From positions 1 to 58,148 of the IMG/VR virus record IMGVR_UViG_3300027707_000021: a stretch of DNA of 58,148 nucleotides. One strand, given 5' to 3'. Below the pieces are notes generated by a model that worked only from the letters and a program-made list of their open reading frames with translations, searched no databases and was not told where the DNA came from. Source of the DNA: a virus. Lineage: Duplodnaviria; Caudoviricetes. Position numbers and translations under genes: made by a program. Shown in pieces: positions 1 to 58,148 of this stretch. Numbering within the stretch: the first letter of the stretch is position 1; every line of letters begins with the position of its first letter.

Positions 1-952
1 ACATTATAATCATATCTTCATTGCTTTCATAAACACCTTTCTTTCTTGCACCATGCACACCACCTAAACCAAAGTCAGTTTTAACATCTTTATAGTTAAT
101 ACTATACCTAAAACTACCTTTTAAACTATGAGCATATATTTCTAATGCATTAAATCTTTGTAATAAAGTACTAAACTCAGTAGAAGTAAACTTAATGTAG
201 GGTAATATGATGTCTTTGATTTTAATAATATCTCTATGTGTTCTCATATTCCTTAATTCTTTTTTAGGAATATTTAGTTTTTCAGATAAATAGTATCCAA
301 ATAACTCTTTACTGATTCTTGGTTCAGAGGCACTAAATAAATTAATACCATATGTTTTAGTCAATTCTTTTCTTAATGCTATCTGTGATTTTGATCTGTT
401 ATATATTTCTTTAGTTGACTTAACATCATTAATACAGTATTCTAATATTGTATCAATCTCTTCTTTTGTAGTTATAGCTGACTCATGATGAATAGGCATT
501 TCAAGAATGTTATCCCAATCCATGCTATATTGGATCCATTTCAAACTAGAACGCTTGGCTGGATTGTCCCAGTGATGCATTTTAAAGATATCTATTTGCC
601 CAATTGCTAATTTCCATTGAGGATAATCAGCAAACTCTTTTTTATTGCTTTTTTCTATAGTTCTTTGAGCATATCTATAAATTATATTGGCAATCTCACA
701 ACCTGTAAAATCTAACCAATCATTACGGTTATCTAATATAAACTGTGTTATTTGAGAATCAAATGCCAAACCATTATAAGATATATGCCATTCTTTATTG
801 GCTATGTTTGTATTTAAGAAACTTACAAACTTTTGTAAATCATTTTGCAGGTCATGAATGACAAAAACTTCTGTTTCCAAAGTCTTATAATTTTCAAATA
901 CACCTGTAAAACAATTAGATAACGTTTCATAGTCATGTACCCAATGCTTCAT
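1..952 (-). CDS. DNA polymerase family B, N-terminal part (runs off the window)
   Basis: Not in the ORF track. Manual translation from ATG 952 gives MKHWVHDYETLSNCF (ExoI DxE), SYNGLAFD (ExoII), YCINDV (ExoIII) and FGLGGVHGA, as in crAss-like PolB. Confidence 0.85.
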   Translation of the reverse strand, partial: MKHWVHDYETLSNCFTGVFENYKTLETEVFVIHDLQNDLQKFVSFLNTNIANKEWHISYNGLAFDSQITQFILDNRNDWLDFTGCEIANIIYRYAQRTIEKSNKKEFADYPQWKLAIGQIDIFKMHHWDNPAKRSSLKWIQYSMDWDNILEMPIHHESAITTKEEIDTILEYCINDVKSTKEIYNRSKSQIALRKELTKTYGINLFSASEPRISKELFGYYLSEKLNIPKKELRNMRTHRDIIKIKDIILPYIKFTSTEFSTLLQRFNALEIYAHSLKGSFRYSINYKDVKTDFGLGGVHGARKKGVYESNEDMIIM

Positions 953-968
953 ATTTTATTGTTTAGAG

Positions 969-1000
969 CAAAAAAAAAGACATAAGTTAATACATCTTCT
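969..1000 (-). terminator. putative intrinsic terminator
   Basis: Minus strand AAGATGTA-TTAACT-TATGTCTT (two GU pairs) followed by a T run. Confidence 0.4.
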
Positions 1001-1024
1001 TTCTTGAATTAATAATTGATTAAA

Positions 1025-1441
1025 CTATGCTTGCAAGATGATATTAGATTTTTTTGTTTCTTTAAGTTCAACAAAATAAGCTTTATAATCAAATGAAGCA
1101 GCATTGATACCAAACAAATTAATAAATGTTTCAATATCTTCTTTTTCAGTAAGATAAAATTCAGAAAAAGTATCTACTAATCTTCTTTCTTCTTTAACTG
1201 TCTTACCAGTCTGTGGATTTGGAGTTTTTAATCTCATTGGTTGACCATCTTCATCTAGTTTTGCAACCATATGATAAGATTGTTTCATTACTTTGCTAAT
1301 TACAGCTAAAATGCCTGACGTAGGGTCATACATAGCTTCAACATATGGTGAGTCATTACTCACAGGAATCATGGTAAAAGATTTGGCATTTCTAAAACTT
1401 GATGTTACCAACATCATGTTTTGCCCAATTAATTGTGACAT
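1025..1441 (-). CDS. hypothetical phage protein
   Basis: 138-aa ORF in the operon. Confidence 0.7.
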   Translation of the reverse strand: MSQLIGQNMMLVTSSFRNAKSFTMIPVSNDSPYVEAMYDPTSGILAVISKVMKQSYHMVAKLDEDGQPMRLKTPNPQTGKTVKEERRLVDTFSEFYLTEKEDIETFINLFGINAASFDYKAYFVELKETKKSNIILQA

Positions 1442-1445
1442 ATTG

Positions 1446-2033
1446 TTAATTTTTATTTTTCAAAGATATAGAACTATTTTTAATTTTTTCACATAACAGT
1501 TCATTTTTTTTAAAGTATAATGTTTCTTTTTCTAAATCTGGGATACTACAAACTTCAAAAACCTCTTCAATTTGTTTTATTGAAACATCTAAAGCTTCTG
1601 CATAAAGTTTATGTGCTGAATTAGGAGATAAAAATAAACTTACATATTCTGAGATATTACCTTTATTTCCAAAGAAATCTAAAATTGTGATTTTTGTATC
1701 TAAACTAAATTTAGAATACTGCCCATCAATAAATCTTTTAAAATCTGTTTTATATTGGGTAAAGTCAAAAATAAATAAGTGTCTATCTTCATCAAGTTGT
1801 ACATATTCATAAAACAATGAGTGTTTTTTAAGATATGAATCAGAAAATAACTCAAACTTTTCAGTTGTACCTACATTGTACTCACACAAAAACTTATTTT
1901 CATCAATAGTAATCAAGTGCTCCCAGCAGACATACGTCTGCACAGGAACAAATGGTAAGCCAGATCTAAATCTCAATAATGGATAAAGAAATACTTTGCT
2001 TTTTTGAAAATAATCAGTGTATACACCCTTCAT
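1446..2033 (-). CDS. hypothetical phage protein
   Basis: 195-aa ORF, tightly packed. Confidence 0.7.
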   Translation of the reverse strand: MKGVYTDYFQKSKVFLYPLLRFRSGLPFVPVQTYVCWEHLITIDENKFLCEYNVGTTEKFELFSDSYLKKHSLFYEYVQLDEDRHLFIFDFTQYKTDFKRFIDGQYSKFSLDTKITILDFFGNKGNISEYVSLFLSPNSAHKLYAEALDVSIKQIEEVFEVCSIPDLEKETLYFKKNELLCEKIKNSSISLKNKN

Positions 2034-2035
2034 AC

Positions 2036-3040
2036 TTATAATTTAACATTTCCTAAAAGGAAATCATATGGTAATGAATAATTTTTTTCTGTATAGTGAT
2101 AAGTGGCTCTTTCAATTACATCTTCCAATGCGGCTGCCCATCCATTTAATGTTTCATCTGTAACATCAAAAACATATACTTGATTGTACTTATCTACAAC
2201 AACAAATTTAAACAAAATATTGTATTCTTGTTCAGTTTCAGCCAAATTTGCAAAAACTAATTTGCAATATATAGCTGCTTGCAACCAATAATTATAAAAA
2301 TCAATGGTTTCTTTGAAGTCTGAAATAGTTTTACCTGTTGTTTTAAGGTCACAGATAGTGACTGTTTTTGTAGAGTGATTAATTTTATAATAATCTAGGT
2401 AACCATGGAGGCCAAAAGGTTTATCTAATAAATCAGATGTTAAGTACTTTTCTGCATGTGTTTCAATTGGATCTAACTCAAAGTCAGTTTGTACATCTTC
2501 AAACAATGACATTACATCTTTGTTACTTTTAATGTTCTCAGCTTGATCTTTACATTTTGCTAGAGTATCTCCATCTACAGCATCTTTACTACTGTTTTTT
2601 AGATAGTCCCAATAAGACTCATTATCTACAGTTTGAATTTTTTCCAATCTAGCATCATCTAATTTCAAGGTTTGATACAAATTTTGATCAATCAATACCT
2701 GTAATATTTCTTGTTGAAATGTTGAGTCTTGACTTAATAAACTTGAATCACGGTTTGCTGTAATCTTATATAAAGCATTCAATACTTTAATATTACTATC
2801 TGCAGGAAGCTTACCAGGCAAGATATTAAACTTATCATTAACTTTATCTTCTTCAAATAAGAGACAGTGAATTAACTTACCTTCAACTAAATGTTTATCA
2901 GTTCTGATCTCACGGTCTTCTAAAATATAATCCTTGTAAAACAAGGATGGTGAAAACAATAGTTTATTCAGTGATGAATAACTAAACTTAAAGTTTTTAT
3001 TTGTGTAAAACTTTTCTTCTTTTACTAAATCTCTATACAT
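2036..3040 (-). CDS. PD-(D/E)XK exonuclease (RecE/ExoVIII-like)
   Basis: SYSSL N-terminal motif, G-x-L-I-H, GYLD, ICDLKTT and YWLQAAIY. Confidence 0.8.
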   Translation of the reverse strand: MYRDLVKEEKFYTNKNFKFSYSSLNKLLFSPSLFYKDYILEDREIRTDKHLVEGKLIHCLLFEEDKVNDKFNILPGKLPADSNIKVLNALYKITANRDSSLLSQDSTFQQEILQVLIDQNLYQTLKLDDARLEKIQTVDNESYWDYLKNSSKDAVDGDTLAKCKDQAENIKSNKDVMSLFEDVQTDFELDPIETHAEKYLTSDLLDKPFGLHGYLDYYKINHSTKTVTICDLKTTGKTISDFKETIDFYNYWLQAAIYCKLVFANLAETEQEYNILFKFVVVDKYNQVYVFDVTDETLNGWAAALEDVIERATYHYTEKNYSLPYDFLLGNVKL

Positions 3041-4179
3041 TCTTTTTTTTCTATTATTAAGTTTTTAAATTTGTCTACTAAGTATATAGATTCTAGATCT
3101 ATTGAAAACACATTGTTTTTACAACCAAAAGTATTTCTAATTACTGAATCATACATTTTTTTAATTGTTTTTTCTACAATAAAATCTGTTAATTTATTTT
3201 CTTCAGATAATAATGTTACATATTGATCATAAGCCCACTGACGGTTATTATCTTTACTACCAGAAAACCTCTCAAGTCTTTTACGTAATGTTTTTACATT
3301 GATGTTATTCCAGTTGTTAGTGTCTTTGAACCAATCATAATACCAAAAGAATAAAAAGCTAACAATATCAAAAGACTCTTCAACATTACAATTGGCTAGC
3401 ATTTCTGTAGCTAAAGTTCTATTATCTTTATCACTACTAGTAATCATCTTTGATACTTGATCAAACTCCTCTTCACTTATTACTGCTAAATCTTCTGATA
3501 TAATTTTATTAATTTCAACATCTTTTACAACTAATGCAGTTGTACTAGTTAATTGATTATATAAAACTATACCATCATTTTTAATAAGCATATCTCTATT
3601 ACCATCAAAATCAAAATTAGAAAGTTTATCTGTAATTAAATCACCAACTGGTGATACATATCTATAGTCTTTAACAATAGCAATTCTTATATAAGCATCT
3701 TTTTCTACTACAGATAAAATATCCTTACATTTATTTAATCCAGATTCAGTTAAATCATCATTTTGTTTTAAAAAATTAAATATTTCAAACATTTGAGCAT
3801 AACTAATTGATTTTCCCCAACTAAGTGTAAGTAAACTTAGAATTAATTTATCTGATATAATATGAATATCTGCTAATTCAGAATCTCTAATGATTTTTAC
3901 ATTAAATTTTGTTTTAAGCAAATCAACTTTTTGTCTTGGTAATTCTAAATTTGGATATCTATATATTTTTTTATCTTGTAAATCAATTGGTTGATTTGAA
4001 GTAGTTATACCTAGTAAATCAAGTTCTTTATCATCAGGACACCAACTATGTGATCTACCAAAATAATAACCATCTTCTTTCAAATTAAAACAGCCAATAC
4101 CTAGTCTTTCTTTTCCATTAGACCAGGTTGAATGTTCTTTTGAAACTGTTATATCTAATGTATAATGTTTTTTTTTCAT
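3025..4179 (-). CDS. hypothetical protein with BRCT-like segment (paralog 1)
   Basis: KIYRYPNLELPRQKVDLL...VKIIRDSELADIHII segment resembles a BRCT core; aligns by eye with the neighbouring ORF. Confidence 0.55.
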   Translation of the reverse strand: MKKKHYTLDITVSKEHSTWSNGKERLGIGCFNLKEDGYYFGRSHSWCPDDKELDLLGITTSNQPIDLQDKKIYRYPNLELPRQKVDLLKTKFNVKIIRDSELADIHIISDKLILSLLTLSWGKSISYAQMFEIFNFLKQNDDLTESGLNKCKDILSVVEKDAYIRIAIVKDYRYVSPVGDLITDKLSNFDFDGNRDMLIKNDGIVLYNQLTSTTALVVKDVEINKIISEDLAVISEEEFDQVSKMITSSDKDNRTLATEMLANCNVEESFDIVSFLFFWYYDWFKDTNNWNNINVKTLRKRLERFSGSKDNNRQWAYDQYVTLLSEENKLTDFIVEKTIKKMYDSVIRNTFGCKNNVFSIDLESIYLVDKFKNLIIEKKECIEI

Positions 4180-4184
4180 TTTAT

Positions 4185-5207
4185 TTATTTTAAATATTTT
4201 AAATATTCAGGTTTTACTTGTACTTTAAATACATACAAGTCTCTATTACTAATATGAATTTCTTTTCTTACAATTGGTTCCAAGTATTTGAAATTAATTG
4301 AATTAAGTTTTTCATTTTGTTCTAACCAAAGAATCATATCATGTGCACTTTTTCTAGAGAATTTATTGAAATCAGATTGTTGTAACCAATACTGAACATC
4401 TTTATCTCTGTTAAAATTATACATGTGACGTTCTGCTTTCTGAGAAAACGCCCATAATAAATGATAGTTTTGTAAATAATCAATTGTAGGAATAACTTTT
4501 GCAGCTATAGCTTTATCTTCATCATTATAAGATGATAAATACTTTTGTATATCTTCTAACAATACTTCATCTAAAACTTGTTTATTTGCTGATTCATAGA
4601 TTACTGTATCTGCATCAATTGTACCTACTAAACCTAAATCAATTTTATGTGCTAAATTTACTGCCATACCTGTAATCATCCATTCATCATATAATGAGTC
4701 ACCAGTAGTACAATTATAATATCTTACCTTATTAGATAAGTTACCATCATAAATTACATCTCCCGAATAAACATCTACAGCTAAAACAGAACCATTTGTT
4801 TCATTAAGAGTTTGATAGTTCCATAACTTGGCCATTAATACAGTTGACTTAATATTTTCTCCACTTTCAAATCTTTCATAGATATCATTATGGGTAATAA
4901 TCAAATCAGCTAATTCATAATCATTGGTTACAGTTATACCGTGTTCTTTTAAAGCAGATTTAATTCTATCTAATGAAACATTACACTTAGGCAATACAAA
5001 AGCTTTCTTTTTGGTTTTAAAAGTTGTACTATCTTCAGTACTAGTTATTAATATATCATTAATTTTTTTAAATGTTGTTTCATCTTGAGTAACTAATACA
5101 TCTTCAACCACATTGGATGATAGAACCCCATAATATGGGGCACTATCTAATCCAAAATGATTTAAAGCAGCTGTCTCATATGATTGATAAACTGATTTAT
5201 TTGCCAT
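4185..5207 (-). CDS. hypothetical protein with BRCT-like segment (paralog 2)
   Basis: KAFVLPKCNVSLDRIKSAL...ITVTNDYELADLIIT. Confidence 0.55.
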   Translation of the reverse strand: MANKSVYQSYETAALNHFGLDSAPYYGVLSSNVVEDVLVTQDETTFKKINDILITSTEDSTTFKTKKKAFVLPKCNVSLDRIKSALKEHGITVTNDYELADLIITHNDIYERFESGENIKSTVLMAKLWNYQTLNETNGSVLAVDVYSGDVIYDGNLSNKVRYYNCTTGDSLYDEWMITGMAVNLAHKIDLGLVGTIDADTVIYESANKQVLDEVLLEDIQKYLSSYNDEDKAIAAKVIPTIDYLQNYHLLWAFSQKAERHMYNFNRDKDVQYWLQQSDFNKFSRKSAHDMILWLEQNEKLNSINFKYLEPIVRKEIHISNRDLYVFKVQVKPEYLKYLK

Positions 5208-5208
5208 T

Positions 5209-6480
5209 TTATTTCATTGTCATTTTGATGATATCAGGGTTCATCATCATGCGGTTAAACTTCTGTTTGTTACCATTAAAGATTGTACGTACAATTAAAT
5301 ACTTAAGATCATTGGTAAAATAGTCTTTAGTACAAAGAGCTATTAATCTATCAGATATTTTTTGACTTACAGTATTATCTTTACTATAAACAACTGAATA
5401 GTTAGATAACCTTGTTGCTAAAGTAGCAGCAATGTCTGCACGGTATGAATCATCTTTACCAATACAACTTCTTAACTCACCTAAAATATATGATTCATTA
5501 TCATGAGTCAACAAATCTTTAGGTGTTACCAGTTTGTCCAGTTTGTTGTTAATAAATGTAGTAAACATAGAAGCAAAAGCATCTCCAACAGAACCTTCAC
5601 CAATCATTTGAATTAATGATAGGTTTGATTCAAAGTTATCAAAACTAGATATAGCATTGAAAAATGTTGTAATAGATCTTGCATTTGTTTCTAGTGTAAC
5701 TAATTCTGGGTGTAATAACAAGAAGTTAATACATCTTGAGTCAATACCTGCTTCTTCTGCCCACTGTGCCCATACATTAACATCAAACTTAAGGTTTGCT
5801 GTAACATATCTTGTTTTTTGTGCAGCATCCACTGAATTTACCATATACTCACCATTGTCTGGATTTGCTGTTAATATGATGTGCCAATCTTTTGGTAATA
5901 CCCAAGAGATATATGTTTGTCTATCTATTAACTCCATTACTGCTTGGATGAAGCGGGTGTCACTTCTATTCCAATCGTCAAGGAGAAGTATTCCACCTTC
6001 TTTTTTGTCAGCAATCCACTCAGGTGGACAATAAGACATCCTGTTCTTACCTGTCATTTTATATCCAGTTTTTAGATATTCTTGAACTGCAAGTTCATCA
6101 ACCCATAATCCAACTTTTTTAGTAGCTGGTGCTTGTATATTAGCAAGGTCTGATGATGCAGCTGATCTTTGTGCTGCAGTATAGGATAAATCATCTATTT
6201 TAGGCTCTGAAACTCTTGTTTCTTTATACATTTGAAATTGACGTACTGGGAATCCTACTAAGTCACCCAACTCTTCTATCTGTGCAAGGTTAACCTTTAC
6301 AAAGTTTAAGTTGTTTTCTTTAGCTAGCTCAACAATGGTAGATGTTTTACCAATTCCTGATTCTCCTAATACTTCTACTGATACAGATTGTTTACCTTGT
6401 GCTTGTAAAAATCTATTGTTTGTAATAATGTGATTCACAAACCCTTTTAATTCTGTTACATTTAAATTTACTTGTGCCAT
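5209..6480 (-). CDS. MoxR-like AAA+ ATPase
   Basis: Walker A GESGIGKT, GDLVGFP, Walker B LLLDDWNR, sensor LTANP. Confidence 0.85.
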   Translation of the reverse strand: MAQVNLNVTELKGFVNHIITNNRFLQAQGKQSVSVEVLGESGIGKTSTIVELAKENNLNFVKVNLAQIEELGDLVGFPVRQFQMYKETRVSEPKIDDLSYTAAQRSAASSDLANIQAPATKKVGLWVDELAVQEYLKTGYKMTGKNRMSYCPPEWIADKKEGGILLLDDWNRSDTRFIQAVMELIDRQTYISWVLPKDWHIILTANPDNGEYMVNSVDAAQKTRYVTANLKFDVNVWAQWAEEAGIDSRCINFLLLHPELVTLETNARSITTFFNAISSFDNFESNLSLIQMIGEGSVGDAFASMFTTFINNKLDKLVTPKDLLTHDNESYILGELRSCIGKDDSYRADIAATLATRLSNYSVVYSKDNTVSQKISDRLIALCTKDYFTNDLKYLIVRTIFNGNKQKFNRMMMNPDIIKMTMK

Positions 6481-6502
6481 GTTTTTTTTCTATTAATTTA
6501 AT

Positions 6503-6889
6503 TTATAATTCTGCATCAAATGAACAAGATCCTGTTTCTTGTATGCAATCTAATATTTTTCTCCCTAAAAGATAATCATAATATTCTGAAAGTTGATTTT
6601 CTGTTAATTCAGGTAATCCGCCTTCTTCTATATATGAAGCAAAAGATAACGGAGCATCATCTTGTGTTTTGTATAGATCAAAATATATTTTCAGTGCTGG
6701 TTTATGTCCTCCAAATGCATCTTCAATATTTTTTAATTCATTTTTTAATTCTTCTAAATCATCTTCATTATAATTATACTGTAAATAATTTGGTGTTTGA
6801 CCTGTTACTCCAAATCTATCTGCAGCATCACTACTTTGAATAGCAAAAGCAAATTTACCTTCTATGTCTCCTGAATAATATCTTCCCAT
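6503..6889 (-). CDS. hypothetical phage protein
   Basis: 128-aa acidic ORF starting MGRYYSGDIEGKF. Confidence 0.7.
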   Translation of the reverse strand: MGRYYSGDIEGKFAFAIQSSDAADRFGVTGQTPNYLQYNYNEDDLEELKNELKNIEDAFGGHKPALKIYFDLYKTQDDAPLSFASYIEEGGLPELTENQLSEYYDYLLGRKILDCIQETGSCSFDAEL

Positions 6890-6891
6890 GA

Positions 6892-7831
6892 TTAATTTAG
6901 TTTAATAACCTTACCAGGCAACTCTTCATTCATAGTAGAAATACTACTCAATACCCATAAAGCATTGTTTGGACAATTGCTTGGAGCATAAGCTTCTCCA
7001 TCTGTCAAATATATTAGTGCTGTATAACACTTCTTTTCATTATAGTGGTCAATTACAGGTTGGAAACTTGTTCCACCTCTACCATGTATATTCCAATCTT
7101 TTTTTGGATTAAACTCTTCTACAGTTCTAAGTGTTGTATCACACTGCGCAACAGTAATCTTATGACCTGTTTTAGTCATATGACATAACTCATTGTAAAA
7201 CTCTTTAAGCTCTGATGTATTTACAGATCCAGATGTGTCAATACCAACAAGAATATGATTTTTGAATTTAATCTTTAGTCCTGGGTTTTCAGCATATCTT
7301 TTATTGTATTTACGTCTCAGCTTTTTAGTGTACACTACAGATGAGTTTCCAACAAATCTTCTCAAATAAGCTTTCCAATCAAATTTAGCTGGCTCAATAT
7401 GAAATAACTTTGCAATTAATTCACTTAACTCACCAGGAACATTTCCTTGTTTCTTTTGAGTTTGTTCAGCAGCCTCTTTTAACTGATGGTCTATTTGTTT
7501 TTGAACAAGTTTTTTATCAGCTTCAGGTAACTCATCAAATTCTTTCCATGTGCTATGGCAATACTCTGATTCACCATCCATCTGATCCATCAATGAATCT
7601 AATGAAGGAGATGTTCCATCTTCTTTGGCCTGTTCCAACAAATTGTAATAGACTTTGGTCCCTGCTTTAGTAGGAAGATTTAATTCAGGAAAACTACTTA
7701 GTAATAATCCACCGTCTGGTAGCAAATTTGAACTAATATATTGATTGATCTCTAGATCTGCAGCTATATTAAATAACTTGTGATCAGAATACAAATCTCT
7801 CATCAATAAATGTCCAAATGCTATGTGTAAG
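6892..7831 (-). CDS. HEXXH metallopeptidase-vWA protein (DUF2201-like), exon 2
   Basis: Frame is open from 7830 as LHIAFGHLLMRD...; NIAADLEIN; MIDAS motif DTSGS, GRGGT and LTDG. Confidence 0.85.
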
Positions 7832-7881
7832 CATTTATGTTAACTCATACTTTCATATGAGATCAGACTATACCTTCATCC

Positions 7882-8718
7882 CTATTGGGATGGTCTATTG
7901 TAGTCGTTGAACCTCTTTCTTGGTTTATATGTGTCTAAGTAAATAATAAAAACTTTTCTTTTTCTTTCTAAACATGTAATATAATCTTTATACATGTAAT
8001 TAAATAGATTAAGAGTATCTTGTAAAGAATGTTGTGTAATATAACAATCTTTATTTTTTTTAATAGTTTTATTTTTTACAGGTAATATACTTAATAAGTC
8101 AATTATAAATTTTTGTGAACCTGAACAAAAACCTGATTTTAAGATTTTCCAATCATTATTTTTTAGATTTTTGTAAATACCAACTGTACCATCTCCATCA
8201 AAATAACCTCTTATAAAGTGATGAATTAATTCATCATCTAGTATAGGTATTCTAATTGTTTTAGTTTTAGTTGGTGTACATCCTAAATTATTCAAATCAT
8301 TATACATTTGTGCTGATGTTATCTGAGCTTTCCATATATATTTTTTAAATATTTTTTGATATTCACAATTTGGAGAATTATTTGATCCAATATCTGATAA
8401 AAATAGGTTTACCCATTCTTTGTCTTTTGAAGAAAAAATAACTTGTCCAGATTTACTTGCTTTTTTTGTAATACTACCATCTGCAAATAATACACCTAAC
8501 CAATAGGCTTTTTTTTCTGTATTTATAACATTAAAAAAGTCATCTTGACATGTGTATTTCATTGATGATTCAGACAAAGTTCTTGATTTTACATTATTTC
8601 TTTTTAAAATAGCAAATACTGTTTTAACATTTATTGTTAAAATATCTGCAATCTTTTTACCTGATAATTTATCAGTAATGTAATAATTAATTACTTTTTG
8701 TTCTATTTCTGTTTTCAT
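7882..8718 (-). CDS. intron-encoded LAGLIDADG homing endonuclease with N-terminal HTH
   Basis: Two motifs, YWLGVLFADG and HFIRGYFDGDG; its 3' end overlaps the intron R/P8 elements. Confidence 0.9.
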   Translation of the reverse strand: MKTEIEQKVINYYITDKLSGKKIADILTINVKTVFAILKRNNVKSRTLSESSMKYTCQDDFFNVINTEKKAYWLGVLFADGSITKKASKSGQVIFSSKDKEWVNLFLSDIGSNNSPNCEYQKIFKKYIWKAQITSAQMYNDLNNLGCTPTKTKTIRIPILDDELIHHFIRGYFDGDGTVGIYKNLKNNDWKILKSGFCSGSQKFIIDLLSILPVKNKTIKKNKDCYITQHSLQDTLNLFNYMYKDYITCLERKRKVFIIYLDTYKPRKRFNDYNRPSQ

Positions 8719-8730
8719 ATATGTAAGTGT

Positions 8731-8752
8731 TTATATTACAATATACCAAAAA
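8731..8752 (-). promoter_or_regulatory. putative late-type promoter for the homing endonuclease
   Basis: TTTTTGGTATATTGTAATATAA matches the motif found before the late operons. Confidence 0.5.
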
Positions 8753-8941
8753 TAAATCATATAGCCAAGAAATTTGGCTGCGGATTTCCCATTTAAATAT
8801 TTTTATCTTTTTTACTATACCTGAGTAGTTAATTCAGCCACATACTACCTCACGGTGCATGCTTAGTAGATAAAACTTTAGGGAGTCCCCGTCAATTTAA
8901 GACATTTTACATATACATTGCTGTATAAGGAGCCCTAGTTA

Positions 8942-9162
8942 AGCTCATGCTTAATCAATCCAACTCTATGTGGTTCACTTAATTCAGTGAAAAAATTAGG
9001 GTTAATTGTTAACTGCATACCAATTCCATGTTTACTTACACCTGCTGTAGATATACGGTCACTGAATTGTTTATTTATACCAATTAAAAAAAGCCCGTAA
9101 AAGGGCTCATCTAGAATTAAAGTTTTGGTGGTTCTTGCAACACCATCTTGTATATTTATCAT
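8942..9162 (-). CDS. HEXXH metallopeptidase-vWA protein, exon 1
   Basis: EPFYGLFL...TAGV...INPNFF...LIKHE(L), typical of the DUF2201 N-terminal peptidase; 221+940 nt gives a 386-aa spliced protein. Confidence 0.85.
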
Positions 9163-9461
9163 TTTTGTGGATATAATATTTTTAATAATATTTTTTGATA
9201 GACAACATAATCTCCAACATTTTTTACTGTAGAGTTAACATTTTTACCAACTAATTCTTCAGGTTTATACTTTTTATCAATAGCAATAAGAAAACGTGCT
9301 CTTTTTTCAAACAAAAATGATTTAGTAAATAATAAATCTAAAACATCTTTATCATCAAAGTTTAAGTTTTTGTAATTTTCTAAAGCTAATTCAAAGTCTT
9401 CTTCCTGACCCATAAACATTTCACGTAATGAAAAAAACTCTTTAACTGTTATTCTTGCCAT
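9159..9461 (-). CDS. hypothetical protein
   Basis: 100-aa ORF overlapping its neighbours. Confidence 0.65.
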   Translation of the reverse strand: MARITVKEFFSLREMFMGQEEDFELALENYKNLNFDDKDVLDLLFTKSFLFEKRARFLIAIDKKYKPEELVGKNVNSTVKNVGDYVVYQKILLKILYPQK

Positions 9462-9825
9462 CTGGTAAAATTTCTATAATTACTCCAGGATTAACTTTGT
9501 CATATTTGTACTCTACAAATACAGGTAATATACAATCTGCATTATCATCTTCAATCCAACCAAATGTAACCATATCATCTTGCACTGTTTGTGCGGGATT
9601 AATATAATCAAATTTATGTTTGCTGCCTCTGATAAATGTAAACTGGATACTTACGGGTTGTTGATGTTTGGCTAATTCAGCTTTAAATTCATCAGCGTAC
9701 TGTGCATAATAATCTTTAGCTATTTTTCTATAATTTACAACAGTTTTGCTTGCTATAAAATACTTACCGGTCCATCTTCTACCATTTTTACTACTTGGGA
9801 CTGAGCCCGGTATGAACCATTTCAT
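9442..9825 (-). CDS. RusA-like Holliday junction resolvase
   Basis: PGSVPSSKN, FDYINPAQTVQDDMV and WIEDDN motifs (DxxN...D...DD). Confidence 0.7.
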   Translation of the reverse strand: MKWFIPGSVPSSKNGRRWTGKYFIASKTVVNYRKIAKDYYAQYADEFKAELAKHQQPVSIQFTFIRGSKHKFDYINPAQTVQDDMVTFGWIEDDNADCILPVFVEYKYDKVNPGVIIEILPDGKNNS

Positions 9826-9829
9826 TTTT

Positions 9830-10804
9830 TTATCTGTTTAAAATTTCTTTAAGTATAGGTTTTAATGTTTGATGTACAATATCAAAACCATGTTCACGCA
9901 TAGAATCACTAATATCTTTAGACAAGGGCAATGCAAAGCCATCTAGATTATATAAACTTTTATACTTATCAATTGCTAGACTACCTGCAGTATCATTATC
10001 AAAGAATGTGATTACTTTTTTGTATTTCTTTTTTAAATGCTCAACAACATGGGGCTTAATCATTGTATTCTCACTGTCTGGTGCCAGTACTTCAATGTTA
10101 TAACCAATACTTTTAAGACATAAGGCATCTTTTAATGATGAACAAATTACTAAATAAGGTTGAGTGTAGGTTAATTGATCAAAACCTTGAAGATATGATT
10201 TTACTTTATGAAACTTATGTTTACTTGATGGTTGATATATCTTATACAACTCATCATCTTTATCAAAATATCCATAGATAGAATGTCCTTCAATCTTTAA
10301 CTTCTTAACTTCACTATTTTCTTCTTTAATTAAATTGTAATACTCAATAGGTTTAACATTATATTCTTTTAATAGGTTTAACCCTATTCTAAAATTTAAC
10401 CAATATCTACCATCATTTTCAGTCCACTGTCTTGTATTAACAAAATCAATTTCCCATTTTGCTTGAACTTTAAAAGATACTTGTTCAAAATCAGTTGTTT
10501 TAACATAATTGTTATAATCATCTACTATTTTTCTAACAGCATCTCTATATTCCAAATTAAACATAAGTTTAACTAAGTCTATTTTGCTACCATTTTTACC
10601 AGTTGAAAAGTCCTTGAATTTATACATATTTATAGATTTATCTACATATATACAAAAGCTAGGAGTTTTGTCATTAGGATTAAAGATTGATTTAATCTTC
10701 ACATCCTGACCTGTTAAGGGTTCTGATAAGTTTAAATAATATTGAAACACCCAATAGCTAGGAACATCTGAATCTTCTAATACTAAATTTTTTGTGTTAA
10801 GCAT
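9830..10804 (-). CDS. DNA primase (degenerate CHC2-like N-domain plus TOPRIM)
   Basis: DKTPSF...FKDFSTGKNG and TOPRIM FDNDTAG, KDISD. Confidence 0.85.
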   Translation of the reverse strand: MLNTKNLVLEDSDVPSYWVFQYYLNLSEPLTGQDVKIKSIFNPNDKTPSFCIYVDKSINMYKFKDFSTGKNGSKIDLVKLMFNLEYRDAVRKIVDDYNNYVKTTDFEQVSFKVQAKWEIDFVNTRQWTENDGRYWLNFRIGLNLLKEYNVKPIEYYNLIKEENSEVKKLKIEGHSIYGYFDKDDELYKIYQPSSKHKFHKVKSYLQGFDQLTYTQPYLVICSSLKDALCLKSIGYNIEVLAPDSENTMIKPHVVEHLKKKYKKVITFFDNDTAGSLAIDKYKSLYNLDGFALPLSKDISDSMREHGFDIVHQTLKPILKEILNR

Positions 10805-10817
10805 ATTAAGAATATAA

Positions 10818-10853
10818 ATAAAAATGGGACTGACATATTATAGCCAGTCCCAT
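10818..10853 (-). terminator. intrinsic terminator after the SSB-like gene
   Basis: ATGGGACTGGC-TATAATAT-GTCAGTCCCAT followed by TTTTATTT. Confidence 0.7.
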
Positions 10854-10867
10854 AATTAAATTAATTA

Positions 10868-11545
10868 TTACAAATCAAAATCATCACCAGAACCAGTTGA
10901 AGCAGGTTCAAACTGACTTGTTGTAGGTGAATTTTTCTTCTCTATTTTTCTTAAGTGATTAACATTATTGCTATCAAAAGTTAATAATTTAGAATTTTCA
11001 ACATTCAATGCTTCTATAGGCACACCTTCTTTACTAATTTTAGGTAAGTAAAGATCATTGTTTACATAACCCTCAGTGTTTTCCCACTCACGTGCACCAA
11101 GACATACATTTACATATGTTGGACCTGATAATAATTTATCACATTTTACCATCCAGTCTTCAATTGTATTAGCTTGAATAGCATCTAATCCAGCTCTTTT
11201 ATCTAAAGCCTCAGCTAAAAATATCATTGCTTTCATTACCTCAGTATCTCTACTAATTTCTTTACCACTTGGTAATGTAGTGTCTTTATATGGATAAGGT
11301 GAATATCTCACTCTTCCTACTTGACCTTCATAACGTGCACCGTCAGGTTTATTCATATCTTTTAAAAATCCTTGAAAATCTCCTGTCATAGGTTCTGTTT
11401 CTACATGTAACATAATGTTATATGCTTGAGCATCATAAGGAGTTTTATCAAAACTAATTGAATTGATTTTTACTTTGTGATTTCCTGTTCCAACTACTGG
11501 TTTCTCTTTGCCTGAAGCGGCTGACATGTCTTTAGTACTTAACAT
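10868..11545 (-). CDS. putative single-stranded DNA-binding protein
   Basis: Beta-rich body, acidic tail GDDFDL, next to a Sak4-like ATPase. Confidence 0.55.
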   Translation of the reverse strand: MLSTKDMSAASGKEKPVVGTGNHKVKINSISFDKTPYDAQAYNIMLHVETEPMTGDFQGFLKDMNKPDGARYEGQVGRVRYSPYPYKDTTLPSGKEISRDTEVMKAMIFLAEALDKRAGLDAIQANTIEDWMVKCDKLLSGPTYVNVCLGAREWENTEGYVNNDLYLPKISKEGVPIEALNVENSKLLTFDSNNVNHLRKIEKKNSPTTSQFEPASTGSGDDFDL

Positions 11546-11573
11546 AATTGCTTTTTTAATTAATTAATTTTAT

Positions 11574-12257
11574 TTATTCTTCATATTTTTTGATGCAATC
11601 TTTTACAAATTGCAGATTGTTTGGGATGAAGTTTTCCTCAAACATTCCTTGGGGTGATTTACATGTGTTCTCTCCACTGTTTTGTGTTTCAAAACCATAG
11701 ACAAGTTCACCATCATCATTTTTACTAACCTTACCAAATAAAACAATAGAAAATAGGCCTTCTAAAGTTAAAGCATTATCAATCATTTTACCAATTGTTT
11801 TTGCTTTAATTTTTCTATTCCCATTAATATCAGTTGAATCTTCTGAGTGAGTCAAAAAGAATACAGTAAGATCATCTCTCAAATCTTTAGGTAATTTAGC
11901 TACTTGAGCTAAATTTGCTGCAATTTGAGTAAATTTCTCATAACCTTTTTCATTTGCTCTATCAAAATATTCAAAAGAACTCATATATTGCCAATCATCT
12001 ACAACCAAAGTCTTGATGTGTGGCATTTTTTCATTAACATGCAAAATAGCTTTAATAACTCCTGCTGCAGAAGATGATGATGCTAAGTTACCTTTTGGAT
12101 TGTCTTTTGAAATTGCTGAATACATTCCTTTCCAACCTTTAAAAGGTAGTGGTTTGTTTGCAATATTAATTACAAAAGTTTCATCAGGATTTAGATGTCT
12201 GATTGATGTTGATTTGCCGGTCCCTGAGTCAGCAATGATTAATACACTTTGTGCCAT
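11574..12257 (-). CDS. Sak4-like/AAA_24 ATPase
   Basis: ADSGTGKSTS, KPLPF, VVDDWQY, LTHSE. Confidence 0.8.
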   Translation of the reverse strand: MAQSVLIIADSGTGKSTSIRHLNPDETFVINIANKPLPFKGWKGMYSAISKDNPKGNLASSSSAAGVIKAILHVNEKMPHIKTLVVDDWQYMSSFEYFDRANEKGYEKFTQIAANLAQVAKLPKDLRDDLTVFFLTHSEDSTDINGNRKIKAKTIGKMIDNALTLEGLFSIVLFGKVSKNDDGELVYGFETQNSGENTCKSPQGMFEENFIPNNLQFVKDCIKKYEE

Positions 12258-12266
12258 ATTTATTTA

Positions 12267-12809
12267 TTATTTGTTAAGGATACTATTTAATGTTAATTGA
12301 ATTGCTTTAAGTGTCTTATTAATATCAAGCAAAGCTTCAACTAATCCTGGTACTTCTTTTTTATCTGGATTAGGTAAATCAGGATTAGCAAAGTCATGGA
12401 TTAACTTACCTCTGCTTGTTACATCATTTATAATTTTTAACTCACTAACTGGTATTATATGTCTTATAAATCCAGTACTTGATTCAATTAATTCATACTC
12501 TTCTCTCCAATGAGGATTATGTTTATGAAGATACAAAGTTCTTTTTGGGTCTTCTGTATCATAATTTATACTTACAAATTCAGTATAAATATCTTCATTC
12601 TTTTCAAACTCACTAGGAAAAAAACTAACATATAGTTCATCTTTTCCACTTGGCCTATAAGCCATTTTAGGGATATACAGTGCATTAATTATCCCATTAG
12701 TTTGGAAGTAATCTTCATGCTCTTCTCTTAATGCATTTACCTTAACTTTACGTTCATCAGGTGTTATTGCCATTTCTTTTGTTTTATTTAAATTTTTAGT
12801 GTTTATCAT
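12267..12809 (-). CDS. hypothetical replication-module protein
   Basis: Probable start ATG 12809 (MINTKNL) just after the helicase stop; alternative start 12773. Confidence 0.65.
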   Translation of the reverse strand: MINTKNLNKTKEMAITPDERKVKVNALREEHEDYFQTNGIINALYIPKMAYRPSGKDELYVSFFPSEFEKNEDIYTEFVSINYDTEDPKRTLYLHKHNPHWREEYELIESSTGFIRHIIPVSELKIINDVTSRGKLIHDFANPDLPNPDKKEVPGLVEALLDINKTLKAIQLTLNSILNK

Positions 12810-12813
12810 ATTT

Positions 12814-13770
12814 TTATCTTCTTTCTTGAACTCCTGGTGTAGCCATTTCTTCAATTTGCATTGATTCAAACTTAGCTTTAAAGAAACTCATTCTAGTATC
12901 ACCATTTCTTGCTTTAAGAAAATGTAGTACTATGGTTTTATCATCTGCAATAATATATCTATCCGGGCCATAAAATCTAATCTTTTGCTTTGCTGGTCTG
13001 TTGATACCAATTAAAGTATCAGCATGTTGTAGCATAGCATCTGAACCAAATATATCTGACTCAAGAATGTAATTACCATACTTACCATCTATTGCTCTTT
13101 CTGGGTTATCTATATTCCTATTAAGTTGAGATAAAGCAATAAACAAACAAGGATAGTCACGTTTACATTGAGTAAAGAACTCACCTAATTCAAATAACAT
13201 ATCTAATGTATTGTTTTGATAAGGTGCTCTTTTAACCAACATTGTGTGATCCAAAGTAATTATTGTTTTTACTCCTTTGTGTTGATGCATATACATATCA
13301 ATTTGCTCACGCATTTGATTTACAGTCATGGGAGTACTTACAATATCTACAGGATGCTTCACTCTTTCTTTAGCATATTGATGACAAGTATTAAGTGTAT
13401 CAGCAGTAATTAAACTTCCTGCACTACATAACTCTTTATAAGTTTTACCAGTGACAGATGAAAATTCTCTAATTGCTGAGGTTCTACCAACCATCTCATA
13501 TTGAAACTCCAATACTCTAAATGAATCATTAGGATTCAATGCAAAAGACTCTCTTATGATTTGATCTTTAATTAATGTTTTACCTGAACCGGGTCTTCCA
13601 CCAATAACCGTTAATGTATTCCACTCTAAACCATCAGTTGTAGCATCATTGAATTTTGGCCATGGTGTATATATAGACTTTTCCTCACCGGTTTGTCTTT
13701 TATACATGTATTTTAATGCATCATTAAAGGCAGCATATTGACCTATCCAAGATTCTGTTGGTTTACTCAT
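12814..13770 (-). CDS. DnaB-like replicative helicase (C-terminal RecA domain)
   Basis: GGRPGSGKT, EM, ITLDH, LSQLNR, KARNG. Confidence 0.9.
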   Translation of the reverse strand: MSKPTESWIGQYAAFNDALKYMYKRQTGEEKSIYTPWPKFNDATTDGLEWNTLTVIGGRPGSGKTLIKDQIIRESFALNPNDSFRVLEFQYEMVGRTSAIREFSSVTGKTYKELCSAGSLITADTLNTCHQYAKERVKHPVDIVSTPMTVNQMREQIDMYMHQHKGVKTIITLDHTMLVKRAPYQNNTLDMLFELGEFFTQCKRDYPCLFIALSQLNRNIDNPERAIDGKYGNYILESDIFGSDAMLQHADTLIGINRPAKQKIRFYGPDRYIIADDKTIVLHFLKARNGDTRMSFFKAKFESMQIEEMATPGVQERR

Positions 13771-13921
13771 TTTCTATAATGTTTATTACATCTTGAACAT
13801 TTTCTATACTTGCATTACAAGATTTTTCATCAGGTATCCAAGTACCATCTCTTAACATTTGAAAATCTTCTAAAATAAGATTTAATTTATCAAGTATTTT
13901 GTCTATGTTATCTAATATCAT
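13763..13921 (-). CDS. small hypothetical protein (52 aa)
   Basis: Not in the track. MILDNIDKILDKLNLILEDFQMLRDGTWIPDEKSC...; fills the gap and overlaps both neighbours. Confidence 0.6.
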   Translation of the reverse strand: MILDNIDKILDKLNLILEDFQMLRDGTWIPDEKSCNASIENVQDVINIIENE

Positions 13922-14151
13922 AATTTTTCTATTTCTTGTTTAACTTCTTGGTAATATTTATACAAATACCAAACATTATCTGATGTTGGTTCATTTTGCT
14001 CAAACAATTCTTCAAATTCTTTCAATATCTCATCAACTGCTATTAATGCACAAACCACTGCATCTTCTAAAGTTATTTTTACAAATCTTTGTTCAAATAA
14101 ATCTTCTCTTATTTTATAAACTAATTCTTTTGCTTTTTCTTTTGGTGTCAT
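13918..14151 (-). CDS. hypothetical phage protein
   Basis: MTPKEKAKELV...CALIAVDEIL...YYQEVKQEIEKL; small family I recall from Flavobacteria-type phages. Confidence 0.7.
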   Translation of the reverse strand: MTPKEKAKELVYKIREDLFEQRFVKITLEDAVVCALIAVDEILKEFEELFEQNEPTSDNVWYLYKYYQEVKQEIEKL

Positions 14152-14738
14152 ATCACATTTTCTTGAAAGTGTTTAGATTCTGTTTCTATACCATCTCTAA
14201 TCATATCACAGTAATCTGCTAATGTAGATGATTTTACTTTGTGCTTGTCTTGTTTGCATATAAAATACTGACTAGTTTGCATATACATATATTGTGCATC
14301 CCGGTATTCATTTACATACATTTTAGTAGCTTTTATAATTTGTTCCCAAGTATAATCATATGTTTCAAATATCCATCTAAATGATTCAGATAACATTTTT
14401 ACATTAACCCTAGCTGGTTTGCCACTGGGAAGTTTTATATTAGGAAATACTTCCCTATAGATATTTATTTTATCAACAAAGTCTTGACCCATTAACTGAG
14501 CATCTGTTTTCTTTTTTGCTTTGATAAAATAATTATCTAAATGTACTATCAAGCTTTTAGCTTCAGCACTCATTGTATATTTACCATTATCCAAGATTAA
14601 ATAACCTAGTTTTTCTAGAGCTAACTTATCTTCAGTTGTTACTTGAGGCAAAGCAACTCCTTGCTTTATCCCAAATAATAATAGTACCTGATTTGGTGTT
14701 AAATTATTTTTCAGCATCATCTGAAATAGTTCCCACAT
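14148..14738 (-). CDS. hypothetical protein (possible wHTH replication factor)
   Basis: 196 aa, N-terminal wHTH-like pattern, upstream of DnaB. Confidence 0.55.
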   Translation of the reverse strand: MWELFQMMLKNNLTPNQVLLLFGIKQGVALPQVTTEDKLALEKLGYLILDNGKYTMSAEAKSLIVHLDNYFIKAKKKTDAQLMGQDFVDKINIYREVFPNIKLPSGKPARVNVKMLSESFRWIFETYDYTWEQIIKATKMYVNEYRDAQYMYMQTSQYFICKQDKHKVKSSTLADYCDMIRDGIETESKHFQENVI

Positions 14739-14796
14739 ATTGTTTGGTTTTATTTGTAGTTTTAATAATCAGATATATGATTTAAAAGAAGGGGAA

Positions 14797-14804
14797 CAAA
14801 TATA
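14797..14804 (-). promoter_or_regulatory. Bacteroidota sigma70 -7 element
   Basis: TATATTTG matches the TAnnTTTG consensus; intergenic, upstream of 14738. Confidence 0.55.
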
Positions 14805-14812
14805 GACAAAAT

Positions 14813-15553
14813 TTACCAATTAATCAATGGTTTATCTTGTTTTTTTAGTTCTAAATTTACTTTATTAAAGACATCATTATGGTCCCATTCTCCACCTTTA
14901 TATGCAGCTGATGCTGGGTGTGAACATTTAAGTATTTTACAATCAGGTAATAAAGTTTCCCATTCTTCTGCTTTTTTACCCATCAAAATAAAAATTGTAT
15001 TTTTCTTGTGTTTATTAAGATTAGCAAATATGTAATTTGTAAATGGTTTCCATAAGTTATAATGTGAACCAATTTTGTTAACCTCAACGGTAAATGCTGT
15101 ATTAAGTAACAATACACCTTGGTTAGCCCAACGTCTTAAATCACATTCTTCAGGAGTATATATAACTTTACCTGTATCAGTAAAATCACCTATAGTTTTT
15201 TTAAGTATATATTGCAAAGACTTTTCTGCTGTTCCTTTTTTTGAGCAACTAAATGCTAAACCATCTGCTGATCCTAATTGAGGATATGGATCTTGTCCCA
15301 CTATAACAACTTTAAGATTATCATATGAGCACTCTTTGAATGCATTAAATACATCTTTGAATGGTGGAGTAAATCTTAGACCATGGTTAACAGCTGCTTC
15401 TAGAAATACAAATATACCATCAAATGATGAACTATCTATAAAAGGATTAATTATTGTATCCCAACCTGATAGTTCTGAATCAGTTTTTATTTGTGTTTTA
15501 AATTTATTTATGTTTGTTTCCATTTTATTTATTTTAATTTGTATATTTGTCAA
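14813..15553 (-). CDS. ung: uracil-DNA glycosylase family 1
   Basis: GQDPY, GLAFS, GVLLLN, HPAS motifs. Confidence 0.95.
   Translation of the reverse strand: MTNIQIKINKMETNINKFKTQIKTDSELSGWDTIINPFIDSSSFDGIFVFLEAAVNHGLRFTPPFKDVFNAFKECSYDNLKVVIVGQDPYPQLGSADGLAFSCSKKGTAEKSLQYILKKTIGDFTDTGKVIYTPEECDLRRWANQGVLLLNTAFTVEVNKIGSHYNLWKPFTNYIFANLNKHKKNTIFILMGKKAEEWETLLPDCKILKCSHPASAAYKGGEWDHNDVFNKVNLELKKQDKPLINW
15542..15549 (+). promoter_or_regulatory. Bacteroidota sigma70 -7 element
   Basis: TATATTTG 20 nt before the lone plus-strand gene. Confidence 0.55.
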
Positions 15554-15568
15554 TAAATATATTTTACT

Positions 15569-15991
15569 ATGAGTGAAGAAAAAAAATTACAGACAATTGA
15601 TACATATGATTTTAAAGATACCATTAAAGGTATTGAAGTATCAACAGCCTATATTGCAGGGCTTCAAAGAATTTTAACTGATATGTTCATAAATTATTCA
15701 GAAGGAACTGAAAAATTACCAGATTTGTTTAAAAAATTTGAACAAAATCTTGATAAAACTGATGAAGATAAAGGTGACTTGGGTCTTAATAAAGAACAAG
15801 CTGATATTTATACTTTATTTTCACTTCTTCAGTTGTTTAAATATCTTGCTAATAAACAAGGTTTAGCTAAAAAAACTGAAACTACAGCTACTATTGAAGA
15901 ACTAAAAGAACTTGCTACAATGATGTCTAAGCAAGAAGATGTAACTGCAAAGTTAAAAGAACTTCAAGACAAGATAAAAGTCATAGATTAA
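15569..15991 (+). CDS. hypothetical protein, lone plus-strand gene in the early arm
   Basis: 140 aa, exactly fills the gap and has its own promoter motif. Confidence 0.75.
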   Translation: MSEEKKLQTIDTYDFKDTIKGIEVSTAYIAGLQRILTDMFINYSEGTEKLPDLFKKFEQNLDKTDEDKGDLGLNKEQADIYTLFSLLQLFKYLANKQGLAKKTETTATIEELKELATMMSKQEDVTAKLKELQDKIKVID

Positions 15992-16375
15992 TTATCTTAA
16001 TTGCATTCCGCTAAAATCTCCTATTTCTATACAAGCTTGAATAGCCAGGTTTAATTCATCTTTGTCACACTGACCAAAAGACTTGCAGTACTCTTCTTTA
16101 TTTTTTGTAAAGCAGAGTCCTGCTTTTCTTTTTACTACAAATTTAGCCTCTTCAAATGTATATCCTATTTCTTGAGCTATTTCTCTAATCATTGCATGCA
16201 GTCTAGCTAATTGGGGATTACTCCCTTTATCACCACTTACACCAATAAATATTTCTAGTTTAACTCCTTCAGGTTGATCATTCAAAAACTTCTGATACTT
16301 ATTACCTATAGCTTTCATTGGAAAAACTAATGCACCATTTTTAACAGTGCACTGGACAAATAAACTATCCTTCAT
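15992..16375 (-). CDS. NinB/Orf-like recombination protein (tentative)
   Basis: SNPQLARLHAMIREIAQEIG resembles the NinB helix motif. Confidence 0.45.
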   Translation of the reverse strand: MKDSLFVQCTVKNGALVFPMKAIGNKYQKFLNDQPEGVKLEIFIGVSGDKGSNPQLARLHAMIREIAQEIGYTFEEAKFVVKRKAGLCFTKNKEEYCKSFGQCDKDELNLAIQACIEIGDFSGMQLR

Positions 16376-16769
16376 TGGTTTGTATTTCTATTAATTTTTT
16401 AAGACATTCAAGTTCTGCTTCTTCGTAAATAGTATACATTCTTTGTATTGGTTTATCTGCTCTTCCTATTTCTATAAAATAACTAATCATAAATCCAAAT
16501 GTTTTATCATCATCTATAAAGATTTCATAATAATAATCATACTTCTCTCTAAACCATCTAAATGCTTGTTGGTAAAGTGGTGCTGAACATATAATATCTT
16601 CTGTTTGGTTTGTGATTAAACCATCAGTATCAAAAAGTAAAGCTCCACAACCGTACAAGGTGGGTATTCTTTCTTTTGTTTTATAAGTCCAAGATGCTAA
16701 ACAAGGTTTATCAAATCCTAATTCTTTTAAAGCAAGTGCTTGTTCGTAAGGGACAAATTCTTTTTCCAT
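16365..16769 (-). CDS. hypothetical phage protein
   Basis: EFVPYEQALALKELGF...APLYQQAFRWFREKY...YEEAELECLKKLIEI. Confidence 0.7.
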   Translation of the reverse strand: MEKEFVPYEQALALKELGFDKPCLASWTYKTKERIPTLYGCGALLFDTDGLITNQTEDIICSAPLYQQAFRWFREKYDYYYEIFIDDDKTFGFMISYFIEIGRADKPIQRMYTIYEEAELECLKKLIEIQTNEG

Positions 16770-17002
16770 TACTTAAATTTTAAAGCTGACCCAACATAAA
16801 TAAAATCTTGACCGCAGCTATCACAAACTGCTTCTAATTCATTTCTATGTAAAGTCCTATTAAAACAATTAGGACAAGGTATTTCTTCTACATAACTAAA
16901 TTCTTCACATGATTGTTTAGCTAATGCTTGTATATGAGCATCGGGATCTCCATTGAAATCACGCTCTATCATATCCATATAAACTTCTTTTATTCTTCCC
17001 AT
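16769..17002 (-). CDS. zinc-ribbon protein
   Basis: CPNC...CDSC. Confidence 0.65.
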   Translation of the reverse strand: MGRIKEVYMDMIERDFNGDPDAHIQALAKQSCEEFSYVEEIPCPNCFNRTLHRNELEAVCDSCGQDFIYVGSALKFK

Positions 17003-17006
17003 AATC

Positions 17007-17294
17007 TTATTCTTTACTTAAATTAAAATTTAATACTTTTACTACTTCAAATGGTTTTATACCATATAAAGTTACTCTTTGAGAGCTCAAGTTATCTCCA
17101 CCAATACAATGTCTTATATCAATTGTGGTTCTAAACTTTGGACATTTTACCATATAGTTTGAAAAAGTTTTGATTACATACTCAATTACTTCTGCATGAG
17201 TTGTATTTACTAAATTCAAATATTCTGTATCTTGACAGTTACCTTTAATAGTTAATCTAATTAACTCTAATTTAGAAGGAGTGTATATTTCCAT
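17007..17294 (-). CDS. hypothetical protein
   Basis: 95-aa packed ORF. Confidence 0.6.
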   Translation of the reverse strand: MEIYTPSKLELIRLTIKGNCQDTEYLNLVNTTHAEVIEYVIKTFSNYMVKCPKFRTTIDIRHCIGGDNLSSQRVTLYGIKPFEVVKVLNFNLSKE

Positions 17295-17297
17295 AAC

Positions 17298-17429
17298 TTA
17301 AATTTTCCAAAACCAATTACCTATCAAATGTATTCTATCTTTAGGATAAAATGCATCATCATCAAAAGCAATCCACCATAACTCAAGTTTCCAAATAAAG
17401 AAACGTCTTTGTGCTACATTATATTCCAT
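17298..17429 (-). CDS. small Trp-rich hypothetical protein
   Basis: Probable start ATG 17429 (MEYNVAQRRFFIWK). Confidence 0.45.
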   Translation of the reverse strand: MEYNVAQRRFFIWKLELWWIAFDDDAFYPKDRIHLIGNWFWKI

Positions 17430-17430
17430 C

Positions 17431-17802
17431 TTATTTCTTTTTAAATTGTTCAATAAACCATTTAGTGTGAGTTTCTGCATAACCAGCAGAATTTACTATA
17501 TCACATTCTTTTTTTATAAACTCATAAAAAGCTATTAAATCATCTTTAGTAAAAAGTTCCTCACTATAACTTCTTTCTTGTTGAGAAATACCAGCATCAT
17601 ATCCTTCACTAAATGTAGTAATGTTTTCAAGTTCACATTTACATCTTTCATCTAATCTAATATTATCTTCATCAAGTTTGTCTTGCTCTTGTTGCCATTT
17701 AACACCATTAATAAATCCTAGAATATAAGCACTATTACCTGCTTCAAATTCCTCTATTGCAGATTTTTCAGCAGCTTCTTCAAGTGTTTCTTGTTTATTC
17801 AT
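17431..17802 (-). CDS. hypothetical protein (KQETLEEAA family)
   Basis: Probable start MNKQETLEEAAE at 17802; GVKWQQEQ and ERSYSEE motifs. Confidence 0.65.
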   Translation of the reverse strand: MNKQETLEEAAEKSAIEEFEAGNSAYILGFINGVKWQQEQDKLDEDNIRLDERCKCELENITTFSEGYDAGISQQERSYSEELFTKDDLIAFYEFIKKECDIVNSAGYAETHTKWFIEQFKKK

Positions 17803-18463
17803 AGTTTTCTTTTTTAAAAATTTCAAATAATTGGTTAGCATTTAAGTAACTATTATCTCCTAAAAACACAGTTGTTTCCCAATTTCTATCACTAACATTT
17901 GGGATATGATAACAATGAAACTGAAAAATAACTTTTTTCAATCTATACCATTCTAAAAACCTAATAGCAGTTGTTTGATTTGATTCTTCAAGTGTTTCTT
18001 GTTTAGGTTCTTCTTTGTATTTAGAGTCACACCAAATTTGACAAAGTTCTTCATTTGGAAAATTAGGTAAACATCCTTCTCCTTGATAAATGTCTTTTAG
18101 TTCATATTTTGCTGGATAATATTCATTTAACTTATCGTGTAATACTCCTACCCAAGCAGTTTTAGGTTCTTCTTTTGTCATTGTTGAATATTCTCCTGAC
18201 ATATATTTCCAAAAATCAACCTTCTCACAACTTGGATTCTTAACAAACCATTCTAAAAACTCATTATCAATAGCTTGTACACCATCTTTGATTAAGTCTT
18301 GGTCTGTTGTTAGGATGATTTTTTTGCAAAACTGTTTAAAATATTCCAAACCTTCAATCTTAAATACTTCATCAATATCATCAACACACCAATCTCCTTC
18401 TTTAATTTCTTTATTAGAAGTGATAAACAATTCTTTTCCTATTTTGTAGATATTTCTTTCCAT
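17795..18463 (-). CDS. hypothetical phage protein
   Basis: Probable start 18463; EIKEGDW...KIILTTDQDLIKDGVQAIDNEFLEWFVKNPSCE. Confidence 0.7.
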   Translation of the reverse strand: MERNIYKIGKELFITSNKEIKEGDWCVDDIDEVFKIEGLEYFKQFCKKIILTTDQDLIKDGVQAIDNEFLEWFVKNPSCEKVDFWKYMSGEYSTMTKEEPKTAWVGVLHDKLNEYYPAKYELKDIYQGEGCLPNFPNEELCQIWCDSKYKEEPKQETLEESNQTTAIRFLEWYRLKKVIFQFHCYHIPNVSDRNWETTVFLGDNSYLNANQLFEIFKKENYE

Positions 18464-19029
18464 GATGTTTTGTTTAAAATATGTGTTATACAAGATTCAC
18501 TTACATTATATTCTTTTGATAGCTTTTTAGCTGAATACTTATAAGGAATATATTTTTGTTTTATTTCTAAAACCTGTTCTTTAGTTAATAATGACCTACC
18601 ATTCTTTTCTCCTGAATATGCGACTCTATGCAAATGAAGTTTGTTTAATCCATTTTTAGAAGCGTGAATATGATTTTGAGAATTAGTACACCATTCAAGA
18701 TTATACATTCTGTTATTAGTTTTATCACAATCTATATGATTTACTTGAGGGTAATCATTCATATTAGTTATAAATGCTTCTGCAACTAATCTGTGTACAT
18801 ATTTATTTACTTTTATATTATTAACAGTAAAACCAACAGTCATATAACCAAGATTGCTTTTAGATTGTTTACATATCTTGCCTTTTCTCCAATAAGGAAC
18901 TCTATTGTTTGGAGCAACTTCTCTATCTAAAGATTTTACATTTCCAAAGTTACTTACCTGATAGATACCTTCATAATCTTTTATGTCTTTCCAAACTTCT
19001 AACTTTGGTAATACGTGTATGTTTTTCAT
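18439..19029 (-). CDS. NUMOD4-HNH homing endonuclease
   Basis: EVWKDIKDYEGIYQVSNFGNVKS (NUMOD4), VHRLVAEAF, VNHIDCDKTNN...NLEW. Confidence 0.92.
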   Translation of the reverse strand: MKNIHVLPKLEVWKDIKDYEGIYQVSNFGNVKSLDREVAPNNRVPYWRKGKICKQSKSNLGYMTVGFTVNNIKVNKYVHRLVAEAFITNMNDYPQVNHIDCDKTNNRMYNLEWCTNSQNHIHASKNGLNKLHLHRVAYSGEKNGRSLLTKEQVLEIKQKYIPYKYSAKKLSKEYNVSESCITHILNKTSWKEISTK

Positions 19030-19040
19030 CTTATTTACTT

Positions 19041-19286
19041 TTAAATATATATTTCATGTTCATCATGAACTTCTACAACTTTTCTATCTAATGATACAAA
19101 TCTTTCAGCTCTATAACCAATCCAATGTAAACCAAATTGAGTACGGCCTTCATTCACAATACCTTTAATGATATAGACTTTTTGTTCCATACCATTAACG
19201 TATTGTTGAATTACTTCATACTCAGTACCTTCTTTAACTGATGCTCCTTGAGGAAGTTTTGTATCATCTATGCAAACTACTTTCAT
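19041..19286 (-). CDS. hypothetical protein
   Basis: 81-aa ORF. Confidence 0.6.
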   Translation of the reverse strand: MKVVCIDDTKLPQGASVKEGTEYEVIQQYVNGMEQKVYIIKGIVNEGRTQFGLHWIGYRAERFVSLDRKVVEVHDEHEIYI

Positions 19287-19474
19287 GATAAATTAATCCA
19301 TAAATTTTTAAGATCTTCTTCTTCAGGGTCTTCATCTTCTGAATAAACATTACCAGTTCCCTGGCAATCATCACACATCATTGTTATATAACAACCACCG
19401 CAACATTCATTGCTGTAGTCATGACAATTCATTATTTCAACGGTGCCTACACCATCACAATTTGAACATTTCAT
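19283..19474 (-). CDS. DnaJ-type zinc-finger small protein
   Basis: CSNCDGVG and CDDCQGTG (two CxxCxGxG). Confidence 0.65.
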   Translation of the reverse strand: MKCSNCDGVGTVEIMNCHDYSNECCGGCYITMMCDDCQGTGNVYSEDEDPEEEDLKNLWINLS

Positions 19475-20568
19475 TTGCTTAAAGGATTATAATATTTAAC
19501 TTTCTTTGTATCAAAATCTTTTAAAGCTGTTTGTACCCATAATTCATCTTGAGTATCTTTATAACATAAGATATGACATGTTGCTTTTTCTGTTGGATTA
19601 AGACGTAATAGTCTACCAATCCTTTGAGCACTTTTTCTTTCATTACCATATGCATGCATAATAATACCCTGTTTTAAATTAGGAATAGTAACACCTTCAC
19701 TTAACTGTAATACACAAGACAACCTATCAATTCTACCATCTGAGAATAACTCTAGGTTTTCTTCATTTTTAGAGTTCCCAGAATGGTAGCTGTGTTTTGA
19801 TAGTTTATCTGCTTGTTTTTGAGTATTTGCAAAAATGATACATTTAGTTCCCAAATTGGGAAGCAATGATTTTACATACTCTTCTTTAGTTGTGTATTCC
19901 ATTAGAGCTCTCATTCTCATGATAGCTGCAAGTTGTTTAGCTTTTAATGATTGTGCTTCACCACATCTTGAAGTAACATACTCATAATCTTTTCTTTCTG
20001 ATGTCCACCAATGACCTCCTTGTTTTTTAGTTTTTTTCAAGGTCAACAATTTTGACAGTTCTAATTCATGTACTACTATCTGATAATCATTTAGTATTTT
20101 TGAATCAGTTGCTTCATCAATAGTAAATGTGTATTTAATTGGGCAGTATTTTCCTACCATTTTACCTTTTTCAGAATCATTGTATTTTGGTGGTGTACCA
20201 GTTAAACCTAAAATTTTACCTTTAAAGTTAAAAAGAAATTCAGAATGTGTTTCTAATAAATTATGACATTCATCCAAGTACACTATATCATATTCATTAG
20301 AGTTTTGTTTTCCTATTGAAAGATATGTGGTAAATGTTAAATGATCTGCAAGTTTTTCTATACCAAGTTTCTGTAGTTCTGTTAACCAAGATTCTTTAAT
20401 AGATAACTTTGGTATAACTACCAGTGCTTTTATAAAAGGATTGTAACTCTTTTGAAAGTGCTGAATAGCAATTCTAGTTTTACCAACACCCATACTTATG
20501 GCCAAACCACATCTTTTATGGCTTAATGCAATCTTTAACGCATCTTCTTGTACTTGTTGTCTGTTCAT
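19471..20568 (-). CDS. superfamily 2 helicase (DEXH)
   Basis: MGVGKT, LDECH, LTGTP, LSEGV, QRIGRLLR. Confidence 0.9.
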   Translation of the reverse strand: MNRQQVQEDALKIALSHKRCGLAISMGVGKTRIAIQHFQKSYNPFIKALVVIPKLSIKESWLTELQKLGIEKLADHLTFTTYLSIGKQNSNEYDIVYLDECHNLLETHSEFLFNFKGKILGLTGTPPKYNDSEKGKMVGKYCPIKYTFTIDEATDSKILNDYQIVVHELELSKLLTLKKTKKQGGHWWTSERKDYEYVTSRCGEAQSLKAKQLAAIMRMRALMEYTTKEEYVKSLLPNLGTKCIIFANTQKQADKLSKHSYHSGNSKNEENLELFSDGRIDRLSCVLQLSEGVTIPNLKQGIIMHAYGNERKSAQRIGRLLRLNPTEKATCHILCYKDTQDELWVQTALKDFDTKKVKYYNPLSK

Positions 20569-20584
20569 GTCTTAGTTTATATTA

Positions 20585-20842
20585 TTAGAATGCTATAGCA
20601 CTTTTAAGATGTATTGCATCCTTTTGCAATCTTTCATATTGTAATGCCATTTCAGTTATATCTAACTCTCTAAGATCTAATAATTTTTTAGTAATAGATT
20701 GAAGCATTTCATTTTGCTCTGTACTAGTAAAGTCTCGCCTAAGAAGATGTACAACTTTGTTTACATATTCACTTTTAATTTCTGGTTCTGGAGTTAAAAG
20801 GGTTAATAGTTTTGCTCTCCAAGTTTTTAATAATTTTTTCAT
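20585..20842 (-). CDS. hypothetical protein
   Basis: 85-aa ORF. Confidence 0.6.
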   Translation of the reverse strand: MKKLLKTWRAKLLTLLTPEPEIKSEYVNKVVHLLRRDFTSTEQNEMLQSITKKLLDLRELDITEMALQYERLQKDAIHLKSAIAF

Positions 20843-20869
20843 AAGTTTAAATTTTTGTTGTTTTTATTT

Positions 20870-21135
20870 TAGCACCCTCAATTATTAGAACATCTTGTTT
20901 ACTGCTGAGTATGATGTTAACTCTAATAACTAATAAGAGTAGGGTCACGTAGTTACTGGATGAACCCAAATAACTTACTTGCTGAGAACTCATTACACGA
21001 GTAGAGTGTGGTTTAGACAAGTGTCTATCTCTATTTAGTTCCACATTGCTTTCTCAAGGCAACTTACGTTCTACCATTACTGATAGTATCTTTATGTAAA
21101 TGCACAGGATTTCTCACATACAAAGTACAAAGGAT
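20870..21135 (-). ncRNA. candidate structured non-coding RNA
   Basis: Several stems, two GNRA-capped hairpins and an H-type pseudoknot (see findings). Confidence 0.5.
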
Positions 21136-21149
21136 CAATGTTTAGCCTT

Positions 21150-21188
21150 AATACCTATTTTTCACCAAAAATACCTATTTTTCACCAA
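21150..21188. repeat. 19-bp tandem direct repeat (20-bp period)
   Basis: AATACCTATTTTTCACCAA at 21150-21168 and 21170-21188. Confidence 0.9.
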
Positions 21189-21312
21189 TTTCTTCAATTA
21201 CAAGATATCTTACACCTTTTTTTGTTTGTTTAACTTTACCTTTTTGCATAAGTTTTTTAACAATTTCAGGATCTAATATATCAAAGGTATCTTTCATGTA
21301 TATAACTTTCAT
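21175..21312 (-). CDS. small basic protein (45 aa)
   Basis: Not in the track. MKVIYMKDTFDILDPEIVKKLMQKGKVKQ...; ATGA overlap with the upstream ORF. Confidence 0.5.
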   Translation of the reverse strand: MKVIYMKDTFDILDPEIVKKLMQKGKVKQTKKGVRYLVIEEIGEK

Positions 21313-21464
21313 TCTATTTCAAGATTAAATTCTTTAAGTTTATTAAGAACATGCTTTTCTGAACAACCTAATGCTTCAGCAGCTTCTTTATATGTTTTAT
21401 ATTTTAATACTGCTTTCTTTATAAGAGCATTCTTTGCTTCTTCTAAATTTAATATTTTAGTCAT
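21309..21464 (-). CDS. stand-alone Fis-type helix-turn-helix protein (51 aa)
   Basis: Not in the track. MTKILNLEEAKNALIKKAVLKYKTYKEAAEALGCSEKHVLNKLKEFNLEIE resembles HTH_8. Confidence 0.7.
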   Translation of the reverse strand: MTKILNLEEAKNALIKKAVLKYKTYKEAAEALGCSEKHVLNKLKEFNLEIE

Positions 21465-21670
21465 TATTTTATTTTAAAAATGTTACATATGATGGTTTTC
21501 TTAATTAACGTTTTATTAAAATCTTTAGTTAAGAATTTTATAAAATATAGGCACTTAACTTACTGATTTAAAGCTGATTATCATACTATTTTGAAGGTAT
21601 AAAAAAGACAAAAAACTATACTTATTATCAAGAAAAAATGCATTTTTTTGTATTTATTTTTTTTGTCATT

Positions 21671-21940
21671 TTATATTCTTTTATCTGAAAATCCAAGTTC
21701 AACTGCATCTTCAGAATTAAGTTCTATCCATGTATGACAGTTTCTACATACTGGTAACCAAGTAGTTATATCTAAATGATACTTACCTCTACCTTTTTTG
21801 TGGTGAACATCTGTTGCATGCAAAGAACACTGATGGATCTTTGCATGACAAACTGGATGCTCTGTTAAATAAACTTTGCGTATTTTAGAATACTCAGAGT
21901 TAAGCTGTGATAATTTGGCTGATACTTTTCTGATTGTCAT
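21671..21940 (-). CDS. small Zn-binding HNH nuclease
   Basis: C-x6-C, ATDVHH, VCRNCH. Confidence 0.7.
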   Translation of the reverse strand: MTIRKVSAKLSQLNSEYSKIRKVYLTEHPVCHAKIHQCSLHATDVHHKKGRGKYHLDITTWLPVCRNCHTWIELNSEDAVELGFSDKRI

Positions 21941-22454
21941 TTTCTTTTAAAGTAAAGAAATTCTTTGGCAATAAACCTTTAGACATAAATCTTAAGATTA
22001 CGTCTTCATAAGTAATACCCAAATCTTTTAATGTAAATGTGTTATTATAATCTTCCAATATTTCATCTTCTGGAATAGCAATAATACATTCTGCTGTTGG
22101 TCCATGAAATGTTTTACGGAATAAATCAATAATTCTTTTGTTACAAATAGTTTGTTTCCATGCATTTATCTCTCTTTGAGATCTTCTCCATACTTTAGAT
22201 ATTCTTCTTTTTTTATCCCAGTGTAGAGTTTCAATTTCTTGTTTATCATACACATTAAGGCCGTGTAATACTCTTTTAAACAAGAAGTGTTGATAGGAAT
22301 TTAACTTGTTGTAACTTAAATTATTAATGATTGATGGTGGATGTAATTGGTATTCTTCCAATAATCCATAGTACTGATACCGTGATTCACGGAGACTGAT
22401 GATGTTTTTTGATTCATCTGTCTGAAGCTGAGTTAATTGTTCTTGAGATAGCAT
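21900..22454 (-). CDS. hypothetical protein
   Basis: Probable start MLSQEQ at 22454. Confidence 0.7.
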   Translation of the reverse strand: MLSQEQLTQLQTDESKNIISLRESRYQYYGLLEEYQLHPPSIINNLSYNKLNSYQHFLFKRVLHGLNVYDKQEIETLHWDKKRRISKVWRRSQREINAWKQTICNKRIIDLFRKTFHGPTAECIIAIPEDEILEDYNNTFTLKDLGITYEDVILRFMSKGLLPKNFFTLKENDNQKSISQIITA

Positions 22455-22500
22455 ACATGTTTTGTTATAAAGTTTTAAGTGTGTAACGTAAGATATAAAC

Positions 22501-22525
22501 AAAAAAGGCTAAGGCACAAATAGCC
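22501..22525 (-). terminator. intrinsic terminator
   Basis: GGCTA-TTTGTGCCT-TAGCC followed by a T run. Confidence 0.55.
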
Positions 22526-22578
22526 ATTATTTAATTTCCTCTGATGGAAAACCTTTAATATTTATATGGGAGATTTAA

Positions 22579-23172
22579 TTAAAGTTCAAAAGTCTCTTCT
22601 TCTACAAGATCTAACTCTTCAACTTCATCTGTAGTTTCTATTTCATCAAATGAAACTGGAGCAACTACTTCTTCTTTAACATTGATACCAAATGCTTCTG
22701 CTGATGTAGCAACATCAACTTTAACTGAAGACTTTGCTAAATTGAAAGAGGAACCTCCATTAGCTTCTTTGATATCTTGACCATTAGTATGAGCAACTAA
22801 CACATCTTCTGCAGTGACATCACTTACATAAAATGTTTTCCTATAGATAGGTTGACCATCTTGACAACAAATAATACCAGTATCACCTGCATATTTGTAA
22901 TCTCTGTCTGGATCTGTGTTGTTAAAAGGCTCTAATGATTCTTTGATTACAATTTTACCAGGTAATGATTTAACATTTTCAAGGCCTAAACTTTGTAAGT
23001 CTTCTAACTTACCGTGTAATAATGTACTTAATATGGATTTCTTAACCCAACCCGTGTTACCAAAGGTTACTCTTTCTTGTTGTAGTCTTACGTGAGCAAA
23101 TTCTGAATTTGTACTAGACTGACGGATAACATTTCCCATGTCATCAGCAATGATGTTTACTTTACTTTGCAT
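22579..23172 (-). CDS. hypothetical protein with acidic tail (possible second SSB-like protein)
   Basis: Beta-rich N-domain, acidic C-terminus ending EEETFEL. Confidence 0.6.
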   Translation of the reverse strand: MQSKVNIIADDMGNVIRQSSTNSEFAHVRLQQERVTFGNTGWVKKSILSTLLHGKLEDLQSLGLENVKSLPGKIVIKESLEPFNNTDPDRDYKYAGDTGIICCQDGQPIYRKTFYVSDVTAEDVLVAHTNGQDIKEANGGSSFNLAKSSVKVDVATSAEAFGINVKEEVVAPVSFDEIETTDEVEELDLVEEETFEL

Positions 23173-23224
23173 TTCTTTTTGGTTTTAAATTTTTAAATGA
23201 TAAATGATTTGATGTATCTGGAGT

Positions 23225-23518
23225 TTAGATATCATCTGAATAAAAATATGAGTCATCTAATTTCTCATCATCTTCTATTTCATCTAACCCTGGTTCATGT
23301 TCTATGATTAATTCATCAATTAGTTCTTCTAATGAATCATCATCAATGTTTATGATAGTTGGGAGTGGTTTAGAAAATGAATTGTAAAAAGGATCACTCA
23401 CTTCTTTTGTATAACCTGCACTAAGACCATTTAAGTCTTTAACTTCATCATCAGACAAAGATAAATATTGCTCTACTGAGCACTCAATTATACGTCCATT
23501 TGGCAGCTGTATTATCAT
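23225..23518 (-). CDS. acidic hypothetical protein
   Basis: 97-aa ORF, preceded by TACATTTG (23549-23556). Confidence 0.65.
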   Translation of the reverse strand: MIIQLPNGRIIECSVEQYLSLSDDEVKDLNGLSAGYTKEVSDPFYNSFSKPLPTIINIDDDSLEELIDELIIEHEPGLDEIEDDEKLDDSYFYSDDI

Positions 23519-23639
23519 TTATTATTGTGTTACGTAAAGTATACACAACAAATGTATAATAATATAATTGTTATTAATAGCATAATTTTTCTTATTTTGT
23601 GATAGTGCAAAATATAAAGAGCATATATATAGCTAACGT

Positions 23640-23891
23640 TTATTTTATTGTTAGTTTTCTACCTACTCTTCTTATGTAATTACATGTTTTAAGTTCCTTA
23701 ATCAATCTGTTAGTAGATGATTGACTTATATTTAAGTCATCTGATAGTGTGGAGATTGATGGCCAACATGTTCTTTCTTTGTTTGCATAACAAGCAAGCA
23801 TTGAATACAGTGCTTTTGCTTGTACAGATAGGTTTGGATCTGATATTACTTCATATGAAACAATACCAAACCTACTTAATTTCTTGGACAT
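23640..23891 (-). CDS. helix-turn-helix protein (HTH_36-like)
   Basis: LSVQAKALYSML...CWPSISTLSDDLNISQSSTNRLIKELKTCNYI. Confidence 0.8.
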   Translation of the reverse strand: MSKKLSRFGIVSYEVISDPNLSVQAKALYSMLACYANKERTCWPSISTLSDDLNISQSSTNRLIKELKTCNYIRRVGRKLTIK

Positions 23892-24090
23892 GATCTCTCA
23901 TGATTAATAACAGTGCAGAGTTATGATCTGCTTCATTAAGAAGATTATCATCCCTAAAAGAGTATTTCTGATTCATAAATGTACCAAAACTCATAACTTT
24001 ACCTTTTGGTACATTTATTTCCATTGAATTTTTCATATCTATCCAAGATGATAACTCTGATTGTAATAAAGAGATTGTGATTTTTGACAT
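23872..24090 (-). CDS. hypothetical protein
   Basis: 72-aa ORF. Confidence 0.6.
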   Translation of the reverse strand: MSKITISLLQSELSSWIDMKNSMEINVPKGKVMSFGTFMNQKYSFRDDNLLNEADHNSALLLIMRDHVQEIK

Positions 24091-24092
24091 AA

Positions 24093-24668
24093 TTAAAAAG
24101 GTTCAAAGGTTAATTGATTTGTTATTGGTTTTTCAAAATCTGGTTTATTAAAATAAGGAATGTCTAACTTATCTATTTTAGTTAATTCTAATGGAGTTAA
24201 GCTTTCTTCAAACTCTATAACTTGCATATTTTTGTCATGATAATACAATTTTACTTTAAGAGTACTATAAAAAGGATTGTAATCTGTACTTGACCATCCT
24301 CCATCACGAACTACATAACCAAATATATTACCTTCTCCGTCACATAAACCCATATCACATAATATGTCTGACTCATAATGTTTTGAAACATGGTAGTTTA
24401 TAGGTTTTGTTTTAAAGTGATCACCAATAGCCAATGGCTGATAAAATTCATCAGTCATACCTAAATGGATTATATTTTCTATAGATGATTCTGGTAAATC
24501 TTTCAATAGTATATGAGTAATTGCATTTTTATTAGCAGAATTTTTAATGCTATCTGAATTAATCAAGTTTATAAAGACTTTGTTAAGCAGTGTTTTTGAT
24601 ATTCTATATGTTTCCATAATTGTTTTATGTAAATTAAATAACTCAACATATAAAATATGCTGAGTCAC
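24093..24668 (-). CDS. hypothetical protein
   Basis: 191-aa ORF; true start may be METYRIS. Confidence 0.65.
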   Translation of the reverse strand: MTQHILYVELFNLHKTIMETYRISKTLLNKVFINLINSDSIKNSANKNAITHILLKDLPESSIENIIHLGMTDEFYQPLAIGDHFKTKPINYHVSKHYESDILCDMGLCDGEGNIFGYVVRDGGWSSTDYNPFYSTLKVKLYYHDKNMQVIEFEESLTPLELTKIDKLDIPYFNKPDFEKPITNQLTFEPF

Positions 24669-24756
24669 TATTATTTAATGGTTTTACAAGGCCTAACTAC
24701 TAGTATAATAATATATAATATTACTGGTACTGTTAGTGTGTCATCCGTGATAGTTT

Positions 24757-24930
24757 TTAAAATGTTTTTTGATTTTTTTTATCTAATAAGTCTTTAAAAT
24801 CAATTTCAATTCCAATACAAATGAATAATATTTGTATAGTGTATTCTCCGTCACAGGCTATAAAAAAGCCAAATGCCCTTACAAAAGTAATATGAAATCT
24901 ATTTGTTAAGGATTTAATTATTTTTTTCAT
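24757..24930 (-). CDS. small hydrophobic hypothetical protein
   Basis: Probable start MKKIIKSL. Confidence 0.45.
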   Translation of the reverse strand: MKKIIKSLTNRFHITFVRAFGFFIACDGEYTIQILFICIGIEIDFKDLLDKKNQKTF

Positions 24931-24940
24931 GATTAAGTTT

Positions 24941-25225
24941 TTAGTTAAATGTTGAGTAATAGTCCATGTAATCTTCAGTTTCATCATTGTAATGGATTTC
25001 TACCAGTTTATATTCTTCCGCTAGTTCTCTTAGATGTTCGCTAGATACAACAGCATCTTGAATCTTTTCAAGTGATGGTATTTCTATTTTACTACGGTCT
25101 AATTTGAGGTGCTCATAACCATCAAAGAAATTCACTTGAGGTGAATCTTCTTCTGTGTATAGCATTATTCCAATTTTTGATTTGTACTGAATAAATTTTT
25201 CAGGGTTTAAAATGATTGCGTTCAT
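24941..25225 (-). CDS. hypothetical protein
   Basis: 94-aa ORF. Confidence 0.6.
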   Translation of the reverse strand: MNAIILNPEKFIQYKSKIGIMLYTEEDSPQVNFFDGYEHLKLDRSKIEIPSLEKIQDAVVSSEHLRELAEEYKLVEIHYNDETEDYMDYYSTFN

Positions 25226-25233
25226 GTTATTTG

Positions 25234-25440
25234 TTATTTAAGGTTATATTTTTTATCTAAGTCATAACCCACTATAACAGCTGGTATCCAACCAAATATC
25301 ATCATAAGCATTAATGTCACACCATGTGTGTAACATTCACGTAAGGATAGCTCTGAGAGCATCCAACCAATAAGACTCATAGAAGTCCATGTTGTAAGTA
25401 ATGAAGCCATTATAGCTAACATAATTTTTGTTGATTTCAT
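25234..25440 (-). CDS. two-TM membrane protein
   Basis: Probable start MKSTKIML; two hydrophobic helices. Confidence 0.6.
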   Translation of the reverse strand: MKSTKIMLAIMASLLTTWTSMSLIGWMLSELSLRECYTHGVTLMLMMIFGWIPAVIVGYDLDKKYNLK

Positions 25441-25451
25441 TTTATTTGTTA

Positions 25452-25718
25452 TTAAGGGATTAATTTCAATTCTCTTGCTCTTCTCCACATTTCTTGATAA
25501 CATTCCATATCTCTATTAATATTATCACCTGACATATAGTTTCCTGGTTCATCACCATAAACAATAGCAGCAGACTTAGTATAAACATCTAAATAAATAC
25601 CAAGATCATAGTTATCTCCTTCACTGTCTGTAAATGGTCCTAAATAAATACAATAGTTCCACATCCATTCTCTTGCACTAGGATAATACAAATGTGCATT
25701 TGCTAATAAGTTATTCAT
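25452..25718 (-). CDS. hypothetical protein
   Basis: 88-aa ORF. Confidence 0.6.
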   Translation of the reverse strand: MNNLLANAHLYYPSAREWMWNYCIYLGPFTDSEGDNYDLGIYLDVYTKSAAIVYGDEPGNYMSGDNINRDMECYQEMWRRARELKLIP

Positions 25719-25816
25719 ATTGATTTAGATATTAAAGTGATTAAGAATACAAATACTATGACAATAAGCCATATTATATTCTGTAATGTTTGATTATTCT
25801 TGTTCTCGTGATACAT
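25715..25816 (-). CDS. 33-aa single-TM peptide
   Basis: Not in the track. MYHENKNNQTLQNIIWLIVIVFVFLITLISKSI, ATGA-coupled to the next gene. Confidence 0.45.
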   Translation of the reverse strand: MYHENKNNQTLQNIIWLIVIVFVFLITLISKSI

Positions 25817-25830
25817 AATTTGTGTGTATT

Positions 25831-26215
25831 AAATCATCTATAGTTATTCATAATGAAAATGACCCCTCATTTTATATTGTGAAGGTGTATATGTACTACA
25901 TCCTACTGTTCTAGGACTGTAAATGATTTGTAATGTTAAATATAACTAACAAATAACAATGTATTTGTAAATTATATGTTGTGTTATAATAATAATCTCT
26001 CATAGTCCTCTAGATGTGTTAGTAGGAATGTTCCATACTATGAGAGAATATTATTTTTCTACTATAATTCTCTTTTGGTTTCAGGATGGCTCATATGGAA
26101 CTCCTGAAGGTTAACATATAAATCAACTATAGCATACTTCTAATGCTCTTCTAATGTTGCACCAAATATCACTTGGTAGTTGATTGTATCATAAAGGGCC
26201 CGTAGAAGAGCCCAT
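25831..26215 (-). ncRNA. candidate structured RNA region
   Basis: Two three-way junctions and three further hairpins in an ORF-free gap. Confidence 0.4.
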
Positions 26216-26222
26216 TATTATT

Positions 26223-26411
26223 TTAAATAGTATTCATTACTTCTTCAGGTGTAAGATCTTTATAATACTTAGTACATTCTGATTGAGCTCTCATTGCAAT
26301 AAGTTTATTCTGTAATGATTTAAGATCATCACGTTGATCATTGTTATCAAGCATGTACTTTTTTAATGTGTATTGTAACAACTCTATCTGCGCGTATGTT
26401 AATGTCTTCAT
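26223..26411 (-). CDS. hypothetical protein
   Basis: 62-aa ORF. Confidence 0.55.
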   Translation of the reverse strand: MKTLTYAQIELLQYTLKKYMLDNNDQRDDLKSLQNKLIAMRAQSECTKYYKDLTPEEVMNTI

Positions 26412-26704
26412 ATTATTAATTTCTTTTTTTTAATTCTTTTGATTGCTGCTTGTCTGGCATCTTTATTTATTAGTCTTAAGTTATCTTTATGTGTATAAAT
26501 AATCTTTTTAGTTCTTGGTGTCTCAAGTATAACTTGGTTATTTTGTGACCAACCTTTTAATACCCATACCATACCAGGTTTAGATGCCCAAGTACAATGA
26601 TATTTAGTACCCACTGTTAATTCAGCAGGTACTTTATCAATATCAAGTACTATTATTTCTTCAACATCTTTTTCCCAATTTTCTGGAAAATTAGACCAAC
26701 TCAT
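26408..26704 (-). CDS. hypothetical protein
   Basis: 98-aa ORF. Confidence 0.6.
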   Translation of the reverse strand: MSWSNFPENWEKDVEEIIVLDIDKVPAELTVGTKYHCTWASKPGMVWVLKGWSQNNQVILETPRTKKIIYTHKDNLRLINKDARQAAIKRIKKKKLII

Positions 26705-26766
26705 AATTAAGGTGTTATATACTCTGGATCATTGGTCCATGAGTATCTTTGGTTTAAATTATTCAT

Positions 26767-27036
26767 TTAGATATCTTTTAAAGATTTACCTACAGTTCTA
26801 AAGATTAGAAAGTCTTTTTCCCAATTCATACCAGTGTAACTGATTTCAATTAAGGATTGATAACTATCTTTTCTATATAGTTCAATAGGTGTTACTCTAA
26901 TATCTTTATCTACCATAGACAAAGGAGCTAATACACTTTCATTAAATTCATTGTTGTTGACTCTGATTCTAAAAGTGTTGATTGATGTACCATTTACTGA
27001 GATGGTTTTCATTCCAAATACATTGATTCTTTTCAT
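26767..27036 (-). CDS. hypothetical protein
   Basis: 89-aa ORF. Confidence 0.6.
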   Translation of the reverse strand: MKRINVFGMKTISVNGTSINTFRIRVNNNEFNESVLAPLSMVDKDIRVTPIELYRKDSYQSLIEISYTGMNWEKDFLIFRTVGKSLKDI

Positions 27037-27325
27037 AATTTCTGTTTAATTAATATTGTTTGATTATTTGATTGTTCCGGGTAATATGGCTCTTATCCTA
27101 TAGAGAGAGATAAGAATAGTATAAGGGAAGAAGAATACTATGAGTAACTACTACTATTCATTATGCTAGCTATATATAATAATAGCAGTGAGTATAATTA
27201 TGAGTGTGATTAGAGTATAAATAAGTGGATATGAGATCACCTATATAACTACACACACACAAATAAATAATAAAATGCTAGCAAATACAAGGGTTAAGGG
27301 ATGATTAGTAACCATCCCTATCAAT

Positions 27326-27655
27326 TTACATTGCTTCCACCCAATAGAGTGTTGTTTCTTCCCCTGTTACAAGGTCAACCACTCTATTATCAGATAATTT
27401 AAAGCCAGGCATCTCATCTCCTGCGTTCAACTTTTTTTGAAGTTGTGCAATTGTTGGATGATTGGCTTTCATTACTGTGTTAGTCTCTGGATCTATTAGA
27501 CTAAGAACACCAAATGTAATACTATTTTGGGTTCTTGTTCCAACACTGATGCCGGCTAACGTTCCTATCTTTGATTGGATAGGTGCAGATGTTACAATAA
27601 TGGTAGCAGTTCCCGTGCTATCATTCACTCTCAATTTTCTAAAAAATACTGACAT
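27326..27655 (-). CDS. early protein, paralog A (MSVFFRK family)
   Basis: 85/109 aa identical to 28401..28730. Confidence 0.85.
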   Translation of the reverse strand: MSVFFRKLRVNDSTGTATIIVTSAPIQSKIGTLAGISVGTRTQNSITFGVLSLIDPETNTVMKANHPTIAQLQKKLNAGDEMPGFKLSDNRVVDLVTGEETTLYWVEAM

Positions 27656-27689
27656 AACTAATTTAATTAATTTATTTTATTGCAATAGT

Positions 27690-27712
27690 GCAATAATTAG
27701 CTGGGGAGCAGA
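27690..27712 (-). promoter_or_regulatory. conserved upstream element, copy A
   Basis: GCAATAATTAGCTGGGGAGCAGA (plus strand), 21/23 identical to the copy at 28782. Confidence 0.6.
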
Positions 27713-27994
27713 GAGGAGCTGCGCGCAGCGCAGCAGCTGGAGAGCAGAAAGGTATGCGTAGTGGAAGTTAGGTAGAAGAGTTAGTAACACTCAAAATAGT
27801 ATGCGTAGTGCACCTTAGATAAAAAAAATACTAATTAGTAACCCCTTGATAATCAATACTAAAGTCTACTTGTTACACACGGTGGAGACAAACAATTATT
27901 AATATATTTTGAGCTGTATTAATTCCAAATACTATTAAGCTGTTATCCATAGCCGTTACATTTAAAACGGACAAGCTCACTCAAAATACATTAA

Positions 27995-28017
27995 TAAAAG
28001 GGGTTGTTACACCCCTT
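27995..28017 (-). terminator. hairpin with GUAACA loop plus U tract
   Basis: AAGGGGT-GTAACA-ACCCCTT-TT. Confidence 0.65.
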
Positions 28018-28024
28018 ATTAGTT

Positions 28025-28279
28025 TTATTCATTCCAGCTAGCATCACCATCCCAATAGTCAGCTTCTGTTAGTTGTTCATTTGCATTCATTAGTTCAACA
28101 AGAGCTTTTCTGAAATCTTTAATCCATTCAGCATCACTCATTGTAGTGAAATCACTATCAGCTAATTCAATTCTTTTATCAAGCAATAGTTTGAATCTAG
28201 TGATAGTCATATTATCTAATTCAGTTATCCCATTTCTTCTCAATTCTTCTTGAGTTATTTTTGATTTATCAACTTGCAT
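28025..28279 (-). CDS. hypothetical early protein
   Basis: 84-aa ORF between the paralogs. Confidence 0.65.
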   Translation of the reverse strand: MQVDKSKITQEELRRNGITELDNMTITRFKLLLDKRIELADSDFTTMSDAEWIKDFRKALVELMNANEQLTEADYWDGDASWNE

Positions 28280-28362
28280 CTTATTATATTTTATTTAATT
28301 AATATTTAAAAAGACTATTTCAAGGAGTTACGCCTTAAGCTAGTCACACTCATCTATTAGTT

Positions 28363-28390
28363 AAAGAGAGGAGTTGTTACACTCCCCTCT
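28363..28390 (-). terminator. hairpin with GUAACA loop
   Basis: AGAGGGGAGT-GTAACA-ACTCCTCTCT-TT. Confidence 0.65.
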
Positions 28391-28400
28391 TGTACTGATG

Positions 28401-28730
28401 TTAGATAGCTTCAATCCACATTAGGGTTGTTAGCTCACCAGTTTGAATATCAACCACAGGGTTGCTACTCAATTGGAATCCTGGCATTTCATCACCAGCA
28501 TTTAGTTTCTTTTGCAAAGCTGCAATAGTTGGATGGTTAGCTTTCATCACCTGATTAGTTTCAGGGTCAATCAAGCTTAGTACTCCAAAGTTTACACTAC
28601 CTTGTGTGCGTGTGCCCACGTTCAATCCAGCAAGTGTAGTTTGTTTGCTGGTGATTGGTCTGTCTGTAGCAATGATTGTTGCTGTTCCAGTAGACTCATT
28701 GATTCTCAATTTTCTGAAGAAAACACTCAT
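28401..28730 (-). CDS. early protein, paralog B (MSVFFRK family)
   Basis: Start ATG 28730 inferred by alignment with paralog A. Confidence 0.85.
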   Translation of the reverse strand: MSVFFRKLRINESTGTATIIATDRPITSKQTTLAGLNVGTRTQGSVNFGVLSLIDPETNQVMKANHPTIAALQKKLNAGDEMPGFQLSSNPVVDIQTGELTTLMWIEAI

Positions 28731-28781
28731 AATATTATATTTTATTATATTTAGGTACCCAGATGCGGGGGTACCCTTACC

Positions 28782-28804
28782 GCAAAAATTAGCTGGGGGG
28801 CAGA
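28782..28804 (-). promoter_or_regulatory. conserved upstream element, copy B
   Basis: GCAAAAATTAGCTGGGGGGCAGA (plus strand). Confidence 0.6.
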
Positions 28805-28960
28805 TTGGTAGTAGGTACCAACATTCTAATACACACAATTTTTGGTACCACCTATGCAAAACACATAACATTTGGAAACACTATTTTTTTTGGGGACAAA
28901 AAATTTTTTTGAGTTACCGTGATAAGGTTATATAAAAATTATTTTACCTTTACAAAAGGA

Positions 28961-28980
28961 TTTTGTATATTAATGATATA
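28961..28980 (+). promoter_or_regulatory. putative late promoter
   Basis: TTTTGTATATTAATGATATA; the motif recurs at 39906, 45593, 47204 and 57011. Confidence 0.5.
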
Positions 28981-29004
28981 AACACAACACAAATAAAATA
29001 ACTA

Positions 29005-29691
29005 ATGAATAGTACGTTACAGGATATAATGGGAATGATTGCTAAACGCAAGATAAAAGTTCCTACAGATAAAGACTACATAGTGGCTGCGGCATACACT
29101 GATACTCAAGAGGTGCTGAAGCCTCAACCAAAAATGGAGGCCAGCTTAATTAATATTGGTGCACTAAAGAAATATATTGGAGTTGGAAATCAAGGTCCAA
29201 TAGGTCCTCAAGGACCACAAGGTGTAAGCGGTACTTCAGGATTAGAAACTTCTATTAGATATTCTCCAACATTTACAGCAACAGGAATGACCTTTACTGG
29301 AACTAATCAAACTTATCCTACTTATAATTCTTATTATATTAAATCAGGTTTGTTAGTTAGTTTTGTAATAGAAATTGATTTTACAACTGTTACTAATTTT
29401 GGTACTGGTCAATATAAAGTCGCATTACCATTTGCCCCTGCTTTTGGATATAATCATTTTAATGGATGGATTTGGGCAGATCCTAATGTTGATCCAGACA
29501 CAGGTACTGGACATACAATACTTAATGCAGACACTGCTGGTATTACAACTGTATTAGACTTACATTATTTAAAACAGTCTGGTGGAGCTAACTCTCCAAT
29601 TAGAGAAGGATTATGGACACAAGCACTTCCTGTAACATTAACTTCAATTAGTAAAGCATATATTAATGGAACTTATATTTGTACAACATAA
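29005..29691 (+). CDS. protein with short collagen-like repeat and beta-rich fibre-like C-domain
   Basis: GNQGPIGPQGPQGVSG. Confidence 0.7.
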   Translation: MNSTLQDIMGMIAKRKIKVPTDKDYIVAAAYTDTQEVLKPQPKMEASLINIGALKKYIGVGNQGPIGPQGPQGVSGTSGLETSIRYSPTFTATGMTFTGTNQTYPTYNSYYIKSGLLVSFVIEIDFTTVTNFGTGQYKVALPFAPAFGYNHFNGWIWADPNVDPDTGTGHTILNADTAGITTVLDLHYLKQSGGANSPIREGLWTQALPVTLTSISKAYINGTYICTT

Positions 29692-29698
29692 ATAAAAA

Positions 29699-29875
29699 AT
29701 GAAAGCTAAATCAAAAGTAAACGCGGCAGGTAACTATACTAAACCAACTATGCGTAAAAATCTTTTTAATAAGATTAAGGCGGGTACCAAAGGTGGTGAT
29801 CCAGGAGAGTGGTCAGCTAGAAAAGCTCAACTACTTGCTGTTCAATATAAAAAAGCAGGAGGAGGATATAAGTAA
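29699..29875 (+). CDS. DUF5872-like protein, N-terminal half (58 aa)
   Basis: Not in the track. NYTKPTMRK...KGGDPGEWSARKAQLLAVQYKKAGGGYK. Confidence 0.75.
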   Translation: MKAKSKVNAAGNYTKPTMRKNLFNKIKAGTKGGDPGEWSARKAQLLAVQYKKAGGGYK

Positions 29876-30111
29876 TGGCACTAGCTAAATCACAACAGTC
29901 TTTAAAGAAATGGGGTAATGAGAAATGGAAAACCTCAGACGGTAAGCCGTCTAAAGGTAAGAAAAGATATTTACCCTCTGCAGCATGGGATGCATTGAGT
30001 CCTTCTGAGAAAGCAGCAACTAATAAAGCTAAGGCGGAAGGTAATGCTAAGGGAAAACAATTTGTGAAACAACCTAAATCAGTGGTTAAGAAAGCTGCAA
30101 AATATAGATAA
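29875..30111 (+). CDS. DUF5872-like protein, C-terminal half
   Basis: SQQSLKKW...KRYLP..AW..LS..EKAATN..K..G...GKQFV. Confidence 0.75.
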   Translation: MALAKSQQSLKKWGNEKWKTSDGKPSKGKKRYLPSAAWDALSPSEKAATNKAKAEGNAKGKQFVKQPKSVVKKAAKYR

Positions 30112-30134
30112 TATTAACTTTAAAATTAAAAATT

Positions 30135-30311
30135 ATGAAAACTGTAAAAAAAATGTCAATGGGTGGTTCATTAAAAAATGTACCTACAAGTAAAAAAGGA
30201 TTAGCTGAACTTCCTACAAAAGTAAGAAACAAAATGGGTTACAAAAAGCATGGCGGTTCTACTGATCCTAAAATGAAAATGGGTGGGGCCATGAAAGGTA
30301 AGAAGTGCTAA
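30135..30311 (+). CDS. small basic protein with xGG repeats (58 aa)
   Basis: Not in the track. MKTVKKMSMGG...YKKHGG...MKMGGAMKGKKC. Confidence 0.65.
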   Translation: MKTVKKMSMGGSLKNVPTSKKGLAELPTKVRNKMGYKKHGGSTDPKMKMGGAMKGKKC

Positions 30312-30353
30312 TAGATAGCATGATCTTCCTAATAAAGCAGTATCATAAGTAAA

Positions 30354-30605
30354 ATGAAACAAATTGATTTAATAAATCTAGGATTTGAACGTATAGATCA
30401 AACACCTGAGTCAAGTGGTTCTGATGGACCATGGCACTACTATTGTAAAGATGTAGGGGAAATATGTTTCTTATCCAGTGAAAGTGATACAGATGAAGCT
30501 AAGAAAGATAAGTGGAGTGTAAATATTTTAGAAAGTAACGTTATTTTTCATAAAATGTCAGAACTTAAAACCGTAATTGCTTTATTAGAAAAAAATAAAA
30601 TTTAA
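30354..30605 (+). CDS. hypothetical protein
   Basis: 83-aa ORF. Confidence 0.65.
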   Translation: MKQIDLINLGFERIDQTPESSGSDGPWHYYCKDVGEICFLSSESDTDEAKKDKWSVNILESNVIFHKMSELKTVIALLEKNKI

Positions 30606-30685
30606 AAATAAACCCATTAAACTTTTTTTATTTAAACTATTATTATATATTTGTATTTAATTGTTTAACTTAAAAAAATTACAAA

Positions 30686-30994
30686 ATGGCAAATGCAAAA
30701 ACCAAGAATCCTTTAGATGAGAAAGAACCTATTCTTACTAAAGAAGAATTAAATGCACGTAGAGAAGAAATTAGTGCATTCTACAAAGACAACATTCCTC
30801 ATTTAGAGGTACAAGCAGATTATGAAATGCTTTTAGCTACTATTGAAAAATCAAGAGCTGAAAGATTACAAGCACAAATGTACATGGCACAAGCCTATGC
30901 TTCTCAAAAAGAAGGTGGTTCAGTACCAGTTGATTCAGAAGAAGCAAAGGCTTTTAAAGAAGCAATGGAAAATGCGGCATCTCAAATAGACTAA
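30686..30994 (+). CDS. hypothetical helical protein
   Basis: 102 aa, preceded by TATATTTG (30646-30653). Confidence 0.7.
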   Translation: MANAKTKNPLDEKEPILTKEELNARREEISAFYKDNIPHLEVQADYEMLLATIEKSRAERLQAQMYMAQAYASQKEGGSVPVDSEEAKAFKEAMENAASQID

Positions 30995-30997
30995 ACT

Positions 30998-31921
30998 ATG
31001 AAGATGTTAAAAAGAGGGGATTCTGGACCAGATGTCCAGACCCTTCAAGCTAAACTCTTATTAAAACAAGATTTACAATTTGGACCAGCAACAGAAAAAG
31101 CTGTAATTAGATTTCAATTATCTAATAAACTTCCAGTTACAGGTATAGTTAATGCAGATATGTGGGTATTATTGTTTAACAAAGTTCCTACATTACAAGA
31201 AGCTATTGATGAAGACACTGATATATTTGGTCAATACTTTAAAACTAATTATGATCAATTAATTCATAAACATTATTTATCTCCAAAAGAATATATAAAA
31301 GGACCTATTAAAAATGAATACATATTCTTACATCATACTGCAGGAGGAAACAATCCATATGCTTGTGTTGATATGTGGAATACAGATGACAGAGGTGCTA
31401 TTGGAACTGAATTTGTTTTAGGTGGTAAAAATCATACTACAGGTGATGCTAAGTATGATGGTCAAATGGTTCAGGCTTTTCCAACAGGAAATCAAGGTTG
31501 GCATTTAGGTTTAACTAAATCAGGTTGGATGAATAGGCATTCTGTAGGTTTAGAGATATGTTCAATGGGTCAACTTGATAAAGAATATAAAACCTATGTA
31601 GGAACTAAGACTCACCCAGATGAAGTAATAACATTGAAAGAAGCATTCAGAGGATTTTTATACTGGCATTCTTATTCAGAAAAACAAATTAAAGAAACTG
31701 AAAAGTGGATTAAGTATGTTGCTGAAAGAGATAGTATTGATGTTAGATTAGGTTTAAAACAACTAATACAAAAACATGGCCCCGTTAAAGCATTTGATTA
31801 TAATGAAGATGCTGCTAATGGTAAAATTAAAGGATTATTAACACATACCAATGTAAGAAAGGATAAGTTTGATTGCTATCCTCATCCTGACTTAGTTGAT
31901 ATGATAATGAGTTTAAAATAA
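30998..31921 (+). CDS. endolysin: PG-binding domain plus N-acetylmuramoyl-L-alanine amidase
   Basis: LKRGDSGPDVQTLQ...FGPATEKAVIRFQ (PG_binding_1); FLHHTAG, WH, N..SVGLEI, THTN..KDK.D. Confidence 0.9.
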   Translation: MKMLKRGDSGPDVQTLQAKLLLKQDLQFGPATEKAVIRFQLSNKLPVTGIVNADMWVLLFNKVPTLQEAIDEDTDIFGQYFKTNYDQLIHKHYLSPKEYIKGPIKNEYIFLHHTAGGNNPYACVDMWNTDDRGAIGTEFVLGGKNHTTGDAKYDGQMVQAFPTGNQGWHLGLTKSGWMNRHSVGLEICSMGQLDKEYKTYVGTKTHPDEVITLKEAFRGFLYWHSYSEKQIKETEKWIKYVAERDSIDVRLGLKQLIQKHGPVKAFDYNEDAANGKIKGLLTHTNVRKDKFDCYPHPDLVDMIMSLK

Positions 31922-32292
31922 TGGCTATAGTAAACAAAGTAGATTTAAAATTACAAGTAGATATTAATGAAACCATTAAGTATCAAATACTCACCTATTG
32001 TTTTTTTGAAAATATTTTAATTAGTAATTCAGATCTTAAGTGTTTAATGGAATTATCAAAACAACCCAAAGTTGAATTAACTAAATTTTGTATATTTTTA
32101 ACTGAACAACAAATATTTAAAAGTTCACAATCAGCTAGAAATGCTTTAGCAAAAGCAGAAAAGAAAAAGTTGATAGTTAAAAATGGTATAAATAAAAAAA
32201 CTATTTCAATTAATAAAAATATTAATATTCAAATAGATGGTTTGGTATTGTTAGATTATAAAATATTAGGACGTGAATCCAAAGAAACATAA
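31921..32292 (+). CDS. hypothetical protein (possible wHTH)
   Basis: 123-aa ORF. Confidence 0.65.
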   Translation: MAIVNKVDLKLQVDINETIKYQILTYCFFENILISNSDLKCLMELSKQPKVELTKFCIFLTEQQIFKSSQSARNALAKAEKKKLIVKNGINKKTISINKNINIQIDGLVLLDYKILGRESKET

Positions 32293-32626
32293 AGATTTTA
32301 AAGAAGGTATTGCTGAAGAAGTTGGTGTACATCCACAAGTGGTAGATGATTTTATATCTTTTTATTATGGTAAATTAAGAAAAAAACTATCAACATTAGA
32401 ATATCCAAGAATAAATGTAGATGGTTTAGGTACTTTTTATTTAAGAAAAACCAAATTAGAAAACTCAATTAAAAAGAATAAAAGTACACTTGGTAATTTA
32501 GCTAAAAGAACATATAATGGTTATGCTCAAAGTGAAAATATACAAAGTAATATTGAACAAATGTCTAAAGCATTAGAACAAATGGAATCTGATATATTAA
32601 GAAAAAAAGAGTTTAAAGCAAAATAA
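32273..32626 (+). CDS. IHF/HU-like DNA-binding protein
   Basis: IAEEVGV...VDDFI...RINVDGLGTF pattern. Confidence 0.65.
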   Translation: MNPKKHKDFKEGIAEEVGVHPQVVDDFISFYYGKLRKKLSTLEYPRINVDGLGTFYLRKTKLENSIKKNKSTLGNLAKRTYNGYAQSENIQSNIEQMSKALEQMESDILRKKEFKAK

Positions 32627-32636
32627 GTTTTACAAA

Positions 32637-32957
32637 ATGGATGCAAAATGGAAAAGATATTTAACAGTATTTAAAAATGCTGATCAAATAGTAGAAGGTA
32701 TTAAAAATAACATATTTAAAAAAGAACATATTGAAGCTGTTGCTACAGATAGATTTCAGATATGTATTAAGTGTTCTTTATTTGATGCTGCTGGAGATCA
32801 TTGTTTAGTTCCGGGTACACAACCTTGTTGTTCAGATTGTGGATGCAGTCTTGCATTTAAGGTACGGTCATTATCTACATCTTGTCCTAAAGGATTTTGG
32901 GATTCATTAATGACTGAAGAATTAGAAGAAAAAATAAACCAACAAATTAAAAATTAA
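32637..32957 (+). CDS. Cys-rich Zn-binding protein
   Basis: R..IC..C, CC..CGC.L..K.R....CP.G.W. Confidence 0.65.
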   Translation: MDAKWKRYLTVFKNADQIVEGIKNNIFKKEHIEAVATDRFQICIKCSLFDAAGDHCLVPGTQPCCSDCGCSLAFKVRSLSTSCPKGFWDSLMTEELEEKINQQIKN

Positions 32958-32961
32958 CATT

Positions 32962-33240
32962 ATGACAGTAACAGAAATAGTTAAAGATCTTTTAGAACAT
33001 AATATGATTACTATGGAAGCAGCAACAGTTCTTTTACAAACTGAACTTAAAGCTAATATGTTTGATAACCAAGTTAAAAATACTAATCAAATATTACAAC
33101 CTTATCATGAAATACCATGTCATACTGGTACAACAAATCCATACTATGTTTCTACAACAACCAATGATCCTATGATGAACGCAACTACTACAGGATTAAC
33201 TGGAACAAATGGAACAAATGAACTTTTAAAAGTTAAGTAA
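32962..33240 (+). CDS. hypothetical protein
   Basis: 92-aa ORF with Thr-rich tail. Confidence 0.55.
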   Translation: MTVTEIVKDLLEHNMITMEAATVLLQTELKANMFDNQVKNTNQILQPYHEIPCHTGTTNPYYVSTTTNDPMMNATTTGLTGTNGTNELLKVK

Positions 33241-34052
33241 TGGCTATTATATTTAAAGAAGATGGACATACTTATGAAAGTATAGAAGAAGATAACATTG
33301 AATGGTTAAGTGTTACCTCACTTGTTGGTAAGTTTAAACCTAAGTTTGATAAAGAAGGACAGGCTAAAAAATCTGCAAAGAATAAAAATTCTAAGTGGTA
33401 TGGTATGACTGTAGAACAAATATTACAGGCTTGGGATAATGAAACTGAAAGAGCTATTAATCTTGGTAATTTTTATCATAACCAAAGAGAATCAGACATG
33501 CTTGATTTTAAAACAATTGAGCGTGGAGGAACTGAAGTGCCAATTGTTAAACCACTTATAAATGAGAATGGTATAAAATTAGCACCAGAACAAAAGTTAA
33601 GTGATGGTGTTTATCCAGAACATTTAGTTTATTTAAAATCTGTTGGACTTTGTGGTCAGGCAGATGTTGTAGAAATTGTAGATGGTTATATTAATATCAA
33701 TGATTACAAGACTAATAAAGAAATTAAAGAAAAAGGATATACTAACTGGGAAGGTATTACAAGTAAAATGTTTAAACCTGTTAATCATTTAGATGATTGC
33801 AATTTAATGCACTATTCTTTACAGCTCAGTATTTATGCGTATATTATTAAAAAGCATAACCCTTCTTTAAAGATTGGTAAACTTACAATTCAACATGTAA
33901 AGTTTAAACAGATTGGTGAAGACTCAAATGGTTATCCAATTAATGAACATTATAATGGAGAACCTATTTTAGATGAAATAAAAATGTATGAAGTACCATA
34001 TTTAAAGGATGAAGTTAATTCATTAATAATGTGGTTAAAAGATAATAAATAA
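33240..34052 (+). CDS. PD-(D/E)XK nuclease
   Basis: F.EDGHTY, SVT, G...H, CGQAD, INDYKTN, YSLQLSIY. Confidence 0.85.
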   Translation: MAIIFKEDGHTYESIEEDNIEWLSVTSLVGKFKPKFDKEGQAKKSAKNKNSKWYGMTVEQILQAWDNETERAINLGNFYHNQRESDMLDFKTIERGGTEVPIVKPLINENGIKLAPEQKLSDGVYPEHLVYLKSVGLCGQADVVEIVDGYININDYKTNKEIKEKGYTNWEGITSKMFKPVNHLDDCNLMHYSLQLSIYAYIIKKHNPSLKIGKLTIQHVKFKQIGEDSNGYPINEHYNGEPILDEIKMYEVPYLKDEVNSLIMWLKDNK

Positions 34053-34056
34053 AATT

Positions 34057-34575
34057 ATGTTAGTAAGACTATTTGATATTCAGAACAGTAAAGTAATACC
34101 ATCAGAACATTGCTATGCATTACCTTTTTTAAATGCTATTATGGAAAATTATCCAGATACATATTTAAAAATTTACCAGTACATATTTTATATGAGTTGT
34201 CCTAATCCAGATATGAATCCTTTTTTTAATATACCAGAACATGAAAAAGAAGATGTTATTATTGAAGAAGTTCAACTAGAAGATTCACCAGAAGATCCTA
34301 AAATAAGATATGCATTGGATATGTGTTATAAGTTATATGAAACACCTACCTTCAGAGCTTATAAAGGTATTAAATCAATGCTTGATAGATTAGCTAAATA
34401 CATGGAAGTAACTGCTATTGAACATGGTAGAGATGGTAACATAAACTCCATGGTAAATGCAGCATCTAAATTTGAACAAATTAGACAATCATATAAAGGA
34501 GCCTTTGTTGATATGAAACAAGAACAAGAAAGTTCTGTACGCGGTGGTGCAGGATTAGCATATGACCAAATATAA
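34057..34575 (+). CDS. conserved hypothetical protein (candidate terminase small subunit)
   Basis: Helical 172 aa ending VRGG...YDQ, upstream of TerL; function inferred from position only. Confidence 0.5.
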   Translation: MLVRLFDIQNSKVIPSEHCYALPFLNAIMENYPDTYLKIYQYIFYMSCPNPDMNPFFNIPEHEKEDVIIEEVQLEDSPEDPKIRYALDMCYKLYETPTFRAYKGIKSMLDRLAKYMEVTAIEHGRDGNINSMVNAASKFEQIRQSYKGAFVDMKQEQESSVRGGAGLAYDQI

Positions 34576-34597
34576 TAAACCATTAAAATAAAAAAAA

Positions 34598-34876
34598 ATG
34601 ATACAACAAGTAATACCAGTAGGAAAGAAGTTATTGATTAAACAAAAAAAAGCTGAGGCATTTTTTAAAAATACAAACATTATTATACCTGATACAATGT
34701 TAAAAGTTGAAAATAAAGGTACTGTAGTTGCTGTAGGTGAAGGTGTTACAGAAATTAAAATAGGAGATATGGTTCAATATAGTGACCATTGTTTACCAAC
34801 AACAATGTTACATGATGATGAAGATCATTTGTTAATACACGAAGGTGATGTGTATGCTAAGTTTAAATATGTATAA
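34598..34876 (+). CDS. groES: co-chaperonin GroES/Cpn10
   Basis: PVGKKLLIK, IIIP, GTVVAVGEG, IKIGDMV, LLIHEGDVYA. Confidence 0.85.
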   Translation: MIQQVIPVGKKLLIKQKKAEAFFKNTNIIIPDTMLKVENKGTVVAVGEGVTEIKIGDMVQYSDHCLPTTMLHDDEDHLLIHEGDVYAKFKYV

Positions 34877-37055
34877 ATCCATACCTACATATAAAGATAA
34901 TTCTTGGATAACTACAGAATTTGAAACTAGACAAGATTTTGTAGATTATGTTTTAAGTATATTTAATGTCCCTGGTCATTATGAGTTTAATAAACTATCT
35001 TTTAAGTTTAATGAACAAGCTCAAATATTTAATGAACAGGGATTTTATTGTAATAAACCATTTAGATCTAAAGATTTTACTCAGTATTGGGAAGATCAAA
35101 AAATTAAATGTAGAGAAGGAGTTATTTATAGTGATGGAGATAAAAGTTGGTATTTAACTAGAGACTATTACATGTGGTTAAATTTCCTTCCAATCTTTGA
35201 TAAAGAAGAAAAAAGATATGGCTTTGCTAAAGTACGTGATGCACAGTATCACATGGCTTTATATGAGCAACTTGCAGAACTACATTACAAACATTCAGCT
35301 ATATTAAAAAAACGTCAGATAGCATCTTCATATTTTCATATGGGTAAAATTATAAATACCTATTGGTTTGAAGAAGGAAGTATCTGCAAGATTGGTGCAT
35401 CACTTAAAGATTTTATAAATGATAAAGGATCATGGAAATTTTTAGATGAATATAAAACATTTTTAAATGAACATACTGCTTGGTATAGACCAAGTAATCC
35501 TGAAAAAGTTTTATTATGGCAACAACAAATTGAGGTTAGAATTGGTAATAGAAAAACAGCAAGAGGATTAAAATCAAAAATACAAGGTGGTTCATTTGAA
35601 AAGAATGCAACTACTGGAGTAGGGGGGCCATGTTCAATTTTCTTTCATGAAGAAGCTGGCATTGCTCCAAAGATGTCTGAAACATATGAGTATTTACGTC
35701 CTGCTATGTCTTCAGGTATGATTACTACAGGTATGTTTATTGCAGCAGGATCTGTTGGAGATTTAGAACAATGTAATCCTTTAAAAGAAATGATTACTAA
35801 TCCAGCAGCAAATGATATATATGCTGTAGAAACCGATCTTATTGATGCAGATGGTACAATAGGTATGGCTGGTTTATTTATTCCAGAACAATGGTCAATG
35901 CCACCATACATTGATGACTATGGAAACTCTTTAGTAAAAGAAGCTGAAGTAGCAATTCATGAAGAAAGAGAGAGATGGAAAAATGAATTAAATGGTGAAC
36001 AGTTTCAATTAAGAATATCTCAGAAACCTTTAAATATTGCTGAAGCTTTTGCTTATAGAAAAGCATCTGTATTTCCACAAGGCATTCTTAGTAGACAACA
36101 AAAAAGGATTGAAGAAAAAACATATCCTTATGAACTTGTTGAATTAGATAGAGATGAGAAAGGTGTCTTTGCTAAAAGGACTAATAAACTTCCAATAAGT
36201 AGATTTCCTGTTGACAAGAAACAAGTGGATAAGACAGGAAGTATTATTGTTTGGGAACGTCCTGTCAAGAGTCCTGAGTTTGGGGCTTATTACGCCTCTA
36301 TTGACCCTGTATCAGAAGGTAAGACTACTACATCAGATTCCTTGTGTAGTATTTTTGTTTATAAGAATGCAACAGAGGTTACAAGAACTATGATATCCGG
36401 AGATGTTGAACAATTTTTAGAGAAAGATAAAATTGTTGCATCATGGTGTGGTAGATTTGATGATATTAATAAAACACATGAAAGATTAGAATTAATTATA
36501 GAATGGTATAATGCATGGACTATAGTTGAGAATAACATATCTTTGTTTATACAACATATGATTGCCAGAAAGAAACAAAGATATCTTGTACCTAAACAAC
36601 AAATTTTATTCTTAAAAGATCTTGGTTCAAACAATACTGTATATCAAGAGTATGGATGGAAAAATACAGGTACATTATTTAAAAGTCATTTAATATCATA
36701 TGCAATTGAATTTTTAAGAGAAGTTATTGATGAAGAAACTGATATTAGTGGTGTTGTTACAAATCAAACTTTAGGTGTTGAGAGAATACCTGATGGTATG
36801 CTCATAAAAGAAATGCTTGCATATTATCCTGGGCTTAACGTAGATAGATTAGTTGCATTTGGAGCTTTAGTTGCTTTTGTAAAAATACAACAATCAAATA
36901 GGGGTTTTTCAAAAAGACGTGAATCAGAAGAGAAATCTTTGGATAATTCAAAAAATTTGTATAAATTAAAGTATAGTCCGTTCAAAAATATTGGACGTAC
37001 TGGAAACAATACTGGAAATACAATAAAAAGATCAGGCTTCAAAAATTATAAATAA
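34869..37055 (+). CDS. terL: terminase large subunit
   Basis: LKKRQIASS (Walker A variant), FFHEEAG (Walker B), IDPV nuclease motif, N.DR; probable start ATG 34869. Confidence 0.9.
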   Translation: MYKSIPTYKDNSWITTEFETRQDFVDYVLSIFNVPGHYEFNKLSFKFNEQAQIFNEQGFYCNKPFRSKDFTQYWEDQKIKCREGVIYSDGDKSWYLTRDYYMWLNFLPIFDKEEKRYGFAKVRDAQYHMALYEQLAELHYKHSAILKKRQIASSYFHMGKIINTYWFEEGSICKIGASLKDFINDKGSWKFLDEYKTFLNEHTAWYRPSNPEKVLLWQQQIEVRIGNRKTARGLKSKIQGGSFEKNATTGVGGPCSIFFHEEAGIAPKMSETYEYLRPAMSSGMITTGMFIAAGSVGDLEQCNPLKEMITNPAANDIYAVETDLIDADGTIGMAGLFIPEQWSMPPYIDDYGNSLVKEAEVAIHEERERWKNELNGEQFQLRISQKPLNIAEAFAYRKASVFPQGILSRQQKRIEEKTYPYELVELDRDEKGVFAKRTNKLPISRFPVDKKQVDKTGSIIVWERPVKSPEFGAYYASIDPVSEGKTTTSDSLCSIFVYKNATEVTRTMISGDVEQFLEKDKIVASWCGRFDDINKTHERLELIIEWYNAWTIVENNISLFIQHMIARKKQRYLVPKQQILFLKDLGSNNTVYQEYGWKNTGTLFKSHLISYAIEFLREVIDEETDISGVVTNQTLGVERIPDGMLIKEMLAYYPGLNVDRLVAFGALVAFVKIQQSNRGFSKRRESEEKSLDNSKNLYKLKYSPFKNIGRTGNNTGNTIKRSGFKNYK

Positions 37056-37076
37056 ATTAACTAAATTAAATTTAGA

Positions 37077-39824
37077 ATGAAAGTACTTAATGCAATGCAG
37101 TTAAAAGCTGGAGCAAGAAAAGAAGAAGGACCTACCTTTTCTAGTTTAACGCAACCTATTCAGTTTTTACCTTATAGTGAAAAAACAGATGATTGGGCTG
37201 CATGGAATTTAGATTGGTTAGAACTACAAGGTATAGAGTTTTTAAAACTTAATGCTAGAAGACTTTTAAAAAATTATAAATTAGCTAAAGGGATTATAGA
37301 TAAAACAGACTATATAGTTGAACCTGATAATGACTATAAAGATTTAATGGATGTTCTAACTAAAGAAAATGATTCAGCTTTAGAACTTAAATTTTATCCC
37401 ATCATTCCAAATGTAATTAATGTATTAAGTGGAGAATTTTCCAAAAGATATAATAAAGTACAATTTAGAGCTGTTGATGATAGGTCATATAATGAAATGC
37501 TTGAAGCAAAAAAGACTCAAGTTGAAGAAGCATTACTTGCAGATGCTGAAAAAAAATTAATAGAAAAAATGATCCAAATGGGAATGGATCCTGCATCTGA
37601 TGAAGCTAAGCAACAACTTGCTCCTGAAAATATTAAAACATTACCTGAAATAGAAGATTTCTTTAGTAAGTCTTATAGAAGTTCTGTTGAAGAATGGGCT
37701 TCACATCAATTAAATGTTGATGAAGAAAGATTTAAAATGCAAGAACTTGAAGAAAGAGGTTTTAGAGATATGCTTATTGCTGATAGAGAGTTCTGGCATT
37801 TCCGTATGTTAGAAGATGATTATGATATTGAATTATGGAATCCTGTATTAACATTCTATCAAAAATCTCCAGATCAAAGATATATTTCTGATTCAGCATA
37901 TGTTGGTAAAATTGATTTAATGACAGTGGCTGATGTTGTAGATAGATATGGATACTTAATGAGTCAACAACAATTAGAATCACTACAAAGAATTTATCCT
38001 GCAAGATCTGCACAATATCAAGTTAATGGATATCAAAATGATGGTTCTTATTATGATGCAACAAGATCACATGCTTGGAATACTAATTCACCCGGTTTAG
38101 CTTATAGACAATATACAAGTAACTATATGGCAGATCCTGCTAGAGGTGGTGATATTTTAACACAAATTTTAAGTCAAAGTGAAGACTTAGCTTATTTTGG
38201 TGATAGTAATTTAATGAGAGTTTCTACAATTTATTGGAAGACTCAAAGAAAAATTGGGCATCTTACTAAAATAGAAACTGATGGTGAAGTTACTCAAGAG
38301 ATAGTTGATGAAACATTTAAAGTAACTGAAAAAGCTATATATGATACATCAATATTTAAAAACAAAACAAAAGATACTTTATTACAAGGTGAACATATAG
38401 ATTGGATTTGGATTAATGAAATTTGGGGTGGTGTTAAAGTTGGTCCAAATGTACCTGCAATGTGGAGAAGTTCAACAAGTAGTGAAATAAATCCAATGTA
38501 CTTAGGTATTAATAAAACTAAACCCGGAAGATTACCATTCCAATTTAAAGGAAACAACTCTTTATATGGTTGTAAATTACCTGTAGAAGGTAGAGTATTT
38601 TCTGATAGAAATACTAGATCTACTTCTTTAGTAGATTTAATGAAAGCATATCAAGTTGGATATAACATGGTTAACAATCAGATTGCTGATATCTTAATTG
38701 ATGAATTAGGTACAGTAATTATGTTTGATCAAAATGCATTACCACGTCACTCAATGGGAGAAGATTGGGGTAAAAACAATTATGCTAAAGCATATGTAGC
38801 AATGAAGGATTTTCAAATGCTTCCACTTGATACTTCAATTACTAATACAGAAAATGCTGTAAACTTCCAACACTACCAGACTCTAAACATGGAGCAAACA
38901 AGTAGATTGATGAGTAGAATACAATTAGCTAATTATTTTAAACAACAATGTTTTGATGCAATAGGAATTAATGCTCAAAGATTAGGTGGTGCTGTATCAG
39001 CAGAAACAGCCACTGGAGTTGTTAATGCAATGCAACAATCATACGCTCAAACAGAAATTTACTTTGTACAACACTCAGATCAATTGATGCCAAGAATACA
39101 TCAGATGAGAACAGACTTGGCACAATACTATTATAGTACAAATCCAAGTATAAGATTAAGTTATATATCTACTGAAGCAGAGAAGGTAAACTTTACTATT
39201 AATGGTACTGATCTTCTATTAAGAGATTTTAATGTATTTGCTACAACTAAAACAAATCATAGAGCAATACTTGAACAGTTAAAACAAATGGCTTTAACTA
39301 ATAATACAACTGGTGCTAGTATATATGAACTTGGAAATATTGTTAAAGCAGATTCTATTTCTGAAGTAACTGATATTTTAAGAGATGCTGAAACAAGAGT
39401 AACAGCTCAAAGACAAGAGGAAATGCAACAACAACGTCAAATGCAAGAACAACAATTACAAGCACAAGCGCAAGAATCTCAAATGAAAGTTCAAATGATG
39501 CAAGAAGAAGCAGATAAAGATAGGCAAAATGATATTACTATTGCTGAAATTAAAGCTGCAGGATATGGAGCTGGTGTTGATATAAATCAAAATCAAATAA
39601 ATGATTATCAAGATGCATTAAAAGATATTCAAGAAACCACTAAGTATAGAGAGCAAATGAATATGAAACGTGAGGAGATGGTAAGTAAATCATCCATGGA
39701 AGGGCAAAGACTGCAAGTTGAAAGAGAAAAGATTGCAGCACAAACACAGATAGCAAATACACAATTGGATATAGCAAAACAAAATAAAAATAAGTATGAT
39801 CAAAAGAAATCAGAAAATAAATAA
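37077..39824 (+). CDS. portal protein
   Basis: 915 aa directly after TerL; YPIIPNVINVL.GE, GI..QRLG, Gln-rich coiled-coil C-terminus. Confidence 0.85.
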   Translation: MKVLNAMQLKAGARKEEGPTFSSLTQPIQFLPYSEKTDDWAAWNLDWLELQGIEFLKLNARRLLKNYKLAKGIIDKTDYIVEPDNDYKDLMDVLTKENDSALELKFYPIIPNVINVLSGEFSKRYNKVQFRAVDDRSYNEMLEAKKTQVEEALLADAEKKLIEKMIQMGMDPASDEAKQQLAPENIKTLPEIEDFFSKSYRSSVEEWASHQLNVDEERFKMQELEERGFRDMLIADREFWHFRMLEDDYDIELWNPVLTFYQKSPDQRYISDSAYVGKIDLMTVADVVDRYGYLMSQQQLESLQRIYPARSAQYQVNGYQNDGSYYDATRSHAWNTNSPGLAYRQYTSNYMADPARGGDILTQILSQSEDLAYFGDSNLMRVSTIYWKTQRKIGHLTKIETDGEVTQEIVDETFKVTEKAIYDTSIFKNKTKDTLLQGEHIDWIWINEIWGGVKVGPNVPAMWRSSTSSEINPMYLGINKTKPGRLPFQFKGNNSLYGCKLPVEGRVFSDRNTRSTSLVDLMKAYQVGYNMVNNQIADILIDELGTVIMFDQNALPRHSMGEDWGKNNYAKAYVAMKDFQMLPLDTSITNTENAVNFQHYQTLNMEQTSRLMSRIQLANYFKQQCFDAIGINAQRLGGAVSAETATGVVNAMQQSYAQTEIYFVQHSDQLMPRIHQMRTDLAQYYYSTNPSIRLSYISTEAEKVNFTINGTDLLLRDFNVFATTKTNHRAILEQLKQMALTNNTTGASIYELGNIVKADSISEVTDILRDAETRVTAQRQEEMQQQRQMQEQQLQAQAQESQMKVQMMQEEADKDRQNDITIAEIKAAGYGAGVDINQNQINDYQDALKDIQETTKYREQMNMKREEMVSKSSMEGQRLQVEREKIAAQTQIANTQLDIAKQNKNKYDQKKSENK

Positions 39825-39953
39825 TTTGTGTTAGCTATATACTGCAAAAAACTTTGTAATATTATCAAATATAATAAGTTTATTATAGTATAAACAAAAT
39901 AAAGATTTGTTATATTGTATATATAAAGTATTAATTATTAAACCAACAATAAG

Positions 39954-41258
39954 ATGAGTACCAAAAACAACACAATGAGTAGTAACGTAGAGACTTTAGA
40001 TATTGATTTAGATACAATATTCAATGCAGCACCAAGTGGTGATGATATGACTTTGCCATCTGGAAAAGAAACTAAAACTACAAATAACTTTTTTTCAGGA
40101 ATAAATAAAAAAGCAGATTTTTCATTTGCTGATCCAGATGCAGATGATGCAGATGATTTAACTGATGTAGGTAAAACTACAACATCTAATACAGATCTTC
40201 TTGCAGATGATGATGAAGATGATGTCACACCTAAAGTAACTAAAGAAGATGGTAAAAGTATTCTTGATAGTTTAGGTAGTGAAGAAGATGAAGAAGAAAA
40301 AAAAGAAACTAGAGGTAGAAAATCTATTTCTGGAATTTCAGATGTTTTTTCAAAAATGATTAAAGAAGATAAGTTAGTTCCATTTGATGATGAGAAATCT
40401 TTGGATGAATATACAGCAAAAGATTGGGAAGAATTAATTGAAGCTAATTTAGAAGAAAAAGCAAATCAAGTAAGACGTGAAACTCCTAAACAGTTTTTTG
40501 CTAGTTTACCTGAAGAATTACAAATTGCTGCTAGATATGTAGCAGATGGTGGTACTGATTTAAAAGGTTTATTTTCAACATTAGGTCAAGTAGAAGAAAC
40601 TAAAGATTTAGATGTTAAATCTGAAAGAGATCAAGAATTAATTATTAAAGAATATTTAAGTGCTACTGGTTATGGTACTTCTGATGAAATTGCAGAAGAA
40701 ATTGAAATCTGGAAAGACTTAGGAAAACTTGAACAACAAGCTGCTAAGTTTAAACCAAAATTGGATAAGATGGCAGAACAAATTGTTATCAAAAAAGTTC
40801 AAGAACAACAACTAAAACAAAAACAACAAGAGCAAGCTTCTAAAGCTTATATGCAAAATGTATATGACACTTTAAAAGATGGTAACTTGGGAGATATTAA
40901 AGTTGATAGAAAAACTCAAGCAATGTTGTATAATGGTTTAGTTCAACCAAGTTATCCTTCAGTGAGTGGTAGAAATACAAATCTATTAGGACATCTATTA
41001 GAAAAGTATCAATTTGTAGAACCAAACTATGCATTAATATCAGAAGCATTATGGTTATTGCAAGATCCACAAGGATATAAAGCAAAGATAATGGACAAAG
41101 GAGCTCAACAAAGTATTGAGCAAACAGTAAGAAAATTAAAAACAGAACAAGGAAATCATAGTTCAACATCTCTTGGCATTCAAGATAAAGATGAAGAAAC
41201 AAGAAAACAACCAACAAAAAAATTGCCAAGAACCAACAACATTTTCAAAAGGATTTAA
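39954..41258 (+). CDS. acidic scaffold-like structural protein
   Basis: D/E-rich N-terminus; lies between portal and MCP. Confidence 0.7.
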   Translation: MSTKNNTMSSNVETLDIDLDTIFNAAPSGDDMTLPSGKETKTTNNFFSGINKKADFSFADPDADDADDLTDVGKTTTSNTDLLADDDEDDVTPKVTKEDGKSILDSLGSEEDEEEKKETRGRKSISGISDVFSKMIKEDKLVPFDDEKSLDEYTAKDWEELIEANLEEKANQVRRETPKQFFASLPEELQIAARYVADGGTDLKGLFSTLGQVEETKDLDVKSERDQELIIKEYLSATGYGTSDEIAEEIEIWKDLGKLEQQAAKFKPKLDKMAEQIVIKKVQEQQLKQKQQEQASKAYMQNVYDTLKDGNLGDIKVDRKTQAMLYNGLVQPSYPSVSGRNTNLLGHLLEKYQFVEPNYALISEALWLLQDPQGYKAKIMDKGAQQSIEQTVRKLKTEQGNHSSTSLGIQDKDEETRKQPTKKLPRTNNIFKRI

Positions 41259-41303
41259 CAATCAAATATATAAACAATTAATAATTAAAAACAAGTAAAA
41301 ATT

Positions 41304-42920
41304 ATGGCAACTCCAGTATTAAATAATGGGATTTTCCTAAGAGATACTAGCTACAAAGCAAGTTCTCATGTTGATTCTTATCACTTGACTCAGATGCTAG
41401 GTTCAGCAGAACCTATGGATATGGGACCTGTTGATTTGTGGGCAATGACTCAAAAAGTTGAAATGCCTCTTTATCAAATGGCATCATTTGGTGGAAAAAA
41501 TACCATCATGGTAGACAATGCTCGTGGTGAGTACAAATGGCAAACTCCTATTGCACAAGATCTTCCATATATTGTGGCAGATATTGAACCAGGTAACGCT
41601 GCTAAAGGTGTGGATGGTACAACATTTAAAATTAAAATTTCTAAAAGAACATTTGGACATGGTGATATTATCACTTATGACAAATACAATGGATTGGAAC
41701 TTTACATTACAGCTGATGATATCATCCCTGCTGGTGACGGTTTTATCTATACTGTTCAATTAGTAAACAACAACAATGCAGCTAACTTAGATAATAAGTA
41801 TTTAGCTAAAGGAACTAAATTCTTTAGAAAAGGTTCTGCAAGAGGTGAGTATGGAGAAAGATTCTCTGACATTGAAACAGGTTCTGGTTTCCGTGAGTTC
41901 TACAACTTTGTAGGAGGAGCTGAAGCACACGTGCATTATTCTATTTCTAGCCGTGCTGATTTGATGATCAAAGGTGGTTTAAATTCTGATGGTACTGTAC
42001 CTGTAACTGAAATCTGGAGAAACTTTGGAGCTAACAATGATCCAGCAGTACCTAGTATTGAAGGATTAATTGCTAACATGGGTAAAGCTGGTGCAAGAGA
42101 AGCATTTGAAAATGGTACTCTTACTAGAACATTTATTACTAACATGGAAGCTGCTCACTTATCTAAAATTGCTTCTGACATTGAAACTTACTTAATGTGG
42201 GGTAAAGGTGGTAGAATCAAACAAGATGGTCCAGATGATATTAGATTATCTGTGGGATTATGGGCACAGTTAGATAACTCATTTAAAAGAGTTTATAACA
42301 AGTCTTCTTTCACACTTGATATGTTCAAATCTGAATTATATAACTTCTACCAAGGTAAAGTTGAGTTCAAAGGTCCAGATCCACAAAGATCACTTGTTGT
42401 TCAAACAGGTATTGGTGGTATGCAATTGATCAACAAAGCTATTGCTGATGAAGTATATGGTTCTGGTCTAGTACAAAATGCTAGTGATATTGGAGCTGTT
42501 AAAGGTTCTGGAATGGATCTAGATTATGGATTTGCTTATACTTCATTTACTATTCCTTTCTTAGCTAATGTTAAGTTTGTATTGAACCCTGCGTTTGATA
42601 ACTTGAATACTAATGATATTGAGAATCCATTAATTGATGGCCGTCCATTAAGTTCTTATAGCTTTATTATCTTTGACGTAACAGATGAAGGAAATGATAA
42701 CATCCATTTATTGAAATTATCTTGGGATAATCAATTGAAATGGTTCTACCAAAATGGAACTATGGACTACATGGGAAGAACTCAAGGTTTTGCATCTACT
42801 GGTAACTTTAACGGATACCGTGTAATGATGTCACAAACTATGCCTGCTATCTGGGTTAAGGATCCAACTAAAGTATTGAAAATAGTTATGAGAAACCCAA
42901 TTACTGGCGGATCATTCTAG
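41304..42920 (+). CDS. major capsid protein
   Basis: 538 aa with high-expression codon bias, in the crAss-like gene order, followed by a strong terminator. Confidence 0.85.
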   Translation: MATPVLNNGIFLRDTSYKASSHVDSYHLTQMLGSAEPMDMGPVDLWAMTQKVEMPLYQMASFGGKNTIMVDNARGEYKWQTPIAQDLPYIVADIEPGNAAKGVDGTTFKIKISKRTFGHGDIITYDKYNGLELYITADDIIPAGDGFIYTVQLVNNNNAANLDNKYLAKGTKFFRKGSARGEYGERFSDIETGSGFREFYNFVGGAEAHVHYSISSRADLMIKGGLNSDGTVPVTEIWRNFGANNDPAVPSIEGLIANMGKAGAREAFENGTLTRTFITNMEAAHLSKIASDIETYLMWGKGGRIKQDGPDDIRLSVGLWAQLDNSFKRVYNKSSFTLDMFKSELYNFYQGKVEFKGPDPQRSLVVQTGIGGMQLINKAIADEVYGSGLVQNASDIGAVKGSGMDLDYGFAYTSFTIPFLANVKFVLNPAFDNLNTNDIENPLIDGRPLSSYSFIIFDVTDEGNDNIHLLKLSWDNQLKWFYQNGTMDYMGRTQGFASTGNFNGYRVMMSQTMPAIWVKDPTKVLKIVMRNPITGGSF

Positions 42921-42932
42921 GAAATAAAAATG

Positions 42933-42978
42933 TACCTGGGTTGCTTCTCATAAGAACAGCACCCAGGTCTTTTTTTTA
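42933..42978 (+). terminator. intrinsic terminator after MCP
   Basis: ACCTGGGT(T)GCT...AGCACCCAGGT followed by a T run. Confidence 0.8.
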
Positions 42979-42996
42979 ATTTTAATAAAAAATAAA

Positions 42997-43197
42997 ATGG
43001 CACTAGATATAAAAAAAGCAAATAAAACATATGAGTTTTCAAACTTAAATGTTTCTGAAATAATTGCTTCAAAAGCTGTAGGTAAAGATATATTAGTTAG
43101 AAATTATGCAGATAATGCCGCAGCAAAAGTAGCGGGATTAGTTAATGGAGATTTATATCATACAGCAGGAGTATTAAAAATTGTTTACACTGCATAA
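42997..43197 (+). CDS. small virion-associated protein
   Basis: YADNAAAKVAGLVNGDLYHT..VLKI motif. Confidence 0.65.
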   Translation: MALDIKKANKTYEFSNLNVSEIIASKAVGKDILVRNYADNAAAKVAGLVNGDLYHTAGVLKIVYTA

Positions 43198-43317
43198 GTC
43201 AAATAAACTAGAGTAAGAATAAAATCTTACTTTAGAAATATTAATAATAATAAATTGTACATAATTATGTACTTTTGACAAATGAGAACAATTATTAAAT
43301 TTTAACAAAACCAAATT

Positions 43318-44334
43318 ATGAATGATTACACAATTGTAGAAAAGTATCAGCAAACAAAAAATCAAACTATTGCTATACGTCCTTATTTTAATTCTTCAAA
43401 AGAGAATATGGGTTTAGAGCATTATGGATTAGCCTTGCATGATGGCGTATTTCATGAAGAAACATTAGCTTGTTTAGAAATGAATGGAGTTAAACGTTAT
43501 GTTACAGGATTGAATGAATTTGCTCCTGATGTAAAAATGTTACCTGCAAAAGAAAAAGCAGTAAAGGCAAAAGAAATTAGAAAAGTAGTTGCTCAATTAG
43601 AAGCTGAATTAGCAGCTAATGTTGTTGATGTAGATGATAAAGATTTTTGGAATAAGCTTACGGTAATGAAACCTGATAATTCAAAATTTTGGGATAAGAT
43701 TAGTTTAAGATGTGGTAATGACCCTGTATATTTAGATCCAGAAAAAGATCCTTATGACTTAATTAAATTGCATGCTATTCATGCCGGTGGATTTTCTATT
43801 GTAGCAAAATCATTAAGAGAAGCACGGGAATCAGGTAATCCGCCTAAATTCTATCTTGATACAATGGAAGAAACCTTAAGTACTAGAACAGAACTTAGTA
43901 AATTAAAAAATAAAGCTTTGGTAGAATTACAAAAAATGTATGACACAAATGCTTCAAAATTAATGTATGTTGCTAAGATTTGTGATGCTGATAGTGTACA
44001 GTATGTTAAAAATACACCTAATGATATTCTTTATGAAAATATGGATGAGTACATTCATGGTAATGGAGCTGAATCTTCTAAGAAAAGAGCTGCTTCACAA
44101 TTTATAGAAGTGTCAGGATTATCAATGGAAGAATTAAAAATTAGAGCTTTAATTAAAGACTCTTTATATTATAGATTTATTACTACTAAAGCTGGAGGTT
44201 GGATTGAACCAATTGATAGTGGAATTAGATTAGGTAAATCACCATCTGAATGTTTGGAATTTTTAAAGAATCCGGAGAATGAAGAAACATTGATGTCATT
44301 ACTTAATAAAGTAGAGCCATACTGGAACTCTTAA
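43318..44334 (+). CDS. conserved structural-module protein
   Basis: 338 aa after MCP, as in the crAss-like gene order. Confidence 0.7.
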   Translation: MNDYTIVEKYQQTKNQTIAIRPYFNSSKENMGLEHYGLALHDGVFHEETLACLEMNGVKRYVTGLNEFAPDVKMLPAKEKAVKAKEIRKVVAQLEAELAANVVDVDDKDFWNKLTVMKPDNSKFWDKISLRCGNDPVYLDPEKDPYDLIKLHAIHAGGFSIVAKSLREARESGNPPKFYLDTMEETLSTRTELSKLKNKALVELQKMYDTNASKLMYVAKICDADSVQYVKNTPNDILYENMDEYIHGNGAESSKKRAASQFIEVSGLSMEELKIRALIKDSLYYRFITTKAGGWIEPIDSGIRLGKSPSECLEFLKNPENEETLMSLLNKVEPYWNS

Positions 44335-44344
44335 AATATAAAAA

Positions 44345-45052
44345 ATGGATAATAACACACTCTTAATTAAACTAAAACAAAGGTTAAATAAACTGGATAG
44401 CCAAGACTATGATAACATAGAATGTTGGCAATTTGTTGAAGCATTTAATAAAGTACAGTTGGATTGGTGCAGAAGAAATTTGCATGGAGGTAATATGTAT
44501 AAAGAGGGTGATGAATTATCTAAAAGAAGAATTGATGATTTACAACCTTTATTAAGAGAACTTTCTTTAACAGGGGTTGTAACTAATCAATATTTTGAAA
44601 CAGATAACTTTCCTGTAGATACTTATTTAGAGTATAAAAGGGTAAGTAGTGATGCTACAAGTGAGTGTTGTCCTGATCCAAGATCTATGACTGTTTATTT
44701 AGCTGAAGAAGCTAATGTAAGTTTGTTACTAAGAGATCCTTTAAAAGATCCAAGTTTTGAATGGGGTGAAACTTTTTGTACAATATTAGGAAATAAAATT
44801 AGAATTTATAAAAACAAAGATTTTAATATTGTAAATCCTATATTAACTTATTATCAAAAACCTGTTTATATACAAATACAAGGATGTGTTGATCCATATA
44901 CAGGTGTAGTTAGTACTACTAATATACCTTGTCAATTTAAAGATGATGTTGTTGAAGTATTATTAGATGATACAGCTTCACTTATTGCAGGAGATATAGA
45001 AAATATTTATCAACAACAAAGGGGCCAAGGTTCTGCTGAAAGAAACAATTAA
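44345..45052 (+). CDS. putative head-tail adaptor/ring protein
   Basis: LNKLDS...E..KRRIDDLQ.L and Y...P pattern; position in the module. Confidence 0.6.
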   Translation: MDNNTLLIKLKQRLNKLDSQDYDNIECWQFVEAFNKVQLDWCRRNLHGGNMYKEGDELSKRRIDDLQPLLRELSLTGVVTNQYFETDNFPVDTYLEYKRVSSDATSECCPDPRSMTVYLAEEANVSLLLRDPLKDPSFEWGETFCTILGNKIRIYKNKDFNIVNPILTYYQKPVYIQIQGCVDPYTGVVSTTNIPCQFKDDVVEVLLDDTASLIAGDIENIYQQQRGQGSAERNN

Positions 45053-45054
45053 TC

Positions 45055-45576
45055 ATGGAAAATAAAATGAGATCTTTAAAGATAAATACTCAAGTAACTA
45101 AAACAATTAGCAGACCATCTACAAAAGTTGAAGAAAAAGAAGAAGAAGAATCTGTTATAGCTAAACCTATTGCAGATACGGGTGTAGGTGGAAGTTCTTT
45201 AGATACTATGACTGCAAATTTAGCAACAGAAATGATGAATGCTGCAATTAGTTTTCATAAACTTCATTTAAAAGTTACAGGAGAAGGTTCTTTTTCAGCT
45301 CATAAAGCTTTAGGTGAATTTTATGAAGGATTACATGATCATGCAGATACTTTAGTAGAAGGGTATCAAGGTATTGCTGAAAAACTTTTATCATATAAAG
45401 ATTCACCAATTAGAACTTTAGATACTGTAGCAGATGCTGTAGCATATTTAAGAGATTTATATAATACTATCAATAAATTACAAGGCATGATGCCTTATTC
45501 AGAAGTTGTAAATAACTTAGATCTTGTAAAAGATTCAATTAATTCAACAAAATATAAATTAATTTTCTTATCATAA
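45055..45576 (+). CDS. ferritin/Dps-like protein
   Basis: H.LHL...G..SF.AHKALGEFYE......D.LVEGYQG four-helix-bundle motif. Confidence 0.75.
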   Translation: MENKMRSLKINTQVTKTISRPSTKVEEKEEEESVIAKPIADTGVGGSSLDTMTANLATEMMNAAISFHKLHLKVTGEGSFSAHKALGEFYEGLHDHADTLVEGYQGIAEKLLSYKDSPIRTLDTVADAVAYLRDLYNTINKLQGMMPYSEVVNNLDLVKDSINSTKYKLIFLS

Positions 45577-45659
45577 TAGGAATTTAAAAAAATTTTCTTA
45601 TATTATATCTGTACATGTAGTACAACTTTATATATTTATTAACAAAAAAAACAAAAATT

Positions 45660-47123
45660 ATGGCTTATTTTAATCATGCGTTTTACAAAACGTTTGTTGC
45701 TACTTCAACACAAGCATCTGCTAGTGTAGCAACTTCAGCATTAACTGCTGGACAGCTTGGTTTAGTTACTGATTCTACTTGGCAAACTATTGCTATTTCA
45801 GGAGGTACTTTACCTGCAAACTCATTAGCTTACCTTGTACAAGGAAGTTATTATAGTAAAGATACTATTGGAAACAACCCTGGTAATGGAGGTTATCAAG
45901 AATCAGTTAAATCAAAAGGTATCAACCCTAAATTTATTTCAAGAGTATGGGCAACTAATTGTATATCAGCTATACAATCTACTGCATCTTTATCTTTAGG
46001 TTCAAATTGCGCTCCTTGTGGAAAAACACAATTCATGAGACTTGACATTAAAGGTTCTCCAACATTACGTTTCTTAAATCATAATGCTTATGCAATTGGT
46101 GATAGTGCAAATATTTGTTGTATTGATGGACAAGAATTTTTAGATCCAGCATTAGTTTCTGCTACTATGGCTAAAATGGTTCTTGCTAATCCATTAATTA
46201 AACCATTTATTGCTGAAGGAGATGTTAATGGTGTATCTACTGCTACATTAGCAGGTGGTTCTGCATATTCTGCTGCTAATGGTGTTGCTACAACTGGTGG
46301 TTCAGGATCTGGTTTTAAAATTAATATTTTAACTGTATCATCTGGAGCTATTGCTACTTATAGTGTTGCCGCACGTGGTACTGGATATGTTGTAGGTGAT
46401 GTATTAGCTGTTGCTGGTGGTACTGCTGGAACTTTAACAGTTACTGCTCTTACTGCAGGTGGTGTTGTAGTTACTGCAACTACTGGTGCTGTAAGTGTAC
46501 AATCTGTATATACTATTGAACAAGCTTTAGGAGCTGCTGGTTCTGGAAATTATGTTGCTTCAACTGATCCTAATGGTACAACTAAAGTTACTGCTACAGT
46601 TAATTTTGTAGGAGCTTATGTTGATACTAAATTTGGTAACTGTTCATTTGATACTAGAGATCATTTCAATGCTGAGCCTGTAGTTATTATTGCTTCTATT
46701 TTGGATGAAACTGGTAACCCATGTAATGATTGTGGTGTTGCTACTAATACTCCGGGTCAAATGCAACAAACTCAAGGTGAAAATGTAATTAGAGATTTGA
46801 TATTATCTGAAAGATACAGACAATCTCCATTCAATCAAGGAAATGCAGATAGTGCAAGAATTAGAGAGATAGAGATGTCAGATGAAATCTTAAGTGCTGT
46901 TGATAGAACTGCTACTTATAAAGCATATTATATTCAACACACTATTCCAAGATTTAATAATCCAAGTGGTGTATTTGATAATGATCAATATGTTTACCAA
47001 GTATATGTTAAATGTTCTGACACTTCTGCTAACACTGCTGTATTAGCATTGATTAATAAAGTGATTGCATTAGCAAATACTGCAGGAAACAATATTGCAT
47101 TAGAAACTAATTCTTACTGGTAG
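45660..47123 (+). CDS. structural protein (possible auxiliary capsid or tail protein)
   Basis: 487 aa Ala/Gly/Thr-rich with an inserted GxGY-type beta domain; own promoter and terminator. Confidence 0.65.
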   Translation: MAYFNHAFYKTFVATSTQASASVATSALTAGQLGLVTDSTWQTIAISGGTLPANSLAYLVQGSYYSKDTIGNNPGNGGYQESVKSKGINPKFISRVWATNCISAIQSTASLSLGSNCAPCGKTQFMRLDIKGSPTLRFLNHNAYAIGDSANICCIDGQEFLDPALVSATMAKMVLANPLIKPFIAEGDVNGVSTATLAGGSAYSAANGVATTGGSGSGFKINILTVSSGAIATYSVAARGTGYVVGDVLAVAGGTAGTLTVTALTAGGVVVTATTGAVSVQSVYTIEQALGAAGSGNYVASTDPNGTTKVTATVNFVGAYVDTKFGNCSFDTRDHFNAEPVVIIASILDETGNPCNDCGVATNTPGQMQQTQGENVIRDLILSERYRQSPFNQGNADSARIREIEMSDEILSAVDRTATYKAYYIQHTIPRFNNPSGVFDNDQYVYQVYVKCSDTSANTAVLALINKVIALANTAGNNIALETNSYW

Positions 47124-47156
47124 TAGATATACCTTAAATGGTAATTCTAAAAATTT

Positions 47157-47192
47157 AGAGTAGGGGGTAAAAACTCCTACTCTTTTTTTTTT
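47157..47192 (+). terminator. intrinsic terminator
   Basis: AGAGTAGGGG-GTAAAA-CTCCTACTCT followed by a T run. Confidence 0.85.
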
Positions 47193-47248
47193 CTTTATTG
47201 TAATTTTTTTGTATATTGTATATATAGTATATCAAAATAAATATAAAA

Positions 47249-47821
47249 ATGGCTGACAAACATATATTAAGCTTAGAAATACCAACAGTATCTAACTGTA
47301 ATCTTTTATGTATTAAAGATACTAGTCAATATTCTTCAGACCTTGCTGTTGATTGTGAAGAATTATTAATTACACTTCCTGGATTTACTGTCCCTGTCTT
47401 ACTTAAAATGACAAAAGATTTTGATTTATGTTTGACTGCATGTTCTCTTGCAATACAAAAACTTAATTGTAGAACTATACAGCAAGAAATTCCTGATGGA
47501 ATTTATATTGTTAAATATAGTGTTTCTCCTAATTCAAAAGTTTATGTTGAATATAATCATTTGAGAGTTACCAGACTATTGACAAAATATTATGAAGTAT
47601 TGTGTGATTTAAATATTCAAGCATGTCAACCTCAATCATCTAAACAAGATTTATTAGCTCAAATGGGAAACATTAAAATTATGATTGATGCTGCTATAGC
47701 AAATGTTGAATATTCTCAATCACCTGTTCAAGGTATGCAATTATATAATTATGCAAAAGAAGCATTAAATAAAATAATTTGTCCATCAGGAAATTGTGGT
47801 GGAAAAACATATTTATACTAA
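47249..47821 (+). CDS. Cys-rich structural protein
   Basis: 190 aa, IPDGIY.VKYSV. Confidence 0.65.
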   Translation: MADKHILSLEIPTVSNCNLLCIKDTSQYSSDLAVDCEELLITLPGFTVPVLLKMTKDFDLCLTACSLAIQKLNCRTIQQEIPDGIYIVKYSVSPNSKVYVEYNHLRVTRLLTKYYEVLCDLNIQACQPQSSKQDLLAQMGNIKIMIDAAIANVEYSQSPVQGMQLYNYAKEALNKIICPSGNCGGKTYLY

Positions 47822-47866
47822 TAGTATACAATAATATAGATTTAAATAAACCAAAAATAAATTAAT

Positions 47867-48070
47867 ATGAATTGTGCAAATTGTAACAAAACGTTTACCT
47901 GTGGTTGTCAAAAAGCATATGATGATCAAGGAACAGCTATATGTAAAACATGTGTAAATGAATGGGCTAATAAAAGATTAAGTGGTGAGGTACCTTCACA
48001 AGTATTACCCACAAGAGATTTAAACTTAGAATTAGCTGCTCAACAAATTAGAGATTTAAGAAATAAATAA
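47867..48070 (+). CDS. small Zn-finger-like protein
   Basis: CANC...CGCQ...CKTC. Confidence 0.6.
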   Translation: MNCANCNKTFTCGCQKAYDDQGTAICKTCVNEWANKRLSGEVPSQVLPTRDLNLELAAQQIRDLRNK

Positions 48071-48072
48071 AT

Positions 48073-48573
48073 ATGGAGCAATCACTTATTAAAAGAATTA
48101 AGATTGAACAAAATTTTGCAGTACAAGCATATACAAGTTTTAAAGAAATTAAATTTGGTATAGAACCTTGCTGTTATAATGATTTTGAAACAGCAACTTT
48201 AAATAAGTATTTATGTGATTGGCAAAATAGTGCATCTAATAAAATCATTATTTATAGTGGAGAAACTGGTGTATTTATTGAACCACTATTAACTATTAAT
48301 ACAGAAGCAAGTATGTCTTGCCCGGCTGTACCAACTAATGTTTGTACTATAATAGATTTAGAAACTATATTATCTAATAAAGGTACATACATACACAATC
48401 AAAGTATACCATCTGCATTTTGGGTTATAACACATAATTTAGGAACTTTTCCTTCGGTAACTGTAGTTGATGCTTTAAATCATGTTGTTATTGGTGATAT
48501 TTCATATAATAATACAAATACATTGACAATAACATTTACTACTGAATTTGCTGGATATGCATATTTAAATTAA
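48073..48573 (+). CDS. structural protein with W.I.HNLG..P domain
   Basis: WVITHNLGTFPSVTVVD...FAGYAYLN. Confidence 0.7.
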   Translation: MEQSLIKRIKIEQNFAVQAYTSFKEIKFGIEPCCYNDFETATLNKYLCDWQNSASNKIIIYSGETGVFIEPLLTINTEASMSCPAVPTNVCTIIDLETILSNKGTYIHNQSIPSAFWVITHNLGTFPSVTVVDALNHVVIGDISYNNTNTLTITFTTEFAGYAYLN

Positions 48574-48578
48574 AAACC

Positions 48579-51500
48579 ATGGCAATTAAGTATTTAAATA
48601 ATATTGATTTAGTAACAAATGAATTGCAACATGCAGTTATACAACCATTAATAAGTCCCCCAACAGATTTAACTGCTAAGTTAGGTCAAGTATATTATAA
48701 CACACTTGATGATAAATTAAAAATATATACAAGTGTTGGTTGGGTAACAGTTGGTGGTGTTAGTTCTATAACTTCAGGTAATATAAATACAATTACAATT
48801 GGAGGAACTATTTTTAATCCAACAGTTTCTGCTAATACAGCACCAGTAACTAGTGGTTCATTAAACTTAGTTACTGGAAATGATGTTTATAATTTTATTT
48901 CTGCATTTGGATATGTACCTTCAACAAGACAGTTATCTATAAATGGCACTCAATATGATTTAAGTGTTGATAGAAGTTGGAGTGTTGGTACGGTTACAAG
49001 TGTTTCATTTAATTTAGGAACAACCGGAACTGATTTAAATTCAAGTATAGTTAATAGTACCACTACTCCGGTAATAACATTAAATGTCCCTACTGCAAGT
49101 GCTAGCAATCGTGGTGCTTTAAGTGCTGCTGATTGGTCTACTTTTAATGCTAAACAAGCTGCTTTAACTTTTGGTAACTTAACAAGTACGGACATAACTG
49201 TAACAGGTGGTACTGCTTCTATTATAGGTGCGGGTTCTATTTTAACTTTAGCTACTGTTAATGCTAATGTAGGAACATTTGGTTCATCTACTGCTATTCC
49301 AGTTATTACTGTAAATGGTAAAGGTTTAATTACAACTTTAACAACAACTGCTGTATCTATTCCTTCAGGTGCATTATCTTTTATAGGTGATGTAACTGGT
49401 AGTGGAACTACCGGTTCCAATACTACTTTAACCTTAGCAATAGTTAATACTAATGTAGGTACGTATGGTTCATCAACTAGTGTCCCTACTATAACAGTAA
49501 ACGCTAAAGGATTAGTAACTGCAGCAAGTCAAACCACAATACCAAGTGCAACTAGTTCTATAACTGGTTTACTTACTTCAACGGATTGGGTAACATTTAA
49601 TAGTAAACTTACACGAAATACCGCAATAACAGGAGCAACTAAAACTAAAATAAGTTATGATGTAAATGGATTAGTTACAAATGGAGTAGACGCTACCACT
49701 GCTGATATTGCTGATTCAACTAATAAAAGATATGTTACTGATGCTAATTTAATAGTAATAAATAATACTAGTAACACAAATACTGGTGATCAAGGATTGC
49801 AATCAGTTACAGATATAAATGCTATAACAACTAAAACAATTACAGCTGCGTCATTTATAAAAAATAGTAGTACTGGAACAAATATACTTCTTGATGATGG
49901 TAACACAATACCAATATCATCAATAGATGGTACAGTTACAAGTGTTGGAGTCTCTATGCCTTCTGCATTTACAGTTACAAACAGTCCAGTAAATACAAGT
50001 GGAACTATTGCTGTCACTGGAGCTGGACTGGCATCACAGTACATAAGGGGTGATGGACAGTTGGCATCATTCCCAGATATAGCAGGTGGTGGTGGTGGAC
50101 AGGTCTACTACTGTAATGGGGGAACATCACAGGGGACTATAGGTGGCAGTGCCTTCTATCAGATATCAACTGGAGCAATTTTATTAACAGGTGTTGACTT
50201 CACATCAGGAACAGTTAACAACGTAGCATTTGCAAACTTTATAACAGATATAGGAAAGCCCACACAGGAGGTAGTTCCTGCAGGTGTTTGGATATTTCAG
50301 TGCTACCTATCAGCATCTGCCACCAACTCATTAGAGGTTTACTCAACTGTTGAGATTTATGATGGATCTACATTTAATGTGTTAGCTACATCTTTGGTTG
50401 AGGTACTGACTGGAGGAACAAGTATTGATCTGTACACTTTCACGTGTGCTGTTCCAGAGTTTGACCCACTTGTAACAGCTGATAGGATAGCTATTAGGTT
50501 TTATCCATCTAACTTAAGTGGAGGAAATACTATTACACTTCACACGCAGGACTCTCACCTGAGCTCTATACAGACAACATTTACAACGGGACTTGCTTCA
50601 TTAAATGGACTCACATCTGCATCACAACTATTTGCAAAAGGTACATCAGGAAATGATTTTAATATTTATTCAGCAGGTGCAACACACACGTTTAATATTC
50701 CAGATGCATCATCTGCATCGGGTAGAAGAGGTCTATTGATAGCTGATGATTGGATAACATTTAATAGTAAAGAACCTGCAATAACTATAGGAACTACATC
50801 CCAATATTGGAGAGGTGATAAGTCATTTCAAACATTGAATACATTAGCGGTGCCTGAACTTACTAATCTTTACTATACAGATTCAAGATCAAGACTAGCA
50901 CTATCTTCTAGCGCTACAGGTCTAACATACACTAATACAACAGGTGTCTTTAGTCTTACATCTGGTTATTTAATACCTACATCAGCTAGTTACAATAATA
51001 CTAACTGGGATACAGCGTATGCTGATAGAAATAAATGGGATGGTGGAGCAACTGGATTAAATGCTTCTACAGGTAGAATATCACTAGGTGCAAATACAAT
51101 TGGTAGTAATGTATTTACATCAACAAATCCATCAGCTATTACATTTTTACAAGCTAATGCAAATAATACAGTTTCATGGTTAGATGCTGCGTCATTTAGA
51201 ACTGCAATTGGTGCAGGAACTGGTGGTGGTTCTGTTACATCAGTAGCTGCATTAACACTAACATCAGCAGTAGATACTGATTTAACAAGTACGGTTGCTA
51301 ATTCAACTACAACTCCAGTTATAACTTTAAACGTGCCAGATGCTGGAGCTGGTTCAAGAGGTGTTGTTACAACTGGTGCGCAGACATTTGCAGGAGTTAA
51401 GACTTTTGCTACTAATGGAGTAAAATATCCAGGAACTGGAAATGGATTGATAGCTACAATAAATGGAGGAGGTATTTTAACTACATTACCTGACACTACA

Positions 51501-53768
51501 TATCCAAATTTGACAGAATTAACTTTTGTTAGAGGCACTACAAGTAATATTCAAACACAATTAAACTATGATGCTTCTGCTATACAAAGAGGAGCAGTAA
51601 CAACAGGAGTTCAGACATTTGCAGGCAATAAAACATTTTCTGGTACTGTAAGTGCAGTAGAATTAAAACTTCCTAATATTGCAAATCAAACATTATTAAT
51701 TGCTGATTCAAATAATTTTATAACAGGTTTAGATACTGATATATATCCTAACCTTAATGAATTAGCACTATTAAAAGGTGTAACAAGTAATATTCAAACA
51801 CAATTAAACTATGATGCTGGACCAATCCAAAGAGGGGCAATCACAACAGGAGTTCAGACAATAGCTGGAAATAAAACATTTGTAGGTTCTTCAATTCTTA
51901 AAGGAACATCAGTAAATGACGGAACATCACTTGGACCTGAAATACTAACAGTAGCATCAATTTCAACAAACTGGGTAGGAACATCATTTGCTAATGGATA
52001 TGTTCATTCTACTGGGAGTACAAGTGTGTTACAAGCTTCGCAGAATGTGCTTACGGATTCATTATATCAAGTTCAATACACAATATCATATACAGGTGGT
52101 CCAGCTGGTTCATTTACAATTAGTGTAGGAGGTGCTACTAGCCCAAGTAAATCACTTTCCGGAACTGGTTACTATACTGCTTTAACTACAAGTATTACTC
52201 CATTAACCATAACTCCATCATCAACATTTAATGGTAGAGTTATTTTTAGTTTAAAAATTATAAATCCATCAAGTTCTGTAATGACCATTCAGTCTAGTAA
52301 CGGGGTTATAAGGAATGAATTTAGGTATTCTACAACTGGAGGGTCTAATATGTTTTTAGGTTTTAATAGTGGAGGATATAATTCTTCTGGAAGCTCTAAT
52401 ACATTTGTTGGTTTTAATAGTGGTAGATTTAATTCTACTGGAAATGACAATACAGCTTTAGGGCAAGGAGCTCTATATAATAACACTTCTGGAAGCGCCA
52501 ATATAGCTATTGGAGGACGAGTTTTGTTAAGTAATTTAACTGGTAATGACAATACAGCCATTGGAACTCAAGCCTTATTTTCAAACATAGGTGGTTATAA
52601 TAATAATGCCTTTGGAACAGCTGCTTTAACTCTTAATACAGAGGGATATAGTAATAATGCCTTTGGATCAGCTGCTCTTGGAAGTAATACCACTGGATAT
52701 GCCAATGTTGCTATTGGTGAACAAGCTTTACAAGCTAATACTACTGGTTATTATAATATAGCTTTAGGAACAAATTCTGGTAACAATGTTGCTGGGGGAT
52801 CTAATAATATAACAATAGGATACGGTACAACTACACAAGCAGCCAGTGACCAATCTTCAATTGTAATAGGAACTGCAACAAACGGACTAGGAAGTAATAC
52901 TACGGTAATAGGAAATGGTAGTACGGTTAAAACAGCTATTTATGGTAACTTATTATTAGGTACAACAACCGATATTGTAAGTTCACGTTTAACAGTAAAC
53001 AGTACTACACAAGGATTTTTACCACCAAGAATGACAACTACACAAAAAAACGCAATAGCAACTCCTGCTACTGGGTTAGTTGTTTACGATACTGATTTAT
53101 TAGCTTTATATCAATATAATGGTTCAGCTTGGGTAGTACTTGGTGGTGGAAGTGGAACAGTTACATCTGTTGCTGCATTGACATTAGGGACAACTGGTAA
53201 TGACTTATCAAGTACGGTAGCTACTGGAAATACAACTCCTGTAATAACATTAAATGTACCAAACGCCAGCGCAACAGCAAGAGGTGTAATTACAACTGGC
53301 GCACAAACAATAGCAGGAGAAAAAACATTTAGTACTTCACCTAAAGCACCAACTCCAGCAATTGGGACTAATGATACAACATTAGCCACTACAGCTTTTG
53401 TTAATGCTATTGTTCCTGGAAATATAGTATATAATATATTGATTGGCACTGGAACAGGCACGGGAAATATAACCACCGAAACAACTGGAACATCAGGAAG
53501 TTTACCTTATACTCAGAATGGTAGAAATGTAATGATTAATAATGGAGCAACAGCAATATCTGTGGCTGCAACTATAATTAGTACAGCTGCTGATTTTATA
53601 GCAAGTTATACTAAAATTGGATCAGCAACAATTACATTTACATTTACTGGAACAGGAGCAATATTAATAGCCCCCAATGGGGCTATACTAAGTGGAAGTG
53701 CTGGAAGTACCGCATTGTTAACAAAGAATGGAACAACTGTGTATTTATTAATTAATAATTTAATATAA
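48579..53768 (+). CDS. long tail fibre / adhesin-like protein (1729 aa)
   Basis: Thr/Gly/Ser-rich with internal repeats, N.A.G..AL..NT.G beta-roll repeats, STTQGFLPPRMT..Q and APTP...NDT.LATTAFV motifs. Confidence 0.85.
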   Translation: MAIKYLNNIDLVTNELQHAVIQPLISPPTDLTAKLGQVYYNTLDDKLKIYTSVGWVTVGGVSSITSGNINTITIGGTIFNPTVSANTAPVTSGSLNLVTGNDVYNFISAFGYVPSTRQLSINGTQYDLSVDRSWSVGTVTSVSFNLGTTGTDLNSSIVNSTTTPVITLNVPTASASNRGALSAADWSTFNAKQAALTFGNLTSTDITVTGGTASIIGAGSILTLATVNANVGTFGSSTAIPVITVNGKGLITTLTTTAVSIPSGALSFIGDVTGSGTTGSNTTLTLAIVNTNVGTYGSSTSVPTITVNAKGLVTAASQTTIPSATSSITGLLTSTDWVTFNSKLTRNTAITGATKTKISYDVNGLVTNGVDATTADIADSTNKRYVTDANLIVINNTSNTNTGDQGLQSVTDINAITTKTITAASFIKNSSTGTNILLDDGNTIPISSIDGTVTSVGVSMPSAFTVTNSPVNTSGTIAVTGAGLASQYIRGDGQLASFPDIAGGGGGQVYYCNGGTSQGTIGGSAFYQISTGAILLTGVDFTSGTVNNVAFANFITDIGKPTQEVVPAGVWIFQCYLSASATNSLEVYSTVEIYDGSTFNVLATSLVEVLTGGTSIDLYTFTCAVPEFDPLVTADRIAIRFYPSNLSGGNTITLHTQDSHLSSIQTTFTTGLASLNGLTSASQLFAKGTSGNDFNIYSAGATHTFNIPDASSASGRRGLLIADDWITFNSKEPAITIGTTSQYWRGDKSFQTLNTLAVPELTNLYYTDSRSRLALSSSATGLTYTNTTGVFSLTSGYLIPTSASYNNTNWDTAYADRNKWDGGATGLNASTGRISLGANTIGSNVFTSTNPSAITFLQANANNTVSWLDAASFRTAIGAGTGGGSVTSVAALTLTSAVDTDLTSTVANSTTTPVITLNVPDAGAGSRGVVTTGAQTFAGVKTFATNGVKYPGTGNGLIATINGGGILTTLPDTTYPNLTELTFVRGTTSNIQTQLNYDASAIQRGAVTTGVQTFAGNKTFSGTVSAVELKLPNIANQTLLIADSNNFITGLDTDIYPNLNELALLKGVTSNIQTQLNYDAGPIQRGAITTGVQTIAGNKTFVGSSILKGTSVNDGTSLGPEILTVASISTNWVGTSFANGYVHSTGSTSVLQASQNVLTDSLYQVQYTISYTGGPAGSFTISVGGATSPSKSLSGTGYYTALTTSITPLTITPSSTFNGRVIFSLKIINPSSSVMTIQSSNGVIRNEFRYSTTGGSNMFLGFNSGGYNSSGSSNTFVGFNSGRFNSTGNDNTALGQGALYNNTSGSANIAIGGRVLLSNLTGNDNTAIGTQALFSNIGGYNNNAFGTAALTLNTEGYSNNAFGSAALGSNTTGYANVAIGEQALQANTTGYYNIALGTNSGNNVAGGSNNITIGYGTTTQAASDQSSIVIGTATNGLGSNTTVIGNGSTVKTAIYGNLLLGTTTDIVSSRLTVNSTTQGFLPPRMTTTQKNAIATPATGLVVYDTDLLALYQYNGSAWVVLGGGSGTVTSVAALTLGTTGNDLSSTVATGNTTPVITLNVPNASATARGVITTGAQTIAGEKTFSTSPKAPTPAIGTNDTTLATTAFVNAIVPGNIVYNILIGTGTGTGNITTETTGTSGSLPYTQNGRNVMINNGATAISVAATIISTAADFIASYTKIGSATITFTFTGTGAILIAPNGAILSGSAGSTALLTKNGTTVYLLINNLI

Positions 53769-55843
53769 TGAATCCAGCAGTTTATTATTTATCAAGTTTA
53801 GATACTAATATTCCATACATCCCAACTCCAGTAGAAATTCCTAACGGACAAATATGGGATCAATATAACTTAAACACTTCTGTATATAGTGATGGAACTC
53901 TTATACCAAGAATAAGTGTTTCGGGTGTATGGCCAACTTTAACCACAGGTGCATGTAGATTCTATGATAATGACTCTAATAATGCTAATTTATATGGTAG
54001 ATTATATAACTGGTATGCTGTAAATGGCATAGATGGAACAGGTATAATAAAAGATATAGCCCCTGCTGGTTGGAGGGTAGCCACTCTTGATGACTGGCAA
54101 GCATTATCAACTTATTATGGAGGTAATACAGTGTCTAGTGGACCTTTAAAAGAGTTTGGGACTACTTATTGGCTATCCCCTAATACTGGTGCTGTTGTTT
54201 CCCCTAATTTATTTAGGGCTAGAGGGGGTGGATTTGCAGCAGCTACAGCAAGTAATTTTCTTAATATAAAGTCAAGTGGTTACTGGTGGCCATTTGGAGC
54301 TGCAGATACAGATAACTTGGTTATGACATATAACAGTGCAGTCTTATCTTTTAATACGACTGGACTACCTACTAGAGGATACTCTGTTAGACTTATTAAG
54401 AAAGATATTGTAATAGATGGATTTACAACCACGCTATCTTCTTATGATGCAAATTCAATAGAAACAGGGGGAGATATACCAACATCTTATGATCAAACAA
54501 TTAGTGATAAAGGAATTGTGTGGGGAACATCTCCTAACCCGAATATAATAGGACAAATAGCTAATAAAATGTCTAGCGGCAGCGGAGGAACAGGGTCATA
54601 CGCAATAACAATTTCTGGTTTAACCCCGTCAATAACATATTATATTAGAGCTTATGCAATAGTAACAACAGGGCCCACTCAAGGAACTGCTTATGCCGTA
54701 CAACAGACAGTTACATTGCAGAGTGCATTAGCGTCAATTTCAACTAACTCTATAACTTCAATAGAAGCTACTAGTGCTGTTAGTGGAGGAAATATTACAT
54801 ATATTAATTCTGAATATCCTGTTATTACTAGTGGTTTAGTTTGGAGTACATCTATTAATCCAATAGTAACTTTAAATACAAAAACTACTGATGGACCTAC
54901 TGGTACAACTACTGGAAGTTTTTCAAGCACTATGACTGGGTTATTGCAAGTTACTCATTATTATGTTAGAGCATATGCTACTACCAGTTTTGGAACAGCT
55001 TATGGGGCAAATGTTGAATTTGAAACAATTGCTGGAACTGTACTATTATATGCATTCTCATTAAGAAGAGTTGTTGCAGGATATACTGGGCCTGCTATAA
55101 GAGTTAGAAATGGTGGATCAAGTAGTTCTCCTCAGTTTGATGTTGGTTTTGATGCAAATGGGAACTTAGATATTTATGGACAATTTGGTCTGCTAACCCA
55201 AATGACTTCAGCAAACATAGGGTATGTTAATAAATGGTATGATCAAAATGGGAGTGGTAAATTTATGGGAAATTCTGCTCAGAGTAGAGAACCAGTTATA
55301 GTAAATGTAGGAAAAGTATTAGTAACTAAAACTGGACCAAATGGACAAATAAGACCAGCTACTAATTGGGGAGCTCCCAATTGCCAAGCGACTATAACTG
55401 GCGTATCTATACAAGTTGCCAATATATCTAATTTTATAGTTTGTTCTAATAATACAAGTACTGTTAATCAAAGAGGTATAGTTATGAGTGGTTATATATT
55501 CCCTAGAGTTGTTAGCGGAACTTCAGATAGCTTCTTTTATAATTCAGGAATCAGATTTAGTATGGGGACCACTTCATCAGCCACTAAGGTATATAGTAAT
55601 TTAACAACTTCAACTACTGCATACGCCTGGAAAAATAATTCTTTAGTTGGAACATATATAGGTAATGGAACAGCAACAAGTACATCGGTTCTTATAGGAA
55701 TAAATCCCACCACTGGTTCAGAAGAATTTAATGGAACTATACAAGAGATATTATTTTATACAGGAGACTTATCTCCAAGTGGTGTTAATAGCAGATCTAC
55801 AATAACAACAACCATAATGGATTATTATGGAATAAACCCATAA
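53768..55843 (+). CDS. receptor-binding/tail protein: FISUMP (Fib_succ_major)-like plus two FN3 plus ConA-like domain
   Basis: YGRLYNWYAV, AP.GWRV...DW, GYSVRLIK; GLTP..TYYIRAYA-type repeat twice; AFSLRR...WYDQ.G. Confidence 0.75.
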   Translation: MNPAVYYLSSLDTNIPYIPTPVEIPNGQIWDQYNLNTSVYSDGTLIPRISVSGVWPTLTTGACRFYDNDSNNANLYGRLYNWYAVNGIDGTGIIKDIAPAGWRVATLDDWQALSTYYGGNTVSSGPLKEFGTTYWLSPNTGAVVSPNLFRARGGGFAAATASNFLNIKSSGYWWPFGAADTDNLVMTYNSAVLSFNTTGLPTRGYSVRLIKKDIVIDGFTTTLSSYDANSIETGGDIPTSYDQTISDKGIVWGTSPNPNIIGQIANKMSSGSGGTGSYAITISGLTPSITYYIRAYAIVTTGPTQGTAYAVQQTVTLQSALASISTNSITSIEATSAVSGGNITYINSEYPVITSGLVWSTSINPIVTLNTKTTDGPTGTTTGSFSSTMTGLLQVTHYYVRAYATTSFGTAYGANVEFETIAGTVLLYAFSLRRVVAGYTGPAIRVRNGGSSSSPQFDVGFDANGNLDIYGQFGLLTQMTSANIGYVNKWYDQNGSGKFMGNSAQSREPVIVNVGKVLVTKTGPNGQIRPATNWGAPNCQATITGVSIQVANISNFIVCSNNTSTVNQRGIVMSGYIFPRVVSGTSDSFFYNSGIRFSMGTTSSATKVYSNLTTSTTAYAWKNNSLVGTYIGNGTATSTSVLIGINPTTGSEEFNGTIQEILFYTGDLSPSGVNSRSTITTTIMDYYGINP

Positions 55844-55851
55844 AAAATAAT

Positions 55852-56208
55852 ATGATAAAAATTAGCACTAAAAAAGAAATTGAAATTAGAAATGCTACCT
55901 ATGAGGTGATAGATAGCAAGGTGGTAACACTGTCGGTGCAGAATATAACGCAGGACAGGAACGGAGTAACTGCCAGTGGTTTCTACTACTACACCACGGA
56001 TGATGGCAACATAGTAAAGCTAAAGGATAACAGGACATATATGTCTTGGGAAGATATTGAAGAAATTGAGTTCAATAGTTTAAAACCTATGACTGATGTA
56101 AACTACAAAGAAGCTAATTTTGAAAGATTAAAAGAATTTGTTGTATTAAAATTAGCTGAGGAGTCTGGTAAGAACTTTGGTATCCTAATGGAAGATTGGG
56201 ATATATGA
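55852..56208 (+). CDS. hypothetical tail-associated protein
   Basis: 118-aa ORF. Confidence 0.65.
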   Translation: MIKISTKKEIEIRNATYEVIDSKVVTLSVQNITQDRNGVTASGFYYYTTDDGNIVKLKDNRTYMSWEDIEEIEFNSLKPMTDVNYKEANFERLKEFVVLKLAEESGKNFGILMEDWDI

Positions 56209-56263
56209 CATAATAAATAAAATCAATATAAAATAATATATAATAATTTAAAACAAAAATAAA

Positions 56264-56593
56264 ATGATACAATTTAATTGGATTATTTCAGCAATGAAAT
56301 GTAAAGTAGAAGTAGAAGGTTTAAGTGATGTAGTAACAACTATTCATTGGGAATATAATGCCACAAAAGATATTGATGAGAAAACTTATTTTGCAGAAAG
56401 TTATGGAGTAACACCAGTTCCTATGCCCTCTGGAAATAATTTTACACCTTATGAAGAATTAACTAAAGAACAAGTAACTGGTTGGATAGAAGATATATTA
56501 GATATAACTGCTATGCAGTTAGCATTAGAGGCTAATATAGAATTACAAATTAATCCAATAGATGTTACATTGCTACCACCATTTGAAAATTAA
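56264..56593 (+). CDS. tail-fibre-associated small protein
   Basis: DVV..IHW...FTPYEELTKEQV.GW...P..V...PP motif. Confidence 0.7.
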   Translation: MIQFNWIISAMKCKVEVEGLSDVVTTIHWEYNATKDIDEKTYFAESYGVTPVPMPSGNNFTPYEELTKEQVTGWIEDILDITAMQLALEANIELQINPIDVTLLPPFEN

Positions 56594-56660
56594 TTAATAA
56601 AATATTTATAAAGTAATAAATAAATTATATATTTGTAAAATAATTTAAAAACCTAAAAAA

Positions 56661-56945
56661 ATGGCAAAGACACAATTATTAAAAAATGAAATATCTGAAG
56701 TAGAAAAACTTACATCAGAAGAATTAAAAATTTTAGTTGATGTTCAACAAAAAATTAATAACATTACTTTAAATTTAGGTAATGCTGAATTAGCTAAACA
56801 AGCTATGTTTGTTCATTATAATGAAATAAAAGCAGAATGGGATGTTATTGCAAAATCAATGGAAGATAAGTATGGTCAGGTTAATGTAAATTTATCTGAT
56901 GGTACTATTTCTGCAATAGATTCCTCTACTGATTCATTAGTATAG
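56661..56945 (+). CDS. coiled-coil hypothetical protein
   Basis: EDKYG...VNL.DG.I C-terminal motif; preceded by TATATTTG (56628-56635). Confidence 0.7.
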   Translation: MAKTQLLKNEISEVEKLTSEELKILVDVQQKINNITLNLGNAELAKQAMFVHYNEIKAEWDVIAKSMEDKYGQVNVNLSDGTISAIDSSTDSLV

Positions 56946-56974
56946 ATTTTATTACATAAATAATTTTATAAAAA

Positions 56975-57016
56975 ATTTTATAACTGAACTTTTCTTGTTT
57001 GGTTATAAAATTTTTT
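56975..57016 (+). terminator. putative terminator overlapping a late promoter
   Basis: TTTTATAACTGAAC-TTTTCTT-GTTTGGTTATAAAA followed by T6. Confidence 0.55.
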
Positions 57017-57074
57017 GTATATTATAATTGTATAGATTGTAACAATATATTACATTATAGTAAAAAGAATATTT

Positions 57075-58148
57075 ATGATACCAACAAATTCAAGTAGTTC
57101 AACAAATGGTTGTGATAGTATTTCATCAAACTGTGTTATTTGGCAAGGTCCTGACATCAGTTGTATAAACCTTTGTAATGGAGATACAATAAGTGATGTA
57201 ACAGCTAAATTAGCTGAACTAGTATGTACATTAATTACAGAGGGTGTAGCATCTAATCCTAATTTAACAGGTTTAGATTTAACATGTCTTAATATACCAG
57301 GTACTACACCTACTACATTAGTTCCTGTTTTACAAGAAATGGTTGACGCAATATGTGTAAAAAATACACCTGCAGTTCCATATGTATTACCTACAATGAC
57401 TTTACCCGCCTGTTTGGTTTATAATGATCCATCAGGAAATCCAGTTACACAATTACGTTTAGATTTATTTACAACTCTTATTGCTAATAAAGTTTGTGAT
57501 ATACTTACTACAATAGTTTATATACAAACAACATTAACTAATTATAATACTAGATTAAATGTTTTAGAAGCATGTGTTTTACCATGTTCAGGTGCTACAG
57601 TAGAAACTCAAGTTATTCCAACATGTATAATTAATGTTGGTGTATTAACAAATGTATCTGTTTTATTACTTGCTTTAGAAGTAAGGTTTTGTGCATTAGA
57701 AACAGCTGTAGGTTTACCTGCTGCAATTAATGCTACTATTTCTCAAGGATCATGTATATTATCAACTACAACAACATTAGCAGATCCAACAGTATCTTAT
57801 GGTTCAATACCTGGATGGAATAATACTCCAGTTAATTTAGCACAAACTACACAAAATATATGGGCTGTGTTGTGTGATATGTATGAAGCTGTTTCAAACA
57901 TTCAAATTAACTGTTGTCCTTCTGGATGTTCTAGTGTTACTTTTGGTTATAATACATCAAATATATTAGCAAGTAATGGTACAATAACGGGTCTTAATTT
58001 TAATTTCCAAAATACAACAGGTACTGGTTCTGTTATACCAGCAACATTTAATGATTGCGCTGGTAGTACTATTATTACTATTAGAGATAGTAATAATGTT
58101 GCAATTACAAGTACAGTGAGTGTTGCCGCTTTGCAAAATTCTGCAGGT
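57075..58148 (+). CDS. Cys-rich structural protein (partial, runs off the window)
   Basis: Not in the track. MIPTNSSSSTNGCDSISSNCVIWQGPDISCINLCNGD...; reads open to the end. Confidence 0.75.
   Translation, partial: MIPTNSSSSTNGCDSISSNCVIWQGPDISCINLCNGDTISDVTAKLAELVCTLITEGVASNPNLTGLDLTCLNIPGTTPTTLVPVLQEMVDAICVKNTPAVPYVLPTMTLPACLVYNDPSGNPVTQLRLDLFTTLIANKVCDILTTIVYIQTTLTNYNTRLNVLEACVLPCSGATVETQVIPTCIINVGVLTNVSVLLLALEVRFCALETAVGLPAAINATISQGSCILSTTTTLADPTVSYGSIPGWNNTPVNLAQTTQNIWAVLCDMYEAVSNIQINCCPSGCSSVTFGYNTSNILASNGTITGLNFNFQNTTGTGSVIPATFNDCAGSTIITIRDSNNVAITSTVSVAALQNSAG

Follow-up and report, generated by a model that had tools for sequence, protein, structure and literature searches.

The interrupted gene

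On the minus strand of the window, defined here as the entire 58,148-nucleotide stretch of DNA analyzed (IMG/VR record IMGVR_UViG_3300027707_000021), a gene for a vWA-metallopeptidase is split into two exons by 1110 nucleotides. The insert reads from 8941 down to 7832, with U as its first base and G as its last. Exon 1 ends at 8942 with ...AAG CAT GAG CT, which encodes K-H-E and supplies the CT of a leucine codon. Exon 2 begins at 7831 with C TTA CAC ATA GCA and contains the remainder of the metallopeptidase domain and a vWA domain with DxSxS. The features of the locus are listed in Table 1.

Table 1. Features of the split gene, its predicted intron and a nearby ATPase gene (window positions).
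Feature	Coordinates	Strand	Remarks
Exon 1, vWA-metallopeptidase gene	8942..9162	-	73 codons and 2 nt of codon 74
Group I intron (predicted)	7832..8941	-	RF00028 matches, covariation; missing in 80/80 related loci
5' ribozyme part	8719..8941	-	RF00028 model positions 1-134
P1, 3' strand	8934-8930	-	pairs with exon 8946-8942; U8942.G8934; 5 bp
P2	8927-8922/8917-8912	-	GCAA loop
P3	5' strand 8903-8900, 3' strand 7896-7893	-	4 pairs
P4	8894-8893 + 8891-8888 / 8784-8779	-	A8892 bulged
P5	8883-8881/8790-8788	-	extension of roughly 90 nt at 8880-8791
P6	5' strand 8778-8776, 3' strand 7913-7911	-	
Double-motif LAGLIDADG homing endonuclease ORF (predicted)	7882..8718	-	278 aa; in P6 loop
3' ribozyme core	7832..7913	-	RF00028 40.3 bits, E 1.7e-8
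P7	7907 + 7905-7901 / 7870-7865	-	C7906 bulged
P8	7892-7887/7882-7877	-	
P9	7861-7855/7850-7844	-	GAAA loop
Terminal G of intron	7832	-	
Exon 2	6892..7831	-	last base of codon 74, 312 codons, stop
AAA+-type ATPase	5209..6480	-	423 aa; two genes downstream; phrog_1297 'ATPase' 1.8e-34

Excision of 7832-8941 in silico, by coordinates, joins 8942-9162 to 6892-7831 and gives 1161 nucleotides that encode 386 amino acids and a stop. In the joined product HExxH occurs once, at residue 72 (...GLIKHELLHIAFGHLL...), with KHELLHIAFGH intact, and the insertion point is inside codon 74 (HE/LLH). In the alignment to Pfam DUF2201_N, exon 1 covers profile positions 10-67 and exon 2 positions 69-240; for PHROG 1314 the corresponding ranges are 15-78 and 80-389. 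The residue absent from both alignments is exactly the one split codon.

The N-terminus of exon 1 agrees with that of the intron-less homologue P0001. Contiguous KHELLH is present in 119 of the 120 homologues listed, which are the best matches (386-387 aa). The sole homologue without the full motif, P0073 (312 aa), has its N-terminus at LHIAFGH. All of the 80 closest IMG/VR loci have exactly 3 nucleotides where the window has 3 + 1110. Shifting the junction by +1 preserves E-L-L-H but places C at the end of the intron instead of G; the boundary is therefore unique under group I rules. The first-pass annotation had placed the split at this junction, with a 386-aa ORF and an intact HEXXH, and had suggested alignment with intron-less homologues as a check. 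Coordinate joining, profiles and homologues confirm its junction to the base.

Exon 2 matches DUF2201 with 58.8 bits (cut-off 26.4) and DUF2201_N with 33.9 bits (cut-off 23.2), while exon 1 alone matches DUF2201_N with 18.9 bits, under the cut-off. Among 95 aligned family members, H72, H76, D272, S274 and S276 are invariant, and E73 and H81 are conserved in 90% or more. The structure model of P0001 has a pLDDT of 96.2. The best PDB matches of its C-terminal domain are vWA/I-domains (probability 1.00; E about 2e-3, above 1e-3 throughout). Among the matches listed in the fold search, none covers the N-terminal domain and none is a metallopeptidase; a PDB sequence search with exon 2 gave no match. 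The two Pfam domains, the invariant H72 and H76, and the vWA/I-domain-like C-terminal fold bear out the earlier proposal that the insert splits the HEXXH of a vWA-metallopeptidase. The peptidase activity of the family is only predicted; that this predicted activity would depend on splicing, as first proposed, follows logically. The family has 13,562 cluster representatives. PHROG 1314 and many GenBank records name it 'HNH endonuclease', a label without support in its domain content.

DNA contigs of the independent run X6 bridge both borders (record 8, 7671-7916; record 11, 8882-9123), which shows that the insert is no assembly artefact; X6 is not among the runs flagged as possible sources of the window. 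Half or more of the sampled words of this stretch occur in 16 runs, of which five are so flagged. By label, the runs that contain it are freshwater or crustacean metagenomes, and many are dated 2017-2020. An assembly chimera or an intein was considered because LAGLIDADG domains also occur in inteins, and nothing else speaks for either. The exon frame meets stops directly past the junction (...KHELN, then a stop), so the insert cannot be an intein, and the same arrangement is present in 21 other loci. The in-frame stops, the bridging contigs and these further loci refute both readings, which retain practically no probability.

Fold and covariation of the insert

All helices of the P3-P9 core can be placed in the insert, among them the strands of P4 (P/Q) and of P7 (R/S) and the pseudoknot of P3 and P7, and they align to the RF00028 consensus. 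The bulged base of P7 adjoins its G-C pair, and GNRA loops cap P2 and P9. P10 has at most 2 pairs. The gap between P3' and P8 is 0 nucleotides, which leaves no space for extra helices. The U.G pair of P1 is present in 17 of 17 distinct intron copies, and the terminal G in all related loci with a 3' border read (18, plus L086 and L088). The elements named in the first-pass annotation (P1 U.G, P, Q, R, S, P8, P9 and the terminal G) can all be placed in the insert.

The two halves of the core match RF00028 in the correct order and on the correct strand. The 40.3-bit match of the 3' half spans 7844-7999, with high posterior probability over P6'-P9 and with its 5' part forced onto ORF sequence. The 5' half gives 23.2 bits (E 4.4e-4) on 8700-8952 when 8700-8960 is searched alone, but only 14.9 bits (E 0.72) in a 1401-nucleotide search. 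At the gathering score, an Rfam search of the whole window gave no match; the RF00028 gathering score of 50 bits is reached by neither half. Both halves fall below it because the 837-nucleotide ORF splits the core, and no single alignment can span it. When five related loci (27.5 kb in total) were searched by E-value, there was likewise no match, even for the same intron; the filters were too strict at that size, and this negative does not speak for absence. In the covariance-model search that had been suggested as a check, both halves match the group I model, at scores under its gathering score.

Covariation was assessed in 17 distinct intron copies, which are mutually related, a kinship that inflates the shuffle test. 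Paired cells amount to 99.3%, versus 91.3% in shuffles. Both-side changes occur in 26 of 72 pairs, versus 12.2 +/- 2.0 in shuffles, and 0 of 500 shuffles reach this value; sliding the partners gives at most 4 such pairs. Of five covariation measures, one, the number of further pair types, does not differ from shuffles (41 versus 40.5, with 41 reached by 243 of 500). Compensatory changes affect 11 of the 46 core pairs, which were derived without the alignment. Among the 11 are three of the four P3 pairs (P3 bridges the ORF of about 1 kb), 2 of the 6 pairs of P8, 1 of the 7 pairs of P9, and one pair of P1 that involves an exon base (GC 14, GU 2, AU 1). P4, P6 and P7 are invariant across copies and uninformative in this respect. 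In the P5 extension 15 of 26 pairs are compensatory, but these pairs were predicted by RNAalifold from the same alignment, which biases them towards structure. The matches of both halves, the covariation and the exact lack of the insert in all 80 relatives uphold the group I identity that had first been proposed.

The endonuclease ORF and the probable spread of the insert

The 278-aa ORF goes unmentioned in the first-pass annotation. Its last 30 or so codons overlap P6', P7, P3' and the 5' strand of P8, and its UAG stop (7884-7882) is inside L8/P8. The translation matches Pfam LAGLIDADG_3 in two stretches (33.2 bits, cut-off 22.5) and contains two LAGLIDADG motifs, each with an Asp ahead of the final Gly. 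In LAGLIDADG endonucleases, this Asp has a catalytic role. The ORF also matches phrog_4645 (1.5e-49) and PDB 2dch_X, 'putative homing endonuclease' (E 0.0096). It is intact in 20 of 20 aligned copies, with a median dN/dS of 0.21 over 104 pairs, and is, judging by this ratio, under purifying selection. No second copy of the endonuclease or of the intron core motifs was found in the window. Among cultured phages, the closest endonucleases, those of Alicyclobacillus phage KKP_3916, Bacillus phage vB_BanS-Thrax5 and Staphylococcus phage Romulus/Remus, are only about 28-34% identical. The Romulus/Remus counterpart is an intron endonuclease at a recA-like gene.

A free-standing homing endonuclease gene could instead have split the host gene without RNA splicing, leaving polypeptides of 75 aa and about 304 aa that reassemble or are inactive. 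Phage genes split in this way are known, and a 304-aa ORF with a TTG start at 7806 is present here. Such split genes are the theme of PMC10448857. In this arrangement, however, H72-E73 and H76 would fall on different chains, and the start of the 304-aa ORF lies past H76/H81. The ORF is also flanked by about 220 nucleotides on the 5' side and 80 on the 3' side that form a conserved, covarying group I fold, for which a free-standing gene has no need. This explanation is very improbable.

The endonuclease is present in 21 IMG/VR loci, with 84-90% amino acid identity, and in each of the 19 loci with both sides complete it lies between the same two exon residues. The intron copies are 82-96% identical and occupy the same site. 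The exons of the intron-bearing loci are far less similar to those of the window: 42-58% for exon 1 and 45-55% for exon 2, with 74% for exon 2 in L104. Compared with 10 near intron-less relatives, the +/-90-nucleotide exon flanks have only 3-8 and 3-12 differences, always including positions -3, -2 and +1. The letters at these three positions agree with the intron-bearing alleles and strengthen P1, and possibly P10; where the window has GAGCT/C across the junction, the near intron-less relatives have GAATT/A or GAATT/G. Introns 82-96% identical at one site in divergent genes, together with window exons that differ from their intron-less kin by 3 nucleotides at the junction, point to acquisition by homing.

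RNA runs add little on splicing. In X17, a contig joins the exons (7830 to 8945, with 4 other letters between), but its junction letters are those of the allele of an intron-less relative, and it was rejected as a splice product. In X18 there is an unspliced contig (8774-8949, 5 differences), which could stem from precursor RNA, from DNA carry-over or from a sister copy. The pieces in X19 are 18-nucleotide fragments. No spliced transcript of this allele was seen in the contigs of the three runs, which is uninformative either way.

The intron could also be decayed and non-splicing, with the peptidase gene a pseudogene here and the element persisting only by drift or drive. The RNA contigs leave room for this reading, as do the Rfam scores under the gathering score and a 1-nucleotide insertion in exon 2 just past the junction in the relative L086. 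Against it, compensatory changes keep the core helices paired, the two exons have open frames with 96% identity to P0001, the endonuclease ORF is under purifying selection, and the allele is present in many runs dated 2017-2020. Decay is very improbable, though marginally less so than a free-standing gene.

The best explanation, with a probability of about 0.92, is that 7832-8941 is a mobile group I intron, with a LAGLIDADG endonuclease gene in its P6 loop, in codon 74 of the vWA-metallopeptidase gene of an environmental crAss-like phage. The data show the anatomy with its exactly restored reading frame, an RNA structure that is conserved and covaries, an intact endonuclease ORF under selection, and an insert that is present or absent at one site in divergent phages; splicing, endonuclease activity and target, and peptidase activity are the inferred parts of this explanation. 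The gene would be transcribed as exon 1, intron and exon 2, and the RNA would fold into the P1-P9 core. An external guanosine bound in P7 would attack after U8942, in the U.G pair of P1, and the freed exon 1 would then attack after the terminal G at 7832. The ligated mRNA would encode the 386-aa protein with its zinc site intact. In co-infecting relatives that lack the intron, the endonuclease would cut the gene at the conserved site coding for KHELLHIA, and repair of the break would copy the intron in, completing homing. The pointers to such cleavage are indirect, namely the shared insertion site in divergent genes and the purifying selection on the ORF.

Two further insertions were identified in the same gene of related phages, one after the invariant D99 and one after the invariant G327. 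They support, and extend, the earlier suggestion that insertion favors conserved codons. RF00028 did not match the third insertion (L092, 3700-4850) at E <= 0.01; the only signs that it is an intron are U-1, a terminal G, a frame shift between the exon parts and a LAGLIDADG-like ORF.

Known systems and significance

The element is of a familiar type, a clean further example and not a new kind. In phage T4 td, the endonuclease ORF (I-TevI) is looped out of P6, and the core is held by the long-range P3 and P6. The td intron is inserted at a conserved active-site codon and homes with co-conversion of flanking exon bases. The window intron has in common with it the P6-looped ORF, the core held by long-range P3 and P6, the conserved active-site codon and the signs of homing with co-conversion. 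It differs in its endonuclease family (LAGLIDADG rather than GIY-YIG), in having no space for P7.1/P7.2 between P3' and P8, and in a host gene with no role in nucleotide metabolism.

The terminase of the window is nearest to those of Flavobacterium FPSV, Cellulophaga and Bacteroides crAss-like phages, with 25-28% identity. According to PMC7886860 and PMC12880540, core genes of crAss-like and other Bacteroidota phages frequently contain group I introns. Those of Yutin et al. 2021 (PMC7886860) share the lineage, a group I intron with a LAGLIDADG protein and a conserved host gene. Host genes named there include MCP, PolB, primase, ATP_43b and the transcription block, and the phages are from the human gut; here the host gene is the vWA-metallopeptidase gene, and the runs carry freshwater or crustacean labels. 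In the papers searched, no report of this gene as a group I target was found. The first-pass annotation had called the host gene unusual. This stands as far as the literature search goes, but the surprise is smaller given how frequent such introns are in crAss-like phages.

The 5' ribozyme part has 72-76% DNA identity over about 115-145 nucleotides, and 92.5-95% over 40 nucleotides, to introns of three Firmicutes phages: Staphylococcus phage Machias (RNA polymerase beta gene), Enterococcus phage VRE9_1 (nrdD region) and Bacillus phage Moonbeam. These matches lie in a 3-piece joined CDS, beside a homing endonuclease CDS adjoining nrdD, or in an unannotated gap. In the Bastillevirinae introns of PMC11878797, as here, the Rfam model matches the two sides of the endonuclease loop separately; in all these introns the hosts and host genes are different.

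A vWA protein fused to an N-terminal metallopeptidase is described as the partner of a MoxR AAA+ ATPase in group 2.2 jumbo phages (Iyer et al. 2021, PMC7824862). As in the window, an HExxH metallopeptidase domain precedes a DxSxS vWA domain, with an ATPase gene nearby. Given that pairing, the 423-aa ATPase is likely a MoxR-like partner of the vWA protein, though it has only weak matches to Pfam AAA and AAA_5, both under their cut-offs. The pair in the window is in a replication/recombination module. The role proposed for such a pair is in virion assembly.

Birkholz et al. (Science 2024, PMC11620839) report that the intron endonuclease gp210 of phage PhiPA3 interferes with a phage infecting the same cell. 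Like the predicted endonuclease here, gp210 is aimed at related phages whose copy of a conserved gene lacks the intron; the phage family and the target gene differ. By analogy, a benefit to the phage that carries the window intron is possible.

For annotation, gene callers break the locus into a 75-aa piece, an 'endonuclease' and a 304-aa piece, where the correct reading is one 386-aa vWA-metallopeptidase. The locus would also be a natural example of a single intron moving among divergent uncultured phages with a minimal 3-nucleotide exon footprint. The sites of three different mobile insertions in relatives coincide with invariant residues of this widespread vWA-metallopeptidase family and suggest candidate important residues.

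A wider and doubtful possibility is that this gene is a recurrent homing hot-spot in environmental crAss-like phages. It would have received three or more endonuclease-bearing insertions independently, always at an invariant residue of the metal site (HE/LLH, after D99 and after G327). The HEXXH intron would now be spreading between lineages whose host genes are about 50% identical, and its endonuclease would be a weapon against intron-less co-infecting phages, as for PhiPA3 gp210. If this is true, the MoxR-partner gene would be marked as essential.

The split host gene and its junction

ORF calling breaks the host gene into three pieces, a 75-aa fragment ending in KHELN and a stop codon, a 278-aa ORF, and a 304-aa ORF with a TTG start. 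Joining the exons by their coordinates yields 1161 nucleotides and a 386-aa protein with a single HExxH motif, at residue 72 within KHELLHIAFGH. This bears out the first-pass annotation, which had proposed that removal of the insert restores one 386-aa ORF with a contiguous HExxH; its coordinates, junction words, and insert length are all correct.

Exons, intron, predicted group I helices, and related insertions. Helices and terminal G were placed by hand on the intron of the window; compensatory pairs are from the 20-row intron alignment.
Feature	Coordinates	Strand	Description	Compensatory pairs
Exon 1	9162-8942	-	ends AAG CAT GAG CT	
Intron	8941-7832	-	1110 nt, first base U, last base G	
Exon 2	7831-6892	-	starts C TTA CAC ATA GCA	
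Intron ORF	7882-8718	-	278 aa	
P1	U8942.G8934		5 bp	1/5; exon base covaries with guide sequence
P2			GCAA loop	3/6
P3	8903-8900 with 7896-7893		4 bp	3/4
P4			bulged A	invariant
P5			~90-nt extension	1/3
P6			3 bp, spanning ORF	invariant
P7			bulged C next to G-C pair	invariant
P8				2/6
P9			GAAA loop	1/7
Terminal G of intron				
phrog_33624 ORF	6503-6889	-	128 aa, function unknown	
1729-aa ORF	48579-53768			
D99 insertion	L088:3463-4544 (approx.)		GAT/...AAATG/ATG; U at -1, terminal G	
G327 insertion	L092:3797-4763, also L095, L103		GGT/...TTAATG/ACA (GRGG/T); U at -1, terminal G	

The junction coincides with a single position in two family profiles. Exon 1 matches positions 10-67 and exon 2 positions 69-240 of Pfam DUF2201_N ("putative metallopeptidase domain"), and the exon alignments to PHROG 1314 cover positions 15-78 and 80-389. 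The split codon is the sole position missing between the exons in both. A search with the exon 2 protein returned 4241 proteins at E ≤ 0.001, and nearly all of the best 120 are 386-387 aa. The annotation had suggested alignment with intron-less homologues as a check; KHELLH is contiguous in 119 of these best 120, and in IMG/VR, where 595 stretches encode a relative, the insert is absent from the best 80 (81-98% identity), all with exactly 3 nucleotides between the exons. The lone exception among the proteins (P0073) is 312 aa long, starts LHIAFGH, and is 82% identical to exon 2, beginning precisely at its first full codon. It may come from a contig broken at an intron polymorphism.

Sixteen sequencing runs contain at least half of the sampled words of the stretch, and five of these are flagged as possible sources. 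Both insert borders are bridged by DNA contigs of one run (X6), which show the insert in independent DNA. [quoted passage not shown] The X17 contig suggests that the host gene family is transcribed in nature, with DNA carry-over possible in that library.

Group I fold and covariation

An Rfam search of the whole window at gathering scores gave no match. In E-value mode, the group I intron model RF00028 matches 7844-7999 (40.3 bits, E 1.7e-8) with high posterior probabilities over P6', P7, P3', P8, P7', and P9, the 5' part of the model being forced onto ORF sequence. The 5' half of the intron scored only 14.9 bits (E 0.72) in the larger search. Searched alone, 8700-8952 matches model positions 1-134 (23.2 bits, E 4.4e-4), and the alignment sets out P1, P2, P3, J3/4, P4, P5, P4', and the start of P6. 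In the proposed covariance-model check, both halves match by E-value, but neither reaches the gathering score of 50 bits, and the core is split by an 837-nucleotide ORF. An ORF-split core has likewise been described for Bastillevirinae introns (PMC11878797). All helices from P1, with its U.G pair, to P9 could be placed by hand, as could the terminal G.

Scanning IMG/VR with the intron ORF identified 21 loci with 84-90% amino acid identity in the endonuclease. L098 and L102, which lack the 5' and 3' end respectively, were excluded, and the window and 19 loci with complete introns were aligned (20 rows, 17 distinct, 1144 columns). The 72-pair structure comprises 46 core pairs, set from the window and Rfam alignments, and 26 P5-extension pairs, predicted by RNAalifold from the same alignment. 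It is paired in 99.3% of cells versus 91.3% in shuffles. Both sides change in 26 of 72 pairs versus 12.2 +/- 2.0 in shuffles (0/500 reach 26), in a test run on copies related to one another. When the partners are slid by 1-3 columns, no more than 4 such pairs and 44.5% pairing remain. On the count of further pair types, the structure does not outdo the shuffles (243/500 reach it). Among the core pairs, 11 of 46 are compensatory. The three in P3 connect stretches about 1 kb apart, and no other single observation argues as strongly for the group I fold.

The endonuclease ORF, mobility, and further insertions

Two stretches of the intron ORF match LAGLIDADG_3, with a score above the Pfam cut-off; the ORF also matches phrog_4645 (1.5e-49) and, weakly, a solved homing endonuclease. 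Its nearest cultured-phage relatives, among them the endonucleases encoded by introns of Staphylococcus phages Romulus and Remus, are only about 28-34% identical. The ORF is placed in the P6 loop; the final ~30 codons run into P6', P7, P3', and half of P8, and the stop codon falls in L8. At 7882-7913 the ORF traverses P6', J6/7, P7, P3', and the P8 5' strand; therefore, its translation must be in competition with folding of the ribozyme on this RNA. The ORF is open in 20/20 aligned copies with a median dN/dS of 0.21 (range 0.08-0.32; 104 pairs, 15 distinct ORFs), and therefore the protein is maintained by selection.

Each of the 19 loci with both sides complete carries the endonuclease in this host gene, after exon 1 residue 73 and before exon 2 residue 1. 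Exon identity to the window is 42-58% for exon 1 and 45-55% for exon 2 (L104 reaches 74%). Identity within the intron is 82-94% for the 5' ribozyme, 88-92% for the ORF, and 82-96% for the 3' ribozyme. The bases before the intron are GAGCT in 19/20 intron-bearing alleles and GAACT in one, which has a compensating guide sequence; the base after it is C in 17/20 and T in 3/20. The 80 intron-less alleles have GAGCT (34), GAATT (24), GAACT (21), or GAGTT (1) before the site, and none has C after it. Within +/-90 nucleotides, the window has only 3-8 and 3-12 differences from ten near intron-less relatives, always including -3, -2, and +1. Against ten intron-bearing loci there are 26-48 and 24-43 differences, and the junction bases agree. 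With flanks native-like except at these three bases, the pattern therefore fits either of two histories: a native exon background may have gained the intron with at most ~10 nucleotides of donor exon per side, or the three bases may have been selected later for P1 and P10. Homing fits both. At L086:3398-3410, an extra C lies in exon 2 just past the intron; L087, otherwise near-identical, lacks it. Either the host gene there is frameshifted (decaying) or the base is a sequencing error.

Relatives carry two more insertions in this gene, after the D99 and G327 codons. The D99 insertion has a LAGLIDADG-like ORF 34% identical to that of the window and matches RF00028 at 36.1 bits (E 2.9e-7). The ORF of the G327 insertion is LAGLIDADG-like and 37% identical; no RF00028 match was found there at E ≤ 0.01. 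An intein reading of the G327 insertion was rejected because the exon parts are in different frames. All three sites (HExxH, D99, and G327) are at invariant residues, in agreement with the view that such introns favour conserved codons. On a related contig, a further LAGLIDADG-like ORF (37% identical) lies on the opposite strand just upstream of exon 1 at L089:1228-1980.

Host gene family and phage

The host protein family has 13,562 cluster representatives at E ≤ 0.001. An alignment of P0001, an intron-less homologue, with 94 of the best 150 representatives, chosen as near-full-length, single-stretch matches, is invariant at H72, H76, D99, D272, S274, S276, G327, T328, T350, and D351. E73 and H81 are at least 90% conserved, and the 8-residue window 71-78 ranks 28 of 379 in conservation. 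The AlphaFold model of P0001 (pLDDT 96.2) places HExxH in helix 63-78, and in fold the C-terminal half of the model matches PDB vWA/I-domains. DUF2201 ("VWA-like") spans exon 2 residues 194-311. Together with DUF2201_N, these features uphold the assignment as a predicted vWA-metallopeptidase. PHROG 1314 and many GenBank phage records name the family "HNH endonuclease", a name not supported by the Pfam domains or fold. In jumbo phages, a MoxR ATPase is described with a vWA protein bearing an N-terminal metallopeptidase, and a virion-assembly role has been proposed (PMC7824862); in the window, an ATPase gene is two genes downstream of the host gene. The phrog_33624 ORF lies between them and may supply the module with a third component.

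Among the genes of the window are those for a terminase, portal, and major head protein. The nearest terminases are those of Flavobacterium FPSV, Cellulophaga, and Bacteroides crAss-like phages (25-28% identity), and the window is from an environmental crAss-like phage. A replication/recombination block (exonuclease, ATPase, RusA, primase, Sak4, and helicases) surrounds the intron-bearing gene. It is on the minus strand, and the structural block is on the plus strand, with the switch near 28.9 kb. ARAGORN found no tRNA genes in the window.

Group I introns are frequent in Bacteroidota phages (PMC7886860; PMC12880540). The searched literature, supplementary tables aside, contains no report of one in the phage DUF2201/VWA metallopeptidase gene family. 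A group I intron with a homing endonuclease is a well-known kind of element, and that this instance is real is well supported.
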